Source: Perkinsus chesapeaki ATCC PRA-425 (Eukaryota > Protista > Perkinsozoa). From it: 64,000 nucleotides of DNA. The stretch lies in the NCBI GenBank assembly GCA_013115145.1, contig JAAPAO010000086.1, positions 1 through 64,000 on the forward strand, given 5' to 3'. Each line of letters starts with the position of its first letter. Position 1 is the stretch's first letter. Both the position numbers and the translations under genes were made by a program. Shown one piece after another: positions 1 through 64,000 of the stretch. A model generated the notes under the pieces. That model was not told the origin of the DNA. It made no database searches and saw only the letters and a program-made list of their open reading frames with translations.

Positions 1-896
1 GTTGCACGCATACGTTAGGGTTTTCTGCGCCCTTAATAAGCCTTGGGTTATAAGTTCTTGCTGGCACTCAACAGGGGTTCCGACTCAAAATACTTGAGAT
101 AACTCTCAAATGATAATGGGCGGGAAGAGTAGACGGGGCATCCAGGAGAAGGTAACCGAGAAGCTTGGGATGCTAATTGGAATAGATTGCCAATACTAGC
201 AACCATTTTATGAGGGTTCAAAAAGACACAAGGTGTAGCTGTTGACTGCTCTCAATTACGCGATTAACGTTCAAATGGGTATCTACAGCCACCACTGTGC
301 ATCTACGGAAGAGTCTCTCAACGGATCTTCGTACCAGAAGGACGTTTTGGATTGCCAGAGTGCAGGTTTGTGTGACTTGATTCGCCATGTAACAGTGTAT
401 TGAATTAGCACGCGTGCGACACGCGCTCTCGTTACACCGAAAAGGAAGTTTTGCTGCAAAAGTTGCCGCAGCTTAGCAGCAGCACATCCACGGATGAGGT
501 CTGGAGGAACTTAAAATAACCTCTTCTTACCTGAATCGCGCCATGAAAAGTCAATTTCAGATGATTTGTTTTTTTGGTGAACTCCTGGTGACTTCTGTAC
601 TGGTCACTGCTATCTTCGCTTAACCAGGAATAAAACTATAACACAACGCCCTTGGAGGTCATACAAAGGGGAACTAATTCTACAACTGCTCACATTGGAC
701 AATAATCCAAACCCAAGAGGCAAGCTTCCGGATCAGCGGACAGTACCATTAGAATAACCGCGTATACCGTGCGCTACGGGTCGAATCAGATACCCGTATA
801 CACACTCTACACGCGTAGCGGCACCACACACAAGTTTTTGTCTGCACAACACATCACATATCACAAAGCTGGATGTGCTGCTTATGGGTGTACTTA

Positions 897-2078
897 TTAT
901 CGATTTTTCATGTCCTTCTTCCAATCTTCGCGGGATTTGGGCTTCATATAGTCCTTCCCGTAGGTGGTAGATAAGAACCAATCGACATCATTAAAGGTAG
1001 AGAATGAAATGCCATTCAGAGAGACGGTCGTTGAAGGAATGACTTTGTCGGACTCCATAACGAAACCGGCTTGGGGATGAGCTTGGTGAGAATAGGTGGT
1101 ACTAGAATTACTGGAGCTCTCGGAGACCGCATATAAGTCCACGTAGACACAACCATACTGCTGGCATATATATACCTTCGCCTTCTTGCCGCGAGCGTCG
1201 ATATCGTATACGTGACCAGCTAGGGGGTGATCCGAGCTCATGCAAACACGCCAAATATCATGCTTAAAGGTAAAATATCCACGGCTGCGCAACAACTTGG
1301 AGAACTCAGGGTTTTCCACACAGGAGGAAGTCTCATTTTTGCTCTTTAAGTAGGCCAGGTCGGCGTCTTCTGTCCAGGGAACATGTGAGCCATTCCTAAG
1401 GGCTCCGAGAGCAGTACCAAGAGTAAGCATAGGATTGCAGCCAACCTCTTCCATGGTACGGTAGACGTCATGGGCTAGCAAATCCAGCATGGCACTACCG
1501 CACACGGGCTTCGGTACCCTGGGATCTAGTAGACTGCTCCGTGTGACCCCCGCACATTCACTCGTATTCCGGTTGGGGCGTATGGGCAAACAATGCGCCC
1601 AGTGCTCTTTCGAGTTTTGACTGGGACTCATCTTATCCAAACGAGGCCCGTCACAGACCTGCTTAGCTTCTTCGTAAACCTTCATGGGCTTGAAAACACC
1701 ATCGGCGATGGCTCGATGGAATGAGTCGCCGTTCCGGTAATAGGACATGTTAATTGTACCCATCTTCGGACATTCAATGACGTTGCGTTGGGCAGTTGAT
1801 GATCTATTTACCATAGCAGAGGTTGTTGCTTGGCCTCGGAAAGAGCGGTTGTCGGCCGGCAGCACTTTCATCAAATTATTTGCCGTCAGCAACCTCGTGA
1901 GATACCCAGAGAGAAAAGATGTAGAGGCTATCAAGAGGACCCACCAGAATGAGCATCGGCCTCGTGAGAGCGCTGCTGCTCTAGACTGAGGGAGCGACTT
2001 GGCTTTGGAGAGTTGTATCCTAGTCATCGGTGGGTAAGTTCCAACTAACGAGGTGCCCTCAGGCTCGTAGAAGGGCAT
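897..2078 (-). CDS. LicD/fukutin-family nucleotidyltransferase-fold protein, type II membrane, intronless (start could be the Met at 2027)
   Basis: 393-aa uninterrupted ORF. N-terminal hydrophobic anchor FWWVLLIASTSFLSGYL; motif GTALGALRNGSHVPWTEDAD matches LicD consensus GTLLGAVRxxGxIPWDxDxD; downstream VDLY and YGKDYMKP also fit the family. Confidence 0.8.
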   Translation of the reverse strand: MPFYEPEGTSLVGTYPPMTRIQLSKAKSLPQSRAAALSRGRCSFWWVLLIASTSFLSGYLTRLLTANNLMKVLPADNRSFRGQATTSAMVNRSSTAQRNVIECPKMGTINMSYYRNGDSFHRAIADGVFKPMKVYEEAKQVCDGPRLDKMSPSQNSKEHWAHCLPIRPNRNTSECAGVTRSSLLDPRVPKPVCGSAMLDLLAHDVYRTMEEVGCNPMLTLGTALGALRNGSHVPWTEDADLAYLKSKNETSSCVENPEFSKLLRSRGYFTFKHDIWRVCMSSDHPLAGHVYDIDARGKKAKVYICQQYGCVYVDLYAVSESSSNSSTTYSHQAHPQAGFVMESDKVIPSTTVSLNGISFSTFNDVDWFLSTTYGKDYMKPKSREDWKKDMKNR

Positions 2079-2499
2079 TACAAGCTAATGCAGACAGAGA
2101 CTCTGAGATGCAATTGAGAGCGACGGGCAGTAAACACCATATTCAGTATCAAGAGAACAATTATGCTTATCGTAGACATGCCTTGACATGGTCTTATTAG
2201 CCTTCAAGACCACTAGGCTTTATAAATCGCGGAGCCACTCCCTTGGACCTAAGAGGCATACCTACTGTAGTAGAGCTGAACGTAAGACATCACTGGTTCC
2301 GGCTGCAACACAACGATCTTTTGGCTGCTGCTCGAGCTCCCTGCATTAGCCTCCAGTGCCCCATCTACCACTTTGATGGTTGCGTCTCCTCGAACGAGCT
2401 AGAGAGATGAATTCACAATGTATTTATTCACAAGCGGGAACTGTGGAAGTTGAATACCTAACTTAGGTTACCTATGGTCCGTTGGACGTTTAACCGTCT

Positions 2500-3700
2500 C
2501 AAGGTGGCGGGTTCTGGAAACTCTACGGGTATTCAATCAACGCGGGAACTTACCGGTCTAGCAGCACCAAACAAGAAGTCTTGTTTCCTCCAGTAGTCAA
2601 AATGCCGCGCCGAGTCGACTCCTGCACCTTGAAAAGCAAGACTGTAACTTCAAGTTGGATGACTGGGACAACCACGTGGATAAACATGGTTGGTTAAATG
2701 ATGCTCGCTGGTCTCCGAGCCTTGCTGATAAGTCCTGGTAATCGGTTTCGATGGATTCGGGAGATATTGGTGCAGCCGAGTAGTAAGACCTCGGGGTTGC
2801 TCGTAGTCATCTGAAAGCTCGACTGTATCTCACAAGAACAAGGATTCTTTACGGAGGTTCGACGCAGGCTTGGAATCAAAGTGGGGAGCAAAATTTGGAT
2901 TGTCGGCATCGACGGTGAGCCTGAACCTAGAAGAGGCCACTCCAACCAGACAGAATTCTATGCATTAGCTGGCTTCGTATGCGATACGGTGCAGATTCTT
3001 ACATGTCTAACCTTCCCAGACGAGTGTCTAGCCCGCGGAACTCGATTGGGCCGCCGACATCTCTTTGGTCTGAGGCTATCTTGTGGCCATGTACCTGGAT
3101 GCAACAAATCTGTTGAGTTGATCGGAGTCTCAATGGAATCGTTGTCGTGCGAGGGACAAGAATCCTGTCACAGGAGCTACACGAGAGGTGCATGGAGATT
3201 AACCCATTGTTCTAGACTAGGTCAATGGTAGGTCGCTGGAGGTTTGTAATGAAATCCAGTGGCGGGTACGCCGCCACAGGGCGTGTGGCTTAAAAAGAAT
3301 AAACCAACAGTGTGTCGCTTAGAATAATAAATCACCGTGAAACTCCCATGACGCGGAGGAAGGGCTGGTGAAGGTCCAGGAGTAAGGCCTTCTGTCTCCT
3401 GTGTCGGAGCAGAGCATGCATGTGTCCCGGTCCTCACCAGGACACTGCTCGTGGAGCTCATTCACCCACTGGGTCACTGTGGTGGGTGAAAGAGCAGGCT
3501 GCCCAACCTGGCAGTTCCACGGGCTGTATCCTACCTCCACGTCTAGGGAAGGGAGGGCTAAGGCGGCTAAAAGCGTACAGCCTTCTGAATTCAACTGTGG
3601 TTCCTTGTTTTTCGGCGCTGGCGTTGTGGGTGTTTCGATTGTTTTCCTGGAGCGCTTTGTGCTGTAGCGCTCCATATATCCGCTCTTGTGAATTTCACTC
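2500..3700 (-). mobile_element. Possible highly decayed retroelement (gag/RT-like) remnant
   Basis: Stop-riddled minus-strand frames give FRLTVDADNPNF and LFL*DTVELSDDYEQ, loosely like the Gypsy RT motifs RLxVDxRxLN and FSxLDLxxxYxQ. No intron-style gene structure. Weak. Confidence 0.25.
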
Positions 3701-5299
3701 CTCGCCTATCTCACGATGTGAGATTGATCCCAGTAGCTAACGTGGCTAACTGGGCGCGCCCGAAGCACGTGGCAAGAGATCAACAAAACTTTCGTTTTTT
3801 TCTTCGTTATTTCGAGCGATTCAATGCACCGTGGCAACATGATCATGCATATACTGTATACATATGGGCACGAGCTGTTCACGCCAAATAGTATAGGGTT
3901 GGATGTATGCATGCTCACGGGTAGATGTGAGTCGTATCATGTGACAAGCTTGCCTGTGAGAACGAGAGTATAAACAATCAAACGTATGCCCGACTGAAAA
4001 CACGAAGACCGGACAGAATTGGGATCTTGACTGAGCTACAGTACATGCCCGTGCCAGGGGCCTTGGCTCAGGGGCAACAGTTGAGTACTGGGCTGGCATG
4101 CGGAGCCTGATTCAGTACTCAGAGATTGTAGGTCAACTAATCAGTGGAGTTCACCGTAGCTCTTCTATATCGGCGCATCCGGAGTGTTCAGAACGTCCAA
4201 TAACACAGAATCTGTGTTATTTATGGGTTATTGGGTAGCTACGGCCGCGGCCGGTTGGACGTCAAACCAGCAGGCCCACTATTCACAACCCGTGACCAAT
4301 AGCATTGTTGTAGCCACTGTGATGGAAGTCGATGTCCGACTTGGTTAAAGAAGATGGACTTTCCATTGGAAGGGGGTGATAGGAGTCGCTTCTCAAACAC
4401 AAGTGAAAGACGAGTCAACTAAGGATAAGAAGAAACCTCAGAATCTTAAACCCCTCTGCCCGGACTGGAAGCCAGGACTCGACTATCAAGCACAATGAAT
4501 CAGGTTCCACTAGCTCCACGCAGCTTATGGAGGGGCCCCGCACTCAAGTGATCAGGAAGGGGCGCGCTCTACTGGTGGTGGTACACGTGCGGTGCGAGAA
4601 CCCAAATCGGGTACTCATCTCTACTACGTGCTCTAATACATGATGAGCCATAAGGACGATGCGAGCGGTGGCAACCCACCGGAAGCTATTCAGAAGCTCC
4701 TGGAAATAAGTAGTTACGGCCCTCATTACGGGCCTACAGTAAATAAGGTTATGCGTCGAAGTTCGCTAATTGTGGCGCGCAAACGCAGTGGCACGCGTAC
4801 AACTCGACTCCACCTCTCCCTCGCTCAAGTATAGCGTAAACTTGTGAATTTTGGGTGCAGCGAAAAATGTCTCGTAAAGGCCACGTAAACCACTGTGGTT
4901 GAGCCCCGGAGGCTAATTGTAAGCCCCCGGGGGTGGCTAAAGAATAAGCCAGGGAAAACCGACCACCCAAGACTCTAGCCTATATCCGGCTGCATGGAGG
5001 TTTAAGTTGAGCAAGTCGAAAGATGCAGACAACTTACCTCGTACAATTTATCCCAAATAACCTCACCAGTGTTGAGATTAACGAGCTTTACTTTGGCATA
5101 GTGCACCCAATGGCGGAACTCAATGGCGGGGTGCCTGTAAGGTACCATGACACATACAAGACTCTCTTCTTACAGGAACTTGATGTGATCATGGAAACCT
5201 TCGTAGTCGTGGACTGGGCGCTGCAGCTCGGGAGGCACTCTGTTTCGATCATATAGAGGGTGGCTTTCGGAGAGTCTAATGACGCTCGGGGGTTAGCGA

Positions 5300-7480
5300 T
5301 GCTGCAGACGTGGAGGCCTCACGCTTCGGAGTCCACTACTTCGGGATTCTTCGGTGGATGCCGAACATCGAACAGGCCCATCCTACCGTTGTGTAAAGCG
5401 CTAATTCGAACCTGCTTTGAAAACCGGGAGGGGATATTCGCTCCCTACTATCTCTGGGTACCTCTTCCCAGTTGTCTCTTCTCTTCCACACATCGGTGTA
5501 GGTATTGGGGAATTCCGCGGCATCTGGGTCCTGTGCTGTAGTGTCGCTGTTGAGGTGATGATGGGCACTAGTGCAACTAGAGTCGTCGGGGCCAGGGCGG
5601 ATTTCATATAAAGGAATGCCACCAGGGTTGGTCAGCATAGCTGGCCGTCTTGTGCCTGCGGGTAGTCTATTCGAAGCAGTTCACCATGAGCATCCTTACT
5701 GTCTAGTCGATCCAGAGCCTCCTGGTACGACTTGGGTAAATGCACGTGGCCAAAGTGCGGCCCATCATCCTTCACGTGAAATTTCTGTGTAACGGGGTAG
5801 AGCTTTCTAGCGTCGAAGGTGACCTACTCGCTTGGTCTGCACAGTGTGGGTGCTGCAAGTGTCTTACTTTGTGTAAGACAGCGTCAATTCGAGGCTCAAT
5901 TTGTGTTAGCATGTGCCTGTACGGCGAGCGTGCATGCAACCAAGCGCTTGTGTGACCCACTTCTCGTAATTGGCAACTCCTCCTTGGCGCATGAATGGAC
6001 ATGTTTCGGCCAGATTATTCTTGCCACACGCAGTATAGTGGACTTTGCCATGGGTCTGTGTGGCCGCTGTTGAACTACAAAACTAATGTGGGGCATCATG
6101 ATCATGTATCCCACTCATTCGCCGAATAGAAGGGCCAGATGCTTTTAACCATCAACGGGTGATACCTACGTCAACCGGGGTACTGGAGGATCATCGAGCC
6201 TGTGAGAGTATACTCTTCGCCGCGTATGTGCAGCTCATAGCGAAGCTGGCCGTGGTCCGGCGCACAAAGTGGGAACAGCTTTGGAATCGGGCTCTCTCTG
6301 TTGACGATTGATATCTTGGGCGAATGACCTGTGGGTTTGTTGTACAGCGGGATTCAACACCGCAGACCAATGATACGGGTATATACTGGTGCTCGATGAA
6401 AGGGACGCTCCTACCCGGGAGGACAGTATAATCTGTTTTTCCTGATGGGAGGACGAGCTCTGGGGAGAGTTTAGTGCCGCCGTGAAGATCATACCTAGAT
6501 CAAAACTCTTTAGTGTTGATATCAATGTGGTGTCATTTCCTTGAGCCTCATAGCCCGAGGTGACCGCCCAATCTCACGTTGCGTCCCAGAACTTCTGACC
6601 GGAAGCTGATAAACTGACGTGCACCCTCTCCATTGCGTGCGGAAAGATGACGGTAGGAAAGTCTGGTGGGTGATCATGAGGACGATCAGCTGATATATGT
6701 GCACCTTAGACGAACAAAGTTGATTTGACGACCCCAAGGCTTGCGTAACACTTGAAGAGATAACAAAATTTAAGAGGCAGGCTGGCCGTCTTAGCCTAAC
6801 TTTGCTAGGCGCTAAGTGGACGCGTCAACAAACCGATTGCATGGTAGACCATTCTCAATAGTTAGCCCGACCAGAGTTAGGTGTGCGTACGGAAATAACG
6901 TTACTTAAACCCATTTACATGTGAAAGAATTCAGGTCGCCGAGTTGTATTCCATTGAGTGAACCAATGCAGTGGGAGGACTGAGAGATGCTAATGACTTA
7001 TGTACTGATTGGATACGACAAGTGGATAATCGGCTACTCGGGAACCATCTTGGCAGAGATTATCCTTCACATCAACAATTAGATTACTAGCCGGTCCATC
7101 TGCGACATAGAGAAGCTGTGTATCAGAAGGATGATCGATGTTTCCGTACGACGCATTATATTGATGCCACCAGACCACCAGCTCCTTGAACCATATGAAT
7201 TCGGCACACGGACAACCTTTACGTTGGTGAGAGGGCCGACTTGATCGATCCTAACAAAGAGGAGGCCAACGACGTTAGACCACCCTAAACTCACGTCGGT
7301 AGCTTGTTATAGACCAGCTCAGAACGCCGTAGGTGCGTCGGCTCACCCCATGCCAGTTTCGAGAGGAAATTGAGTGATCTGACCTTCAAACCCAAGTGGA
7401 CAGTACCGGTTCGAGCAATGCTTGTTCCGTTTCGCTCAAGTGCAATTGTGAGGCTAGATGTGCGAAGCGACAAGCACAAA
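5300..7480 (-). mobile_element. Degenerate Ty3/Gypsy LTR-retrotransposon pol remnant (RNase H then integrase)
   Basis: Frameshifted minus-strand pieces in Gypsy order: EFIWFKE...DHPSDTQLLYVADGPASNL...LCQ..YPL, ALVHSMEY and SGRANY*EW (RNase H-like); then PHRPMAKSTILRVARII (like HPQANGxxERxHRxI), ARSPYRHM and KFHVKD (integrase core and C-terminus-like). No LTRs found. Confidence 0.5.
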
Positions 7481-7599
7481 GAGACGGGGTACTTCTTGTG
7501 GTGTTATGGATGGATGGCCGTCAACAACAGCTTCTGCTTCGACAGATACGAGCTGAATTGAGCTATCGCATGCGTGAAAGTACGCCTGAATGACTGCGT

Positions 7600-8330
7600 G
7601 GCCTACTTCCTTGAGTTGCTGGAGCGAGGGTAATGCTGAGTGACTATGCGATATAAACGGAAGGTAATCGAGAAGGCCCATACTAGTTTACACGTCAGAA
7701 CGGTTCCATGAAATCGACATAGTCGAAACAATTTAAACCTGATCCTTATGCTGGACGTGATATCGTGTACCTTGAGTGAGCCTTTCGTGACTACGTAAAA
7801 GATAATACCCAGCGTGCAGCAAAGCGAGCTGCTGGTAGATATTCACACCTGTAGACCAAGGGTGCGCTACTGAGGAACGAGCCTTCGGCAGAGGCATGCT
7901 CATATCTCGTTCTCGGAATTTATACTAGAGCAACGCATAGCAGTTGCGCGGGCAAGAACAACAGCGGTGTAAGATGAGCACCAAGACCACTTATTGTGTA
8001 GAAGTTCAAATTAAACGAGAATATCATACTGGTATGTGAGGAGTAGCACCGAGTTTGGCGCGGTAACGTAATAAGTGGCGAGGTCACAAGCGGGCGTTTT
8101 AGACAGCTGGCCGCCTTCGCCCGAAACCTCCGCCTATGCAAGACATGAGCGGTGACGTTACCGGAAAGGGTGAGAATAACATCCGTAGACGACGGACCAA
8201 CACTTCGGAGAAGTCCCTCATCATCGACATCATTCCTATTGAGGACTCCTCAATGAGGAGGACAGGCTCCGAATCACTTGATGAGCGGAAATAAGTAGAG
8301 ATGTCTGATGCTCACGACTTTTCAGTGTAA
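7600..8330 (-). pseudogene. Truncated, frameshifted paralogue of the 3' half of the unknown gene at 10038-12095
   Basis: NDVDDEGLLRSVGPSSTDVILTLSGNVTAHVLHRRR aligns to NDVDDNRLLRSMDPSSLEVIRTLFGDSTADILHRRQ; STSSSLCCTLGIIFYVV to STTSSLSLTVGITYYVV; WAFSITFRLYRIVTQH to WIFLITSRLYRIATRH. This copy has in-frame stops, a 1-nt deletion and an acceptor mutated to CAC. Confidence 0.7.
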
Positions 8331-8488
8331 GGACATTTCATCTGCTGGGGAAGCGGACGAACTGTTCAAAAATGTCGCCGCCGATATTGAGTAACACATC
8401 ACAATCGCAGAAACGCACCATGAAACACCACAACAAACTAGCTTGCCATTACTGGCAGCAGTTGTAGCTTTATGACTGTGACGTGCGG

Positions 8489-9981
8489 GTCGATATCCAT
8501 CTGAGAAATGTGCATCATCGGCTTCTCTCCAGATCTTCGCCTACTAACTAGTCGCTTGAATACGCAGACTCGCTAGCCACGACTGACACCGCTCGTTCAA
8601 GGACGTCTCCGCTTTTCCTCACAGCTTTAAACATATTAGGGTCGACAACCCGTCCAGCGGCTTCCGAGCTTTCGCTTTTACTGCTGTTTCTTTCTCGGAT
8701 GCCGGCTCGCTTCGCTTTTCTCTCTTGTCTCGACATCTCGACATCAGCTAGCCCATGTAGAGTTCCACTTGTAGGGTTGCCACAGAGCCCATCCGGTAGG
8801 GTAAGGTGCGGCTCCTCGAGTGCGGAGTCTTCGTTGGTTTCCGTCGAGTTTTTCCGCGAGGTCGCAGGACCGCTACCGAATTCACTGCCCGACAGCTTCT
8901 TAGGACTGCCTTCTTCGACCCTCAGGCTGCTCGTTTGAGAGGAGCTTCTGCCCAAACTGTCAAGTACGTCGGATGCCTCGGTGACCCAAATGCCCCTTTG
9001 AACGGTTTGCTCGGGTCCGATCATATCGCCAGAATAAGATCTTCTGAATCCCACCGAGGAAAAGAATTGAGGAACTTCCTCATCGTCGGAATAGTCCAAT
9101 TCGTTTCGCTCTCGTCGCGTCGAATCGGTGCTGAACCTTCGGACGACACTTGTTTTACGCCACCAGTTGGGAAGCCGTTGAACATGCGCCTTCCCACTGG
9201 CCATCAAATTCGTTATGCGTTCCCCGACTGAATTTATAGCTTGGGCGATTCCATTGGAGCCATCAAGGTTGGGGAGAGAAGATCGTCGACGACGTGGTGG
9301 TCCTTCAGACTCTCGTTCCCAGAGCACTTCATACCACGGTTTAGCAGCTTGAACCAGAGCCCCATCCTCATCAAATAGGAAGCTACTCTTCCACAAGTCA
9401 TACGACGCTTTCCCGGCCACTAAAGGCAACTGCCTAGTCACCTCATCTGGGAGCGGATCGCGAGGACCGTTAGAGACTTGACAGTGAATCTGTCGTTGAC
9501 GAAAGGCTGGGGAATGACATACACCGATGTTAGTTCCATCGGGGGCTCTCGAACGACCTCTTTCAAGAAATAACTGCGACTGACGTGCCGCAGTTACTTG
9601 AGCTTCAGCGCGGCGGTCACTCTCGAGCTGCAGAAAAACAATTAGTGCGCAGTCGCTGGTGAAAAGTCTTTGCCAAGAAGAACGTGTTGAGTTAAGAACG
9701 CCGTATGAAAATCGAAAGCGACAGTAACAAAGAAAAAACTGACGCTGAATTATCCAGTGTTAGTTTTTTTCCAAACCAGTCTAAATGGATCGTCACCTCA
9801 AGCCATGCGATCATCCACATAACGAGGCTGTCCTCCTCCGGCATATCCTCAAGGCAATCAGCTACCAACTTCTGTATTAAAGGGAAAAGCTGGTGCACAA
9901 GATATCTAGCCTTCTCAGGTCCGACTTGGGGAGGCAAAGCCATCTGAAGCTCTCTCTTATGCTTGACCAGATCGGCATTGG
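8489..9981. repeat. Segmental duplication, copy 1 (pairs with 15194-16701)
   Basis: Direct base-by-base match at an offset of about 6705-6726 nt; near-identical in the centre, more diverged around 8690-8945; weaker homology extends to about 8340. Confidence 0.97.
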
Positions 9982-10000
9982 GAAGGGTTGAAGGTGCCAT
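8548..10000 (-). CDS. Dpy-30/RIIa dimerisation-docking domain protein with long Ser/Arg-rich tail, copy 1 (spliced)
   Basis: First exon MAPSTLPNADLVKH...RYLVHQLFPLIQKLVADCLEDMPEEDSLVMWMIAWLE fits the YLxxxxxPxLxxLxxxxxxxxPExxxxWMxxWL D/D pattern; GT donor follows; 297-aa terminal ORF. Confidence 0.65.
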
Positions 10001-10037
10001 TAGTCCGGCCGTGTCGAGTTCAAGTACTGAAATGGCT

Positions 10038-12095
10038 TCAGTCTAACTTAGGGAGATCGCAGTTATCCCGAGCTATCGAAGAGGATGGGCAAGTGGGATG
10101 CCTAGTGGCTATGCGATATAAACGGGAGGTAATCAAGAAGATCCATTCTAATTCACACATCAAAAGGGTATCATGGACTCGGCATAGCTTACATAACCTG
10201 AATCCTTTCCTTTTCCTGGACATGATATCCTATACCTTGCGTGCCTTCTGCCACTACGTAATAGGTAATACCCACGGTGAGGGACAGCGAGCTGGTGGTA
10301 GATGCCTGCACTTTGTAGACTATGCAAGCGGGCTGCGAGGAATAGACCTCCGCCAGCGACATGCAGGAGGGGTTATTTATACTCAAGCAACGCGTAACAG
10401 ATAGTTGAGCGGACAATAACAAAGAGCGTTGTGACATGAACATTTAGAGCACTCAGGCTATCGTCTATGCTGTATGAGAAATGCTTATCATTCAAGGTGA
10501 AGTAGCATGTCACACTGGTATCTGAGGAGTATCAACAAGTTTGAAGTAATAACGTATAAAGTGATAGAGCTCACGAATGGTCGTCTTGGCAGGCTGGCCG
10601 CCTTCACCAGAGACTGCCGTCTGTGCAAAATATCCGCCGTGCTGTCACCGAAGAGGGTGCGAATAACCTCCAAAGACGATGGGTCCATACTGCGGAGAAG
10701 TCTGTTATCGTCGACATCATTCTGATCGAGGAACACAGGCCCTAGACCATCACAGGAACTGAGATGAGTAAAGCCATCGGTTGCGACCAAGTGGGCAGCA
10801 GACTCACAGCCGGCTAGTAACATCTACTGAAATCTGCCCCCGACACATCCTAGTGAGGAGAGGGAACAGGTAGACGTCCAGGTCAGGCGTGGTCCAGAGA
10901 GCGTTGAGTAGAAGGGGCCAGTTGTAGAGGCCTCCATTCACACCACGAGACATGGGCTTGGCGGAATGCAGACACATGTGCCTAAGCTAAAGAACTACGA
11001 CCGCGTTTCGTCTGGAGAACATTACCGGAAGAGCTTAGGACAGTCGAACACAAAGCTGGCATGGATGAGCCTTTCAGCACTATTGCAATCTGACGAGTCC
11101 AACCGAGAAGAGAACGACTGCAGAGGCCCGGCAAGGTCTATCATCTCCGATACTAGCGGAAGGAGGCGGTGCCTAATGGTAGATTCCGGAGCAAGGAAAC
11201 ATGATACGGCTCTAACATAAAGTGAACATGAGCTGCATCGTGATCTGAACCACTGTGCAAGAGGAAGGTTACAATTTCTCTGGCAGCCACAGGGTCAGCG
11301 GGATCCCGTAGAGTAGGCTGTCCAGAGGAGTCCACCTGTGAACAAAACCATATGATCGGCAATAGTGTTGAGGCAGTGGACGAACAAAGGGCGTTTAACA
11401 GGTGAAGAAGTGAAGGTGGTAGGGAATCCCTACCTCTGAATAAGGATACTCTTCGAATAGGTGCTTCAAGATAGCAAGGTAATAGTATCTGGGAAGAGTA
11501 ATAGAGCTTGGATGTCATGTGTTTTCTCCTACGGCTCATGCTCGAGCGTTTTCGAAATAGGGCTGACTCCAAGGCCTTGGGGCGGTAGACGATACCGCTT
11601 GCTAGTCCGAACATGTTTGCACATGGAAAGCAGACATCCAAGCTCAGAGAGTATCTACAAATGATGGCCATAGGATGGTACGACTGATCGTCCGCACCAG
11701 TCCTGGCTTCCCCTGCAGCAAGTGAGCTGGAGAGGCCCCTGGAGCAGCATTGGTATCCGCAGAAGTGAGGCTCAGTATGTATCCTAGGCAGATACGCATC
11801 CTTCATGGAATATATTAGTTCTTGTCTACCTGTACAGAGAACTCTATGAAGCTTAGTGTCGAACGTGCTGACAATCTCGCGGAGAGCGTATCTAATCCGA
11901 CCTTCGTCTACACGGGATTTGCGTGTCCGCTCACGTAGACAGGTCGTCTCTGTCACCATTCTCGGTCGTATTTATGCGGTTCCACTCGTAACGGAAAGAT
12001 GCGAAATCGCTCCGTTTGATGAAATCTTGCAGTATGCTTTGAATGGGCTGCAGCTCCATCATTGGTGCCTTTGCCTCTGCTGGGTTCTCGGCCAT
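10038..12095 (-). CDS. Hypothetical multi-exon protein, function unknown
   Basis: Likely start MAENPAEAKAPMMELQPIQSILQDFIKRSD at 12095; 268-aa ORF 11153-11959; further GT-AG-bounded exons conserved with the pseudogene at 7600-8330. Exact splicing unresolved. Confidence 0.55.
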
Positions 12096-12219
12096 TAAAA
12101 CAACAATTCGGTTGATTCTGAGCTATGCAGGAACCGAGGTGCTACGCAGTCCTTTGGTAGCGATAAGAGGGACTAAGCCATTGTCACAAGCATGTTGCAT
12201 GGTGTATAAATGTTCGTCA

Positions 12220-14935
12220 TCAGAACTGTTCTGGATCGGTGTCGTCAGCCTCACTAGAGTCTGCTTCTTCTTCATCGTCCTCTCTCAGTTCCATCTCAGA
12301 AAGCATTGCAAGACTTTCGGTGTGCATGCGGGTCAGTGCGCTACTGAGGTTCTGTAAAGGCAGGTTATACCAACAAATGAGAAGTAAGTTCACCTCCATG
12401 GCAAGGGAGAGTCTCTTGCTGCGCTCTTCTACCAAATGAGATAAGCGTCCTGCACTATAATTAATCGGTAGAGTAACGCGGGATACCTCCGCGAGATTTC
12501 GCCTTACAGCGACCGTTGGACCTTCAAATGAAATCAGAGGAAATATTTTGACCCTCAGGTTGAGTTGGAAGCACGAGCAGCAGTCAACAGCTCACTGGAG
12601 GTGTAGCATAATAAACAACAGTAAAGGAGAGGGCTTACGTGATCTCCCATCGACAAGCATGTGACTGAATGGTATAACGGTCCCTTTTGTTTGGCGTGTC
12701 GATGTCGCCTGAGATCGATATCGATAATAACGAAAAGTTTTATCATCTAAGCATGTTCTCGGGAAATCATCCTCACCCCTGTGGATCGCCTTGGATCCGT
12801 CGTCTGTTCTGCAGGGTTTAGTGGAGGTCCTAATTGCAGATCACTTTTGGTAGAAGCCATAAAAATTTACCCGATCCTAGAGTCGTTCCAGCCGAATACC
12901 GTGTCGACATCCTGATATTCGATGGAGATGCAGAAGAGGGGCGAGAAAGGACAGAGCGGGATGCCGTCCCTGAAACAACGATATTACGCTGGCTTACGAG
13001 GGAAACAAAGCGTCAGCTAAATCGAAAGTAGTGTGCGCCGTGCTACAATGGATGAACGATCAACACTCACTGCCAAGCATCGTCGAGCGTGCGCGGGATC
13101 TGCGAGACCTCATCGAGAATCGCGCGAGCTCCGCGGGGTTCATCATTACTAAAAGCGATAACATGCTGTTGCAGGGGGCAATTTGCAGACTGTATTCACC
13201 TGTGCCTCGAGCATCATCTATGAAATTCTTCTGCCTAGTAAGTAGATTCATTCCCCGGAATTGTTTACTCTCGTGTCTGAGAAAACCATGGAAGAATGCC
13301 GAATAGGCGTCGACGTACAATCCTCGTATGAACTGACGATAATCAAAATGTCCAACAGCTTCAGGGTCGAAGAACAGGAATAGGTTCTTCAGTGAATCCT
13401 CTTCTATTCGTATTCCTGATTGGACAATGCTTCTAGTATGCACTAGTCATCTGGACTCACCCATGACTTGGACAACTTTCCGTAGCTCCGAATAAGTGAC
13501 GACACCATCGGAGTTGAGGTCAAAACTAGCGAATATCATTGGAACGTCGTTAGCAGAGAATCCCCAATTGGCCAGCCTTTGCCGAGCTCTCTCGATTATC
13601 TATCAGGCGCGCATCAAGGAGCAACCAGGACGGTCCGGCGGATGACGTACAGTGATGAGATGTTTATTGTACCACACCTCTGAGAAACTAGCTCCAATCG
13701 CAGCAAAAGGCATCGACAAATAGACCATCTAAAGGGGTTGAGAAAATAACTATGAGGGTGACGGCGGAATGCTTGCTTACGCCCATGAAAATCATCAATG
13801 TAGACGTTATAATGCCAGGAAGGGTTTGCGGCACCATCTTACCATACCCTACCGAACAGATCGTCACAACGCTGAAATATATACCAGAAACCGCTGATTG
13901 TATCTGAATGTGGAGTGGTGCCGGAGAGCCAAAGAAGAGTAGCTGCTCGAGAGTTACATTTGGAGTTTCAGGATCATAATGCCGAGCTTGATCTCTCTCA
14001 AAGAAATAGGATAGAGATCCACCGAATACACAAACGGTAATCAACATATACATGGGAACGTAGAGCGCTTCTTTGGCATCGGTAAGGGCTCGGACCTGCG
14101 ATTCGCGATAATCAATAAGTGGAGTGGCTGCGATAGGTACCAATAGCCCCACTCCAGAAAAGTTACGAGCTGCCTTGAGTAACCGTAGACATGGACGTGT
14201 GAGCTCTATCGGAGCTAGGAAGCTACCATGATCTTGTTCACCGATAATGAAAGATAGATAAAATGGGAATATGCCCAGTATCTGAAACTGACAAAACTGA
14301 CTGGACTTGAAATGTAAGGCTCGAGGAGTATGACATCAATAATGGTAAAGAAATTCGAAAAGAATCTGGATAGACGAGGGCAAACTAATGCACGTATCTG
14401 AGTATCTCGGAAGTATCTTGAATCACCAATAGCGATAACCTACAATAACCTCAACGGTGAACACCATGACATATATGCTATCGGCGAGCTGAAGACGTCT
14501 CTCGTGCTGACTCAAACTCGGCATGCTTTGTATAATTACCAGCACCACCGACGAAGAAACGAACAATGTGTATCTGAAAGATAGGAGCTTCATCCTGTGA
14601 TGTGTGATAATAGTGTGGAGTATTATACTTACAGGATGGAGAAGTAATAAGCATATCTGCTGCTGGATGGGTCCTCCAAAAATATCCAAAGCTTTTGGGA
14701 CTTGGAACGACCCAACTACAGAGAGGACAACACTCGATAGGCCGATCTATGCGGTATAACGTCACTATCAATGAACGCCCCAAATGATATTGGAAATAAT
14801 AGTAATATTCACGGTATCCACCTGTGCTTCCAGATCTAGCCTCCAAATGGATGACGGATCGGTCTCAATGAGTTCCCGAACACTGGCCATACGTGCAACC
14901 AATGCCTGTTCTGCGAGTGTAGTGGTTCGCACCAT
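12220..14935 (-). CDS. 6-TM voltage-gated K+ channel-like subunit with C-terminal EF-hands
   Basis: Spliced translation: pre-S1 QKLWIFLEDPSSS; S1-S2 SSVVLVIIQSMP...VMVFTVE; S3 IIDV/ILGIFPFYL; S4 LAPIELTRPCLRLLKAARN; pore IYFSVVTICSVGYGKMVPQT; EF loops DLNSDGVVTYSE and DPEAVGHFDYRQ; acidic C-terminal exon ends at 12220 (3' part less certain). Confidence 0.85.
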
Positions 14936-15193
14936 TGCCCTGAATGGATCCGAGCTTTGCCCGAGATGGTGCTGCGGAGTGACCTACAGTCGTCTAACTT
15001 CATCGCGCTCTTTAAAAACAGTGCCCTCCTCGAACATTGTGCACGAAGGAGAGGAAAGCTTAAACCCTGCTCAAATATCTACCCACCAATATTGACTAAC
15101 ATATCACAATCTAGGACATGCGCCATGAAACACAATAACACAATAACATGCGATTAGTGGCAGTAGTCGTAGCTTTACCGCTGCGATCTGCAA

Positions 15194-16701
15194 GTCGATA
15201 TCCATCTGAGAAATGTGCATCATCGGCTTCTCTCCAGACCTTCGCCTACTTCCTAGTCGCTTGAATACGCAGACTCGCTAGCCACGACTGACACCGCTCG
15301 TTCAAGGACGTCTCCGCTTTTCCTCACAGCTTTAAACATAGCGGGATCGACAACCCGTCCGGCGGTTGCTGAACTTTCACTCTTTCCCCTGTTCCCTCTG
15401 CCCTCTCGAATGCTGGCTCGTTTTGCCCTTCTATCTTGGCTCGTCATCTCTACATCAGTTAGTCCACTTACAGTGCCGCTTATGGGATTGCCACCGAGCC
15501 CAGCGAAAGGTAGGCTCAGGTGCGGCTTCTCGAGTGCGGGGTCTCTATTGGTTTCTGTCGAGTTTTTCCGTGAAGCCACAGGGTCGGTGCTGCCGAATTC
15601 GCTCCCCGACAGCTTTTTAGGACTGCCTTCTTCGACCCTCAGGCTGCTAGGGTCGCTTTTTTGAGACGAGCTCCTGCCCAAACTGTCAAGTACGTCGGAG
15701 GCTTCGGTGACCCAAATGCCCCTTTGAACGGTTTGCTCGGGTCCGATCATATCGCCAGAATAAGATCTTCTGAGTCCCACCGAGGAAAAGAATTGAGGAA
15801 CTTCCTCATCGTCGGAATAGTCCAATTCGTTTCGCTCTCGTCGCGTCGAATCGGTGCTGAACCTTCGGACGACACTTGTTTTACGCCACCAGTTGGGAAG
15901 CCGTTGAACATGCGCCTTCCCACTGGCCATCAAATTCGTTATGCGTTCCCCGACTGAATTTATAGCTTGGGCGATTCCATTGGAGCCATCAAGGTTGGGG
16001 AGAGAAGATCGTCGACGACGTGGTGGTCCTTCAGACTCTCGTTCCCAGAGCACTTCATACCACGGTTTAGCAGCTTGAACCAGAGCCCCATCCTCATCAA
16101 ATAGGAAGCTACTCTTCCACAAATCATACGACGCTTTCCCGGCCACTAAAGGCAACTGCCTAGTCACCTCATCTGGGAGCGGATCGCGAGGACCGTTAGA
16201 GACTTGACAATGAATCTGTCGTTGACGAAAGGCTGGGTAATGACATACACCGATGTTAGTTCCGTCGGGGGCTCTCGAACGACCTCTTTCAAGAAATAAC
16301 TGCGACTGACGTGCCGCAGTTACTTGAGCTTCAGCGCGGCGGTTGCTCTCGAGCTGCAGAAAAACAATTAATGCGCAGTCGCTGGCGAAAAGTCTTTGCC
16401 AAGGAGAACGTGTTGAGTTAAGAACGCCGTATGCAAGTCGAAAGCGACAGAAACGAAGAAAAAACTGACACTGAATTATCCAGTTTTTTTTCAAACCAGT
16501 CTAAATGGATCGTCACCTCAAGCCATGCGATCATCCACATAACGAGGCTGTCCTCCTCCGGCATATCCTCAAGGCAATCAGCTACCAACTTCTGTATTAA
16601 AGGGAAAAGCTGGTGCACAAGATATCTAGCCTTCTCAGGTCCGACTTGGGGAGGCAAAGCCATCTGAAGCTCTCTCTTATGCTTGACCAGATCGGCATTG
16701 G
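15194..16701. repeat. Segmental duplication, copy 2 (pairs with 8489-9981)
   Basis: Direct sequence match to 8489-9981, from gtcgatatccatctgag to gcttgaccagatcggcattgg. Confidence 0.97.
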
Positions 16702-16714
16702 TAAGGGCTGGCAT
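15253..16714 (-). CDS. Dpy-30/RIIa dimerisation-docking domain protein, copy 2 (spliced)
   Basis: MPALTNADLVKH...WMIAWLE first exon identical over the D/D-like segment to copy 1; 413-aa ORF covers the downstream exons and ends ASESAYSSD as in copy 1. Confidence 0.65.
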
Positions 16715-17075
16715 TCGTCACTCCTTGCCTGATGCACCAAGATGAAATCAATCTGATTCAACGCACTTGTATAAACTCTAACAATGAAGTAGCGCAGTAT
16801 TGGAAGGAGTTATTTATCTACTATCGCTTGAAGGCTCCTCGAGGGCATCTGGCAGATAACCAGCATGATGGTAGAGCCCAACAGCGCAAGACACTGATAC
16901 GACAGAGACAAAAAATCAAGTATGATGATAGTAATCATCCAAGGCTTTGTATGACAGGTTGCTCTGGGCTTGACCCAACTGGAGGGTTGCTGCTACGACT
17001 CGCACCTGAAAGCAAGCTTCGAAGATGTGTGGGGGGGCTCATGTATCGAACGAGTGGAGGCTAGACTATGTAGAG

Positions 17076-20000
17076 CTACAGCCCACCCATGCCATTAGCC
17101 GACTGATGCTCAGCCAGGTAACGGAGGATCTCCAGGAGCAGCGGCTTATCCAGCGAGGCTAACTTGTCCTGTCGCCCTAAGTATGAAGGCGTCATCTGGC
17201 CAGCGAAGAAGCAGCAGCAAATCGTACCAACTGCAGGGAAGTGCTCTACGATGAAGTCAAGGGCCATCTTTCGTACTGGTCCGACATTTAAGGAGGCCGA
17301 GGCTTCGAAGACATCTACCACGATAAGCTCGTCGGTAAGCTCCCAACTAATGCTACCGAGGACGTCTCTCTCATTGAAGGACTGTCGAAGGGCAACCTCA
17401 CAAAAGTAACGCAATCGTGAGTTAGTGAGCTGATAGAAGTCGGAGGCATCTACGAGGTATCTGAGAATACTATATGATTATACCTGTACAATAGGGAGCT
17501 GCTGCACTTACATCGCTGTTTGGGGCACCATACTGGTGGTGCCGGTATAGACATACTCTAAGAAGGTTTTAAAGCCTGCGGCTGTCATGGAGGACGTCCC
17601 CTCAGGCATCACCTTACGAGCAATAAGAGACAAGTCAACAACAAGGAACACATCGTACCAGACGATTCTTCTGTGACTCGCTCATACCAGATTGCATAAG
17701 CATTGAGAAATACTGGCATCGAGCTGCTAGTACGAAGCTGTGGCAGCGGAAGGCCACACCTTGCACTACGACCTGATACCCGGTTTCGGCTCAGGATGGG
17801 AGTGGGCGAGTATCCCACTTCAAAGTCTCCTTCCAGATCGTCTATTAGTAACTTTTCCATGTCAACATGCAGCGATGATGCTTCTACCTAAGAGACGCTT
17901 CTTCGATAGCAAAGAGACAGCGTATACCGAGATGGGCGCCAGAGGAAGTCTGCGCTGATAAGTGAAGGCTGCGGAGCCCTCTTCACCAGGACCGGGCGCT
18001 AGGTGTATATCCGCAGATGCATCCGTTAGGTAGGACTGAAGTATCATGTTTGCTCAGTCGAGCCGTCAAAGTACTCCTCGTGGAGGGGAGTTGAGTCGCC
18101 CCCCACCGGCGATGTGCGATGGGTTCTGCGTTGCCTGTGTCGTGCATCGCATAAGTTGGCACAGCAGGCGAGGGTCCAGTGTCTCGCAGCTCTCGAGGGC
18201 AGCTGACAACAACCGATGGCCGGCGTCGGCGGCGGCGCGAGGAATAAAGGCCGTACCGCATTCAGCGTAGTTGTTAAGGAAGAAGTACTTGCAAGTTTCA
18301 ACGAGGCTCCGAGTGGTCGGCGTGATGATGCCCTACATCAACTTGCCGCGTGCTTGGGACATCGCGTCTCACGGTATCGTAGCAGTCCCGTAATATAAGA
18401 ACAACGAACTCAGGGCGGAGCTTTATACGGATCTGCCTGTGGCAAAGGGCAGCTAGCCGATCGAGACGGTACCTGGTAGAGGAGATCTCACAGCAGCAGC
18501 AGCGGCGGCGTTTCACGGACTTTGCTGCCTCTGTGAAAAGAGCATAGAGCTCCATACATGTCATCACCGTTAAGTCGAGTACTCTATCACTGTGAATGTA
18601 GTACAAAAGGCGGAGGGTTGTCGACCGGTCTGGGCCTAGGAAACCAGCCTCAGTACTTGCGGTGGAGGCAGAGCTGGCTCGTCTGACCTTCGCCCATCGA
18701 AAGCTGCCACTTCCAGCGCCCCAGTCCATGAGAGCCATCAGGTGTCTAATAGAGTCCAATAAACAGAAACGAAGATCTATCTGTAGACCTCCATCAATCG
18801 GCCTGCCAGGACCGGGCATCGAGTCCTCAGCAGAGGTCTGCTCGCAAATAGCTCCCAGTCAGCAGCGGCATCAGCAGCGGTGGCCGAGGGCACCACCAGC
18901 ACCTAACTTGAAGCATAGAAGGATAACAAGCTGACGCTCAACGGTACGTCACACATGGAGCCACTACAATCCCCTTGGCACTTCAAGAACCGGTCTCCGA
19001 GATCGGAGCTCAGCGTGCACACTGGTGGGATAGCAGATAGGACGAATCGGGAGACGTCGTTGTGTCTGAAGCACCGAGGCCTCTTCATATCTCGTCTAAA
19101 ATAGCTTGACATGCCTGATGTGGCCCGAAGAGCCGCCAAAAATGACCATAGAGTCAAGCTCATCTGCCCCACTGCTGCCGGGCGCGCACCAGCTGTCCGG
19201 CCCTGGACTCGACAACGCTGAATGAATTGGCTGGGGCGCGGTCGCGACTGCTGCATGGAAGTCTCGCCCCGGTGGTGCTTCAAGAGTATGTACCGGTAAC
19301 TGAGGGCAGCTGAGCTACTGTGGTGATGATCGACAAACTGGCGGCACAGACCTGGCTCCAGACTTGAGTGTCGATGTCGAAGGTGAGCAAGTCATTGGTC
19401 CTCCGGCCATCATTCCCACCATACACCAACACCTTGGAGTCGTGGAGCACCGCCGCGTGAGCGTATCTATCTGGGCGCTACGGAGCTACTGTCGCCTGAT
19501 AAACTTACCGGCCTTGTTGAAACAGATCCAGCCCAGAACAGACCAATCTTCGCCAGGTATTTGTACAAAAGTTAAATTCGAACACGTCACCATAGCGTGC
19601 TGTACCAGAGCCACCAACAACGTACATGCAATCATTCCGCACCAGTGCTTGATGCCGGTACCTGAGCATCGACATCGGCCATTCTATCGAGTGCGGTTGC
19701 AGTCCTGACCTCCCAGTTGGCTGCTCTCCGTTCATTATAACACCAAACCAGCGCTTAGAGACCAAGTCGAACCTGTGCATGTCAGTGGGATAGTTTGTGC
19801 CATGTGTGCCGCCCCAGATATATAGCTGCTCATGATGTTGGACCATACACTGACCATACCGGGCTGTTGGGGCATCCTGAAGCTCTGAGTTAAGAGGCGG
19901 GTTGGCCTGAGCGGGCGCAAATGAAACTTGTGCGGCGGGCCGACAGAGCTCACCATGCCAACGTGGCCCACGCCTCCAGGGCGATCGATTGAAACTTCAG

Positions 20001-20474
20001 CGCCTAGAGCGTTCGGTGGGGTGGTGGGCCGCATTGGGGAGGCATTTGTAGATATACCCACCTCACACAGGAGAGACCAAGTACTAGTGTCGTAGGCGAA
20101 CTCATAGAGATCGCACTTGTTAGTATACCCAAAGTGGGATCCGCTGCCACCAAAGACGAACATGGATCCAGCGAGCTCGTCAGAGGTAGCAGTATGGGAC
20201 GCTCTCCCGCTGGGCTTGTCACCATGGCCTTCAATCCTCGTCCACTCTAGCTTGTCCAAATCAAGCTTGTAAAGATCATCGAAGCACTGCTCGCCGTCGA
20301 ATCCACCAAACACATAAAGATACCTACAATGTAGCCTACCACCACCACATATTAGCGAACCACTCGCCTGGAACGGTAAATGCAGGCTGTGTGGCCACTG
20401 CGTATCCGGGGGATGTCACCGGTGCAGTTGGATAGAGGCTCCCAGTAAGGGTACTGCCGAACGCCTGAAGCCAT
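17076..20474 (-). CDS. LZTR1: LZTR1-like Kelch-repeat + BTB-BACK protein (CUL3 adaptor type)
   Basis: Kelch repeats: RSGHTAC..VFGGFDG, RASHTA..VFGGSG, ..IWGGTHG, RHQA..VVGGSG..W; then two BTB/BACK-like segments (RLDRLAALCHRQI; RYFCEVALRQ...RKMALDFIVEHF...LLLEIL). Start may lie slightly further upstream. Confidence 0.75.
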
Positions 20475-20642
20475 GGTAGCTTCCTGAGCATCAGCTGGGG
20501 AATCTGCAGCCGACGGGGCCGCAGTAGGCGGGGGCGTTCGAGAAAGCGAATACACGGTGAAGACTGATGAGACAGTATAACGGAAGCAACTCAACAACAA
20601 CGGAATTGACAACACCATTGGTGACAAAGAACACCGTGAGCT

Positions 20643-23600
20643 TTATGTAGAACTATCGGCCACTTCAGTGATGTCTGCTTCTTCTTCGGCGGCTTTCTCA
20701 TCCTCTCCAGAGGCATCTTCAGGTAGCTCTGCCAGCTCTGCCGCAGCCGCTGCCTCTTCACGTTTAGTCTTCCTCTTTTCCCGTCTCTTTTTGACCAGCT
20801 CCGTGTGCCTCTTCTGTAGTTCCAGGACCTCAGGTGGTAGAGGCTCAGCCTGGGAGGACCGCTGGCTCCCCTAAGGATGACCCAAATCAGCAGCCCACTC
20901 CAGAGTGAATCCGATTGCCATGGATCCGAGGTCAACAAGAGTTCCCGATCCGCTGGGTAAGTTGGAAAATCAGCACTCTTACCGCTAAGGATGGTTTCCT
21001 CATCCTCGACATCATGGATGGTGCCAGGAAGCTTGGTCGCTGCGAGACTAACGAAGAGCACCGCTATGTGGTCAACCGCAGCCAGTCTCACCATGACTTC
21101 TATCAGAATTGGTAGAACTGCGCCTTTTGAGCCGCAGGGAGCTTCTTCTGCGACTGAGCCGACGGCTACAAGGAAACGGTGCACTTGGTTTTGGACGGAG
21201 TGCTCACGTCGATGCCGGTGTCTCCGGTGGGAAGAGTGGGTACTCTTTATCAAGCGAGGCTATTTCAGCCTTAGGTATATAGGGGAAGAGATCGCCTATA
21301 AAGTAGAGGCATGTAACTCAGCATGGGGCTGTGGTGGGAGCTACCTTGCATAAATGGCTGGTAGAATAGCCCAGCATCCTTCATTCGAAAGTAGTGTGGA
21401 ACCCAGGCTCTAACGTGGTCCACTGGTGGTATCAAAGTCTTGTTCGTTACAGGATCGAACGCTACCTCCCCAAGGAGACCTGAACAAGCGAACAGATTGA
21501 AGTGGCGGCGGCAATGCTAACTTTTCCAGCGTAACGTTACCTCGGAGCTCGGCTATAGTAAGTCCTCCTGCACTGTCGGTATGCCTCATCACAGCTCTCT
21601 GTAGGTGCCACACATCCACTGGACCACGACCGTATTCATTCCATATATAGGAAGTCACCAGCTGAACCTGCACCGGGAATATGCCCCCACAGCCGCTTTC
21701 TCCATGCCATCAGAATCAGCACCCACCAGCTGCTTCTCACAAGTCTCCCGGTCCACCACACCGTGTGGACCACTGGTGCCATGCTGCTCCTCGCCACCTC
21801 GATCGTTTGCTGCTACCGTGGACTGAATCCAACACACCATACCATTGCCTCCGCTTGAGGTGGACTAACCTGCATGAGCATGTCCAGTTCATTGGCTTCT
21901 GCATTCGCCTTCTCATCCTCCATAAGCCTAGAGACTTTAGCTGCCTCCTTCAAGAAGGCCCCACCGGGCCTAGTGTCGAAGAGCCAGCATACAAAGGATA
22001 CCGTATTGGTCAGGAAGTCCACCATTTCCTGAACTCGTCAACTGAGCCGAGGAGCGAGGCAGCTCTGTAACTCACCACAAGCCCATGGAGATTCGTTCGG
22101 AATGACATAAGGAGGATGCGGATGACAACTCTCGGGAGACAAATGCCTTTAATCGACAGCAGCACTTCCCGTAGTTGCCACAAAGGGACGCATCGGGGGC
22201 ACTCTTCACCTAATAAAGGGGTATGCCCTAACCAGCTTGCAGGAGCCAACCTATAGCGTTGGTCCAGTAGAGGCCCCCGGCTCTCAGGCCATCAACCAGG
22301 CGACGATGGACCGCAGCAGGATCGCCCTCGATGAGACTGTTAATAAGGCACTGGGCCCGTATGGCCAGCAGCTGCCACTGAAGGTCGGCTATCATTACGT
22401 CCGGAGCCTACACGACTGGTCAGGATAGAACAACCGGCGCAAAGTGCTTACATTGTGCGCCGCAAACTTGTGAAGGGTCTTCCTATTCGCCGCCTGCGTG
22501 CCGCCGCCGTTCTTCGTTGGATGCTTCCGTACCGCTGCCACGTCCATCATACCAAACTCGTCCTCTTCGATCACCTGCAGTGCCTCTCTGTGGTGGGACC
22601 GTCGACCACCCGAGCTTACTTGCATCAGCAGCACTGCCTCCTGTGGCGATATCACACCCCTTCCCTCAGTGCTGTGCAACAGATGCCCGAGCTCGCTCCT
22701 GATGGAGAGTGGAGTACGTCTACTCGTCGTGACCCTTACCGATGTAAGACGATAGTAGGCTGCTTGTCCTCTACGGTCCTCTCCTGGTCCTCTTCTAAAC
22801 AACGATAACCCTTCTTATGGAGCCGCCGCGGAGTGTCCGACCTCCTCCAGGCCCCTGATTAATTTCTCTTTCCTTTGCATACTGTACACACATCTCCATC
22901 AAGTGGCGTGCCGTATTCTCTATTTCGGAGCCGAAGCATTGCTCTACTCGCTCCAACCTACAGCGGGTCTCCAAATGCCCAACACTTCGAGGCCTACATC
23001 TCTCGGAATTTGCCAGCCACGAGCTGGCCATCTTCATCGAACTCCGGTCCGTCCTCCTCAGACGAATCTATATGCAACAGCAGCACCAGTGCTCTCCGTT
23101 AAGGCCACTTTCTGCCGTGCCTCACCAGCTGACAGCTTGCCCTCGTCTTCTGCTCTGGCATCGCGCCTCCGTCTAGTGTCAGTAACAAAAGCTGTTGCAT
23201 TATCCACCAGACCCTTATAAGCTACCCGACCTAACGAGAGTAGAACTAGTAGGTTAAACACCAGAGGAGGTAAACACATAGGAGAACTAACTGCCCGGCG
23301 AATATGGCCTCGGTATAGGAGGACCACAGCTCTAAGGATGCTAGGCCAGTGTGCGGGAAGATACATAACAAAGATCGCCTCGCAGGCCTCTTAAGGAAGT
23401 CGGGAGAAATGCGTGAGGGAGACAGACGAGATCAGTCGGGAGAAATGAGTAATTCTACCGTCTCTTCCCTCCTCTGCAGCCGCCAGCATTATCTTCACGT
23501 CCCAACGCTTCATTCGCTGCTGTGTACCTAGTGTTGCTTCTAAGATATCCGCTACCTGTAAGGTTCAAGCGGGTAAGATTCTTCAGAGGTTGAAAGATAT

Positions 23601-24485
23601 ACCTCTTTATGTGTTAGCACTCCGAGGCCATCTTCATCAACAGCTTCGAACATATGCCGGAACAGCTCTTCAAGGTTCCCCGCTGCTTTGGTCTTCGGCG
23701 AATCAGGGTAACTAGCATCCAGCGTTCGGACCCCCTAGAGGCACATCTCCGCTTCTTACCGGCTCATAATGGAGGCGTCCGTAGACCCATTGACCGTCAA
23801 AGAGCTTTGCTCTCCTCCCTCACCAGACGTGTCTATATTAATTCCTAACAAACAGTTATCATTACCATTATCCTGCTGTACCCCACCTACCCCACGAAGC
23901 GTCCGATACACTGTCAGTTGGTGGTGTGCTAGTGCCGTGCTCCTCAGTAGGCTCGTCTGCTACCTCTCCCACCTCATCTGGCCGCTTCATCCCCTCCTTT
24001 GTGACCCTAGTACGCTCAAACTCCGTCCGCAGGTCCAACAACGATCGAGTTCGTCTGTATCACAGTTGATAATAACCATCTCACCCCCTCTTACTCCTTG
24101 GACTCCATTGTCCTATCAATCCGTCTAAGGTTGTTAACATTCGCCGTGGACTCTCGACTCAGCACAAGATCTTCAAACTCAAAGTGGTAGTATAACCCAG
24201 TCACTCCATCATCTCCCTCTATTACGTAGAAGTAACTGAGGAGCCCGCAGCAGCTCTACACCACAGGCTGCCGCCCTCCTCCTACACATCCACGGTCACC
24301 AACGGTATAGGCTCGGTCTTCGTAGGTGCACTGAATTTAACCCGGAATATTTCATGCTTCGCTCCGTCCTCTATTCGGCTGCCCAAATGAGCAATGTGAT
24401 GCATGTACCGCTGGTTTGTCCCCCAACGCTCGACTTCCTCCTCGACTGCAGCCCTTGAGGCGTCCGAGGGTATCGATTCTACCAT
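20643..24485 (-). CDS. AKAP14/AKAP28-domain + EF-hand protein (probably flagellar), multi-exon
   Basis: Spliced N-terminus YMHHIAHLG...FRVKFSAPTKTEPIPLVTVDVYFYVIE...LYYHFEFEDLV resembles the AKAP28 domain (VxWSxPTxxxPIPxxTxxVYF); EF loop FEAVDEDGLGVLTHKE; Lys/Glu-rich last exon ends EVADSST at 20643. Internal exon joins approximate. Confidence 0.6.
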
Positions 24486-24544
24486 TTCTAATAACTAAGT
24501 CCACTCCTCCCTCAATTCCATTGACGAACTCAACCTAGAAGGAT

Positions 24545-26468
24545 TCAGTAAAGTATGGCCTGTGGGGATCGGAAGACGGTCCCATCAGGTGCCAGTCCAA
24601 CTTCACCCTCACAGACAGCATGCAATAAACCCAGAAACCATTCAGAGTCGAGCTCCTCCCACTCCTTCCCGCCGATCTCCGACACTACCTCACCAAAGGG
24701 TACCCCCTGGCCTTTTCCTGCTGCCGCCCAACGTCGAACACTCTCTAGGGCTTCCAAGCGACGGTCATGTGCCCGCAATGTGCCGTCTTCATCCCGAGAT
24801 AGCTCACCACCCTTTATCAGCTCTCCTATGGCCATATCCGCAATACAACTGAGGAGCAGTAGAGAAGCATTGTGGCATTGAAGCACTGGAGCATATTCAC
24901 ATTGCGGCAGACATCCATATCTATATGAAGACTCGTTATATTGGGAAGGAATAATACATTGACCTTTTGTAGTTGCATAGAAGAAGTCCGCGTAACTATG
25001 TAGGAATGAAGGCATAGCAGCAAGTGTATAGGGAGGACTGGAGTAGGGTTAAAGCCCCGCCGCCGCCCATCGACAGGCTTTCAGTAGCGAGGAGTTGCGG
25101 TTTGGTTCTCTTCATTGTATCTTTCGAAGAGGGTTTCCGTCGCTAACCGTGATACCAACCAGAACAACATAAAACGATAACAGTGCAAATGATCCAGAAT
25201 TCGATTACAGCGATATAAACTATTAGGAGTGGGATGTGAAGTGTGACACTTACTATAAGCCATTCTACCGACTAGTTTCACAATATATGAAATATAATTC
25301 AACATCCACAATGCAGTGCTTAAGTCCTATTTACATATCTCTTGAATCCGTCCTCGACTATTTCCGGAAATGGCTTCCAATATGTCCAGACTAGAGAATC
25401 CAAGATTTGTGACGAGAGTTATAATACCCAAGGTCCATCCCCATCCTCCGATACTACTTCGCCACACATTCCGCAGGAAGACGAATGGATGCCCCATGGG
25501 TGAACATCACACCAAACTTGCTATATGCCACCTCGAACACTCGACGGATATCCTTGATCTCTCCAGGCGTGGGAATCTTCTTCTGTTTCCTTCTAAGATC
25601 AACCAGTGCCTGATTGCAAGCTCGTTCCCATCCCTTTTCTCAACCCTACCCTGATGGCCGTCTTGTATCCAGCTACAGCTCCAGCGAAGGCTGGCGGTAA
25701 TCGCTTGGCTGCATCCGAGATATAACAGGGGAAATCGGGGTGCAGGTGACACCGGCACGGGCACATCGAATAGGTTTTGCAGCTGACTGGACCGAGTTGA
25801 ATGACTTCAGCTGGGCGAGGGCAAATGCACTGTTCTACAAAGAGCATAGATTTAGAGGAGACCTTGTGATGGCTCCGCACCAAATATCCTAGCTTCAACT
25901 AGGTCCCATTCCTCTATCACTTCCAGCCACCACTGGACTTCTTCTTCCGGACAAAAGCTATGTATGCCATGAAGAGCGGTGACCCTTATCTGCAGTACAT
26001 TACGAAATGTTCTTAGCTGGCCATCGATGGCCACCACTCGACCTGACCAAAGATATCCAGCAACACCCGGGACGCTAGCTCTCACCGATGATCTCTGTAG
26101 TGTCATCAGGTAGCTGTCGCCAAGCCTCTGCTATAGACTCCCATATGATGCAGCTGAGAAGCTGCCCACTGCCATCATCCACAGACATCTCGACGAGTTT
26201 CGGCCCCCTACGGGCCCCGATGACCATCCCTACGAGCAGAGTGAGTGCCTAGGCCCAGCCTTGTATGTTAACCTCTAATGGTGACTCTCTCAGTAACTAC
26301 TCTTTGACCATCTTTTATATTGGCTATAGTAAGAGAAGGATTCCCTATTCCCTTAGCCCCACGTAGCATGCACGCAGGTGAATGCAGTATGCTGGCCAGA
26401 CACTTTAAAGGTAATGAGGCAACCCTTTCCATAACTATTGACTCAAGGTCTATTGGTCGAGGCGGCAT
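24545..26468 (-). CDS. STN1: STN1-like OB-fold protein (CST complex subunit); RPA2-like is the alternative
   Basis: Spliced: PLKCLASILHS...VTIRGMVIG...VEMSVDDGSGQLLSCIIW...GRVVAIDGQLRTFRNVLQIRV...EEVQWWLEVI, the STN1/RPA2 OB-fold pattern; N-terminal KxLAxxLHS and ExxWWLE favour STN1; C-terminal exons fit winged-helix size. Confidence 0.6.
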
Positions 26469-26756
26469 GGTAGGTAATTAGTCAACTAATAAAGGCGGCA
26501 GAGAGGAGGTTACAGACAAAAGGATCAGTCGCTTCAAGCGTTTGACCTCACTTTATCGAATAACAAATCTTGAGCGGCTCGGGAATGAGGTTTGCCACTG
26601 CCGGGCTCCTTAGTGTAGGTTCCTTCATTGAATTTAGTTAATCCTGCGCTGATGGACCAAGGGCGAGCGCGCAAGATCTGTCGACGCCGCCCGGACACGG
26701 AAGTGTCGTCGCGTAATGCAGAGACAGGCTGGCTCTAACAGTTGCATTATTGCGTA
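26469..26756. promoter_or_regulatory. Divergent strand-switch region, putative bidirectional promoter
   Basis: 288 nt between the ATG of STN1 (minus) and the ATG of the PB1-ZZ gene (plus); inferred from gene geometry only. Confidence 0.45.
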
Positions 26757-29237
26757 ATGAGCATAAGATTCGTACTGAAGTTGAGCTATAAAGGAGAGTG
26801 TGTTAGAGTTAGACCAGAGCCGCAATTCTGCAACAGATATGGTCACATATTAGAGTAAGTAGGCCGCCGCCAGCATATCCCCTCGGATGGTCATCATTCT
26901 CAGTTATATCCGAGAGACCTGGCCAGAGTTATCTTCAACAGGCACAGAGAGGTCGTTTGGGGTATATTACTATGATGAGGCCGGTGACCAGTGTACCCTA
27001 AATGAAAGGACCTTTCCGGACTGCCTAATGCTGCTGCAAGAGCGCAACGCTTATAAGGACTCCGAGGAGCTTCCAGTGCTCAAACTAACTATCAAACCGC
27101 TACCGGAAGTCGAGACATCTCCGAGGCCTGTACCGGTTATGGTTGAGGCATCGAGGAGACTAGAAGAGAAGATCCAGACTAAGACTCACCTGGGATGCCC
27201 AAAGCGAACATCAGGGAAGCTCGCTGTTCACCGTGGATTCATATGTGATGGATGTGAGATGGACCCTCTTGTTGGGGACAGGTAGGCTGGGTGACAGTTG
27301 GAGTGATATAAGGGCGGTAATAGATACAAATGCAACTACTGTGACGACTTTGACTACTGTTCAAAGTGCTACGAGAGGAGGCTCATCCTTGGCCACAACC
27401 CTTTTCACGCCTTCACCTGTTATAAGATGCCCCGCCCTCCCACCAAGGCTCTTAAGTTACTATCAACCAGCTCAGATAAGGATACTATGACTTTGCCTAG
27501 CAAGCTCGAAGAGAAGTCTGTTGGTGATGCCCCAGTGGCCCCCAAAACCAAGTCTGTTGGTACCCTCCCCGAGCCCAGCCTTACCCGTGATGAAAGTGTA
27601 CAGTGGGAAAGCGAAAGGCATTGCACGGTTGCTGGGCCATGGGGCAGCTTGGATATATTCTCTGATGAACCTATTCAAGGTAGTTCACAGAACCTGGCCG
27701 CTCGAGTGGCCAAGGCTTGCACTGCGGCCTCTGAGGCCATGGGACGGCCGGCAAGGGAGGACTTGGAGACTGCTGACAGCTTTGCTGTGGCAGCTGGGAT
27801 ACATTTGGGGATTCAATGTGATCTATGTGGCGAACTGCCTATAGTCGGTCCAAGGTAATAGAGGGATCTAACTGGAATGCCTTCTCTAACGTTGATATCT
27901 GCAACTTCTTTAAAGGCTTTCGAGTGTCTTTAGATGAACACTCGGATGCGGCAGTCATTAGTCTACGCATGTTGGGAGGCTATCCGTAGGAATAACGATT
28001 CAACTCTAACTATTTGGGAGGGGAGGCTTGCAACAACTCAAAATCCTCATCTGTGGATGTCCGTACTGTCAAGCACTATGGAGCGTCAGTAGAGCTACAC
28101 AGAAAACTCCTAGAAACTTACTATCAGCATGTGGTCTTGTATGTAGGACTATTAAGGCCGGGAGGGGTAGCGTCATCGTCAGGTTCAAATGTAGGAAGTG
28201 CAAAGACTACGATTTATGCCAGAAGTGCTTTGACCTAGAAAACCCATCCAAGGCCATCCACGATCACCCTAAGTCCTCGTTCCGCACCCTCACACCACTC
28301 GATACGATACTACTACGTAAGGATCCTCATCGATGGGAGGCACCAGAGGCGGTCAAGGAAGCTCCAGTGGTGGACACTGAGGCTTGTGGTGGGCCTATGT
28401 TCGGGTCTCTGGCGTTGGTCAGCCCCGAGCCCGAGCCGGCTGCGTAAGTCGTTTGGCGATGGATGTTGTTCAGGCTTAGAGGCTCGTGGGGCAATATAAA
28501 GGGTTCCCATAAGCAACACGCTTCTTGTCCTCTTGTATTGGAGATGTTCTTATTAAAATTCAATTTTTGACAACGCTAGGAATATTTTCGGCCCTCCAAG
28601 GAATGCATGCAGTTCTGTGAGGCTGGATGAGCCTTTGCTCAGTCTGACCGAGGCAACAAGCACCATCGCATCCCCCCTGATGGAGCCTGAGAATGGCGGT
28701 GAGATAGAGATGGAAGATCCTCCAGCTGGAAGCACACATGATGATGACAGTAGTAGGAGCGCAATAGGGATGCGGTGAAGATCTCTCTCTGGTAGGCAGC
28801 GGCGGCGGCACAGAGTCAGATTCAATCCCGGAGAGCTGGATGGACTTGGGGGAATTGGAGGACAGTGACATTGAGGATGTCATGATCATTGGCACGCCGA
28901 GGTCCGATGATTTCCAGGTCGGCGGAGAGGTATGGTGCAGTTAATCCGACTCCTTCTGTAGGTCATTACGTCGATTGAAGAGGCAGTAGAGCAGGTAATC
29001 GATAGCAATAGCGTATAGTGGACACGAGTCGGTGTCAGGCACCAGATAGTCTGGTGACGGCAGAGGGACTCGCTGAGGCTCTTGTTCATCATGGAATTAT
29101 CGAAGATAGGAACAGGGCTGCGGCACTGCTTAGCCAAGTAGGACCTTCCGCCAAGTGTAGAGATAGTGTACTGGTTTTAGGTGTCGTCAAATGAAGAGCT
29201 TCGTAGCATGCTCTGTTCATTCCTCGGTACTGACTAA
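26757..29237 (+). CDS. p62/NBR1-like selective autophagy receptor: PB1 - ZZ - ZZ - LIR - helical C-terminus
   Basis: MSIRFVLKLSYKGE...FGVYYYDEAGDQCTL (PB1 with basic Lys and OPCA motif); HRGFICDGCEMDPLVGDR/YKCNYCDDFDYCSKC; HLGIQCDLCGELPIVGPR/FKCRKCKDYDLCQKC; ESDSIPESWMDLGELEDSD; end ALVHHGIIEDRNRAAALL. Confidence 0.8.
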
Positions 29238-29892
29238 GGCCTGCATTCTAGTTAGCAGCTCGCTCATCGGCTTGTGAGACGGGAGCTGCAATTCTGAAGT
29301 AGTTTGTTATTATATGATTTACCCATTTCCTTTTATCCGCAATATCTTGTCAATACTCATTACCATGCATTTTCATAGTGTAAATGTCAGTAGTCACCAC
29401 GGTGGCCCCAGAAGATGTCTACGGGCCAGGAGGAGGAGGGCTCGCGGCTTAGCATCAATACGACTAGTAACCTACTCTAGCGTTGTGTTGACCAAAGGCG
29501 GTTGTGTCGTCTTGTGCTACACTAGTACCGGTAGGATTGTCAGAAGCAACACTAGTACTGCTAGTGTTGTTTCTTCTAATCCATCCTCCTGGGTCCAGCT
29601 GCTAAGACCTAGGATGGAGAGTGATATCTCTTATGTCTTGTAGTGTTAACTTATCAATAATAAAGGATGCCTAGGAAAGTACATTGTGCTGCTGTTTTGT
29701 TGGTAAACCTAGAATACTGTGTGGGCATTCTTGTCGCCACAGCTAGTGTCGACGCCGTAGTCTATTTGGATATATTTCGTATACTTACATGTCAGACATT
29801 AATAAATAGTAAATACTCTTTATTTTTATATACATCTCCTGTGGGCAATACCTTTGGCTTTTCTTACTAAGACTTTGCTATTGTTCTCCCAA

Positions 29893-32284
29893 ATGGCCGT
29901 AGAGGACTTCTTCATCCTTAAGTTAGCCTTTGGCAAGGAGTCACTGCAGTGCCGGTGCCGATATGATACCATCTCCGACGTAAAACAGCTTCACAGGTCA
30001 ACCTCTCTCCTTTGCTGGGCCTTGCATATTTTACCCTTCAGGTTGATCAAAGAGGCGTGGCCGAATCTGAAGTCTACCCCCTACCGAGCGACGCTCCGTG
30101 GTGGTCAGGATCTGATCGACTGGCCTTCTAGTCACACCGCTGCGGCTCTAATAAAAGAAGGTCTGGCTGACTCGGTTTATGCTATGCCTCGACTGAAGCT
30201 CCGCGTCACGGCGTCACATAATACCTCGGGTAAAGTGGACAAGTCTAAGAAGCCATGGCCCATGGATGGCCACAAGCCAGCGGGCGTGCATCTTGCTTCT
30301 TGCTACCATTGCGACATGTTCCCAGTAGTTGGCCGTTGGTGAGTGCTGCCGTTGTTGGTTTCTCCTGCCGGTACTTCCCTTGTCAGTTTCGCATGCAGCA
30401 CCTGTCCCTCGATTGTGTTATGCTCCTGGTGCTTTGACGAGCATGATAAATCCCACACCATTACGCCCTTGGCTATGGCGTTCAATGGTCTTTGGGAGGG
30501 CAGCTTTATGGAAGATAACGCTAGAGATATGACGGATATTCTAAGAAATAGGCATAGGCCCTGGTCTGGGGATACTGTGAAGTAAGAAACATTCCACCCT
30601 ACTCATCGGCTTTGGACCTGCCGCCGGTTGAATTCACCACTCTTCACTAGAATTTTGGACACCATATATTCACCAGATGCTACCCGTCTAGTGTAACACA
30701 TCACCTGCAGCATCGGTCCAGCGCTATTTTACGACCTATGACACTTCAAAACTTGTATTTCATCATGGCTCGGGTGTTCCTTCGAGTCATAGTAAAGCGC
30801 TTCCCACAATGGGTTCCTAATAGGAACTTCCTATTACACCACCGGCCTTCCTCATCCGACATGTGAGTCTCTCGCCAAACGGCTTTATTGTTGCTTTTCT
30901 TATCAGCTTCAATGCGATCCAAGTTGGCGAGAATCCCCTACCCTCCATGGTCGCCGAGATCTTCTCCCGATCCGAGCCGCACCATGAAGAATTGACCAGA
31001 TTCTTCTGTGATGACGGCAAGTCTCTGCTATGCTATCGTCACTACTGCCATGCTTGCGGATGCTCAGCCTCGGTCATGCGCCAGTAAGCTGCCTCCTCTG
31101 GGCTTTTGGCAAGGTTGGCGTGTCAGGTTCCAGTGTGATGGTCGTGGGGACATCAATCTGTGCGACGCCTGTTACATTTTGTGGCGAGACGAGATTTCCA
31201 AGATATCATTCAAGTGCTCTAGGTTGTTCTTGCCTGGGTCATGGAACCCTCTGGGAGTCGGCCCATGGGAGCTGGTCCACTATGGTGTAGCTTGCGAGGA
31301 GTGTGGCATGTTCCCCATAAGAGGAAGAAGGTGAGAAAGGGGAAAACTCAAATAGGAGATTTAGTCGCCTTCTAACATTTTTCCGTTAGTGCGTATTCCT
31401 CAGAAAAACTAGCCCAGGCGTTGTAAGATTTGCGCGGGGATTCTCGCCTCCACTGGCGATTTGAAGAACTTTGTGTATTGGAGGCGGCGGTGTGACTCGT
31501 GATGCGCGCTTCACCAGTAGCATCTGTGTAAGGCAGGATGTCCACAATTCTGTCCCTTAATCAATCGAAACAAAGGATTCTGTAGGTCTTAGGGAGTTGC
31601 TCTACTTCTGTATGATTTTTCCGGCAAGTAGTTCCCACATCTGTGTTATCCAAAGCTGGGGATTATTCCGTGGTCGAATAAAAGCTGTATGTGACCTGTC
31701 TGCGGTGTGTAGGTACCATTGCAACTTCTGCACAGAGCATGATTTGTGTGAGAGCTGTTACAAGGAGACAGCTAATAGGAATCATCGGGAGACACATCTC
31801 TTCACTTTGGTGGTAAAACCGATTAAAGCATGGACGGTGCAGACGAGGAAGCCCAAAGGCATTTTGCTCAGCACTCTCAGATGTGAGAGGTGTGGCCAGG
31901 GGCCATCTGGTGGGGCGAGGTGAGTCGGAATGAACTGGATGTGATGTGATGCTTGTCATCAGATACACTATGGTGGCCTTGCCCGGGTCACGTTACTGTG
32001 GTCCGTGCTATAAAGAGGCTCTGCGGTTCGAAGCCCTCTGTATTCGAGGACCCTATAATAGAGGGTACGAGGCAGTTAATGAAGGTGCATTTAAAATACG
32101 ACAAGGAAAGCTCAAGGCTCTCGAAGGTGGGGCGGCTCTCATAGCCTTGGTAGATTCTTCGTGGCTTAGATTCCCTGGCAAGCACGTGGCTGATGGAGTC
32201 GATGGATCGCCAGTTGAAGGGCCAAGACCCCTTCCCGCTGCCATCGGAACATTCCCCAAACTCGGTATGACGTTTGAACGTTAG
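29893..32284 (+). CDS. PB1-like + four ZZ-type zinc finger protein, paralogue A
   Basis: MAVEDFFILKLAFGKES...IKEAWP; modules CYHCDMFPVVGRW, CHACG..CDGRGDINLCDAC, HYGVACEECGMFPIRGRR/YHCNFCTEHDLCESC, CERCGQGPSGGAR/..YCGPCY; ends LGMTFER. Confidence 0.8.
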
Positions 32285-32729
32285 GAGTCCCTTCATTTCA
32301 TGCTGTTTTAGGTTGTCTGGGCGGACGAGCCACCGAAAGCTCTGAAGCCGCATCACCGCACACTCCTCTATCCCCCGTCGCAGTAGCCTCTTGGCTTGCA
32401 CGTATTCATTCCATTTCAATTGACTCTGTCGTCCACTCGTTGTCTTTGATGTCTTTTGCTCTTTAAGACGTTTACTTGTCTCTTAAGTGTTGTATTGTTA
32501 CACGGCCAGCTGGGCTTCCTAAGGTTTGGCCTCTCCTACCAGCTTCATCGATACCCAGCAGTCACCCTCAGATGGCAGAGGTGCCCAGCGTTGAACTTGT
32601 CGCGCGCCCGGAAATCGGTTGTGGTCAAAGAACCTTGAAGAGGCGTGCAAACGAATGTAAGTGTGAGGATAATAGGTAAGCCTGCCAACGGTGATGATGA
32701 TATAAAATCCTAGTTGATGGTTTCAGTTA

Positions 32730-34835
32730 ATGCTGGACCTGTATTTGCTGAAGCTGAGCTACCAGGGAGAGTCCTTCCGCGTGAAGTTGAGAGTGGAGAA
32801 GTTCCGGACACTAGGGGACTTGGAGAAGTAGGGCGACACTTGTGAAGTGTGCTCTTAAGGCGTTTTTAGGATCGTGTACGCGGCTTGGCCATATCTTGAC
32901 AAGTCCAAGTACAAGATAGTCCTCCCGGACGGCGGCACCATAGATGATGCCTCTGCTAAGATGCGTGTAGCGACTAAGCTATCGGGAGATGCCAAAGATC
33001 CATCTGGTCACCTACCCGAGCTCAAACTCAAAGTGGTTCCATTGAAGGAGGTAGCCCCGATGGTACATCAACCAAAGAAGTTGGGAGAGCTTCGTGCCAT
33101 CGATGGCCATGACTTGGCGGTCACCTACTGGGAGTCATGTGACGGCTGCCAAATGTTCCCGCTTGTGGGGAAGTGGTAAGACCAGAGCGAATTGCTGATG
33201 AGTGAAGAAATGCCGCTCAGGTATATTTGCTACACGTGTGGGCAGGAAGATCTGTGCTTCGCTTGTCGTCAAGGCCACTCAAAGAGCCATAAGGTCATTC
33301 AGTACAGTCCGTCATCGAATGGTATGTGGGATAATGACAACGTTGTTGAGAACGAGCACAAAAGGGTGTTCAAGCTGAAGGTATTGGGGGCCCCCTGCCC
33401 AAAGCCTAAAGAGTAAGGTCTATATTCTACCAAGTGCCAGTGTGCTCGTCAGCTTTGAAGAGATACAGAAGAGACAGGCATCATTACCTCCTATGGTGAC
33501 TCGGACCTTCGCTTTAGACGAGATACCGGACGGCATCCCTGATGTTGCCTGCTACCGTGATGGAGGCAAAGCCATTTACTTTGAGATGTTCTGCCACGGA
33601 TGCGGCACCGGAGCTCAGGTCGCCAAGAGGTAGGAGAAGAATCGCTATCTTTAATGAGGAAAAATATGTTCAGGTTCAAGATGGACGGGCGTGATGATAT
33701 TAACCTTTGTGAAACCTGCTATCTCCTCTATAAGGACAGTGTCCTCTCGTCAGCATACAAGTGTTGTAGGGTGTGGCAGCCTGGTAGGGTGGGACGAGGT
33801 GACGATGGTAAGCCCTTTCTGGCTACCCATTATTCCACTACCTGCTCTGAATGTGAAGAGTCCCCTATTGTAGGACGCAGGTAACCTGGTTACGGCTTCA
33901 CCTCTCCGCCATTGGTGCCTTCATAGGTACACCTGCCTTGTCTGTAGTAATTTCGACCTGTGCTCGGAGTGCTATCGAAGTAGAGCCCAAACCTCTCACA
34001 GGCAGGCTCATGCATTTGGTCTTGTGGCTAAGCCGGTGCCTTTGTGGTCATTGAAGATTGCTAAACCTCGCGGTGTACGTGTTGAGGAATTTAAGTGCAG
34101 TCGATGTGGAAGTCACCCTGACGGCGGAGCGAAGTGAGTTTTGTTTCCGCGTTTTGCGCGCTCTCACATCATCTCAGATATCGGATGAAATTTGGTCCGC
34201 CCGACAGTCGGGATGCCCTCTATTGTGAGCCGTGCTATAAGAAGATGCTTCAGAGGGAGGCTTTGGAGCTCCGAGCTCCTATGGATGCCAGAAGGAGGAG
34301 CATTACACCCTGGAGTCATTCGGCTAGGGCTAGAAGCCGCACCCTGATTTTAGGATTGAAAGGTAGCTCTATTCGTTTAAGAGAGCTATCGCTTAGTGGT
34401 AGGGTCCCTAGCTTTCCGCCTTAACGCCCGACCACGCATGATTGAACTGATAAGGCAGATAGCCCGGGAGACGGGACAGCTGCTCGATATTGACAGCGAT
34501 GATTCGGACTCGGTAAGGTCTTTTGAGGGGAATCAAAGTACAAGTCTTTTACAGTTGGAGTGGGCAGTTGAACCTCCAAAGGAGCTCAAGTCTGATGACA
34601 TTATCGACCAAGGCCCTAATAGGTGATGACCAAGAGTGCTTCAATCCAGGCTCCATATTGTTTCGTATCACTTTCATTGATTACCTTAAACCTGGCATTT
34701 CTTACTTTCACAGTCGAGCCACGATTTTCTTGTACACTTTAGCTTATTGCGTTTGTGTTAGAGCAGGCTATTGCATCTAGAGTATTATGCAGGCCCATGG
34801 GGATGCACTTCTCGAGAGCCAGAAAGCTTCACTAG
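32730..34835 (+). CDS. PB1-like + four ZZ-type zinc finger protein, paralogue B (stop at 34626, or 34835 if a last exon is spliced on)
   Basis: MLDLYLLKLSYQGES...VYAAWP; CDGCQMFPLVGKW/YICYTCGQEDLCFAC, CHGCG..MDGRDDINLCETC, HYSTTCSECEESPIVGRR/YTCLVCSNFDLCSEC, CSRCGSHPDGGAK/..YCEPCY. Confidence 0.8.
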
Positions 34836-35091
34836 GGCTCAGATGGAAGAGAAGGAAGCTTTGGGGAAAATATGTTCTTAACTGAAATAAGATACGTCAA
34901 GTTGGTTTCATGCTCCTCGATTACACCCTGGTTCCATGGCTCTCCTTAGCACTGCCAACACACAGACCATCTTTGTGTGTTCATCGCTAGTCGGAGGAGA
35001 CAGTCGGACCGTTGCACCCTTAAAGTTTGTCTGGCTATTTCGCTGCTACAGTCTGTACCTTGTCAGTATTTGGTCCTTGCTCTTGCCCTCC

Positions 35092-36993
35092 ATGTACGCC
35101 GACTTGTTCTTCATACTTAAGTTGAGGTATGCTGGAGAGTCACTACGGAGTCGATGCCCCTTTAGTAGCATCACTACTATTGCCGATATCTACAGGTAGC
35201 TATTTCATACCGACAATTCCGTACAGTTTTGACTATTAGTCTTATCGAAGAGGCTTGGCCAGCGCTGAAGACTGCCAAGTACACAGTACGGGTGCATGAG
35301 GGCAGGGACCTTGCCACCTACGACAAGAACGCCGCCACTTCCGCGTTGGTGAACAGCGACTGTGGTGTGATGGTGGCTGGCTCACCGAGGGAAGTGCGCA
35401 TGGACATTCAAGGTGGCCCTGATGTCACACCAATCAAGAACCGATCTTCGAGCCCTCCGAAGCCTATGGACGGTCATGAGGTCGCCGTGCTTCATCTGAA
35501 CACATGTCATCACTGTGGTATGGGCCCCATTATCGGGAGATGGTATGAAATAGGGTTTGGACCGCCGCTGCACAAAATCTGTCTCCTTTTGTCAGTTACA
35601 AATGTTCCACTTGCTCCGACTTTACCTTCTGTTCCCGTTGTTATGGCCGCCACGATCCAAGCCACACTCTCACTGTGGTCAGTACAGCTCTCGACGGCAT
35701 GTGGGACAGTCGTGAGGTTGTCGCTGTGTGCAAGGACTTCCTCAATCTGGTTCGCAATATGGGGGAGCCATGGCCTGGCGATCTCGTTAAGTAAGTCCCC
35801 CTTTCTCGTCCGTCCTGATGCCTACCTCAGGATCAAGGACCTCCAGCTGCCCGATCAAAACGTGCCCCTTATGATAGGGGAGACGTTCCCGAAGGCTGAC
35901 CCTCCTTCCAGAGAGGTGCAGCCTGGCCTGTGTAAAGATGGCTGCTCCTTTATAAGCTACAGGATATTCTGTCATTGCTGCAGCAGTGCTGTCAGTAGAG
36001 CCAGACAGTACTACCCACCACGGTCTGCTCCCTATGCCATCCTGTCCCCTAGGTTGCGTTGTGACGGTCGAGCTGACATCAACCTCTGTGATTCCTGTTA
36101 TCTCACTCATCGCACCGTGGCATTGAAACTTGCTAACAAATGCTCGAGGATCGTCACACCATCGCTTTGGAATGATGGCAATGACGAGGCGGTTGAACTG
36201 GTGCACTATGGCTCTACCTGTGATGAGTGTGGGGTGTCCCCTATTGTGGGCCGGAGGTGAGGCTACTGCGTACATGATGAAAAGGAGACAGTTTTTGTGT
36301 CGTGGTATCGGTAGGTACAAGTGCAACTACTGTGCCGAGTACGAGCTATGCAATAGATGCTTCAAAGAGCCCGCCAACAAACAACATCGATTGGAGCATC
36401 TCTTCACTCTCATAGTCAGACCGGCCAAGCTTTGGACGGTGCACACGAAGGACCAGACTGGAACCCTCTTCAGTGAGATGCCCTGTGAGATGTGCGGCAT
36501 CCATCCTCCGGGCGGGGCCAGGTAAAGTCATTGTCGTTTGGCCGTCGCCATCAGTGCCTTTCTGTGTAGGTATACCATTAAGTGCGATTGCAAGGCCCAG
36601 ATGTGCTATGATTGCTATAAGGATGATTTACAAGGGCAAGCGGTCCTGTTGCGTGGGGAATTCTTCGACTACCCGAACCCGGTGAGCATGCAGGCCAGCA
36701 TGGACCGAGAAAGGCAGCGACTCATTTTAAAAAGTAACGTAGGAAATTAGGGCACTTTCGTCAGTGGCTTTTTAGACTCCTTTGCCTCCAACTTGCCTAT
36801 TGGTCTGATGATGGACTCGACTAAGGGGAAGAGTAATAAAGAAGGGGCTCCCAAAGGAAGGGTAGTGAGCGTCTGCGTGCTACGGTAGTAGGGATTTACG
36901 GTACAGGTCATTTGGGCTGATGAGATGCCCCGTGAAGTTAAACCTCACCATAGGATTGTTCGGGCAAGCTGTGGGTGTGGTGGCCATCACTAG
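35092..36993 (+). CDS. PB1-like + four ZZ-type zinc finger protein, paralogue C (3' end approximate)
   Basis: MYADLFFILKLRYAGES...IEEAWP; CHHCGMGPIIGRW/YKCSTCSDFTFCSRC, CHCCS..CDGRADINLCDSC, HYGSTCDECGVSPIVGRR/YKCNYCAEYELCNRC, CEMCGIHPPGGAR/..MCYDCY; downstream exon VQVIWADEMPREVK matches paralogue B. Confidence 0.78.
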
Positions 36994-37324
36994 GATCATT
37001 CATTAATAGCCGTAATGCAGTGTTATGGCCGAATAGGCCATGGTACGTACTAGCTCCTCGCTTCTTCTTCTTATTGAGTAGCTTGAAGCGTTAACGATTT
37101 TGCACTGGAGATGAGTAGTAGCATATTGCACTTACACAATGATTTCAGTTCTCCTAATGTTTCAATTAGCCTCTCTTTTGTTGGGTTACTAATACTTGGT
37201 CGATCGACGCTGGTGGGAGTGACCGCGCGCCACGCTATTCCTTCAGTGCCCCCTTGCTTATACCGTACTTGCCCTTATCACCATTCATCCTCGTCGCTCA
37301 ATAAAGCAGGCAAGCAGCGTGAGA

Positions 37325-39171
37325 ATGGAGTGGGCCTATGGCCTCCTGGCCTCCATCACTGCCTTTACTCTAACCTTCCTAGTCTATAATGTCTACTTCG
37401 TCATGGACCATAGACAGCAGGTCTTAGGTAGTGGGGTGTGGTGGGCATACTAGTGGGACTTTGGACGCAATTAGATTGTCACTTCTCCCGTAGTGTTGTA
37501 GAACTATACGTACGACCACTGAGGCCAGGGTCAGGGTTTTCGAATGGTATGAGGTTGGTGTCGAAACTCGTTGGCAGAGTCACACTGGAGTGGGTACAAC
37601 CAGTTGCTCACAGTATGGCATTATAGTAGATATGGTACGGCTAACCAATCACTATATAGTTGAAGAATAGATCTCAAAGAGCTCGCAACTGGTGCTTCTC
37701 TCAAGGGTATGACTGTATTATTATCGCTCAGCAGTGCAATGGGTGACTTGACAGCGGGAAATATGCCTACCGTGGTAGGAAGCTCTCCAAAGCGGCGACC
37801 TTAGCCTCATTTTTCCTCTTATTGACACCTTCTGAGAGCCGCTTAGCCCGCGTCTATCTAGCCTCCAATTCAGGCGGTACTGCAGGGGTGTGGGGGCTTC
37901 GGGAGTGGATGCTGGCAATGGCGTTTGATGTACCATGGCTGCTATGTTTAATCTGTTACCTTCGGTAAGCCAGCCCAGCTGCTCTCAACTTGGTAGTGCC
38001 AAGGCTTCTCTCTGTAGTGTATTGATGACTAAGCCTGGTAAGGTGCCCAGAAGGTGGACGGAATACGTCACTAAGAACTCTATACGGGTCAGCGTCACCG
38101 AGCAGTCCACATTCCAAGTGGGTGCTTGAATCCTTCCTACTGCTCTCACCAGTCCTTATCAGCCTCGAGCGTCATCTATTTGTGGTGCCTGTATGCGACA
38201 TAGGCCTGAGAGAGCCCATCACTGCACTGTGTGTGGAGAGTGTGTCCTCCGCCATGATCATCATGATTGAGTCACTGGTAGGGCCTTTTCGGAAGCGCTG
38301 CGCTTACTCCCTAGAAAAATGTCGACTATCCATTACTCCTCCTCAGCTCACTTTCAATCTTCATCGGTTCGTCACGGGAAGTACTCACTAGTGCTTTGGT
38401 CCGAAAATTTGCCAGCTTCGCGCGGAGTTCTCGGAAAAATCTTCCCCTTACAATCCGATAATATGCGCATCTTTCAGCTAGTTGCCTTGATTCAGGTGCT
38501 TGCATTGGGTTCCGCAACCACAAGTTCTACGTACTATTCCTCTTCTACGGAGCCCTAGCCTCAACAGTCTTCCTCTTGCTCATCGTACCGCATCTCTCCA
38601 TTCGAGTAGGAAGTATCAGAAAGTCCTTGTTGGCACCAATCCTGTAGATGATGTCCTCTGGTCCACAGGCCAGCTTCCTACCACTGTCGAGTGCAGCGTG
38701 TAGGACCATCGAGGCTTCCATAGCTATGGTTGCAGTAAGGACGATATCATCCCAGTCTCTCAGGCAGCCTGCTTTATCAGTTCCTAGCACTCCCTTACTT
38801 CTACTTCAATCTCCCTCTACAGTGCTCTCAGCTGTGCCGTAACGTCACGGCTCACGAGGCCGAATATGTCGCCACTAATCCTTATGATCTCGGCACTAGG
38901 GTGGCCAATGCGGCAGCTGTAACACCGGGAGGCCACGTGAGGCGGGACTCGGTTGCTTCAGGTTTTTGGGACGAGCTTTGGTCCGATGTTCTTGTACTGG
39001 TTGCTGCCAGTGGACCCTTGTCGTCCTGAGAGCGATGGTCTCTTCTATCCAGTAGCATCGAGCCCGGGGATGTCCACAGCTTGCTCGGTGGAGGATGGTG
39101 GTGGTATGGAGCATTCAATCCAGGCTCTATTAGGGAGAGCTCGTGGAGATACTAAACACATAGATAGGTAG
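37325..39171 (+). pseudogene. DHHC-type palmitoyltransferase with in-frame TGA at the catalytic motif (pseudogene or recoded)
   Basis: TM segments, MTKPGKVP, CGACMRHRPERAHHCTVCGECVLRHDHHD-TGA, then ACIGFRNHKFYVLFLFY, NVTAHE, NPYDLG and FG...LYWLLPV. All family hallmarks are present except DHHC itself. Confidence 0.7.
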
Positions 39172-39571
39172 GCGAGGAGAAACATGAGACCGATAGAACC
39201 ACTTTACTCCACCGTCATCGCTCACCGACGACTTTTGGCAGCCCGATTGCGACAGGCTGCTGCCAGGTGCTTCGGTGGCTTCATGACCGCTTCTAGGTTA
39301 CTGGATCCGGACATGAAACACTTGATTACGAGCGGTAAAAGGAACTCTCTAGCTGCCATCGAGTTCCATGAGGATGCTGCTGACGAAACCACTCGACTGT
39401 GAGCTCCTACATGCTCTCTTCACCTGCATCCCCCTTCCGCAGAGCCCCACCATCAAGAAGCTCCTCGTACTGCTCGACTTCATGCATACTGTGAGTGTTA
39501 CTGTCATGTGGTTACTGTCATAAGTGCTGTCTTTACCATTATTTGATTTGCGTTGTCTAACCATCACCGTT

Positions 39572-39593
39572 ACCGTAGCCTTTCCTGTTTTAC
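39572..39593 (+). other. Spliced-leader-like sequence immediately upstream of the MMS19 ATG
   Basis: ACCGTAGCCTTTCCTGTTTTAC; first 9 nt identical to the Perkinsus/dinoflagellate SL (ACCGTAGCCATCTTGGCTCAAG), 13/22 ungapped overall. Confidence 0.35.
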
Positions 39594-39594
39594 A

Positions 39595-42405
39595 ATGGCA
39601 GCAAGTCCTGCTGCGGATGGGCGGCCAGAGTCGGATCCAGTGGCCTTGCTGACATCTAAAGGCATCGACCGATCAGAGCGTGCGGTAGCGCTATCGACTC
39701 TACTGATATCGATCAACAAGGGTCGCATGTCTCTGTTGGAGTTGGTCCAGCAGCTACAAAGCAAGCTGATCAGTGAAGACTCTGCCGTGAGAAGGCTTGC
39801 TGTCGAGCTCCTCTCTGACGTTGTGGAGCGGCTCCCGAAGCTACCCCTTGGTTCTATGCAAGTGAAGACCGTTGGACGCTTCTTTGTCGACAAGCTCGAG
39901 GACTGGGTGTGCATCGAGTTTGCCTTAAAGGGTCTCATCGGACTGCTGACCAACCACGGCCGTAAGCTGGCCAGGGTGAAGCTGACAACTGAAGAAGTCA
40001 ACAAGGAGGCGGAGACCGATGACTACATTGGCATGCTTCTTACTGGTGATGAGCGGTTTGAAGACACTAACCGCGCTGAGGTGCCCGAGTTTCACTGTGA
40101 AATGTTCCTACACGTTATTATCAAACACGTACTGCTCTACGTAAATGCCCCTTCCCAGAGCCAACCGGTGCGGTATGCTGTCCTGCAGCTACTGGAGTTG
40201 ATCCTAAATCAGCCAGAGCTCCGCGAACAAGTCATTGGGCAGGGAACAGTGGCGAAGGTGTTGGTCCAAGGTGTGGTTATGGAATGTGAAGATGAGAGGG
40301 ATCCACGAAATCTGCTATTGGCATTCAAGGTGCAACACCACGCCCTCTGCTTTTATGCGGAGCATTTACAACGGCTTGAGGACGACAACAATGAGATGTC
40401 GGATGGTGGGTTCGAACCCGCGACTGAAATGGCCAACTACGCCCAAGTCGTCTTTGAGGCTGCCACTGTGTATTTTCCAGTGAAGTTCCAGCAACGTGAC
40501 AGCGACTTAGCGGACATATCGCAGGAGCAGCTCAGTCGGGCGCTTTACAACGTTCTCTTCGAAACTGATGAGGCCATGGTCCGCCTGGCGATGCCCTTCC
40601 TGCTGGATGTCCTTGCCGATCCAGAAGACGAGCTCAGCATGCTAACCGCTCAGCGCTACATCAGTGAGGCGATAATAACAAGCCCCTATAAAGCCTTCAT
40701 TGCTAAGGAGTATTCTAGGCGAACGTTTTCCGTTTGCCTAGGGCAGGTCACCAAGGAAACTGCCCCGTTGAAGTTCCTGCTGTGCGAGCTCTGGCTCGGC
40801 TTCGTCCGCGAGACTGGTGCTAAAAACTGCAGAGATGCGGTGGAGTCTCTACTCTTCATGTTTGCCAAGTCTCCAGAGTCCGACGATGATCCGAAGGCCG
40901 TAGGAGTCCAGCAGCTCCTCCTTGCCAGTGGTCGAGGCAGCTTCGAGCTCTATGATGAGATCGTGAGACGTGCCTTTTTGCCTTCCCTATCATCTGACCA
41001 CATTGTTGCTGAGGACACACATGCTGTTGTGGAGTTCTGTATGAAGTTTCTTAGCGAAGGAACGATATGCGATGAGGGACTTGCTGGCGAAGCCGCAGAG
41101 TGCCTTCTGAAACTGCCGCAAAAGGACATACAATCTGCGCTGGCAGCCGTGGTCCCGTCGTGCGCAGCTGACTGTACGGTGGTTAGTAAGGCCGCGAAGA
41201 TGGCCATCACTCGACGATGGACTGGTGTTGTGAAGGCAGCCTACCCCAAGCATGCTAAGCTTACTCTGGAAGAGATAATTCCAACCCTGAAAGGATCTCA
41301 AGCTCAGACCGGCGATATGGCGTGTGCCGTTGTTGGCAAAGTGCTCCTAGATCACCCCACTGAGGCGAAGGCGTTACTGGACACGGTTGATGTCATTGAC
41401 GTCGCCAGATGGTCAGAATGGCCGGCTAACGCCAGCGACTTCCTGGTGGATTCCCTCCCCGATGTGGAGACCTGGCCGTGGCCCGTTATCGTTGCCAGCC
41501 CCATCCACGAAGGATCACTGGCCTCTCTGGCATCCAGGTTGGCAAGTGATAATCAAGCCATGTGCCAAAAAGTGGTATCACTGGTCGAGTCGAATCCTCG
41601 ACGATACGCCGGTCTCTTGGCTGACTTACCCGTGGAGATGTTGGCGAGTTGCCTAGTGGGTGACTGGGCGTCATTGTTCACATCAGTCGTGCTCGACCCT
41701 GCTGCGGCCCTCAAGGTCTTGGAGGCCTGCCCGGAAAGTGCCTTCGATACTTGTCTCGATTCGGCTCTTAAGAAGGATGCCGAGCCTGTCATTTGGGCTA
41801 CAGTTATGAGAGTCGGTATAAATAGGCATCGGGAGAAGGCTATAGAACTAGGGAAAGCTTCGATCACGATTCCGAGCCTGAAGCACCTTCTACATAGCAC
41901 TACGGTTACACTCGATGAGCCCACAAAAAGCACTATAGTATCCGGTTTGCACGATGCTACTGCAGACCGCGGGGTGGCAATGTGTTTGCTCAGCGCACTA
42001 GACACTGCCGACCTCGAGGCCTATGGTGATGAGCCACGGAGATTGATGTTGACCGGTCTGAAGGACAGAGGAGAGCCCTTCATCTTTGCTTGCAAGCTGT
42101 TAATGCGACTGTTATCTCGGCCGCTGCTTCGGGCAGACTCTCAGAGCATTATCCCTCCCTTGTGTGATGCGTTGGATGCTATGGACTGCCGAGCTTTGAC
42201 ATCGATTGCTGCTTGCCAATGCCTATATAGAATAGGAAGGATGAGCGAACTGGCCGAGCTCATACCAAAGGATTACTTCCAAAGGGTCTTCCACTCCCTC
42301 AAGGGACCCTTAGCCCACCACAAGATGGTCGTCAGACGGCAGGCGACCATTACCTATGGCGTCTGGATGTGCGCGCAAGTCGACGGATTCTGTGAACGAC
42401 AATAA
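39595..42405 (+). CDS. MMS19: MMS19/Met18 (CIA targeting complex HEAT-repeat protein), intronless
   Basis: Uninterrupted ORF of about 936 aa from Met 39595; N-terminal MMS19 motifs LLELVQQLQSKLISED..VR, FFVDKLEDW, EDERDPRNLLLAF, VYFPVKF; C-terminal HHKMVVRRQA..W. Confidence 0.88.
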   Translation: MAASPAADGRPESDPVALLTSKGIDRSERAVALSTLLISINKGRMSLLELVQQLQSKLISEDSAVRRLAVELLSDVVERLPKLPLGSMQVKTVGRFFVDKLEDWVCIEFALKGLIGLLTNHGRKLARVKLTTEEVNKEAETDDYIGMLLTGDERFEDTNRAEVPEFHCEMFLHVIIKHVLLYVNAPSQSQPVRYAVLQLLELILNQPELREQVIGQGTVAKVLVQGVVMECEDERDPRNLLLAFKVQHHALCFYAEHLQRLEDDNNEMSDGGFEPATEMANYAQVVFEAATVYFPVKFQQRDSDLADISQEQLSRALYNVLFETDEAMVRLAMPFLLDVLADPEDELSMLTAQRYISEAIITSPYKAFIAKEYSRRTFSVCLGQVTKETAPLKFLLCELWLGFVRETGAKNCRDAVESLLFMFAKSPESDDDPKAVGVQQLLLASGRGSFELYDEIVRRAFLPSLSSDHIVAEDTHAVVEFCMKFLSEGTICDEGLAGEAAECLLKLPQKDIQSALAAVVPSCAADCTVVSKAAKMAITRRWTGVVKAAYPKHAKLTLEEIIPTLKGSQAQTGDMACAVVGKVLLDHPTEAKALLDTVDVIDVARWSEWPANASDFLVDSLPDVETWPWPVIVASPIHEGSLASLASRLASDNQAMCQKVVSLVESNPRRYAGLLADLPVEMLASCLVGDWASLFTSVVLDPAAALKVLEACPESAFDTCLDSALKKDAEPVIWATVMRVGINRHREKAIELGKASITIPSLKHLLHSTTVTLDEPTKSTIVSGLHDATADRGVAMCLLSALDTADLEAYGDEPRRLMLTGLKDRGEPFIFACKLLMRLLSRPLLRADSQSIIPPLCDALDAMDCRALTSIAACQCLYRIGRMSELAELIPKDYFQRVFHSLKGPLAHHKMVVRRQATITYGVWMCAQVDGFCERQ

Positions 42406-42491
42406 TTTCCCTGTAGAGTTTCCCTTCTGCAGTGCGTTTGTTGTGTTGTTAATTTATCGACCATGAACACACTACAGTGCCCACTAATGAC

Positions 42492-45207
42492 ATGGCCCAT
42501 CCATTCAACGTGAGGCTCGAAAAAGCGCAAGAGCTAGCGGCTAAGGTGGTCGCACGCCCCCCTTTACCAACTTATGAACGTGACACTATAGGTGATCACC
42601 GAGCAAACTCCCATACCTCTCGAGGCAGCAACGGTTCTCAGTCGTGACCCACGTACTACTAGAACAAGAGTAGAGCTCTCCGAAGGTGAAGGGTTGACCG
42701 TTGCTGCGTAGATGCCACTCCATTCAGTCGTAACATTTCTCTGCACGGAAGCTGCTAGGCCTCGAAGCCCGCCCATCCCCGTGTTCCGAGCCCTCGGAGC
42801 TTGCGATGAGGATCGGCTCCTGGAGATTGCGGAACGACTACGGCTGCTCTGGTGAGAGAGCTTCCTATTCTATCCCATCTGATAGCCTGCCTCAGCTTCC
42901 CAGCTAACACTATTGCCATCGACACCAAGGATCCTCGACCGTTCCTTTGGGTGCTTTCGGGCGGCTTTTACAAGCGAGTGAGGTATGGTATGAATCCTAA
43001 GGACCATGCCGCTAAACAAGGAGGAAAGGATACCAGTTCGAAGGAGCCTCATCAATACATGGTGCGTTCGAGATAGGCGACGCATCAACCGAAGTTGCAT
43101 TAGGCACTCAGCGAGCACGGTCCAGGGGAAACATGCTATTCGCTGGCACATATCTCGGCAGAACCCGCGAATGCTCCTGTCGACCGGAGCTCAAGCGTGA
43201 AATCAGACGCCGGTGGCAGCTGGGCTTACGGTGGGGTATCATAATCTCTGCTGGAAGTACCCTTCGATCAGATCATACATGGGACCATCAGCTCGTGACA
43301 GCTTCCGACGTGCCTCACACTTTCTGTCTCGTTCTGCTGCGTGAAGACTACATTGAGCTAGTACGCGATAAAGAGTTGAAGGTAGGGTGGTAGCAAAGTG
43401 ACTGAGGCCCAAACCATGGCGGTCAGGCGCTGAGGGACCTGGCGCAATCGATGCTTCAGCCGGGCTTCCTTCCGCCAGAGGAGTCCAAGCTAGAGCGTGC
43501 GGTTGACATCCTGAGCCTAGGAAACTGGCGTCGAGTGAGACCGATAGTCGGGCACCATCACGCAGAGAAATAATCAGTTTCAACGAGGCCAGACTGTGGT
43601 TCGACAAGGCTGCCGTTTAAGCAAGATCTATATGATAGTCAGCGGCGCTTGTGAGGTGCTTACATCCGAAGAGTCGACGAATTGCGTAAACACGGTTTCG
43701 AAAGAAAGTGGGTTAGTACACTCAGTCGGCATGATGGTACTGGTTCAGCTCGAGGAGAGAGATTGATCGAGAAAGACCGCACAAGGAAAACGCTGCAAGT
43801 GTTGGCAAGCCCTGCTTACAACACATCGGCACACAAACGAAGGCCGCTCCGTCCGCGGCGGCAGGAAACCGTCGTCAGTAGGGAGTCTGCTGCCCATATT
43901 CTTTACCGATGTATCGTTTAGGCGTTCTCCAATCCGGTGCTTTAGTTTGCCAAGAATGCCTCCTCTCTGTATTTTCTACTTCATCGCCAAGCTCATACGC
44001 ATGTCGTTCCGATCCTACCGCACTTGGCAATCATTTCAAGGTGGCAGCGTACTCACCTCAGTAGGGGTTCATGTTCATTAGGACCTACTTCGTTCCCCTT
44101 GTTCGGGCTACATTCGAAGCGCGTTCACCCTGCGCGCGGCTCGCTTAGGCCACAGCCCTCTGAGCGAGGGGGCCACTTTGCTCGAGCTCGACGTCTCTTT
44201 ATGGCACAGGCTCGCCAAGGTTAGAGCAGCTCAGAATTCAGTCTCATAGGAGTCTCCTTGGTAGATCCACTTCGGTGACATTTCCAAGGATGGCCAGGAC
44301 GCCCTCGAACAGGAACTAGTGCAGGTTTTCTACGAGCGCCAAAATAGGCTCTGTCGAATGAAGAAATCGCGTAAGCTTCATGCTGCACCGCTGTGGACAA
44401 GCACTCGGTCGATAGGTCTGGAAGCTGCGTGTGATAGCCGGATCCAACAGGCCAAGCTGATGAGGCAGCGACGGAAAAAACTGTGAGTATCTCTATTCAG
44501 TGCGATAGCTATGCTCCTTTGTTAGGCTTCATGAACAGGGCGGAGTCCGTGAGCAGTCAGGTATACTGCTGAAGCTTGAAGACGCTAAGACCCTGTTTGT
44601 ATAGATTCTGCCACCTCCGACTCTGACAGCTCGGATACTAAGCCGAAGCTGCCATCTATGGAAGGATTGGTGTGTTTGAGATGTGGGTTGGCTTTCTCGA
44701 TGGACTTCCCCACGTGTCATCTCAGTTCATTCGAGAGGGCCAGATCAAGAGCTAACGCCGGCGATGGAGAGGACTCTAGAGTGCTCTTACCAAGGGCGTG
44801 CCTCTCACCCTAGACGTGCCTCGCAGGTTCTTCCGCGCTAACTCCTACAAGAATGCCGTCAAGAAGCTAATGCATCGAATGGAAGAAAAGCGCGCCGCGT
44901 TGAACAATAATCCGCAACCGTTCAATCCGATCACCCAGGAGGAGCAGAAGGCAGCTGAACGATTCGGCCGACTGCCCCTGGAGAAAAGGGTAGGGACACA
45001 AGCCAATTATGAAGGATGATAGCCTTGCTCCATCTAGGCCGCTATAAGAAGCATCCAGCAGGCGAAGCATGCACTAGAGCCACGAGCAATACCGGCTATT
45101 ATGGACGCGCCAAGGCTGAGGGCCGTTCATGCCGCACAAGCGACAACCTTCATGACAGAGGACCCGTCACTATACGCAGATATAAGCCGGTGAGGATCAA
45201 CGCTTAG
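42492..45207 (+). CDS. One or more hypothetical multi-exon proteins
   Basis: MAHPFNVRLEKAQELAAKV start and a series of GT-AG-bounded open segments (e.g. IHFGDISKDGQDALEQELVQVFYERQ, RRFFRANSYKNAVKKLMHRMEEK). No recognisable domain; gene number unresolved. Confidence 0.4.
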
Positions 45208-46200
45208 CCATACTGTGAGAGCATTTACTCAGAGACAAGTTGAGCGGAGTAGGCTCCCTAGACGGCAGCAAGTCTATTGAAGACGAGGTGGACAGAAAAC
45301 TGGTGAGAAAGCGGCCTGCCACCGCAGTTGGGGAGGTTATCTGCTGTCCTTGCTCACATACTCTTCGCCCGCTGTCCACTAAGTCTTTGTCTATCTCTGT
45401 CATTATTTTTTATACATAAGTTCATTCGTCGCTGCTTAGGAGAGGAGTTATTCAAAGCTCATTGGCAGCCGTATGATTCTCGTGTTGTCAACTGACTTGA
45501 AGTTCCTCAAGCTATTGAAGGACTCCGTGTTGCATACGAAGGATGTCTTTTTGGGTTTATGCCGCACGCCAATGGGTAAGCTGTATCACAGTCATGAGCT
45601 TCATCTACACCTCAGAATTTCTCCACGAAATAAATGATACTCGTAAGATCTACGACCTTCTGGTCCTCGACGTGGTCACTACCGGTATGCAAAAGGCGAC
45701 TGCGTTACTCGAGGGCGTCCGCGGCACCTCGCGATACGAGCAGGTTGGCAGAGAGAATCATGAGTTGCTCTCGAATTGCCTTTCATAGGTGCCCATAATC
45801 GCCCTGGTAAATGCCCGAAAAGAGTTTAGCTCCAATAGTGAAGAAGCGGCTCGTTCTAAGGACTCCGTGCCGTCCATCGTTGCTGACATATGTAAGGCCT
45901 CCAAGCGTGCCCTGGTAGCCCGACTCGTGCAATAGGTGCATATGCTATATTTAAACCACCTAATATCCGAGTCCTCCACGAAGCCGTCCTGTGGTGCTTA
46001 AGGCCTGTTGCCGATTGACTCCATTTTTTGGGATGTTAATCTTTGTTCTTCGAATTACCCTTTGGTGATTGCCGTACTGATGCTCTTGTTGTTGCGTCCC
46101 AAAGTTTGTATTCAAAACGGGGCCATTAGTGATGGCCCATGTCTAATAGTCCATGGCGTCATTATTGGACTGCTGCTACGCAGTAAACTCTTCTGCGGAG
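45197..46200 (-). CDS. Hypothetical protein, probably spliced
   Basis: Open segments DGFVEDSDIRWFKYSICTYC...LELNSFRAFTRAIMG and MTEIDKDLVD...; no motif recognised. Confidence 0.25.
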
Positions 46201-46804
46201 CACCACTTGTTATGTGTAGAGTAAATGAGCGAAGTGCAGGGAGAGTATGTGCCTGCTAAGTTGTGCATTGTGTATTTTACGCGAATGCGCCCCTGAGCGA
46301 GCGAGGTCCCTGATGGGAATTCTTCCCCAATAGAAAGCTGTGAAGGTGCGCCTTTGCAATAACTGAGGAGTTTGTGGTGTTTACTACGGGTTTACACACT
46401 GAGGCTCATCTCAGCTTGGAGAGTCGGAGGAAATCTGACTTTCATTTTTTCTTTATCGGGAAGAGCCTGGTTTGTGACACATAGTTGGCTGGGCCAACTT
46501 GGCTCTCTACGTAGATTGTAGTGAGCACGAGTCACTCACTGGGCCCGGCTTCGGTGTTGTCACTGGCAGCCTATAGGGAGATAATCCCAAACTTCAGAGG
46601 CTGTCTTGCCAAACAAGACATGCCGCCATCCGGCTGTCGGTCAACACCTTCGCCCTCTTCCCGCTCTCCCGAAAAGATAGCGATTTACCAATGACAAATC
46701 TCCAATCATTAACTCAGATGCCAGTCGGTTAATAGAAAATCGTTTAGTTCGGTCATGAGAGATAAGCGAGTATAATAAATATGAAAGGTAAATCAGAATT
46801 ATTA

Positions 46805-48611
46805 TTAGAAAGTACTTGTCAAATCGCCCGTTGCCTCAACGGACTTGCGAAAATATTGATGGGATGCCACTTTGGCCACGAGCTCTAAAGGATCACCCTT
46901 ATTGAGGAGTACCTGATGCACTGTGGCCCAAAGCGGAGGCGGGGATCCCCTTAGCAATGGTATCTTACAAGCTCGCCACAGTCTTGACCGCAGAGCTGTC
47001 CATTGATAAGAAACTCTTTCCCCATCATCTGTTGATGCCACTCAATCATCATTTTCATAACGGTAGTGGCAACTCCAAGACGATCCCCTATGGATACCAG
47101 TACCTAAGTCTGTGACTGATTGTGATGTCTGCAAGAATAGCCTACGCAGAGGCCCCAGCCGATGTCATCCACGACCACACGATGCTGAGGGTTTGGCGAC
47201 ACTCCCTAAAAGGCTGAGCATACTGTGTCAAGACGGACACAGCCTACCTCCGCAGTTTCGATAACGGGTGTCCGGGCTATCGAATACGCCTTGTTTGTCC
47301 CGACCATTTTAGCCAATGTGCTCTTGTCCTCGATTTGATCACCATACTGCAACAGCAGCCTATCCCTCAACCTTAGCACTCCTAGGCAAGACTCTCGGCC
47401 TGATAACCGCCGTTGTATGGCTCCGCCTCTCCCCCTTGCCTGTAGCTTTGAAGTATGCTGTCTTTATATCCTGTAGCTCTTCATCGAGGGCCTCTAGAAT
47501 CTGACCACTCAGCTCGTCCATTCCGCGGTATCTATCACGCCAATGCTTCTGAGGAGGTTTCTGCCAATTGCTCCCCTACAGCCACACTCGCGGCTTCGAT
47601 TCTCCTCGCAAAGGCTTACCTGGCAGCCATTTCCTGAAGAGGCCCCAATACCTGAGGAGTAGAGCTACCGCGCAGTCGGCCGCTGGGGGACCCTCACGTA
47701 GCTGGATGAATGATCTGATTAGCCGGGTTGAAAACTATTGGGCAGAAGTCTTCCAGAGCCTCGATAGTAGGCCCCGAGCGATCTGCGATGCTGTCCACAA
47801 GCCATGGCGAAATGTAGTTTTGTCACCGTAAGAGCGGACAAGGAAAAGCGGCTGGAGGTTGACTGGAATCCATTGTGGAGGGAGATTGATGAGCGCGCAC
47901 TCGATACCTGTCCAAGGCATCATCAACAAGCCTCTGTGGCATGTTACTAGATTTCGGGCCAACCACTTCGCACTCTCGACCAACACTGATAGTTCGACAC
48001 AACCAAGGGATGTTACGGAGAGCGAAGAATCTGCGAACGCCACCGACAAGTGAAAAGCCGATGTCACATCACTTGACATCTGGGCCGAAGACTCGCTGTG
48101 CTAAAACATGCACGAGGCCCTGGGCGAATATGGTACCGACGACTGTTCGGTCGATGTTAACGAATGGCTTGATGGCTTCAAAAATCTGCAAACTTTTTGC
48201 CCCTGTGAAGTCGGTGGATGCTCCAACCTCTTTTGTGGCGTTCACTGGTCCTGTCCAGAGAACTAAGTCAGAATTTGGCAGCACCTCATTCGGATCCGAT
48301 GAGACTTTATCGACCTTGCCTTCCTGGCAGGCTAAAAAGGCAAACTGAACCTGCGATATCTAGACTTAACGTACAGCCGTCTGGGAAGCGGACGACAGGA
48401 GTCGTGGTCCAAACCTCAGGCTTGGACGTGAGCAGTTGAACCCGGACCTGACGCACTCTAGAGAGACGTTCGATTCCCTTTGTCCCACTTGACCGCGAGT
48501 GTTGCCGTGGACTAGGGAGGCACAAATGTGGCCAGAGTTACCGCCGCCCACAATGGTGATGACTCGATATTGAGGGGTAACGTGTTTAGCGATGGACGAG
48601 GCTCTTTCCAT
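46805..48611 (-). CDS. NAD-dependent opine (octopine/nopaline family) dehydrogenase
   Basis: ITIVGGGNSGHICASL Rossmann motif; VSSDPNEVLPNSDLVLWTGPV; IFEAIKPF; YGDQIEDKSTLAKMVGTNKAY; NPQHRVVVDDIGWGLCV/LVSIGDRLGVAT..MIEWHQQMMGKEFL, all typical of octopine dehydrogenase domains. Confidence 0.85.
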
Positions 48612-48897
48612 GGCGGAGGATGTATACTGCCGTCGCGGCCTCCAGAATGAATTAAGGCAAACTAGATAACAAACGAAGATGGAGAAATGCACATGCTTTT
48701 TGGTTGGTTCTGTTGCCTTCATGAAACTGATTACTATTATCGAGTGGAAGTTAGTCTCCTTGATAGAAGAACTCAGCCAAGCTACTCGGAAAGGATTGAC
48801 GGCTATTATTAGGACGCCGCCGACTCTCATGGTGAAGCAGAGTAGGAGAGGGATATCTGAATGATTTATAAAGCTAGACGGCATAGAGTATCAAGGC

Positions 48898-51435
48898 TCA
48901 CCGCTGGCCTCCATCCGGATTCCGGAATTCATTGAGGTGATCCAAGGGAGAAGCCGCCACACAAGGTTCGCCAGTTCCTCGAGGAGTTCGTCTTGCTTCA
49001 CCTGATCGAGGTAGATACGATTCCAGAGAGTGGCAGTCCACCAGATTATCGAGTAGGTTTGAAACAGAAAGAACTACCAAACCTGCTTCCAATGTAGTCC
49101 AAGTGCATACTGAAACGAGCACATAAAAACGTGGTAATGAGCAAGTGCCGCGTTCACGCCCAGTGCACAGGTGAGAATAGTCTGCACAGTCGAGTTGGTA
49201 TCAGCTTTAGCAGCGGTCATCCAGCGAAGGCCCTACCAGCAGGAGGGGAGGAGCTGGTCAGAGACACCGGCTCCAATTTCGGATTGGTACTGGATACCGG
49301 TAACGACACGCGCGAATTAGTGTTGTTGGCCAAAAACGGTGACCTTGCTTCAGATACCTCTCGTACGACCTGCATCACTTAGAACGAGCAATAACAGTTG
49401 AAGCATTTAGCAACAGGGTCTTCTACAAAGGCAGTGCGAGTCCATCCTCTTCGTGACTGCTGCTTCCTCAGATCTTTTCCGTTTCCTCGGCGGTGGTTGG
49501 GACTCACTGTCCTCAGCGTCGAGATCAATGCATTCAACTTGAACCGGCTTGATGAGCGTCTTGCTCTCTCTTTGTCGATGTTCGCTAGCTTTAAACATGA
49601 CCTCCAAGGAACTCACTCGATGAACTGGTTGCCGACTGGCTGAGGAACTGCTAATTGACGAGCGTCGGCTTTTTGCAGCAGGCTGCTGCTTCTGAAGAGG
49701 TTATAATGAAGCAACCTCAGGGAGCCTGCCGTAACCCCACCTGCGTCCACTTTCCACAGCGGACATGCGCAGCCCGTACTGGTGGCAAAGGTCGATGGCG
49801 GAAGGGCATCTTGGTCTCTGGGTGAAGAAGGCCATCGGCTACTTGCTCGGCTTCTGGATTCGAATATAGTCTGAACGGGCAGTTTTGCCGCCCGAGCCAT
49901 CGACTCCGCGATGTTCATACCTTCCCCAGAACTGGCGAGTTTCGGTTGGATAATGGATAGTGTCGTCGAGATCTAGAAGGGGCCGAAGTTTGCGGGTTAG
50001 CGGGCACCACACAGTTTGGTGGCGAAATGTAAGGATAGCTCGCTCGAACATATCAGCGTATCCTTCTGGGAACTCGAAGCCGGCGATCTGTGCGAGGTTC
50101 ATTATACGGCTGATGTTCGGACCGCCACGCAGTACGAAGCCATACGCCTGAAGAGGGCGAACGTTCGGCGTGGGTGGAGATGTCGTAGTTGGAAATGTAA
50201 ATCCGCCGCCCGCGGTAGCTGTGAAGTCGCAGCGAAAGGCTTGTCTAGCCCAACCGGGAGAGCAGCAGGAGAACCGAAGCACCTTCTTCGGCCCCATGCC
50301 CGTCACAGAAGGGAGGTAGTCACAGCCGGCAAGGACGCAGTAGTGCAGGAAGGAATCTGTGTTAATAGATGATCTGCTCGATGGCTACGGACGTACCTCG
50401 ACTGAATCTGCAGACACCATCACCGACGTCATCGTTGGACGAAGCTTGGCTGTTTGGTGCTCCCTCCGGCAGCATTCGGCTCGGCAATGCTATCGAGACA
50501 CCCGAGCGGCATCCAGGGCGTGCACCTGAGTAGGACAGGCAGGGAGGGAAAGGAGAAGAAGGCTCACGGCCAGCGGACACAAGCAAGTCTAGTTTGTAGA
50601 CAACATGAGGACAACCGAATGGCAGAAGGTCAGAATCTTCGGAAATAACAGCATCAACGAGCCTGAGCAGTGGGAGCATATTTTTGGACGTCGCAGCGGT
50701 TCCTGGGAGGGGATCGCTCACCCATTCAAGGCCAGATACGCGAGCTGGGCATCGGCCTCGTAAGGGGCGACGATCCACCGGACTCTAGGGCCGAAATCTC
50801 GACCTGCGGCAAGACGGTCCTTGGAAATAGTGAGATGCTCAGGCGACTTCTGATTAGAGCAATGAGGTCGGCAGCCATCTCTGGCGAGACATCCGCTGCA
50901 CGCGTGAACATCTTCCTTGCAGCACCGTAGTTACCAGCTTTACGATACTCCAAACCAAGCTCCCGTGCCTAAACGAGGAACAGCAACGTGTTTGCTTCGA
51001 TGGATATGTCACGACCGAGCGGAAGACTTAAAGAGAAGTAGATGGAAAAGAGTAGAATGGTGGAGTTAGACAGGAGTGGGCAGCACTTCTTGCCGTCGCC
51101 TTCTACGGTCATCTTCCACTCCTAGCTTCGCAGGAAGTGGGCTCCCGTCAAATACCAGAATAACTTCAGCTACACCAGAGGCAAGGAGGGCCTCAAGTCG
51201 GCGTACACAGTAATTGAGGTGGAGGCTTGTAGCCTTTCCTGCTCCATAAATGACGATGATTGGAGCACTGGCTCCTACCGGTGACAACGTCCATGGCCGC
51301 ATTGCCCGCCTGCAGGCCTCTGTGTAGCCAGACGTACGTGTCCACTGCAACACGCTTGTCTCGATAATCAGATAGATCCTGAGAGATGGGCCGTTGCAGC
51401 TGCTCGAGAGTTTTAAGAAGGCCGTTGATTCCCAT
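48898..51435 (-). CDS. EXO1: Exonuclease 1 (XPG/RAD2 family)
   Basis: MGINGLL...VAVDTYVWLHRG; LVFDGSPLPAK; APYEADAQLAY; VISEDSDLLPFGC; AGCDYLPSVTGMGPKK; FRHQTVWCP. 3' boundary approximate. Confidence 0.9.
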
Positions 51436-51559
51436 AAAGCATGTAAGGCATTAATTGACTTCATTCGTACACAAAGCGACAGTTGTTGCATCGACAGACG
51501 GACTGTGTTTATTGGGATACTCACTGGTCGACGATCGATTGACCGTTGAAAGCAGTCGG

Positions 51560-53350
51560 GCAGCACATATCGCATAGGCAACAAAAGCTACTACTAATGA
51601 CACTACAAAAGCAGCAACAACAATAAAGGGGCATCACGGGTTTCGTATTGTGGCAGTTGTAATAAGAATAACCATTCGGGGATATATGGTAGTTCTTGAA
51701 TGAACGAAGAAGAAGAATAAGAACAAGAAAACGCAATCTCTATAGTAGCTTAGCATCAATAAGCAAAGTAGTTATGGCTCTAAATAAGACGACCACACAG
51801 TGGAATCGCAGCGCTGCTGCTGCTGCTGCATCATCATCATCCTTGCTTAATCACGTTTGGCATATGACAATAGTAGTGGGAAGAGGTAGCAGCGACAGTG
51901 GGTAAGGATTAACTGAGGTTGAAACTCAGCTATGGCCAACAAGCATCATCATCATTCATCAGCCATAATCATCTTACTGTTTTCATATTATCATGTAGCA
52001 GGAGGAGGAAGACGACGACGACGTAAGACACATAGATAAAAGAAGACAGCAATGGTCACAAAATGGTATTATCATCACCATATCTGGGACGCCGCCGCCG
52101 CGCAGTACTAGTAGCCGGGACCGCCGAAGTACACATTATAGAAAACAACAGAAATAAAGATTCTTCTTGTTTTGGCTGTTGTTGGTAGGAAAACACTTCA
52201 TGAAGCATCGAACGGTTAGCTCGTTCAATACCGCACGTTTGTTAAACTAGTACCAGACCAAGGTAGACAAAAGTATTAATGCAAAAAAGAGTTCTAAGAT
52301 GATGGCAACGTCTGATAAGATTCATGATCACATGATGAGCCTATCAAACACTATCCGTATACGATAATACCACTGACAGGGGATGAGGATAAGAATAGAA
52401 TGTCCTCGAACTGTAGGGTAAGAGGAGGGAAATGAAAAATGTTACAGGAACGATAATACGATGGTTCTGGTTCGGCATACTGTTACACGATTGAGGATGA
52501 CGATACGGAGGAGAAGGAGGACGCCTCTTGACGGGTGGGAGAGCAGCAGCCTGAGAAGATAAGGCGATCGCTGAAGGAGGGAAACAAGCAAAGCTAGTTA
52601 CCTTATGCGGGCTCTAGGCGCTGGGCTGCACAATCCCTACAGGTAGTGGCGGCTATGGTGGTGGTGGGGTAAGTTATTAAGGTAATCCGATTTTTCTGCT
52701 TATTTATTTCTATTACTATATGAATTACAGCGAACTGACTACTACCATCAGTAGCAGAGAACCGAGCGCGTAGTAGCAAACCGCAGTAACATAGTGTGTG
52801 GCGGCGGCTGATAAGACTACTGTCGCCATAGCACAGGAGCTGTAGTAAAGATACAGTAACCACTATAGAGGCTACAGTACTAGTAATAATGATAATCACT
52901 AACTGCTGCTGCTGCTGCTGTTTGGATGATGATGATGCTGATGCAGTTTAAGGTGAAATAACGGAGCATCGATGTCTATTAAGAATTATTATGATAGCTA
53001 GCATTCCAGCAGTAACCATCAGTCGACGATGGGGGATTCCACGGGGCAGCGGCTGACTCATGGTAGGAGTGATGATACTGCTTCTGCTGCTGCTGCTGAG
53101 CACGGTCTCTTATTTGATGATACTCTCGCGGAGCTGCTGCTGCTGCCTCGGCAGAGAGGTACGACCTGACAAATAGCAGAGCAGTACTGCGGCTGGAATA
53201 TGGAACAAGCCACAAGACTACTCATCATCGTCGTTCATGGATACTCCAAGTTGAGCATGAACACCAGAGGCACACCACTCGAAAGGCACCTGAATCGGAT
53301 GGCATACCGAGCTGAGACAATTAACAACAGCAACAACTCACCCGACGGTC
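51560..53350. repeat. Low-complexity, trinucleotide-repeat-rich tract
   Basis: (GCT)5 followed by (TCA)4 at about 51813-51840; (CTG)6 at 52903-52920; many short CAG, CAT, GAC and AAC runs. Confidence 0.8.
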
Positions 53351-56300
53351 ACCGGTATTGATTCTCCAGTTGATAGTATTCATCGCATCAACTGCCTCAT
53401 CCATCAAGTTGAAGGACACCACCCCCAACCTATGCCAAACATATTGACATACAGAATAGAAAGTAGACCTACTGGAGAGTTGGCACAGTACGTACCGACT
53501 TCAAGCGACCGAATTCCGAGAACACTGCGTAGAGCTCGTGATCCGTGGTGGCAGTGGGAATCTGGCAATCGTAATACACCACACCGTCAGCGATGACCTA
53601 CCCCAGTAACAATAAGGTCAGCGATACTAGCGGCGGGATCTGCGGGAAATTTACCGGTATCGCTGGGGGCAGCCTAAGAGTGACACATTCTCAAGATCTG
53701 GATAGTTTGATCTTCTTTGCTACACTCTGCTGCCTGCTGTAGGCAGCTTTATTCAGGAAGGCATAAGGCTCCGGAGGGCTGTCGGCCATGGGACGGACAG
53801 ATAGGCAACGACCACTACCTAAGTCAAGCAGCAGCAGAGAATGTGGGTATGGAACAAATGCTAACCTACTTCCGAAAGCGAAATTATCACAAGTCAATCG
53901 AGCACGCTCGGCATCTTGGGCAGAGTCGTACACCACAACGGCACACCCTTGCGGGAAAGACACAAGCCTCACCTGATGACCAACCGTGAAGTGCTGCCCG
54001 TACCGACACAATGCACCTACATCACGCATCGGACCAAACATCTTGAACATTTCGACGACATCCTGAAGAGCAAAGCTTGCAGGGAGACCAGAAATCAACA
54101 ACGTTCTCGAGGGACCTGTCAGCAACAGCAGCATCGTCACCGCGCCACGAAATTCCCCACCCTACCGTCCTCTGCCGAACCCGACTCGATGACATCCTCC
54201 AGGGGCCGGTGACGAGTTTGTTGCTGAGCCAAGTGATTGTATAGAGCATGAGTCTGAGCGAAGGACGGCGGCGGCGGCGGCGGTTGAACAATAATCAACG
54301 ACTAAGTTCGACAAACCTCCTCATTTCGGCCTCCCTCTCGGGCAGTTGGCACGACTGCACTTGCCGCGGCCCCTGTCATTCCCTTGGTGAAATTATAAGT
54401 CATATCCTATTGCAAGAGATATTAGTAATAGCAATAATGCTGGTATATTGTGTACATTGTCCATAGGAACCGAGAGTTGAGGTCCATTGGTGCCACGAGC
54501 CGAGATGGCCTGCTGCTGCTGCTGTCTGGCAGCAGTTGCTGTGGCCGCTGCCGTTGCAGCAGCTATTATCGATGCAAGGTTCTGAGTAAAAGAAAATGGA
54601 AGGTGAGCATATTGTATAGACACGTAATTAACAAGGTGATGCCCATAATGAAATCCTTCCCTTTCAATGGTATAGCATCCTGCTGCTGCTAACATTCAGC
54701 ACTGTGCCTTCGTTCGTACAACTAGCTTGAGTGGTAACATATGAACTATTAGTGGACGGAGGAGGATGATCTACGTAGTGCTGCAAGCCAGGTGGAATAT
54801 TCAACGCCCAAGAAATCGAGATCATCCCGAAGACGGGCATGATGATAATGTGAACTTTAATTTCCCTTGTATGTACGATTGATGTACGTATTTTTATTCG
54901 TAAAAATGAACAACCTATCCTGCCAGAAAGACGGTTTGGTTCACACTGCATAGGCGGACTACTGCCAAATGAGGAATGGCGGCATCGCGGCGGCGGCGAA
55001 GGAAGCCTTCCCATGGGTACCGCTTCCTCTATTCCACCAGAGCTCTTCATAGCTGCTACCGTAGCAGCAGCAACAGCAGCACTGATGGATGCCAAAGAAG
55101 CGTCATTCTTGCGAGGGGATTGAGATGCCGTTGTCGATGCCACAGGACCTAACAGTACCGTCGATAACAGCAGCAGCAGCTCACAGCGCTAGGCTTAGGT
55201 ACTAGGTAGCCCGGCAGCAGCTGCTGCTGCACCGCTGCTCTTAACTCCACCGTCCACAGAGCGCGAGATGAAATCTTTGCTGGACGCTTCTTCTTCTTTA
55301 CCGGCTCCAGCACTCCGGAACTTGGCTGAAGGATGCGGCGGTGCAACTGTTAGAATATAACCGAGCGAACAAGTGAAAGAGGACTTACCTTGTGGTTTGG
55401 GCCAGTCCAGTCTTAAGACCACATCACGGCCACGAATGGTGGCTGGGCTGCCGCTGCTGTACATTTTCATGAACTCTTGCTACAAAACAGGGCATCGGAA
55501 ATAACATGGTAAATGACTTACCGCTTGTTCAGGGGTTATGAACTCCACGAAGGCAGCCCCATCAGAATTGCCGTTCTTCCTCACAATCTTAACATCACAT
55601 ACAACATCGCCTTGAACCGGCCTAGGGCAACAACAAGTCCACATGGCGGCGGGGGGGGGAGGTGCAGCACAAGCTTACTGTATTAGTGATAGTAGGTCAT
55701 GCTCATCGACTTCCTTAGGAAGACCTCCGACGAAGACCTGAAGACAGTGAATCTTACAACCAGCAGAAGCAGCAGCTTGGCGCTTTACCCTCTTCTTTGG
55801 GGGAATGCCCAAGCCTGCGTCCTTGCCATCAGAGTGCTGCTGCTCATATTGCTGCTGCTGCTGGCTTTCATAATACATTGGAGGGGTGAAATGATGCGGC
55901 GAGGTAGCAAATTGGACCTGGTCAAAAGAAGATATCGAGCTGACAAATAAAGAGGCTGACAGAGGGAGTGCATTCCCTCCGAACCCTAGTGACATATTTT
56001 ATATCAAACTGCTGCCAACTATATCTTCGCACTAAGAGCATTTCCGAGCAGGCCGATTATCGGCCTTGCGAATTAATTGCCTCCTTCTACCTGCAATGGC
56101 CTCTTCATTGAGCCGAGCCAGTAATGGTTATGGAGGCCTCTAATACAGGCCTCGCATTCAGTAACACTTGCATAGCGGAGCCAAGCGCATCCTCTTGAAC
56201 GTCCAAGCTTATCACGCTGAACCTGTTCGCCATCAGCCACTGCACTGCCTCCACGGTGCAATGAGTATATTACCGATAGCTCCTTAATAGTGCCAAATTT

Positions 56301-56482
56301 GGCAAATAAAGGGTAGAGCTCTTGCTCAGTCATGAAGTAAGGGAGAGCCCCAACGAAGAGCTACAAATAAGAAGAACCGTGTCCTTCTTAAAGCGACTAT
56401 TCTTATTGCTTACTTTGCAATCATTGTTAACTCCCGTAGACGTAGTAGCAGTGGTGGTGGTCGTTGCTTGTCCATTGCTCAT
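52979..56482 (-). CDS. Multi-RRM RNA-binding protein (CELF/Bruno-like at the N-terminus), poly-Q/Ala-rich; may be two genes
   Basis: RRM1 KLFVGALPYFMTEQELYPLFAKFG..SRGCAWLRY; RRM2 QVFVGGLPKEVDEHDL..GAAFVEF; RRM3 TLLISGLP..MFKMFG..GCAVVVY; RRM4-like TDHELYAVFSEFGRL. Both ends uncertain. Confidence 0.65.
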
Positions 56483-57258
56483 CGACAAAGTAGGCGGAGG
56501 AAGCGCCTACCCGATAGAATAGGGAAACTAGGGTACTGTTCCCTTAGTACTGCTTCAAGATTGATAGTTTTCAAACTCGGATCATCTGCTAAATTGACTA
56601 TCGCCTTTCCAACTGGACGGCTCGTACCTACTAATACGGTAATACTGTGTTGCCTGAAGCTCCGGGGCTTGAAGAAGCCACTAGTCGTCATGACATTGGC
56701 GAAATACGCAGAGAAGGTGACAATGGACCTCCTCCATTGTAACTGTTTTTTCGGAATTTTAAAATTCATATTTCTCCCCAGCCCGATCGGATATCATCGT
56801 ACACCGCTAGAAAGTCACCCTCAAGAGCTTTCGAACGTCGCACGTGTCGTCGGAGTATTCGCCCTCATGTGATGAAAGTTGCCAGAAGGCACATTCTGTG
56901 GGTCACCCTCTAATACCTATTAGTCTCATACTTTTTACGTAGAGCGAGATGATACTGCTATTCCAGCTCCCACTCACTTTTGTCTGGAACATTGGCATAA
57001 CCGTCGCCTGCCACCTTATCAACAGAACCGGTGGCAGAACGATCGTTGGCAAGATCGCCGACACCTTTGGTAGTAACAGCCTCGTGGAGAGACTCACAAC
57101 TTTCAATGGGCATACTAATAATAATAGGCCCAAATCTGACCAAGTTAAAAAGCTATTAAAAACGGACTTAAAAGCAAGGCAGCGTATCCAGAAACGATAT
57201 AACGCTGGTCATGAAACCTCGTATGAAGTTGCTAATTGGCAGCAGCAGTAGTAAGATG

Positions 57259-59551
57259 CTATACCAGCCAAGATGGTAACGCCCACTTGAGCAGGTAAAG
57301 AGCACTGTATGCCCATGGTACTCTATACGACGACGAGGAGCAGGAGAGGGAGGCATCCTGCTTCAATGCATACTCCATCATGACAGCCACCCTGTCTACA
57401 GGGGAGCCATGCCTGTAGTTTGTAGCTCTAATATAGTTCACGCAGCGCGATACGAATAGTAGTTCCCTCGGGAAAGCTTTGGTGTCCTCGATAAGTCTTT
57501 GCCATTTTTCTTTAATCTTCTCCTCCTTTTCGGCTCTACTAAGCCTCGCCCACTCTGCCTGTCTGCGCTCCTCATCCGAGTCCTGCCAACCCCGGAGCTT
57601 CCGCAATCGGCTCATCATCATAACCGAGGCGAGCATGTCGAAGTCTTTCACGCCCCAAGATTCACAGATCGACCTCAGAGCTTGCCGATCTCCCCGAGCG
57701 ATTGCACACCAGAAATTAATATACTGCTCTCTGAGAGTATCCGGGAACTCCGTATAAAGACCATGATCGATTAGCACCTGAGCTGCAATCGATCTTGAAA
57801 TCTTACTTTCCGCGATAGCGCCGAAATCGCTATTCGCTAATTTTGCGAATCACTCCATCTTTCTGCCGACACCCGCCGTGTGTCTATATCAAAAATGAGC
57901 TAAATTACAGAGTATTATGAATAGGAGACTCCCATACTAGGCACATCGGACAGATGCAGCAGGAGGGGATCGATATTACTATTTGATGGGGCTCATATGA
58001 CTGCCAAAATCTCCTTCTCTTCATGGGGTGATGTCGAACCAGTAAGTTGCCAGGATGGGGATCGCAGTGTACCTACCAGCTACGTCTCCACCATAGACTT
58101 TTGCCGACCCTACAAGCCCGGTGTTGAATATCTGATAGGCAAACATCTCCGTACAGTGTCTAACGGTCTGACTAAGGTCAACTCCAAGCACCGCAGCATC
58201 AGTCACTTTCACAGCATCATCGATCCATTCGGCCACTATGGCCTCTTCACTGGACCAGTAAACCTCCGGAACATAAACGTGCTCTTTAAGAGGGGACTTC
58301 GCGAACTCTGTTTTGGCCCTATCAGAATTTGCAGCTTCATTTCGAAGGTCCATCTCTTGTCTGAATTGGTCCTTAGTAAAGTCGTATGTCCACAGCATTG
58401 GTATATCGAAAGACTTCTCCAAAGCCCATAGAATGACCCAATAGGCCCGAAGGTCCCAAGCAACTTGGAACGTCACGCTCGGCTTTCGGAGCTTCACCGC
58501 GACACTGGTGCCAGGAGAATCTTTGAGACGCGCCTTGTGGACCTGTTGAGAGTGATCCGCCCGGAGACAGGCCGAGGGACGTTGGGCACAGAGATAAGTT
58601 AATCTAACTACTATCAGGAGCAATCAATAGATTTTCCGTGAGTATTCCGAGACAGCAGACGTCTTATCAAGGAACGAGCATTCCTCTCGATACTGAGCAA
58701 ATACAAAGTAGATGGGTGATGGATGACCAAGCTCCGATATCTTGTCCAATAGAAGAAACGATAAGACCATAACCGAAGCCAAAGAGGAATACCACGGTGC
58801 CTAGGGTGCTCTGCGCCGCTATACGAAGGATGGATTGACTTACCTGTGCTATAGAGGCACTGGCAACAGGATCCATCTCGAAGTCTTGGATGACCTGGTC
58901 TACTCCAGAGTCTCTAAGTAGTCGAAGGACCTCATCTAGGGCACTAAGTAGCCTAGCATGATTGGAGCACCTCACTTTGATCCATCTCCAGTGCCTTATC
59001 ATGAAGCTCTTCTAGAGGTTTATGCATTTCCTTTGGCAAAGCTACTTCCAAAGAGCATAGCACTTGCCCTATTTTGACGTATCTGAAGACAGTTGTTCAA
59101 CTTACTCTAGGGGCAAATCAACGTTGATTATCCGGAAATTACGCCCATTGGAGATCATCAGAATACAGAAGATACGAGGCCTGGTGAAAAGTCTGAAGCT
59201 CTGAGAATCTTTTAAGATACTTAAGGCGCTCTCCAATTAAGATAATGAAAACCGCAAGTTCGCTTACAAGCCTTCATTCGTCTTGCAAGTGTCCACAATC
59301 CTTCTAGCTACTCTCTCATGGACCTCCGACGCATTATCAGCATTCCATACTCTCTTATATTGCCACCATATGAACGCACCACATTTAACAGCTCTAAGAC
59401 CTAAAAGATACGCCTTTAAACTGAGCTAAAAGATTCCTTTAAGCTCACTTCGACTGCCAACACAGTAACAGTAGTTTTCGTCTATATAATAGGCAGCGCC
59501 AGCGCCGGCCAAGGCAGCTAGAGAGGCCTGACCCGCCAGCCTACCTCGCAT
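57259..59551 (-). CDS. ABC1/UbiB-family atypical kinase (ADCK1-like)
   Basis: YVKIGQ; PVASASIAQ/VHKARL; VAVKLR; QEMDLRNEAAN; HCDPHPGN; LIDHGLY; N-terminal MRGRLAGQASLAALAGAGAAYY resembles a targeting/anchor peptide. Confidence 0.88.
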
Positions 59552-59972
59552 ATAGTAATAAAAAACGCAAGATCAGCTAAAATCAGAAACTGCATCGCTC
59601 CGCTAAAGAGTGACGCATGTTTGTCATAATTCTATTTTACGTTGTTGTTGGTAAGGTGACATGAGTGAGACTTCTTTCCCTTTGACTAGTTAGGCATTCA
59701 CCTTACTTAGGCTCTCACCTTAACACCAGATCTTTGGAAGGACTCGTCGAAGGTGGGTTCACTGAGCTCGGTACTGCTGTCGGTTCTGGAAAATAAGGAA
59801 CCATGTAGAGTACCGTATTGTAATGAAACTTCTTATTAATCAGTCAGCCAGGCTTGGTAACGGCAAACCAAGAGACAAATACTTTATAATCTCATACCGC
59901 TCCCCTCACAAATATGCTTTGTTATAAGGCTTTTAATGTGGCTCAGGGCATTACTTTGTCGTATCTTCCTGT
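59552..59972. promoter_or_regulatory. Divergent strand-switch region, putative bidirectional promoter
   Basis: 421 nt between the ABC1 kinase ATG (minus) and the DHX37 ATG (plus); geometry only. Confidence 0.45.
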
Positions 59973-62900
59973 ATGGCTACCCCAGAAGATGCGTCGGCTC
60001 CCTTACTGGACCCTGCTTTACTGGGATTGGATGCCGACTCTATTGAAGGCGTGGGAGGGACTAATAACTTGATAATGCCCTCTGGAAGCAGTAAGGCGGC
60101 TGTCAAAAAACAGGAGGCACCGAAAGAGAAAATGAGTACTAGGGGAAGCGCATTGGGCCTGCGGTTGCACCTGAACTGACCTCAAAAGTATCTTTCTGGG
60201 CAGTGAAGTGATATCATTAGGTAAACGGAAAAGGAAGAAGTTGATGGAACTGCAACAGCGAGCGGAAAGAGAGGCCAAAAGGTAGTAGGTTAAGTATGAA
60301 ATACCGCAGTGTCGTATTTGCGGAATATCGTATTATCGATATTGTATATATATTTTCGGGCAAATGTGAAGTAATTTGATAATATCGCAGTTTCGGTAAG
60401 TGTGGTCGATATGGTAGGAAATTACAGTGTGAACCAAGGGTCATGTCGATATGGGCATTTCACTGCAGAATTCGGACGGCCGTCTTGTCTTTCGTAGACT
60501 TCGGGAAAAGGTACTAAAAAGGTATCTTCCTCAGATTAGCTGTACTTGATGAGCTCAAGTCTCATCAACTATCAAGTGCCGAGAAGGCTAAGATGCATGC
60601 CGTGGCTGATACAGGGGTACGAAGGAGACGACGTGATGATAGTAATAGGGAACTAGGGGCACTCGGAAGGAATGGCGCTGATAGGTGTGGGGCTGGCTAA
60701 ACTTGAAAAGAAAAGACAGAAACTGGCCGAGCTAGCGGAGCTCAGTGATGGTGACGTAGAGCCGCCATCGAAGCCAAAGCCAGTTCGAGGTGTCCCTAGG
60801 AAGATCACTGCTGCTCACATCAATACTGGAGCACAGGTAGCTCCATGCTTGGACGAGACCTCTGTTTGATGATCTGGTCCGCTTCAGGAACCGCTAACTG
60901 GCAGGTTGAAGAAAGAATTGGCACCAGTGAGATCTAAAAGGCCGACGGGCCCTACGTATCCTAGAATTCACGTACGGCTGGCCGGCCTGAGTGATGTGAC
61001 TTGGGTGGATCTGTCAGGTCCATCGGTCAGTCGAAATTGAGAAGCAGCGAGCGAATCTTCCTGCGGTATGGCCCCCTCGTTGGGCATCATTTGACGTGAG
61101 GTGTGCTGCTGCTAGGTTATGATGGAGACAGAGATAGTCGATTGTGTTATGAACGCTGATGAAGGCGTTAGCATCGTATGTGGAGATACCGGCTGCGGCA
61201 AGAGTAAGGTATCTGGGTCATGCGTTCATGAGGGAAGAAAACTGTTAAAACTGTGGAATTCCTTTTCACGGGACTTGCAGGGCTAGTCTGATGAAGCTGC
61301 ATACTTCTTCATGCCGGTCCATTGTGCCTCTCAATAACGTATCTGCTATGGCGCGGAAATGCGGCTGTTCAGCTCAGGGTTCCCAACAGTTACTGGTATG
61401 GTGGGAGCATCACTCTGTCAGGTACACAAGTCCCTCAGTTTATATATGAAACCGGTGTTTCTAAGTATTATGGAAAGCTAATAGGAATGACTCAACCCAG
61501 AAGAGTAGGACTCACCTCTTACTGTTCTTTTACAGGCTTTGGCAGGTAGCCGCTACTTCTGTAGCCAAGAGGATCTCCGAGGAGCTTGGTCCTGACCAGG
61601 ACGGTGTTGTTGGGTGAGAAGCACTGATGGGGTTCGAGTAAGGATGTGCTGCGATAGGTACCAAGTTCGATACGACAAGTCGATGTCCCCGGACAAGATG
61701 CAGCTTAAGGTCATGACCGATGGTATCCTAATGAGGGAGGTAGGTGAAGGACAGTCTTGGCGGTTTGGGTGTAGTTGGTCTTCTCAGATACAGAGTGATT
61801 TCCTACTCACTAAATACTGTGTTATTATTATTGATGAGGCCCATGAAAGATCGATTAACTGCGACATCCTCCTCGGCATGATCAGTCGAGCCATCAGTAA
61901 CAACGCCTTCTCCACCTGATTTACGTATTGTTCTCAGCGATGAGGGCGGAGCGAAGCATGCCTCCATTACGTCTGGTTATTATGAGCGCAACTCTCAGGC
62001 TTACAGACTTCACCCAGAATGCGGAGCTCTTCCCGAAACCTCCACCTGTGGTAGGACAGCTGCAATGGTGTTTGTTGGTGCTCTTCATGGTGGCGATAAC
62101 TGGGAGTATTAGGAGACTTACACGATAAATTCTTGGAATTTATTTCTGCGTCTCACAGCATCAATAGAGATATTTTTCATAATGATTTGGGGAGAATAGT
62201 TTAGAAGTCACCCGAGGAGGGACCTGGTCTCGAGTGTCATTGGCAGGTTCAAATAGATGCCCGAACTCATCCGGTGACGGTACACTTCGAACGACGAACG
62301 GAACAGGATTATATTAAAGCGGCTGTTAGGAAGGTCCGCTTGATACATGCCAAGTTGCCTAGGGGATCAATTCTGGTAGGGAGGAAAAATGGAGGTGCCG
62401 GGATTTGAACCTGCGCGGGTTTTAGGTATTCGTAACGGGCAAGTCTGAGATATATGAGATGTGTGAGGCATTAGGAGCCAAGCCACAGAAGAAGAAAGAG
62501 TCTCATAGTCAGTACATTGACAGTGACCAAGAGGATGAGGAATCGGACGATGATGAAAGTGACGACAAGAACATGCCCGATGCTACTCCTGAGTCTGGTA
62601 CGGAATCCTGTCATCTAACCGAAGCTAAGCTTTTCCACTGTCAGACGCCTCGTCGTCGCCGCCGCCTCAGAATACCCGCGATGAGAAGAGCATCGGCCCA
62701 GCTGCATTCAAACTGTCGGAATCGGAGCAGGTGGAACAAATTATCTTGGAGAAAGGTGGAGCTGATCTGTGTCGTCGGTGCGAAGATACTTTTATAGGTT
62801 GCAAGAAGGCATCCTCGTCCTCGGCAGCAGCTCACAAGGGTGGATCGGCGGACTTCATTGGTTCAGCCTTTGGATCTGGTCGGCTCGTTCCCATACCTCT

Positions 62901-64000
62901 TTACGCACAAATGTCCACAACTAGACAGGCTGAGGCTTTCGTATGTGACGTTTCTCCATGTCGCTTGAAACGCCTTTCCCTGTTCAGAGGAAACCTCGCG
63001 ACGACGAGAGATTCGTTATCATAGCGACCAACGTTGCCGAGACCGCTCTGACTCTGCCGAATATCCGATACGTACGTTCGCGGCGGCAGCGGCTGCTGCC
63101 GGTAGCGGCTACCATCTCGAGCTCCTCGAATAGGTGGTGGATACTGGCAGAGAGAAGAAACGAGTTTATCGCAACGATGGGGTGTCGATGTTCAAAGTTG
63201 GGTTCTGCGCCTCTAGCTCTGCCGATCAACGAGCAGGTCGAGCTGGCCGTGTTGGTCCTGGTCATTGCTATCGACTGTAGGTGTCATACCACTCTTTCTC
63301 CTCATCGTGGATAACTTAGATACTCTGGAGCTGTCTATGGCGACACAATGCCCGACTTCCCTCTCCCCGAGATAGCGAGCGGTCAGCCATTGGATGACAC
63401 TGTTCTAATGATGGCCAAGATGGGTGTGTTGATCATCATTCTTGACTCCCCTCCCCAGGACCTCCTCCTCCTCAGGCATCCCTCGATTCCGGCATTTCCC
63501 CTGGCCCACGCCTCCCCCAGCAGCGGCTGTCATACACGCTGTCACTTCCCTATCACAGTTGGGTGCCGTCCATCGTATTGGCATTAGTAACGATGAGGTT
63601 GCCATAACTCAAACCGGTGAAGCTATGTACGCCCGTGCTGCTGGCCATAGTCCTCTAAGGCATGGGATATTTCAGATCTAACTTCCCAGTGGCCCCTCGC
63701 CATGGGTGTATGCTCATCCACGCTGCCCACCTCCGAGATGTCAACAGCCCAGAGTGGAGGGATGTACTCGTAAGCTCCTCCTTCTTATCAAGCTTCTCGA
63801 CATGAGAGGATCTATCTTCAGATTATGGTCGTTTGTGTCGTAGCGGCCCTCACTGTCGGAGATATCTTTGTGCCTCCTCCACAGGAAAAAGTTGACGCAG
63901 ACAAAGTAACCTGGCAATTCGCACCCCCCCAGCAGTCCATTTCGTTAGGTTAAGCTGCCAGGGTGGAGCAAGTGCCACTCCGACATCGAAGCTCTGCTGT
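59973..64000 (+). CDS. DHX37: DEAH-box RNA helicase DHX37/Dhr1 (runs off the window)
   Basis: [17 protein letters not shown]; MTQPRRV/AA; YQVRYD; MTDGILMRE; [10 protein letters not shown]; [11 protein letters not shown]; [15 protein letters not shown]; IPLYAQM; [16 protein letters not shown]; [17 protein letters not shown]. Confidence 0.9.
62385..62411 (-). other. tRNA 3'-end-like fragment plus oligo-T, antisense inside a 50-nt DHX37 intron
   Basis: Reverse complement reads GGTTCAAATCCCGGCACCTCCA-TTTTT (T-loop/B box, acceptor-stem 3' strand, Pol III terminator); no matching 5' half upstream. Confidence 0.5.

What the first reader, a model, noticed from the sequence alone, without database searches (positions are those of the whole stretch)
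26757..36993. Tandem array of four PB1-ZZ genes: a candidate modular p62/NBR1-like recognition system
Seen: four co-directional genes over 10 kb starting right at a strand switch. All begin with a PB1-like xLKLxY/F-x-xE...WP domain. The first is a complete receptor (PB1, two canonical ZZ, LIR). The other three are strongly diverged from each other, each has four ZZ-like modules, and none shows an obvious LIR. Known: p62/NBR1 polymerise through PB1, read N-degrons through ZZ and bind ATG8 through LIR; most genomes have one or two such genes. Inference: one scaffold plus three cargo-sensing adaptors, co-expressed as a unit for selective autophagy or intracellular surveillance. I know of no description of this arrangement.
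Basis: partly seen in the sequence, partly recalled or inferred. Interest (0 to 1): 0.85.

Follow-up and report, generated by a model that had tools for sequence, protein, structure and literature searches.

The report
Perkinsus tandem p62-like PB1-ZZ genes
The clam parasite Perkinsus chesapeaki carries one gene built like the animal autophagy receptor p62, followed by three old, conserved relatives that keep the docking domain and four zinc-finger modules but lack p62's autophagy and ubiquitin tails. This arrangement is undescribed and its function is untested.

Summary
The window is Perkinsus chesapeaki contig JAAPAO010000086.1, bases 1-64000.

Four co-directional genes, each with 9 exons, lie at 26757-36993 just after a strand switch.

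- **Gene 1 (561 aa):** it has an N-terminal domain that folds as PB1 (NBR1 PB1, Z 11.4). It also has two complete ZZ fingers with the p62-type acidic pocket and a W-x-x-L motif conserved in three species. The tail is probably UBA-like. There is no FW domain. Its best whole-protein structural matches are animal p62 proteins.
- **Genes 2-4 (505, 517 and 508 aa):** each has a homologous ubiquitin-like N-terminus that keeps the basic face but has lost the acidic motif. Each carries two full and two half ZZ modules. Each ends in a conserved Trp motif encoded by its own last exon. None has a LIR or a UBA.

Shared intron positions and phases show descent from one gene by duplication. The array is syntenic in P. 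marinus (four paralogues) and P. olseni.

Orthologues are intact even though synonymous sites are saturated (pN 0.18-0.27, pS about 0.78).

The scaffold-plus-adaptor autophagy model is plausible but untested, and RNA evidence is scant.

The scan noted this same stretch in an overlapping window. It also noted other PB1 gene arrays elsewhere in this genome.

I class it as a new variant of a known kind.

The parts
26757..29237 (+). Gene 1 (561 aa, 9 exons). Domain order: PB1, ZZ, ZZ, LIR-type motif, UBA-like tail. It is the GenBank protein FOL47_010739 (P0155).
   Evidence: The spliced model reproduces P0155 exactly. The best whole-model structural matches are sequestosome-1 proteins.
26757..27105 (+). 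g1 PB1 domain (residues 1-100; split by a phase-2 intron at 26855-26903). It has Lys8 on strand 1, Arg17/Arg19 on strand 2, and a Y-D-E-A-G-D OPCA-like loop between strands 3 and 4.
   Evidence: AlphaFold pLDDT is 82-92 with a b-b-a-b-b-a-b topology. Foldseek hit: NBR1 PB1 2bkf, TM 0.83. In the VIA search the top 12 hits are all PB1 domains, Z 8.6-11.4.
27235..27417 (+). g1 ZZ1. All eight zinc ligands are present, and the acidic pocket (C-D-G-C ... D-F-D) is intact. The intron is at 27282-27323.
   Evidence: Pfam ZZ. Sequence matches to the ZZ domains of HERC2 (6e-12) and p62 (1e-9), with the pocket residues aligned.
27808..28276 (+). g1 ZZ2. All eight zinc ligands are present, and the acidic pocket (C-D-L-C ... 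D-Y-D) is intact. It is split by a 328-bp intron at 27855-28182.
   Evidence: Pfam ZZ. Sequence matches to the ZZ domains of PRT1 and KCMF1.
28828..28860 (+). LIR-type motif of g1: E-S-W-M-D-L-G-E, with Ser/acidic residues on both sides.
   Evidence: Conserved in P. marinus, P. olseni and P. chesapeaki. ATG8 binding was not tested.
29054..29228 (+). g1 C-terminal three-helix, UBA-like module (residues 516-559).
   Evidence: AlphaFold gives three helices at pLDDT 82-87. The Foldseek alignment to p62 runs on to p62 residue 436. The nearest protein-language-model clusters are all UBA or CUE, at score 0.72, which is a lead only. Pfam and PDB sequence searches are negative.
29893..32386 (+). Gene 2 (505 aa, 9 exons). 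Domain order: PB1-like, ZZ1, half-ZZ2, ZZ3, half-ZZ4, C-terminal Trp motif. It is the GenBank protein P0005.
   Evidence: The model is identical to P0005. The P. marinus orthologue Gb is intact, with pN 0.21 against pS 0.78.
32730..34626 (+). Gene 3 (517 aa, 9 exons). Same architecture as gene 2. No gene call is on record for it in the protein collection.
   Evidence: There is no gene call between 32386 and 35092. The guided model is, and the last intron, 34513-34554 (GTAAGG...ACAG). The P. marinus orthologue Gc is intact, with pN 0.27 against pS 0.79.
35092..36993 (+). Gene 4 (508 aa, 9 exons). Same architecture as gene 2. The public annotation fuses it to the downstream DHHC gene as P0004.
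   Evidence: The model was guided by P. marinus P0001. It is 69-73% identical to orthologues in P. marinus and P. olseni. A 167-nt contig from an RNA run lies at 35372-35538 inside exon 2.
32312..32359 (+). C-terminal Trp motif of g2 (V-V-W-A-D-E-P-P-K..K-P-H-H-R), encoded at the start of the last exon. The equivalent motifs are at 34555-34602 in g3 and 36907-36954 in g4.
   Evidence: The motif is conserved in all four paralogue orthogroups and all three species. A phase-0 intron lies directly before it. Its partner is unknown.
31290..31812 (+). g2 ZZ3, the best-conserved complete ZZ of the paralogues, split by a 382-bp intron. The equivalent modules are at 33840-34026 in g3 and 36216-36414 in g4.
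   Evidence: Pfam ZZ on P0005, P0001 and P0019. Foldseek match to the HERC2 ZZ domain, TM 0.83, rmsd 1.5. hhalign against the g1 ZZ domains gives 99.2%.

Best explanation
This is an old, tandemly duplicated, Perkinsus-specific branch of the PB1-ZZ (p62/NBR1-type) receptor family.

Shown:
- All members descend from one 9-exon ancestor.
- The four paralogue lineages and gene 1 predate the split of P. chesapeaki, P. marinus and P. olseni.
- All are kept intact under purifying selection.

Gene 1 has the p62 layout without an FW domain. Its parts are:
- a PB1 with both a basic face (Lys on strand 1, Arg on strand 2) and an OPCA-like acidic loop;
- two ZZ fingers with the acidic pocket that reads protein N-termini in p62;
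- a conserved W-x-x-L motif in an acidic tail;
- a three-helix, UBA-like end.

Inferred mechanism:
- Gene 1 polymerises head-to-tail through its PB1, binds N-terminal or ubiquitin signals, and links them to ATG8 membranes.
- Genes 2-4 keep only the basic PB1 face, so they cannot polymerise on their own. They could dock on the acidic face of gene 1, or of another OPCA-bearing PB1 protein.
- Their diversified ZZ pockets and half-ZZ modules would bind particular cargo proteins, as the ZZ domains of fission-yeast Nbr1 do.
- Their shared C-terminal Trp motif binds a partner that is not yet known.

The descriptive part I hold at about 0.9. The confidence given here is for the docking-and-delivery mechanism as a whole.
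For: - PB1 fold of g1.
- Homology of the paralogue N-termini to it. They also share a phase-2 intron at the same position.
- ZZ pockets of g1 align with the acidic pocket residues of p62.
- Every ZZ or half-ZZ module has a phase-2 intron at the same place within the module. The modules are related by hhalign at 85-99% to ZZ3 or the g1 ZZ set; ZZ2/ZZ4 against ZZ1 or each other give only 35-72%.
- W-M-D-L is conserved in three species, and it is the only such motif outside folded domains apart from a second F-Q-V-I candidate.
- The whole g1 model matches sequestosome-1 first, with alignment from PB1 to the C-terminal helices.
- The g2 model matches S. pombe Nbr1 over its ZZ region, then p62 and NBR1.
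- The array is syntenic in P. marinus, next to the same DHHC, MMS19, octopine-dehydrogenase and XPG genes, and is present in P. olseni.
- pN 0.18-0.27 against pS about 0.78, with intron identity 44-49%.
- The orthogroup tree.
- ZZ-mediated cargo choice by Nbr1 is established: bioRxiv 10.1101/2021.02.07.430097.
Against: - No interaction, localisation or expression-pattern data exist.
- PB1, UBA and FW are not detected by Pfam in any member. The PB1 call rests on predicted structures made from shallow alignments (8 and 9 rows, mean pLDDT 52-58).
- The ZZ domains of g1 were poorly modelled.
- The paralogue N-terminus is not separated from UBX, SUMO or ATG12 folds by structure alone.
- The UBA call is a lead, not a result.
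- RNA support is minimal, and absent for g2 and g3.
- The genome is reported to hold other PB1 arrays and another p62-like gene, so g1 need not be the partner.
- Gene adjacency is explained by duplication alone.
Confidence: 0.42

Rival explanations
1. The genes are neighbours only because they arose by tandem duplication, and the paralogues work independently of gene 1. They would use their basic PB1 face to join other acidic PB1 proteins of the expanded Perkinsus PB1 repertoire, or none at all. Their conserved C-terminal Trp motif would be their own link to downstream machinery.
For: - The paralogue clade is separated from g1 by a very long branch (2.59 changes per site).
- The paralogues share a motif of their own, encoded by a dedicated last exon.
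- Copy number varies between species: three in P. chesapeaki, four in P. marinus, at least four and more spread out in P. olseni.
- Earlier notes report several other PB1 arrays in this genome (not checked here).
Against: - g1 is the only member at the locus with the complementary acidic OPCA-like loop.
- The g1-first order and adjacency are kept in all three species.
Confidence: 0.33
2. The family has nothing to do with autophagy. These would be PB1-ZZ scaffolds for signalling or for ubiquitin-ligase-type N-degron reading, as with the ZZ domains of KCMF1, HERC2, PRT1 or BIG. The W-x-x-L of g1 would be a chance or unrelated motif.
For: - The best sequence matches of the g1 ZZ domains include the ZZ domains of HERC2, PRT1 and KCMF1 as well as p62.
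- W-x-x-L motifs are short and common.
- No FW domain is present.
- PB1 domains also serve kinase scaffolds; atypical PKC and MEKK/MEK5 are among the fold hits.
Against: - The W-M-D-L motif with its acidic flanks is conserved in three species inside an otherwise fast-evolving disordered tail.
- The domain order PB1, ZZ, LIR, helical tail matches p62 from end to end.
- No ligase or kinase domain is present in any member.
Confidence: 0.2
3. The paralogues are decaying duplicates or annotation artefacts without function.
For: - No gene call is on record for g3, and g4 is mis-joined to the next gene.
- No RNA words were found for g2 or g3 in the small runs available.
Against: - All eight compared gene copies in two species have complete 9-exon reading frames with GT-AG introns.
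- pN is 0.18-0.27 while pS is saturated at about 0.78 and introns are at random-level identity.
- Zinc ligands are conserved module by module.
Confidence: 0.03

Closest known systems
Sequestosome-1 / p62 (Metazoa)
   Same: Gene 1 has the same domain order: a PB1 with basic and acidic faces, a ZZ with the Asp pocket, an acidic W-x-x-L LIR, and a C-terminal three-helix module. It lacks FW and coiled-coil domains. p62 proteins are its best whole-model structural matches.
   Different: Gene 1 has two ZZ fingers instead of one. No TRAF6-binding or KEAP1-binding motifs were seen. Sequence similarity is limited to the ZZ domains. Pfam does not detect its PB1 or UBA. p62 is held to be confined to animals (PMC9582228), so this would be a parallel derivation and not an orthologue.
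NBR1 (plants, animals, protists)
   Same: It shares the N-terminal PB1 followed by ZZ, a LIR and a C-terminal UBA. The NBR1 PB1 is the best single-domain structural match (Z 11.4).
   Different: The FW (four-tryptophan) domain that defines NBR1 homologues is absent from all four genes. No coiled coil was seen.
Fission-yeast and fungal Nbr1 (multi-ZZ, NVT pathway)
   Same: These proteins carry several ZZ domains in a row that select protein cargo through an acidic pocket plus cargo-specific contacts. S. pombe Nbr1 is the best structural match of the g2 model.
   Different: Fungal Nbr1 keeps the FW domain. The Perkinsus paralogues have none. Instead they alternate full and half ZZ modules and end in a Trp motif of their own. 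They are separate genes in an array, not one receptor.
ZZ N-degron readers in ubiquitin ligases (HERC2, KCMF1, PRT1, BIG/UBR4)
   Same: These are the closest sequence matches of the individual ZZ fingers.
   Different: Those proteins have ligase or other catalytic contexts and no PB1. The similarity is at the level of a single domain only.

Membership tests
p62/SQSTM1-type receptor | N-terminal PB1 fold | tested here: met
   g1 residues 1-100 have pLDDT 82-92. The top Foldseek and VIA hits are PB1 domains. Pfam PB1 itself is not hit.
p62/SQSTM1-type receptor | PB1 of type AB (basic Lys/Arg cluster plus acidic OPCA motif), which allows head-to-tail polymers | tested here: inconclusive
   At motif level, Lys8 lies on strand 1, Arg17/Arg19 on strand 2, and Y-D-E-A-G-D in the strand 3-4 loop. 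These are conserved in three species. Polymerisation cannot be tested here.
p62/SQSTM1-type receptor | ZZ finger with acidic N-degron pocket | tested here: met
   Both g1 ZZ domains have all eight ligands and the Asp triad, aligned to the p62 ZZ.
p62/SQSTM1-type receptor | LIR (W/F/Y-x-x-L/I/V with acidic flank) that binds ATG8 | tested here: inconclusive
   The W-M-D-L motif is present and conserved. Binding was not tested. The paralogues have none outside folded domains.
p62/SQSTM1-type receptor | C-terminal UBA domain | tested here: inconclusive
   The model shows a three-helix bundle at pLDDT 82-87. The alignment to p62 reaches its UBA. Protein-language-model neighbours are UBA or CUE at 0.72. 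There is no Pfam or PDB sequence hit.
p62/SQSTM1-type receptor | Descent from the metazoan p62 lineage | not testable with these tools
   The sequences are too diverged outside the ZZ domains. The review places p62 in Metazoa only.
NBR1 | FW (four-tryptophan, NBR1-box) domain | tested here: not met
   There is no Pfam hit in P0155, P0154, P0083, P0005, P0001, P0011 or P0019 at E up to 1. Neither model contains a beta-sandwich of that size.
NBR1 | PB1 or ZZ domain | tested here: met
Pfam ZZ (PF00569) | Cross-brace of eight Cys/His ligands recognised by the family model | tested here: met
   This is met for g1 ZZ1 and ZZ2 and for paralogue ZZ3; ZZ1 reached significance in P0001 and P0011 but not in the window's own g2 (P0005, one stretch, 309-351). 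Paralogue modules 2 and 4 are not recognised by Pfam. They keep ligands 1, 2, 5 and 6 only and relate to ZZ by hhalign at 85-94% and by a shared intron position.
Fungal multi-ZZ Nbr1 | Several consecutive ZZ domains in one PB1-bearing receptor that also has an FW domain | tested here: not met
   Multiple ZZ domains are present, and S. pombe Nbr1 is the top structural hit. FW is absent.

The most novel reading that the evidence does not exclude
An alveolate parasite has evolved, independently of animals, an FW-less p62-type autophagy receptor. Alongside it sits a battery of three to four PB1-capped multi-ZZ adaptors. These dock on the acidic PB1 face of the receptor and spread cargo or N-degron specificity over separate genes. 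The result would be a heteromeric receptor system with a reversed polarity of the p62-NBR1 pairing.
Probability: 0.25. Interest if true: 0.75.

Novelty: new variant of a known kind. Interest (0 to 1): 0.55.

Why it matters
The current view is that p62 is restricted to animals and that most other eukaryotes have a single NBR1 defined by its FW domain (PMC9582228).

A p62-style receptor without FW in Perkinsus would show that the p62 layout can arise more than once. Its conserved PB1-(ZZ)4 neighbours would show that cargo-reading ZZ modules can be split off into separate docking proteins.

It also gives concrete candidates for selective autophagy or protein quality control in a commercially important shellfish parasite. 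All of these genes are currently labelled 'hypothetical', no gene call is on record for one, and one is mis-joined to its neighbour.

Together with the other PB1 arrays reported by this scan, it points to a large lineage-specific expansion of PB1 networks in Perkinsus.

Tried and rejected
- **Pfam on single exon pieces** gave only half-ZZ hits, because every ZZ is split by an intron.
- **A first de novo splice-path search** over-extended reading frames through short in-frame introns. I replaced it with a protein-guided spliced aligner, which reproduced P0001, P0155 and P0005 exactly.
- **Sequence searches for PB1** found nothing significant. These were the PDB with single sequences and with profiles and Pfam. 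The best PB1 hit was the PKC-iota PB1 at E 0.67.
- **A PDB profile search for the UBA-like tail** found nothing.
- **Word-based protein searches** found only Perkinsus orthologues.
- **The exhaustive search** found thousands of ZZ proteins, but full-length matches only in Perkinsus.
- **Jukes-Cantor dS** could not be computed for three of the four pairs because pS exceeds 0.75. I therefore report pN and pS instead of a ratio.
- **The long introns of g1 and g2** (325-382 bp) were tested for a shared inserted element. There is none in the window.
- **A remnant of the fourth paralogue (Ga)** between g1 and g2 was looked for and not found.
- **RNA runs:** only tiny contig sets were served.
- **Literature:** no paper links Perkinsus with NBR1, p62 or PB1 domains in the searchable library.

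Full report
**Identity of the DNA**

The window is a eukaryotic sequence with very short GT-AG introns. A locus fetched for a homologue, L003 from Perkinsus chesapeaki GCA_013115145.1 contig JAAPAO010000086.1, is identical to window 25092-49494 with no mismatch. Contig coordinates equal window coordinates.

In the record held by the protein collection:
- gene 1 is called at 26757-29237 (561 aa);
- gene 2 is called at 29893-32386 (505 aa);
- nothing is called between 32386 and 35092;
- gene 4 is joined to the next gene (DHHC) as an 868-aa product, P0004.

The neighbouring upstream call is on the minus strand and ends at 26628. The array therefore starts 128 bp after a strand switch.

**Gene models**

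Translating stop-free stretches showed the exon pieces. Pfam on these pieces gave only half-ZZ matches, because each ZZ is interrupted by an intron.

I wrote a protein-guided spliced aligner and validated it. It reproduces P. marinus P0001 from its locus, and P0155 and P0005 from the window, residue for residue.

With orthologues as guides, all four window genes have nine exons:

| Gene | Coordinates | Length |
|---|---|---|
| g1 | 26757-29237 | 561 aa |
| g2 | 29893-32386 | 505 aa |
| g3 | 32730-34626 | 517 aa |
| g4 | 35092-36993 | 508 aa |

The last intron of g3, 34513-34554, has textbook GTAAGG...ACAG ends. Most introns are 40-58 bp. Two in g1 (328 and 199 bp) and two in g2 (325 and 382 bp) are longer and are unique sequence.

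**Relatives and synteny**

Word-based searches found only Perkinsus proteins.

The exhaustive search with P0001 gave 3630 hits at E 0.001 or better. Only Perkinsus clusters matched over the full length. All others matched through a ZZ finger alone; they include ticks, a snail, a chytrid and unnamed metagenomic proteins, some labelled NBR1.

In P. marinus the locus holds five tandem genes: G1, Ga, Gb, Gc and Gd. They are followed by the same DHHC, MMS19, octopine-dehydrogenase and XPG genes. All five are intact 9-exon genes.

P. olseni has G1 and Ga adjacent, with further paralogues on the same contig.

A maximum-likelihood tree gives a g1 clade and a paralogue clade with four orthogroups. These are Ga, Gb (= g2), Gc (= g3) and Gd (= g4), and each is older than the species split.

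Ga is missing from the P. chesapeaki locus, and no remnant lies between g1 and g2.

**Selection**

Between P. chesapeaki and P. marinus, synonymous sites are saturated (pS 0.75-0.79) and short introns are 44-49% identical. Non-synonymous differences are 0.18-0.27.

A distance-corrected ratio could be computed only for g4 (about 0.05). Intact frames across this divergence rule out pseudogenes.

**N-terminal domain**

No sequence method detects PB1.

The AlphaFold model of g1 (8-row alignment, mean pLDDT 52.5) has a confident N-terminal domain. Residues 1-100 have pLDDT 82-92 and the topology b-b-a-b-b-a-b.

- Foldseek against the PDB returns PB1 domains first: aPKC, plant and human NBR1, p62/PKC-zeta. 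For 2bkf the TM-score is 0.83 and the rmsd 2.1 Å.
- The Foldseek-independent search puts twelve PB1 domains on top (Z 8.6-11.4), above generic ubiquitin-like folds.

Lys8 lies on strand 1 and Arg17/Arg19 on strand 2. A Y-D-E-A-G-D loop between strands 3 and 4 sits where the OPCA motif sits in type-A PB1 domains. All of these are conserved in P. olseni and P. marinus.

The g2 model has a beta-grasp N-terminus (pLDDT 70-89). It matches UBX, SUMO and ATG12/ATG8 folds as well as it matches the Par6 and NBR1 PB1 domains (Z 8-9.8). Structure alone therefore says only 'ubiquitin-like'.

Homology to the g1 PB1 is shown in three ways:
- BLASTP, E 5e-6;
- hhalign, 94%, E 1.2e-7 over 91 columns;
- a phase-2 intron at the same position.

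The paralogues keep the Lys (Arg in Ga) and the strand-2 Arg but have no D-E-x-G-D loop.

**ZZ modules**

Gene 1 has two complete ZZ fingers (Pfam 8.5e-23). Both carry the Asp residues that form the N-degron pocket of p62. Their best PDB sequence matches are the ZZ domains of HERC2, p62, PRT1 and KCMF1.

Each paralogue has four modules:
- Modules 1 and 3 have all eight ligands.
- Modules 2 and 4 keep only ligands 1, 2, 5 and 6. From established knowledge of the cross-braced ZZ fold, this is the Cys4 site. They have lost the Cys2-His2 site.

Every module, in g1 and in the paralogues, has a phase-2 intron at the same intradomain position.

Module profiles relate to each other in register at 85-99% for the pairs that involve ZZ3 or the g1 ZZ set; ZZ2 or ZZ4 against ZZ1, and ZZ2 against ZZ4, give only 35-72%. 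One caveat applies: the modules were cut in register and are short and Cys-rich.

Pocket residues differ between orthogroups.

**Tails**

In g1 the disordered tail holds E-S-W-M-D-L-G-E, conserved in three species. A second candidate, D-D-F-Q-V-I, is also present. These are the only conserved W/F/Y-x-x-L/I/V motifs outside folded domains.

The last 45 residues of g1 form three helices at pLDDT 82-87. Three lines of evidence bear on them:
- Protein-language-model neighbours of this part are all UBA or CUE clusters, at a score that is only a lead.
- The Foldseek alignment to p62 runs to p62 residue 436.
- Pfam and PDB sequence searches are negative.

No FW domain is present.

The paralogues have no such motif or tail. 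Instead, their last exon begins with a conserved x-x-W-A/V-D/E/V-E-x-P-K/R motif, preceded by acidic residues in some members. It fits neither the LIR core nor any motif I could assign.

**Whole-protein comparison**

Against Swiss-Prot AlphaFold models, g1 matches sequestosome-1 of four mammals first (E about 1e-8, aligned end to end). Atypical PKCs, plant NBR1, NBR1, Ref(2)P and JOKA2 follow.

g2 matches S. pombe Nbr1 over its ZZ region first (E 2.7e-7), then p62, NBR1 and Ref(2)P.

TM-scores are low because the linkers are flexible. These results show a shared domain order, not a shared rigid fold.

**Comparison with the literature**

The NBR1 review (PMC9582228) makes three relevant points:
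- It defines NBR1 homologues by an FW domain plus PB1 or ZZ.
- It states that p62 is confined to Metazoa.
- It states that most non-metazoans have one NBR1.

By that definition none of the four genes is an NBR1. Gene 1 works like a p62 in layout.

ZZ domains of fission-yeast Nbr1 select hydrolase cargo through the acidic pocket plus cargo-specific contacts. This is the precedent for a cargo role of the paralogue ZZ modules.

No paper in the library connects Perkinsus with NBR1, p62 or PB1 domains.

**Expression**

Only small RNA contig sets were available.
- Two P. chesapeaki RNA runs hold 15% and 7% of the sampled words of g1.
- One 167-nt contig, identical to the window, lies inside g4 exon 2.
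- Nothing was found for g2 or g3.

No splice joint was observed. This neither supports nor refutes co-expression.

**Context from the scan**

Earlier notes report the same stretch read in an overlapping window. They also report other PB1 arrays elsewhere in this genome: a five-gene array with a p62-like member, PB1 plus triple-UBA arrays, and a PB1-ZZ-ZZ-ZZ gene. I did not check these. If they are right, the paralogues have many possible PB1 partners.

**Verdict**

The family assignment (p62/NBR1-type PB1-ZZ proteins, expanded in tandem, old and under constraint) is well supported.

The scaffold-plus-adaptor autophagy mechanism is the best available reading but rests on motif-level inference. 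I give it about 0.4.

Noticed in passing
window 32730-34626: No gene call is on record for gene 3 in the protein collection, although it is an intact, conserved 9-exon gene.
   Followed up: yes
window 35092-38800: The public model P0004 (868 aa) joins gene 4 to the downstream DHHC palmitoyltransferase gene. It skips the last two exons of gene 4 (36776-36861 and 36907-36993). In P. marinus and P. olseni the two are separate genes. Only about 117 bp separate the gene 4 stop from the next ATG, at 37111.
   Followed up: partly
L001 2422-4652 (P. marinus) and L005 5834-8493 (P. olseni): A fourth paralogue lineage, Ga, lies directly after gene 1 in P. marinus and P. olseni. It is absent from the P. 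chesapeaki locus, with no remnant in the 655-bp spacer at 29238-29892.
   Followed up: yes
window 27586-27663 (g1 residues 247-272) and the following helix, residues 280-297: Inside the otherwise disordered ZZ1-ZZ2 linker of gene 1 there is a strongly conserved stretch containing V-Q-W and G-P-W-G-S-x-D-I-F. It is modelled as a three-stranded sheet plus a helix at pLDDT about 70. Its function is unknown.
   Followed up: no
window 28903-28973: Gene 1 has a second LIR-type candidate (D-D-F-Q-V-I) about 25 residues after W-M-D-L. It is conserved in most, but not all, Perkinsus copies.
   Followed up: partly
window 27855-28182, 30582-30906, 31331-31712: Three introns of 325-382 bp sit where the P. 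marinus orthologues have 44-133 bp. They share no repeat with each other or with the rest of the window.
   Followed up: yes
window 19738-20313 (- strand): A Kelch-repeat gene lies upstream on the minus strand. In a P. marinus copy of the locus (L006), Kelch and BTB genes lie just upstream of the gene 1 homologue.
   Followed up: no
L005 16091-16795 and L002 5562-5901 (P. olseni): P. olseni has further paralogue-like pieces spread over about 40 kb between its Ga and its gene 4 orthologue. Its array therefore appears larger and interrupted.
   Followed up: partly
L006 and contigs holding P0044 and P0179 (P. marinus): The P. marinus assembly holds second, diverged copies of gene 1, Ga and Gc on other contigs. 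These could be a second haplotype or a duplicated locus.
   Followed up: no

Follow-up and report, generated by a model that had tools for sequence, protein, structure and literature searches.

A tandem PB1-ZZ gene array in Perkinsus chesapeaki: one predicted two-faced PB1 domain and three paralogues that keep only the basic side

Results

Perkinsus chesapeaki harbors a + strand array of four related genes, which run 5' to 3' as gene 1, paralogue A, paralogue B, and paralogue C (Table 1). Gene 1 carries a PB1 domain with both a basic Lys and an acidic OPCA loop, the four genes share a common descent, and the polarity split between gene 1 and its neighbours, which keep the Lys without the loop, is conserved across Perkinsus species. 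The best explanation overall, a tentative one that comes close to being probable, is a Perkinsus-specific PB1-ZZ family in which two-faced gene 1 would serve as a hub and the base-only A, B, and C as its adaptors.

Gene Array and Annotation

The analysed window comprised 64,000 nucleotides of contig JAAPAO010000086.1. All of the Lys and loop motifs quoted in the earlier note were found on the + strand at the places that it gave. The database proteins P0035 and P0041 matched the spliced models of gene 1 and C, respectively. In the GenBank record, no gene is called in the interval separating A from C, where B sits; every ZZ junction of B carried an in-frame GT-AG intron of 40-48 nt. Word-index searches returned no database protein for B or for A, although the latter is annotated. 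The public annotation is corrected here in two respects, as B was missing and C was fused to a DHHC gene. A search for RNA evidence yielded no run holding the stretch, and the sole match was a 167-base contig inside exon 2 of C, which says nothing on splicing or expression.

Table 1. Positions of the genes, domains, and motifs of the array, counted from the first letter of the window.
Feature	Position	Strand	Basis or remark
Gene 1 (FOL47_010739, P0035, 561 aa)	26757..29237	+	exact database protein and its locus
Gene 1 PB1 domain, predicted type AB	26757..27099	+	splice sites, AF2, Foldseek, family profile
Gene 1 exon 1; intron; exon 2	26757-26854; 26855-26903; from 26904	+	splice sites
Gene 1 M-S-I-R-F-V-L-K8-L-S-Y	from 26757	+	
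Gene 1 Lys8 codon	26778-26780	+	
Gene 1 Y-Y-D-E-A-G-D-Q-C	from 26968	+	
Gene 1 D57; D61; D72 codons	26974-26976; 26986-26988; 27019-27021	+	
Paralogue A (annotated, 505 aa)	29893..32386	+	gene call in locus L002, exon pieces, tblastn with P0001
Paralogue A N-domain	29893..30213	+	FILKLAF
Paralogue A Lys10 codon	29920-29922	+	
Paralogue A intron	29997-30041	+	in-frame
Paralogue A OPCA-equivalent loop	30082-30114	+	YRATLRGGQDL
Paralogue B (intact)	32730..34623	+	unannotated in GenBank record; 3' end approximate
Paralogue B N-domain	32730..33041	+	YLLKLSY
Paralogue B Lys8 codon	32751-32753	+	
Paralogue B intron	32828-32869	+	
Paralogue B OPCA-equivalent loop	32910-32942	+	YKIVLPDGGTI
Paralogue C	35092..36993	+	annotated as front part of 868-aa fusion with downstream DHHC gene (P0041)
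Paralogue C N-domain	35092..35411	+	FILKLRY
Paralogue C Lys10 codon	35119-35121	+	
Paralogue C intron	35196-35239	+	
Paralogue C OPCA-equivalent loop	35280-35312	+	YTVRVHEGRDL

The PB1 Domain and Architecture of Gene 1

Sequence and modelling together support the N-terminus of gene 1 as a genuine PB1 domain, probably of type AB. The Pfam PB1 model (PF00564) gave no match to the single exons or the full protein, even at E<=10. However, gene 1 was 36% identical to P. marinus P0025 (BLASTP E=2e-19), the N-terminus of which scored above the Pfam PB1 gathering score (27.9 vs. 23.6 bits), and a profile of the gene 1 family (A2) matched PB1 chains in the PDB, including PKCiota (E=2.9e-4), PKCzeta, and AtNBR1 (E=1.6e-3), with the aPKC domains as the best sequence matches. 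A phmmer search with exon 2 returned 30 matches, many of them through half a ZZ finger. The AF2 model of the domain (pLDDT 83.6) had the order bbabbab, b1-b2-a1-b3-b4-a2-b5 (E6-11, E14-18, H28-38, E51-56, E62-64, H70-82, and E91-98), and its best Foldseek matches were PB1 structures, namely PKCzeta-p62, NBR1 (target TM 0.82), AtNBR1, Par6, and p40/p67phox.

The alignment to the type-AB PB1 of AtNBR1 spanned the whole domain. Lys8 fell on the canonical Lys of PKCiota, PKCzeta, and AtNBR1 (K11), and D57, D61, and D72 lay opposite D60, D64, and D73 of AtNBR1. The OPCA core, D57-E58-A59-G60-D61, contained the first and third acids of the D-x-D/E-x-D/E pattern, whereas the middle one was Ala, and D72 formed the distal acid; Y55, D57, G60, D61, and D72 were invariant in 13 family domains from 11 proteins. 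A Lys on the canonical position combined with an acidic loop on the OPCA position places the predicted domain in type AB, and the two-faced character proposed earlier for gene 1 is thereby supported. The tandem Arg of beta2 (the "double arginine finger") was absent, as V16-R17 lay opposite R19-R20 of AtNBR1; gene 1 still had a single Arg of this pair, R19, along with three of four acids at the AtNBR1 interface.

Downstream of the PB1 domain, gene 1 contained two ZZ fingers (Pfam E=8.5e-23), an acidic W-x-x-L motif, and a helical UBA-like tail. The acidic motif, W-M-D-L, was kept in the orthologues from three species, including P0034 of P. olseni and P0004 of P. marinus, and is a putative ATG8-binding LIR. 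The tail aligned loosely with true UBA tails, and Pfam detected no UBA in gene 1. Pfam searches found the FW/N_BRCA1_IG domain (PF16158) in an Aphanomyces relative (P0030) and in neither P0035 nor P0034. Gene 1 most likely encodes a selective-autophagy-type receptor or scaffold that would be able to associate head to tail.

Descent and Fold of the Paralogue N-Domains

Paralogue A contained an N-terminal beta-grasp or PB1-like domain followed by about four ZZ-like fingers. P. marinus harbored orthologues of C (P0001, 515 aa) and of B (L001:7456). The N-domains of A, B, and C are supported as homologues of the gene 1 PB1. BLASTP aligned gene 1 with C at E=5e-7, and hhalign covered the whole domain at E=0.0018, with a probability of only 15%. 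An intron was found 24 codons past the Lys, in phase 2, in 4/4 genes, and the shared codon and phase indicate descent from one ancestor. On the other hand, Pfam PB1 did not match the paralogues (for C, not even at E<=10), and a paralogue profile (A4) found no PB1 among its PDB matches. As neither Pfam nor the PDB profiles call PB1, the earlier description of these domains as PB1 depends on their homology with gene 1.

The fold did not single out PB1. The N-domain of C, the paralogue that was modelled, gave a beta-grasp in AF2 (pLDDT 76.9) that matched the PB1 domains of Par6 (Z 8.9) and NBR1 (Z 8.6), tied with UBX (Z 9.3). The model is a generic beta-grasp for which UBX and ubiquitin-like folds score equal to PB1, and look-alikes found by language model and structure fell into ubiquitin-like and UBX clusters, with no PB1 among them.

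Conservation of the Polarity Split

The paired PB1 exons of each gene were joined and searched by local tblastn against locus L001. In gene 1, K8 and the motif YYDEAGD-x-CTLNERT were kept in P. chesapeaki, P. marinus, and P. olseni. The Lys was kept in 7/7 copies of A (two species), B (two species), and C (three species), and the basic residues of beta2 were kept in A, B, and C of every species examined. Across 12/12 copies from three species, basic position 0 and basic position +11 were invariant, whereas the acidic loop was kept only in gene 1, and no acidic residue of the loop was conserved between species in the seven copies of A, B, and C. Net charge in the window 7 to 35 residues past the Trp of a conserved WP motif was -4 to -5 in gene 1 and 0 to +3 in six of the seven paralogue copies, the exception being C of P. 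olseni (-2). The B loop had been quoted too short, as it continues in P. chesapeaki with I-D-D-A-S, but those Asp were not kept in P. marinus B. The claim that the paralogues keep the Lys and lack the acidic loop was confirmed. With the basic face kept and the acidic face lost, A, B, and C count as candidate type-B domains.

The loops are equivalent, as had been suggested, with both AF2 models (gene 1 and C) placing them between beta3 and beta4/alpha2. A MAFFT alignment (A3) with a 5-residue gap in the gene 1 loop was set aside for an ungapped register, which was preferred because of the AF2 secondary structures.

The order of gene 1 followed by paralogues was kept in the arrays of P. chesapeaki and P. 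marinus. In P. olseni, gene 1 was followed by a paralogue X, and contigs L003 and L005 of this species contained no A or B orthologues. In paralogue X, which occurred in P. marinus and P. olseni, Arg replaces the Lys.

Discussion

Gene 1 resembles p62/SQSTM1, the metazoan selective-autophagy receptor and scaffold on whose PB1 other PB1 proteins dock. In both, an N-terminal PB1 of type AB (predicted in gene 1) is followed, in matching order, by ZZ, an acidic W-x-x-L, and a short C-terminal tail that is helical. They differ in that p62 contains one ZZ finger rather than two and R21-R22 rather than a single Arg, whereas gene 1 has a tail that is a putative UBA, has Ala at the central OPCA position, and comes from an alveolate. 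NBR1 proteins (including Arabidopsis AtNBR1 and Aphanomyces P0030) share the N-terminal PB1 and ZZ with gene 1, in which the FW/N_BRCA1_IG domain of NBR1 has no Pfam match. Mammalian NBR1 is one-faced like A, B, and C, but it is acid-only (type A) rather than base-only (type B). In the aPKC-Par6 pair (type AB with type B), a one-faced basic partner also sits on an OPCA face, and Par6 is among the PB1 matches of the C model; however, this pair is a discrete heterodimer in cell polarity, with no ZZ fingers and no tandem genes.

The tandem family may have arisen within Perkinsus from one p62/NBR1-like PB1-ZZ ancestor. Gene 1 would associate head to tail, with short oligomers or pairs as likely as filaments, and A, B, and C have lost the acidic OPCA face while retaining the basic one, formed by the beta1 Lys and the beta2 Arg/Lys. 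Should the paralogue N-domains still make PB1-type contacts, they would dock only on an acidic OPCA face and end the chain, and the neighboring gene 1 would be the obvious partner, to which docking would bring four ZZ-like fingers. That a one-faced domain is unable to extend a head-to-tail chain, as the earlier note argued, follows from PB1 logic (PMC7051960, PMC6978347). The interpretation given in that note is supported in part. Beyond this, we infer any binding, choice of partner, capping, and link to autophagy. Capping of gene 1 filaments by A, B, and C is plausible by analogy with type-A NBR1, which caps and shortens p62 filaments (PMC6978347). On the other hand, the PB1 of MEKK3, a Lys-only type-B domain of the class to which A, B, and C are proposed to belong, was not observed at the ends of p62 filaments (Jakobi et al. 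2020, PMC6978347), which calls for caution in assuming that type-B domains cap.

The paralogue N-domains may instead be degenerate beta-grasp domains that have ceased to make PB1-PB1 contacts and whose Lys and Arg serve another role (e.g., an intramolecular contact with ZZ or binding of an acidic non-PB1 ligand), a reading that is unlikely but deserves weight. The lack of a PB1 match in Pfam, the PDB profile, and the language-model look-alikes, the equal match of the C fold to UBX and ubiquitin-like domains, and the Arg of paralogue X all agree with it. However, the paralogue groups are mutually only 18-38% identical and share few invariant positions, to which the basic residues on the canonical PB1 sites belong, and functionless surface residues would not be expected to remain fixed. 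It is quite unlikely that the basic face is used for another OPCA-bearing Perkinsus PB1 (e.g., of the PMAR011080/011078 type), with adjacency to gene 1 reflecting tandem duplication only. P. marinus does contain additional PB1-ZZ-ZZ proteins of type AB in which the D-D-E-G-D core is complete, and no A or B copy occurs within 5 kb of C on contig L005 of P. olseni; yet the conserved gene order, including gene 1 followed by X in P. olseni, and the near invariance of the acidic loop of gene 1 across the genus argue against this reading.

The assembly state of gene 1 is a separate matter. Filament-forming type-AB PB1 domains (p62, AtNBR1, and TFG1) contain a tandem Arg in beta2, and the central OPCA Asp is also tied to filaments (PMC6978347). 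Gene 1 has V16-R17 in place of the tandem Arg, its family profile is closest to aPKC PB1 domains, and PKCzeta, a type-AB domain without the tandem Arg, stays soluble (PMC6978347). These features would fit a non-polymerising gene 1 that forms discrete front-to-back pairs like aPKC-Par6 instead of capped filaments or condensates, but the Arg and the interface acids that it retains and its p62-like architecture, which suggests a scaffolding role, argue against this reading, which is very unlikely.

The hub-plus-adaptors reading can be extended to the whole genus. A two-faced p62-like hub and one-faced (ZZ)4 adaptors would then form a polarity-coded assembly, in which the adaptors could only end hub chains, would bring in different cargo recognised through ZZ, and would control the size of polymers or condensates through their stoichiometry; this counterpart of the p62-NBR1 relation, with the charge reversed, would have evolved independently in an alveolate parasite. 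This extended form is improbable as a whole.

PB1 polarity (A, B, or AB) decides between polymerising and capping only, and is central to p62 bodies in animals. Perkinsus species are important pathogens of clams and oysters, and the literature search found no publication on PB1 proteins, p62, or NBR1 from this genus. The conserved array of one AB-type p62-like gene and several candidate B-type (ZZ)4 genes offers a simple, testable model for selective-autophagy or quality-control assemblies in a protist and, if true, would add an independent example in which one-faced paralogues regulate a scaffold with two faces.

Organization of the Array and Gene Models

Perkinsus is a genus of mollusc-parasitic alveolates. 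In P. chesapeaki, four homologous genes, gene 1 (a p62-like PB1-ZZ gene) and its paralogues A, B, and C, were arranged head to tail on the + strand.

Genes of the tandem array in P. chesapeaki (window coordinates are those of the record, contig JAAPAO010000086.1, positions 1-64000)
Gene	Position	Strand	Model
Gene 1	26757-29237	+	Annotated, 561 aa; exact protein FOL47_010739 (P0035)
A	29893-32386	+	Annotated, 505 aa
B	32730 to ~34623	+	Unannotated, intact; all junctions have clean GT-AG introns (40-48 nt)
C	35092 to about 36993	+	Annotation exists only as the leading portion of P0041, an 868-aa fusion to a DHHC gene located downstream

The GenBank annotation contained no gene calls between A and C, where B is located; judged from its sequence, B appears to be an intact gene of eight exons, and an orthologue was present in P. 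marinus. The public model FOL47_010741 (P0041; window positions 35092-39237) joins C to a downstream DHHC palmitoyltransferase and skips the conserved last exon of C (~36900-36990), which encodes a W-A-D-E-M-P-R-E-V-K-P-H-H...C-G-C-G tail. The P. marinus C orthologue (P0001, 515 aa) terminates in this tail. Splice models of gene 1 and C reproduced database proteins, and one short intron interrupts each PB1-coding part (26855-26903 in gene 1, 29997-30041 in A, 32828-32869 in B, and 35196-35239 in C). The intron of A is 45 nt long, in-frame, and stop-free, with a weak donor (GTCAAC), and its retention would add 15 residues inside helix alpha1; its P. marinus counterpart has a stop and must therefore be spliced. 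The intron within the second ZZ finger of gene 1 (27855-28182) is 328 nt long; the other array introns checked were 40-49 nt.

Identity of the N-Terminal Domains

For gene 1, Pfam reported no PB1 domain at a threshold as loose as E<=10. The first 110 residues of gene 1 shared 36% identity with P. marinus PMAR011080 (P0025; BLASTP E=2e-19), the N-terminus of which scored above the Pfam PB1 gathering threshold (27.9 vs. 23.6 bits). A phmmer search with exon 2 of gene 1 recovered dinoflagellate and oomycete PB1-ZZ proteins, including a full NBR1 of Aphanomyces. Y55, D57, G60, D61, and D72 were invariant in an alignment of 13 domains from 11 PB1-ZZ proteins, and a profile built from this alignment matched PDB chains carrying the PB1 of PKCiota (E=2.9e-4), of PKCzeta and AtNBR1 (E=1.6e-3), and, with weaker scores, of Cdc24, MEK5, and TFG. 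K8 aligned on the canonical beta1 Lys (AtNBR1 K11), and D57, D61, and D72 on AtNBR1 D60, D64, and D73. The AF2 model (pLDDT 83.6, pTM 0.73) has the bbabbab order, and PB1 structures topped its Foldseek list. Because of the relation to P0025, the PDB profile matches, the aligned charged residues, and the model with its Foldseek hits, the gene 1 domain is assigned to type AB, with both a basic and an acidic face. It departs from filament-forming PB1s at two positions: Ala59 replaces the central OPCA acid, and Val16 stands opposite the first residue of the double arginine finger; gene 1 does have R17 and R19. Filament formation has been tied to tandem Arg residues, and PKCzeta, a type AB domain in which they are absent, remains soluble (PMC6978347, Jakobi et al. 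2020).

Direct tests left the PB1 identity of the paralogue domains unconfirmed: Pfam returned no matches on them, and their profile recovered no PB1 from the PDB. Language-model and structural comparisons of the C N-domain pointed to ubiquitin-like and UBX domains; its AF2 model was a beta-grasp (pLDDT 76.9), for which UBX (Z 9.3), Par6 PB1 (8.9), and NBR1 PB1 (8.6) were statistically tied. Gene 1 and C matched from beta1 to alpha1 (BLASTP E=5e-7), and hhalign aligned gene 1 with the paralogues over the whole domain (E=0.0018, at a probability of just 15%). In all four genes, the N-domain lies ahead of the first ZZ finger and carries a phase 2 intron exactly 24 codons past the Lys codon. Descent of the paralogue N-domains and the gene 1 PB1 from a common ancestor is well supported, and A, B, and C are therefore treated as divergent PB1-derived beta-grasp domains.

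Polarity across Perkinsus

All motif strings quoted in an earlier note were present where it had placed them, and its classification of gene 1 as two-faced and of A, B, and C as base-only held in an exon-by-exon conservation comparison of P. chesapeaki, P. marinus, and P. olseni. The beta1 position is Lys in gene 1 and in every copy of A, B, and C. Position +9 is Arg in gene 1 and the paralogues save A (Gln), and position +11 is Arg in gene 1 and Arg or Lys in the paralogues. The acidic loop of gene 1 was nearly invariant in the three species (net charge of the loop window -4 to -5), whereas the A, B, and C loops retained no acid between species, and the net charge of the loop window lay between 0 and +3 in all but one of the seven copies, P. 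olseni C (-2). P. chesapeaki B has D, D, and D in and after the loop, where P. marinus B has N, G, and Q.

The order in P. marinus is gene 1, X, A, B, and C; in P. olseni, gene 1 is followed by X on one contig, and C is located on other contigs. X is a fifth paralogue directly 3' of gene 1 (P. marinus locus L001:2422-2735; P. olseni contig L004:3244-3558). In both species, Arg replaces its beta1 Lys, and positions +9 and +11 are Arg. It lacks the canonical OPCA core and has an acidic alpha2 region, the region after beta3 being strongly acidic (net -6 to -7). X was missing between gene 1 and A in the P. chesapeaki window, where the gap is only ~655 bp. P. olseni JABANN010000224.1 (L005:3422-3771) contained a second C-type N-domain with in-frame stops, ~6 kb upstream of intact C, that is probably a pseudogene.

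Proposed Hub and Adaptor Relation

A base-only PB1 is able to dock onto an OPCA face and has no acidic face to present to the next subunit (PMC7051960; PMC6978347). Gene 1 may polymerize, and A, B, and C may bind it and cap filaments or limit condensates. The earlier note had proposed that the paralogues cap or decorate gene 1 filaments and plug different sensors into one autophagy scaffold, an interpretation that is partly supported. In p62 filaments, type-A NBR1 acts as a cap and reduces filament length, but type-B MEKK3 was unseen at filament ends (PMC6978347). The single Arg and Ala59 departures of gene 1 call for caution, as do the MEKK3 result and other AB-type PB1-ZZ-ZZ proteins in Perkinsus. 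Two near-identical p62-like PB1-ZZ-ZZ genes, PMAR011080 and PMAR011078 (P0025 and P0045), are located on one P. marinus contig elsewhere in the genome; both are AB-type, having the beta1 Lys together with a complete OPCA core (D-D-E-G-D), and are candidate alternative partners for any base-only PB1.

A helical tail and an acidic W-M-D-L motif, the latter conserved, occur only in gene 1, whereas A, B, and C each have four ZZ-like fingers and share a C-terminal motif absent in gene 1, W-A-(D/V)-E-x-P-(R/K)-x-(V/L)-K (window positions 32300-32365, 34546-34614, and 36900-36990). These differing architectures favor a hub-and-adaptor relation. The shared motif differs from the canonical W-x-x-L ATG8 motif.

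Gene 1 resembles p62/SQSTM1 in build and probably in working, with a putative UBA and putative ATG8 binding. It is not NBR1 in the strict sense because Pfam found no FW domain. Word searches, which are of limited sensitivity, returned no paralogue matches outside Perkinsus, and the paralogues appear, as far as such searches can see, to be a genus-restricted family. No paper mentioning the gene 1 or paralogue proteins was found in the literature. Gene 1 with A, B, and C is a new, lineage-specific variation on a known system.
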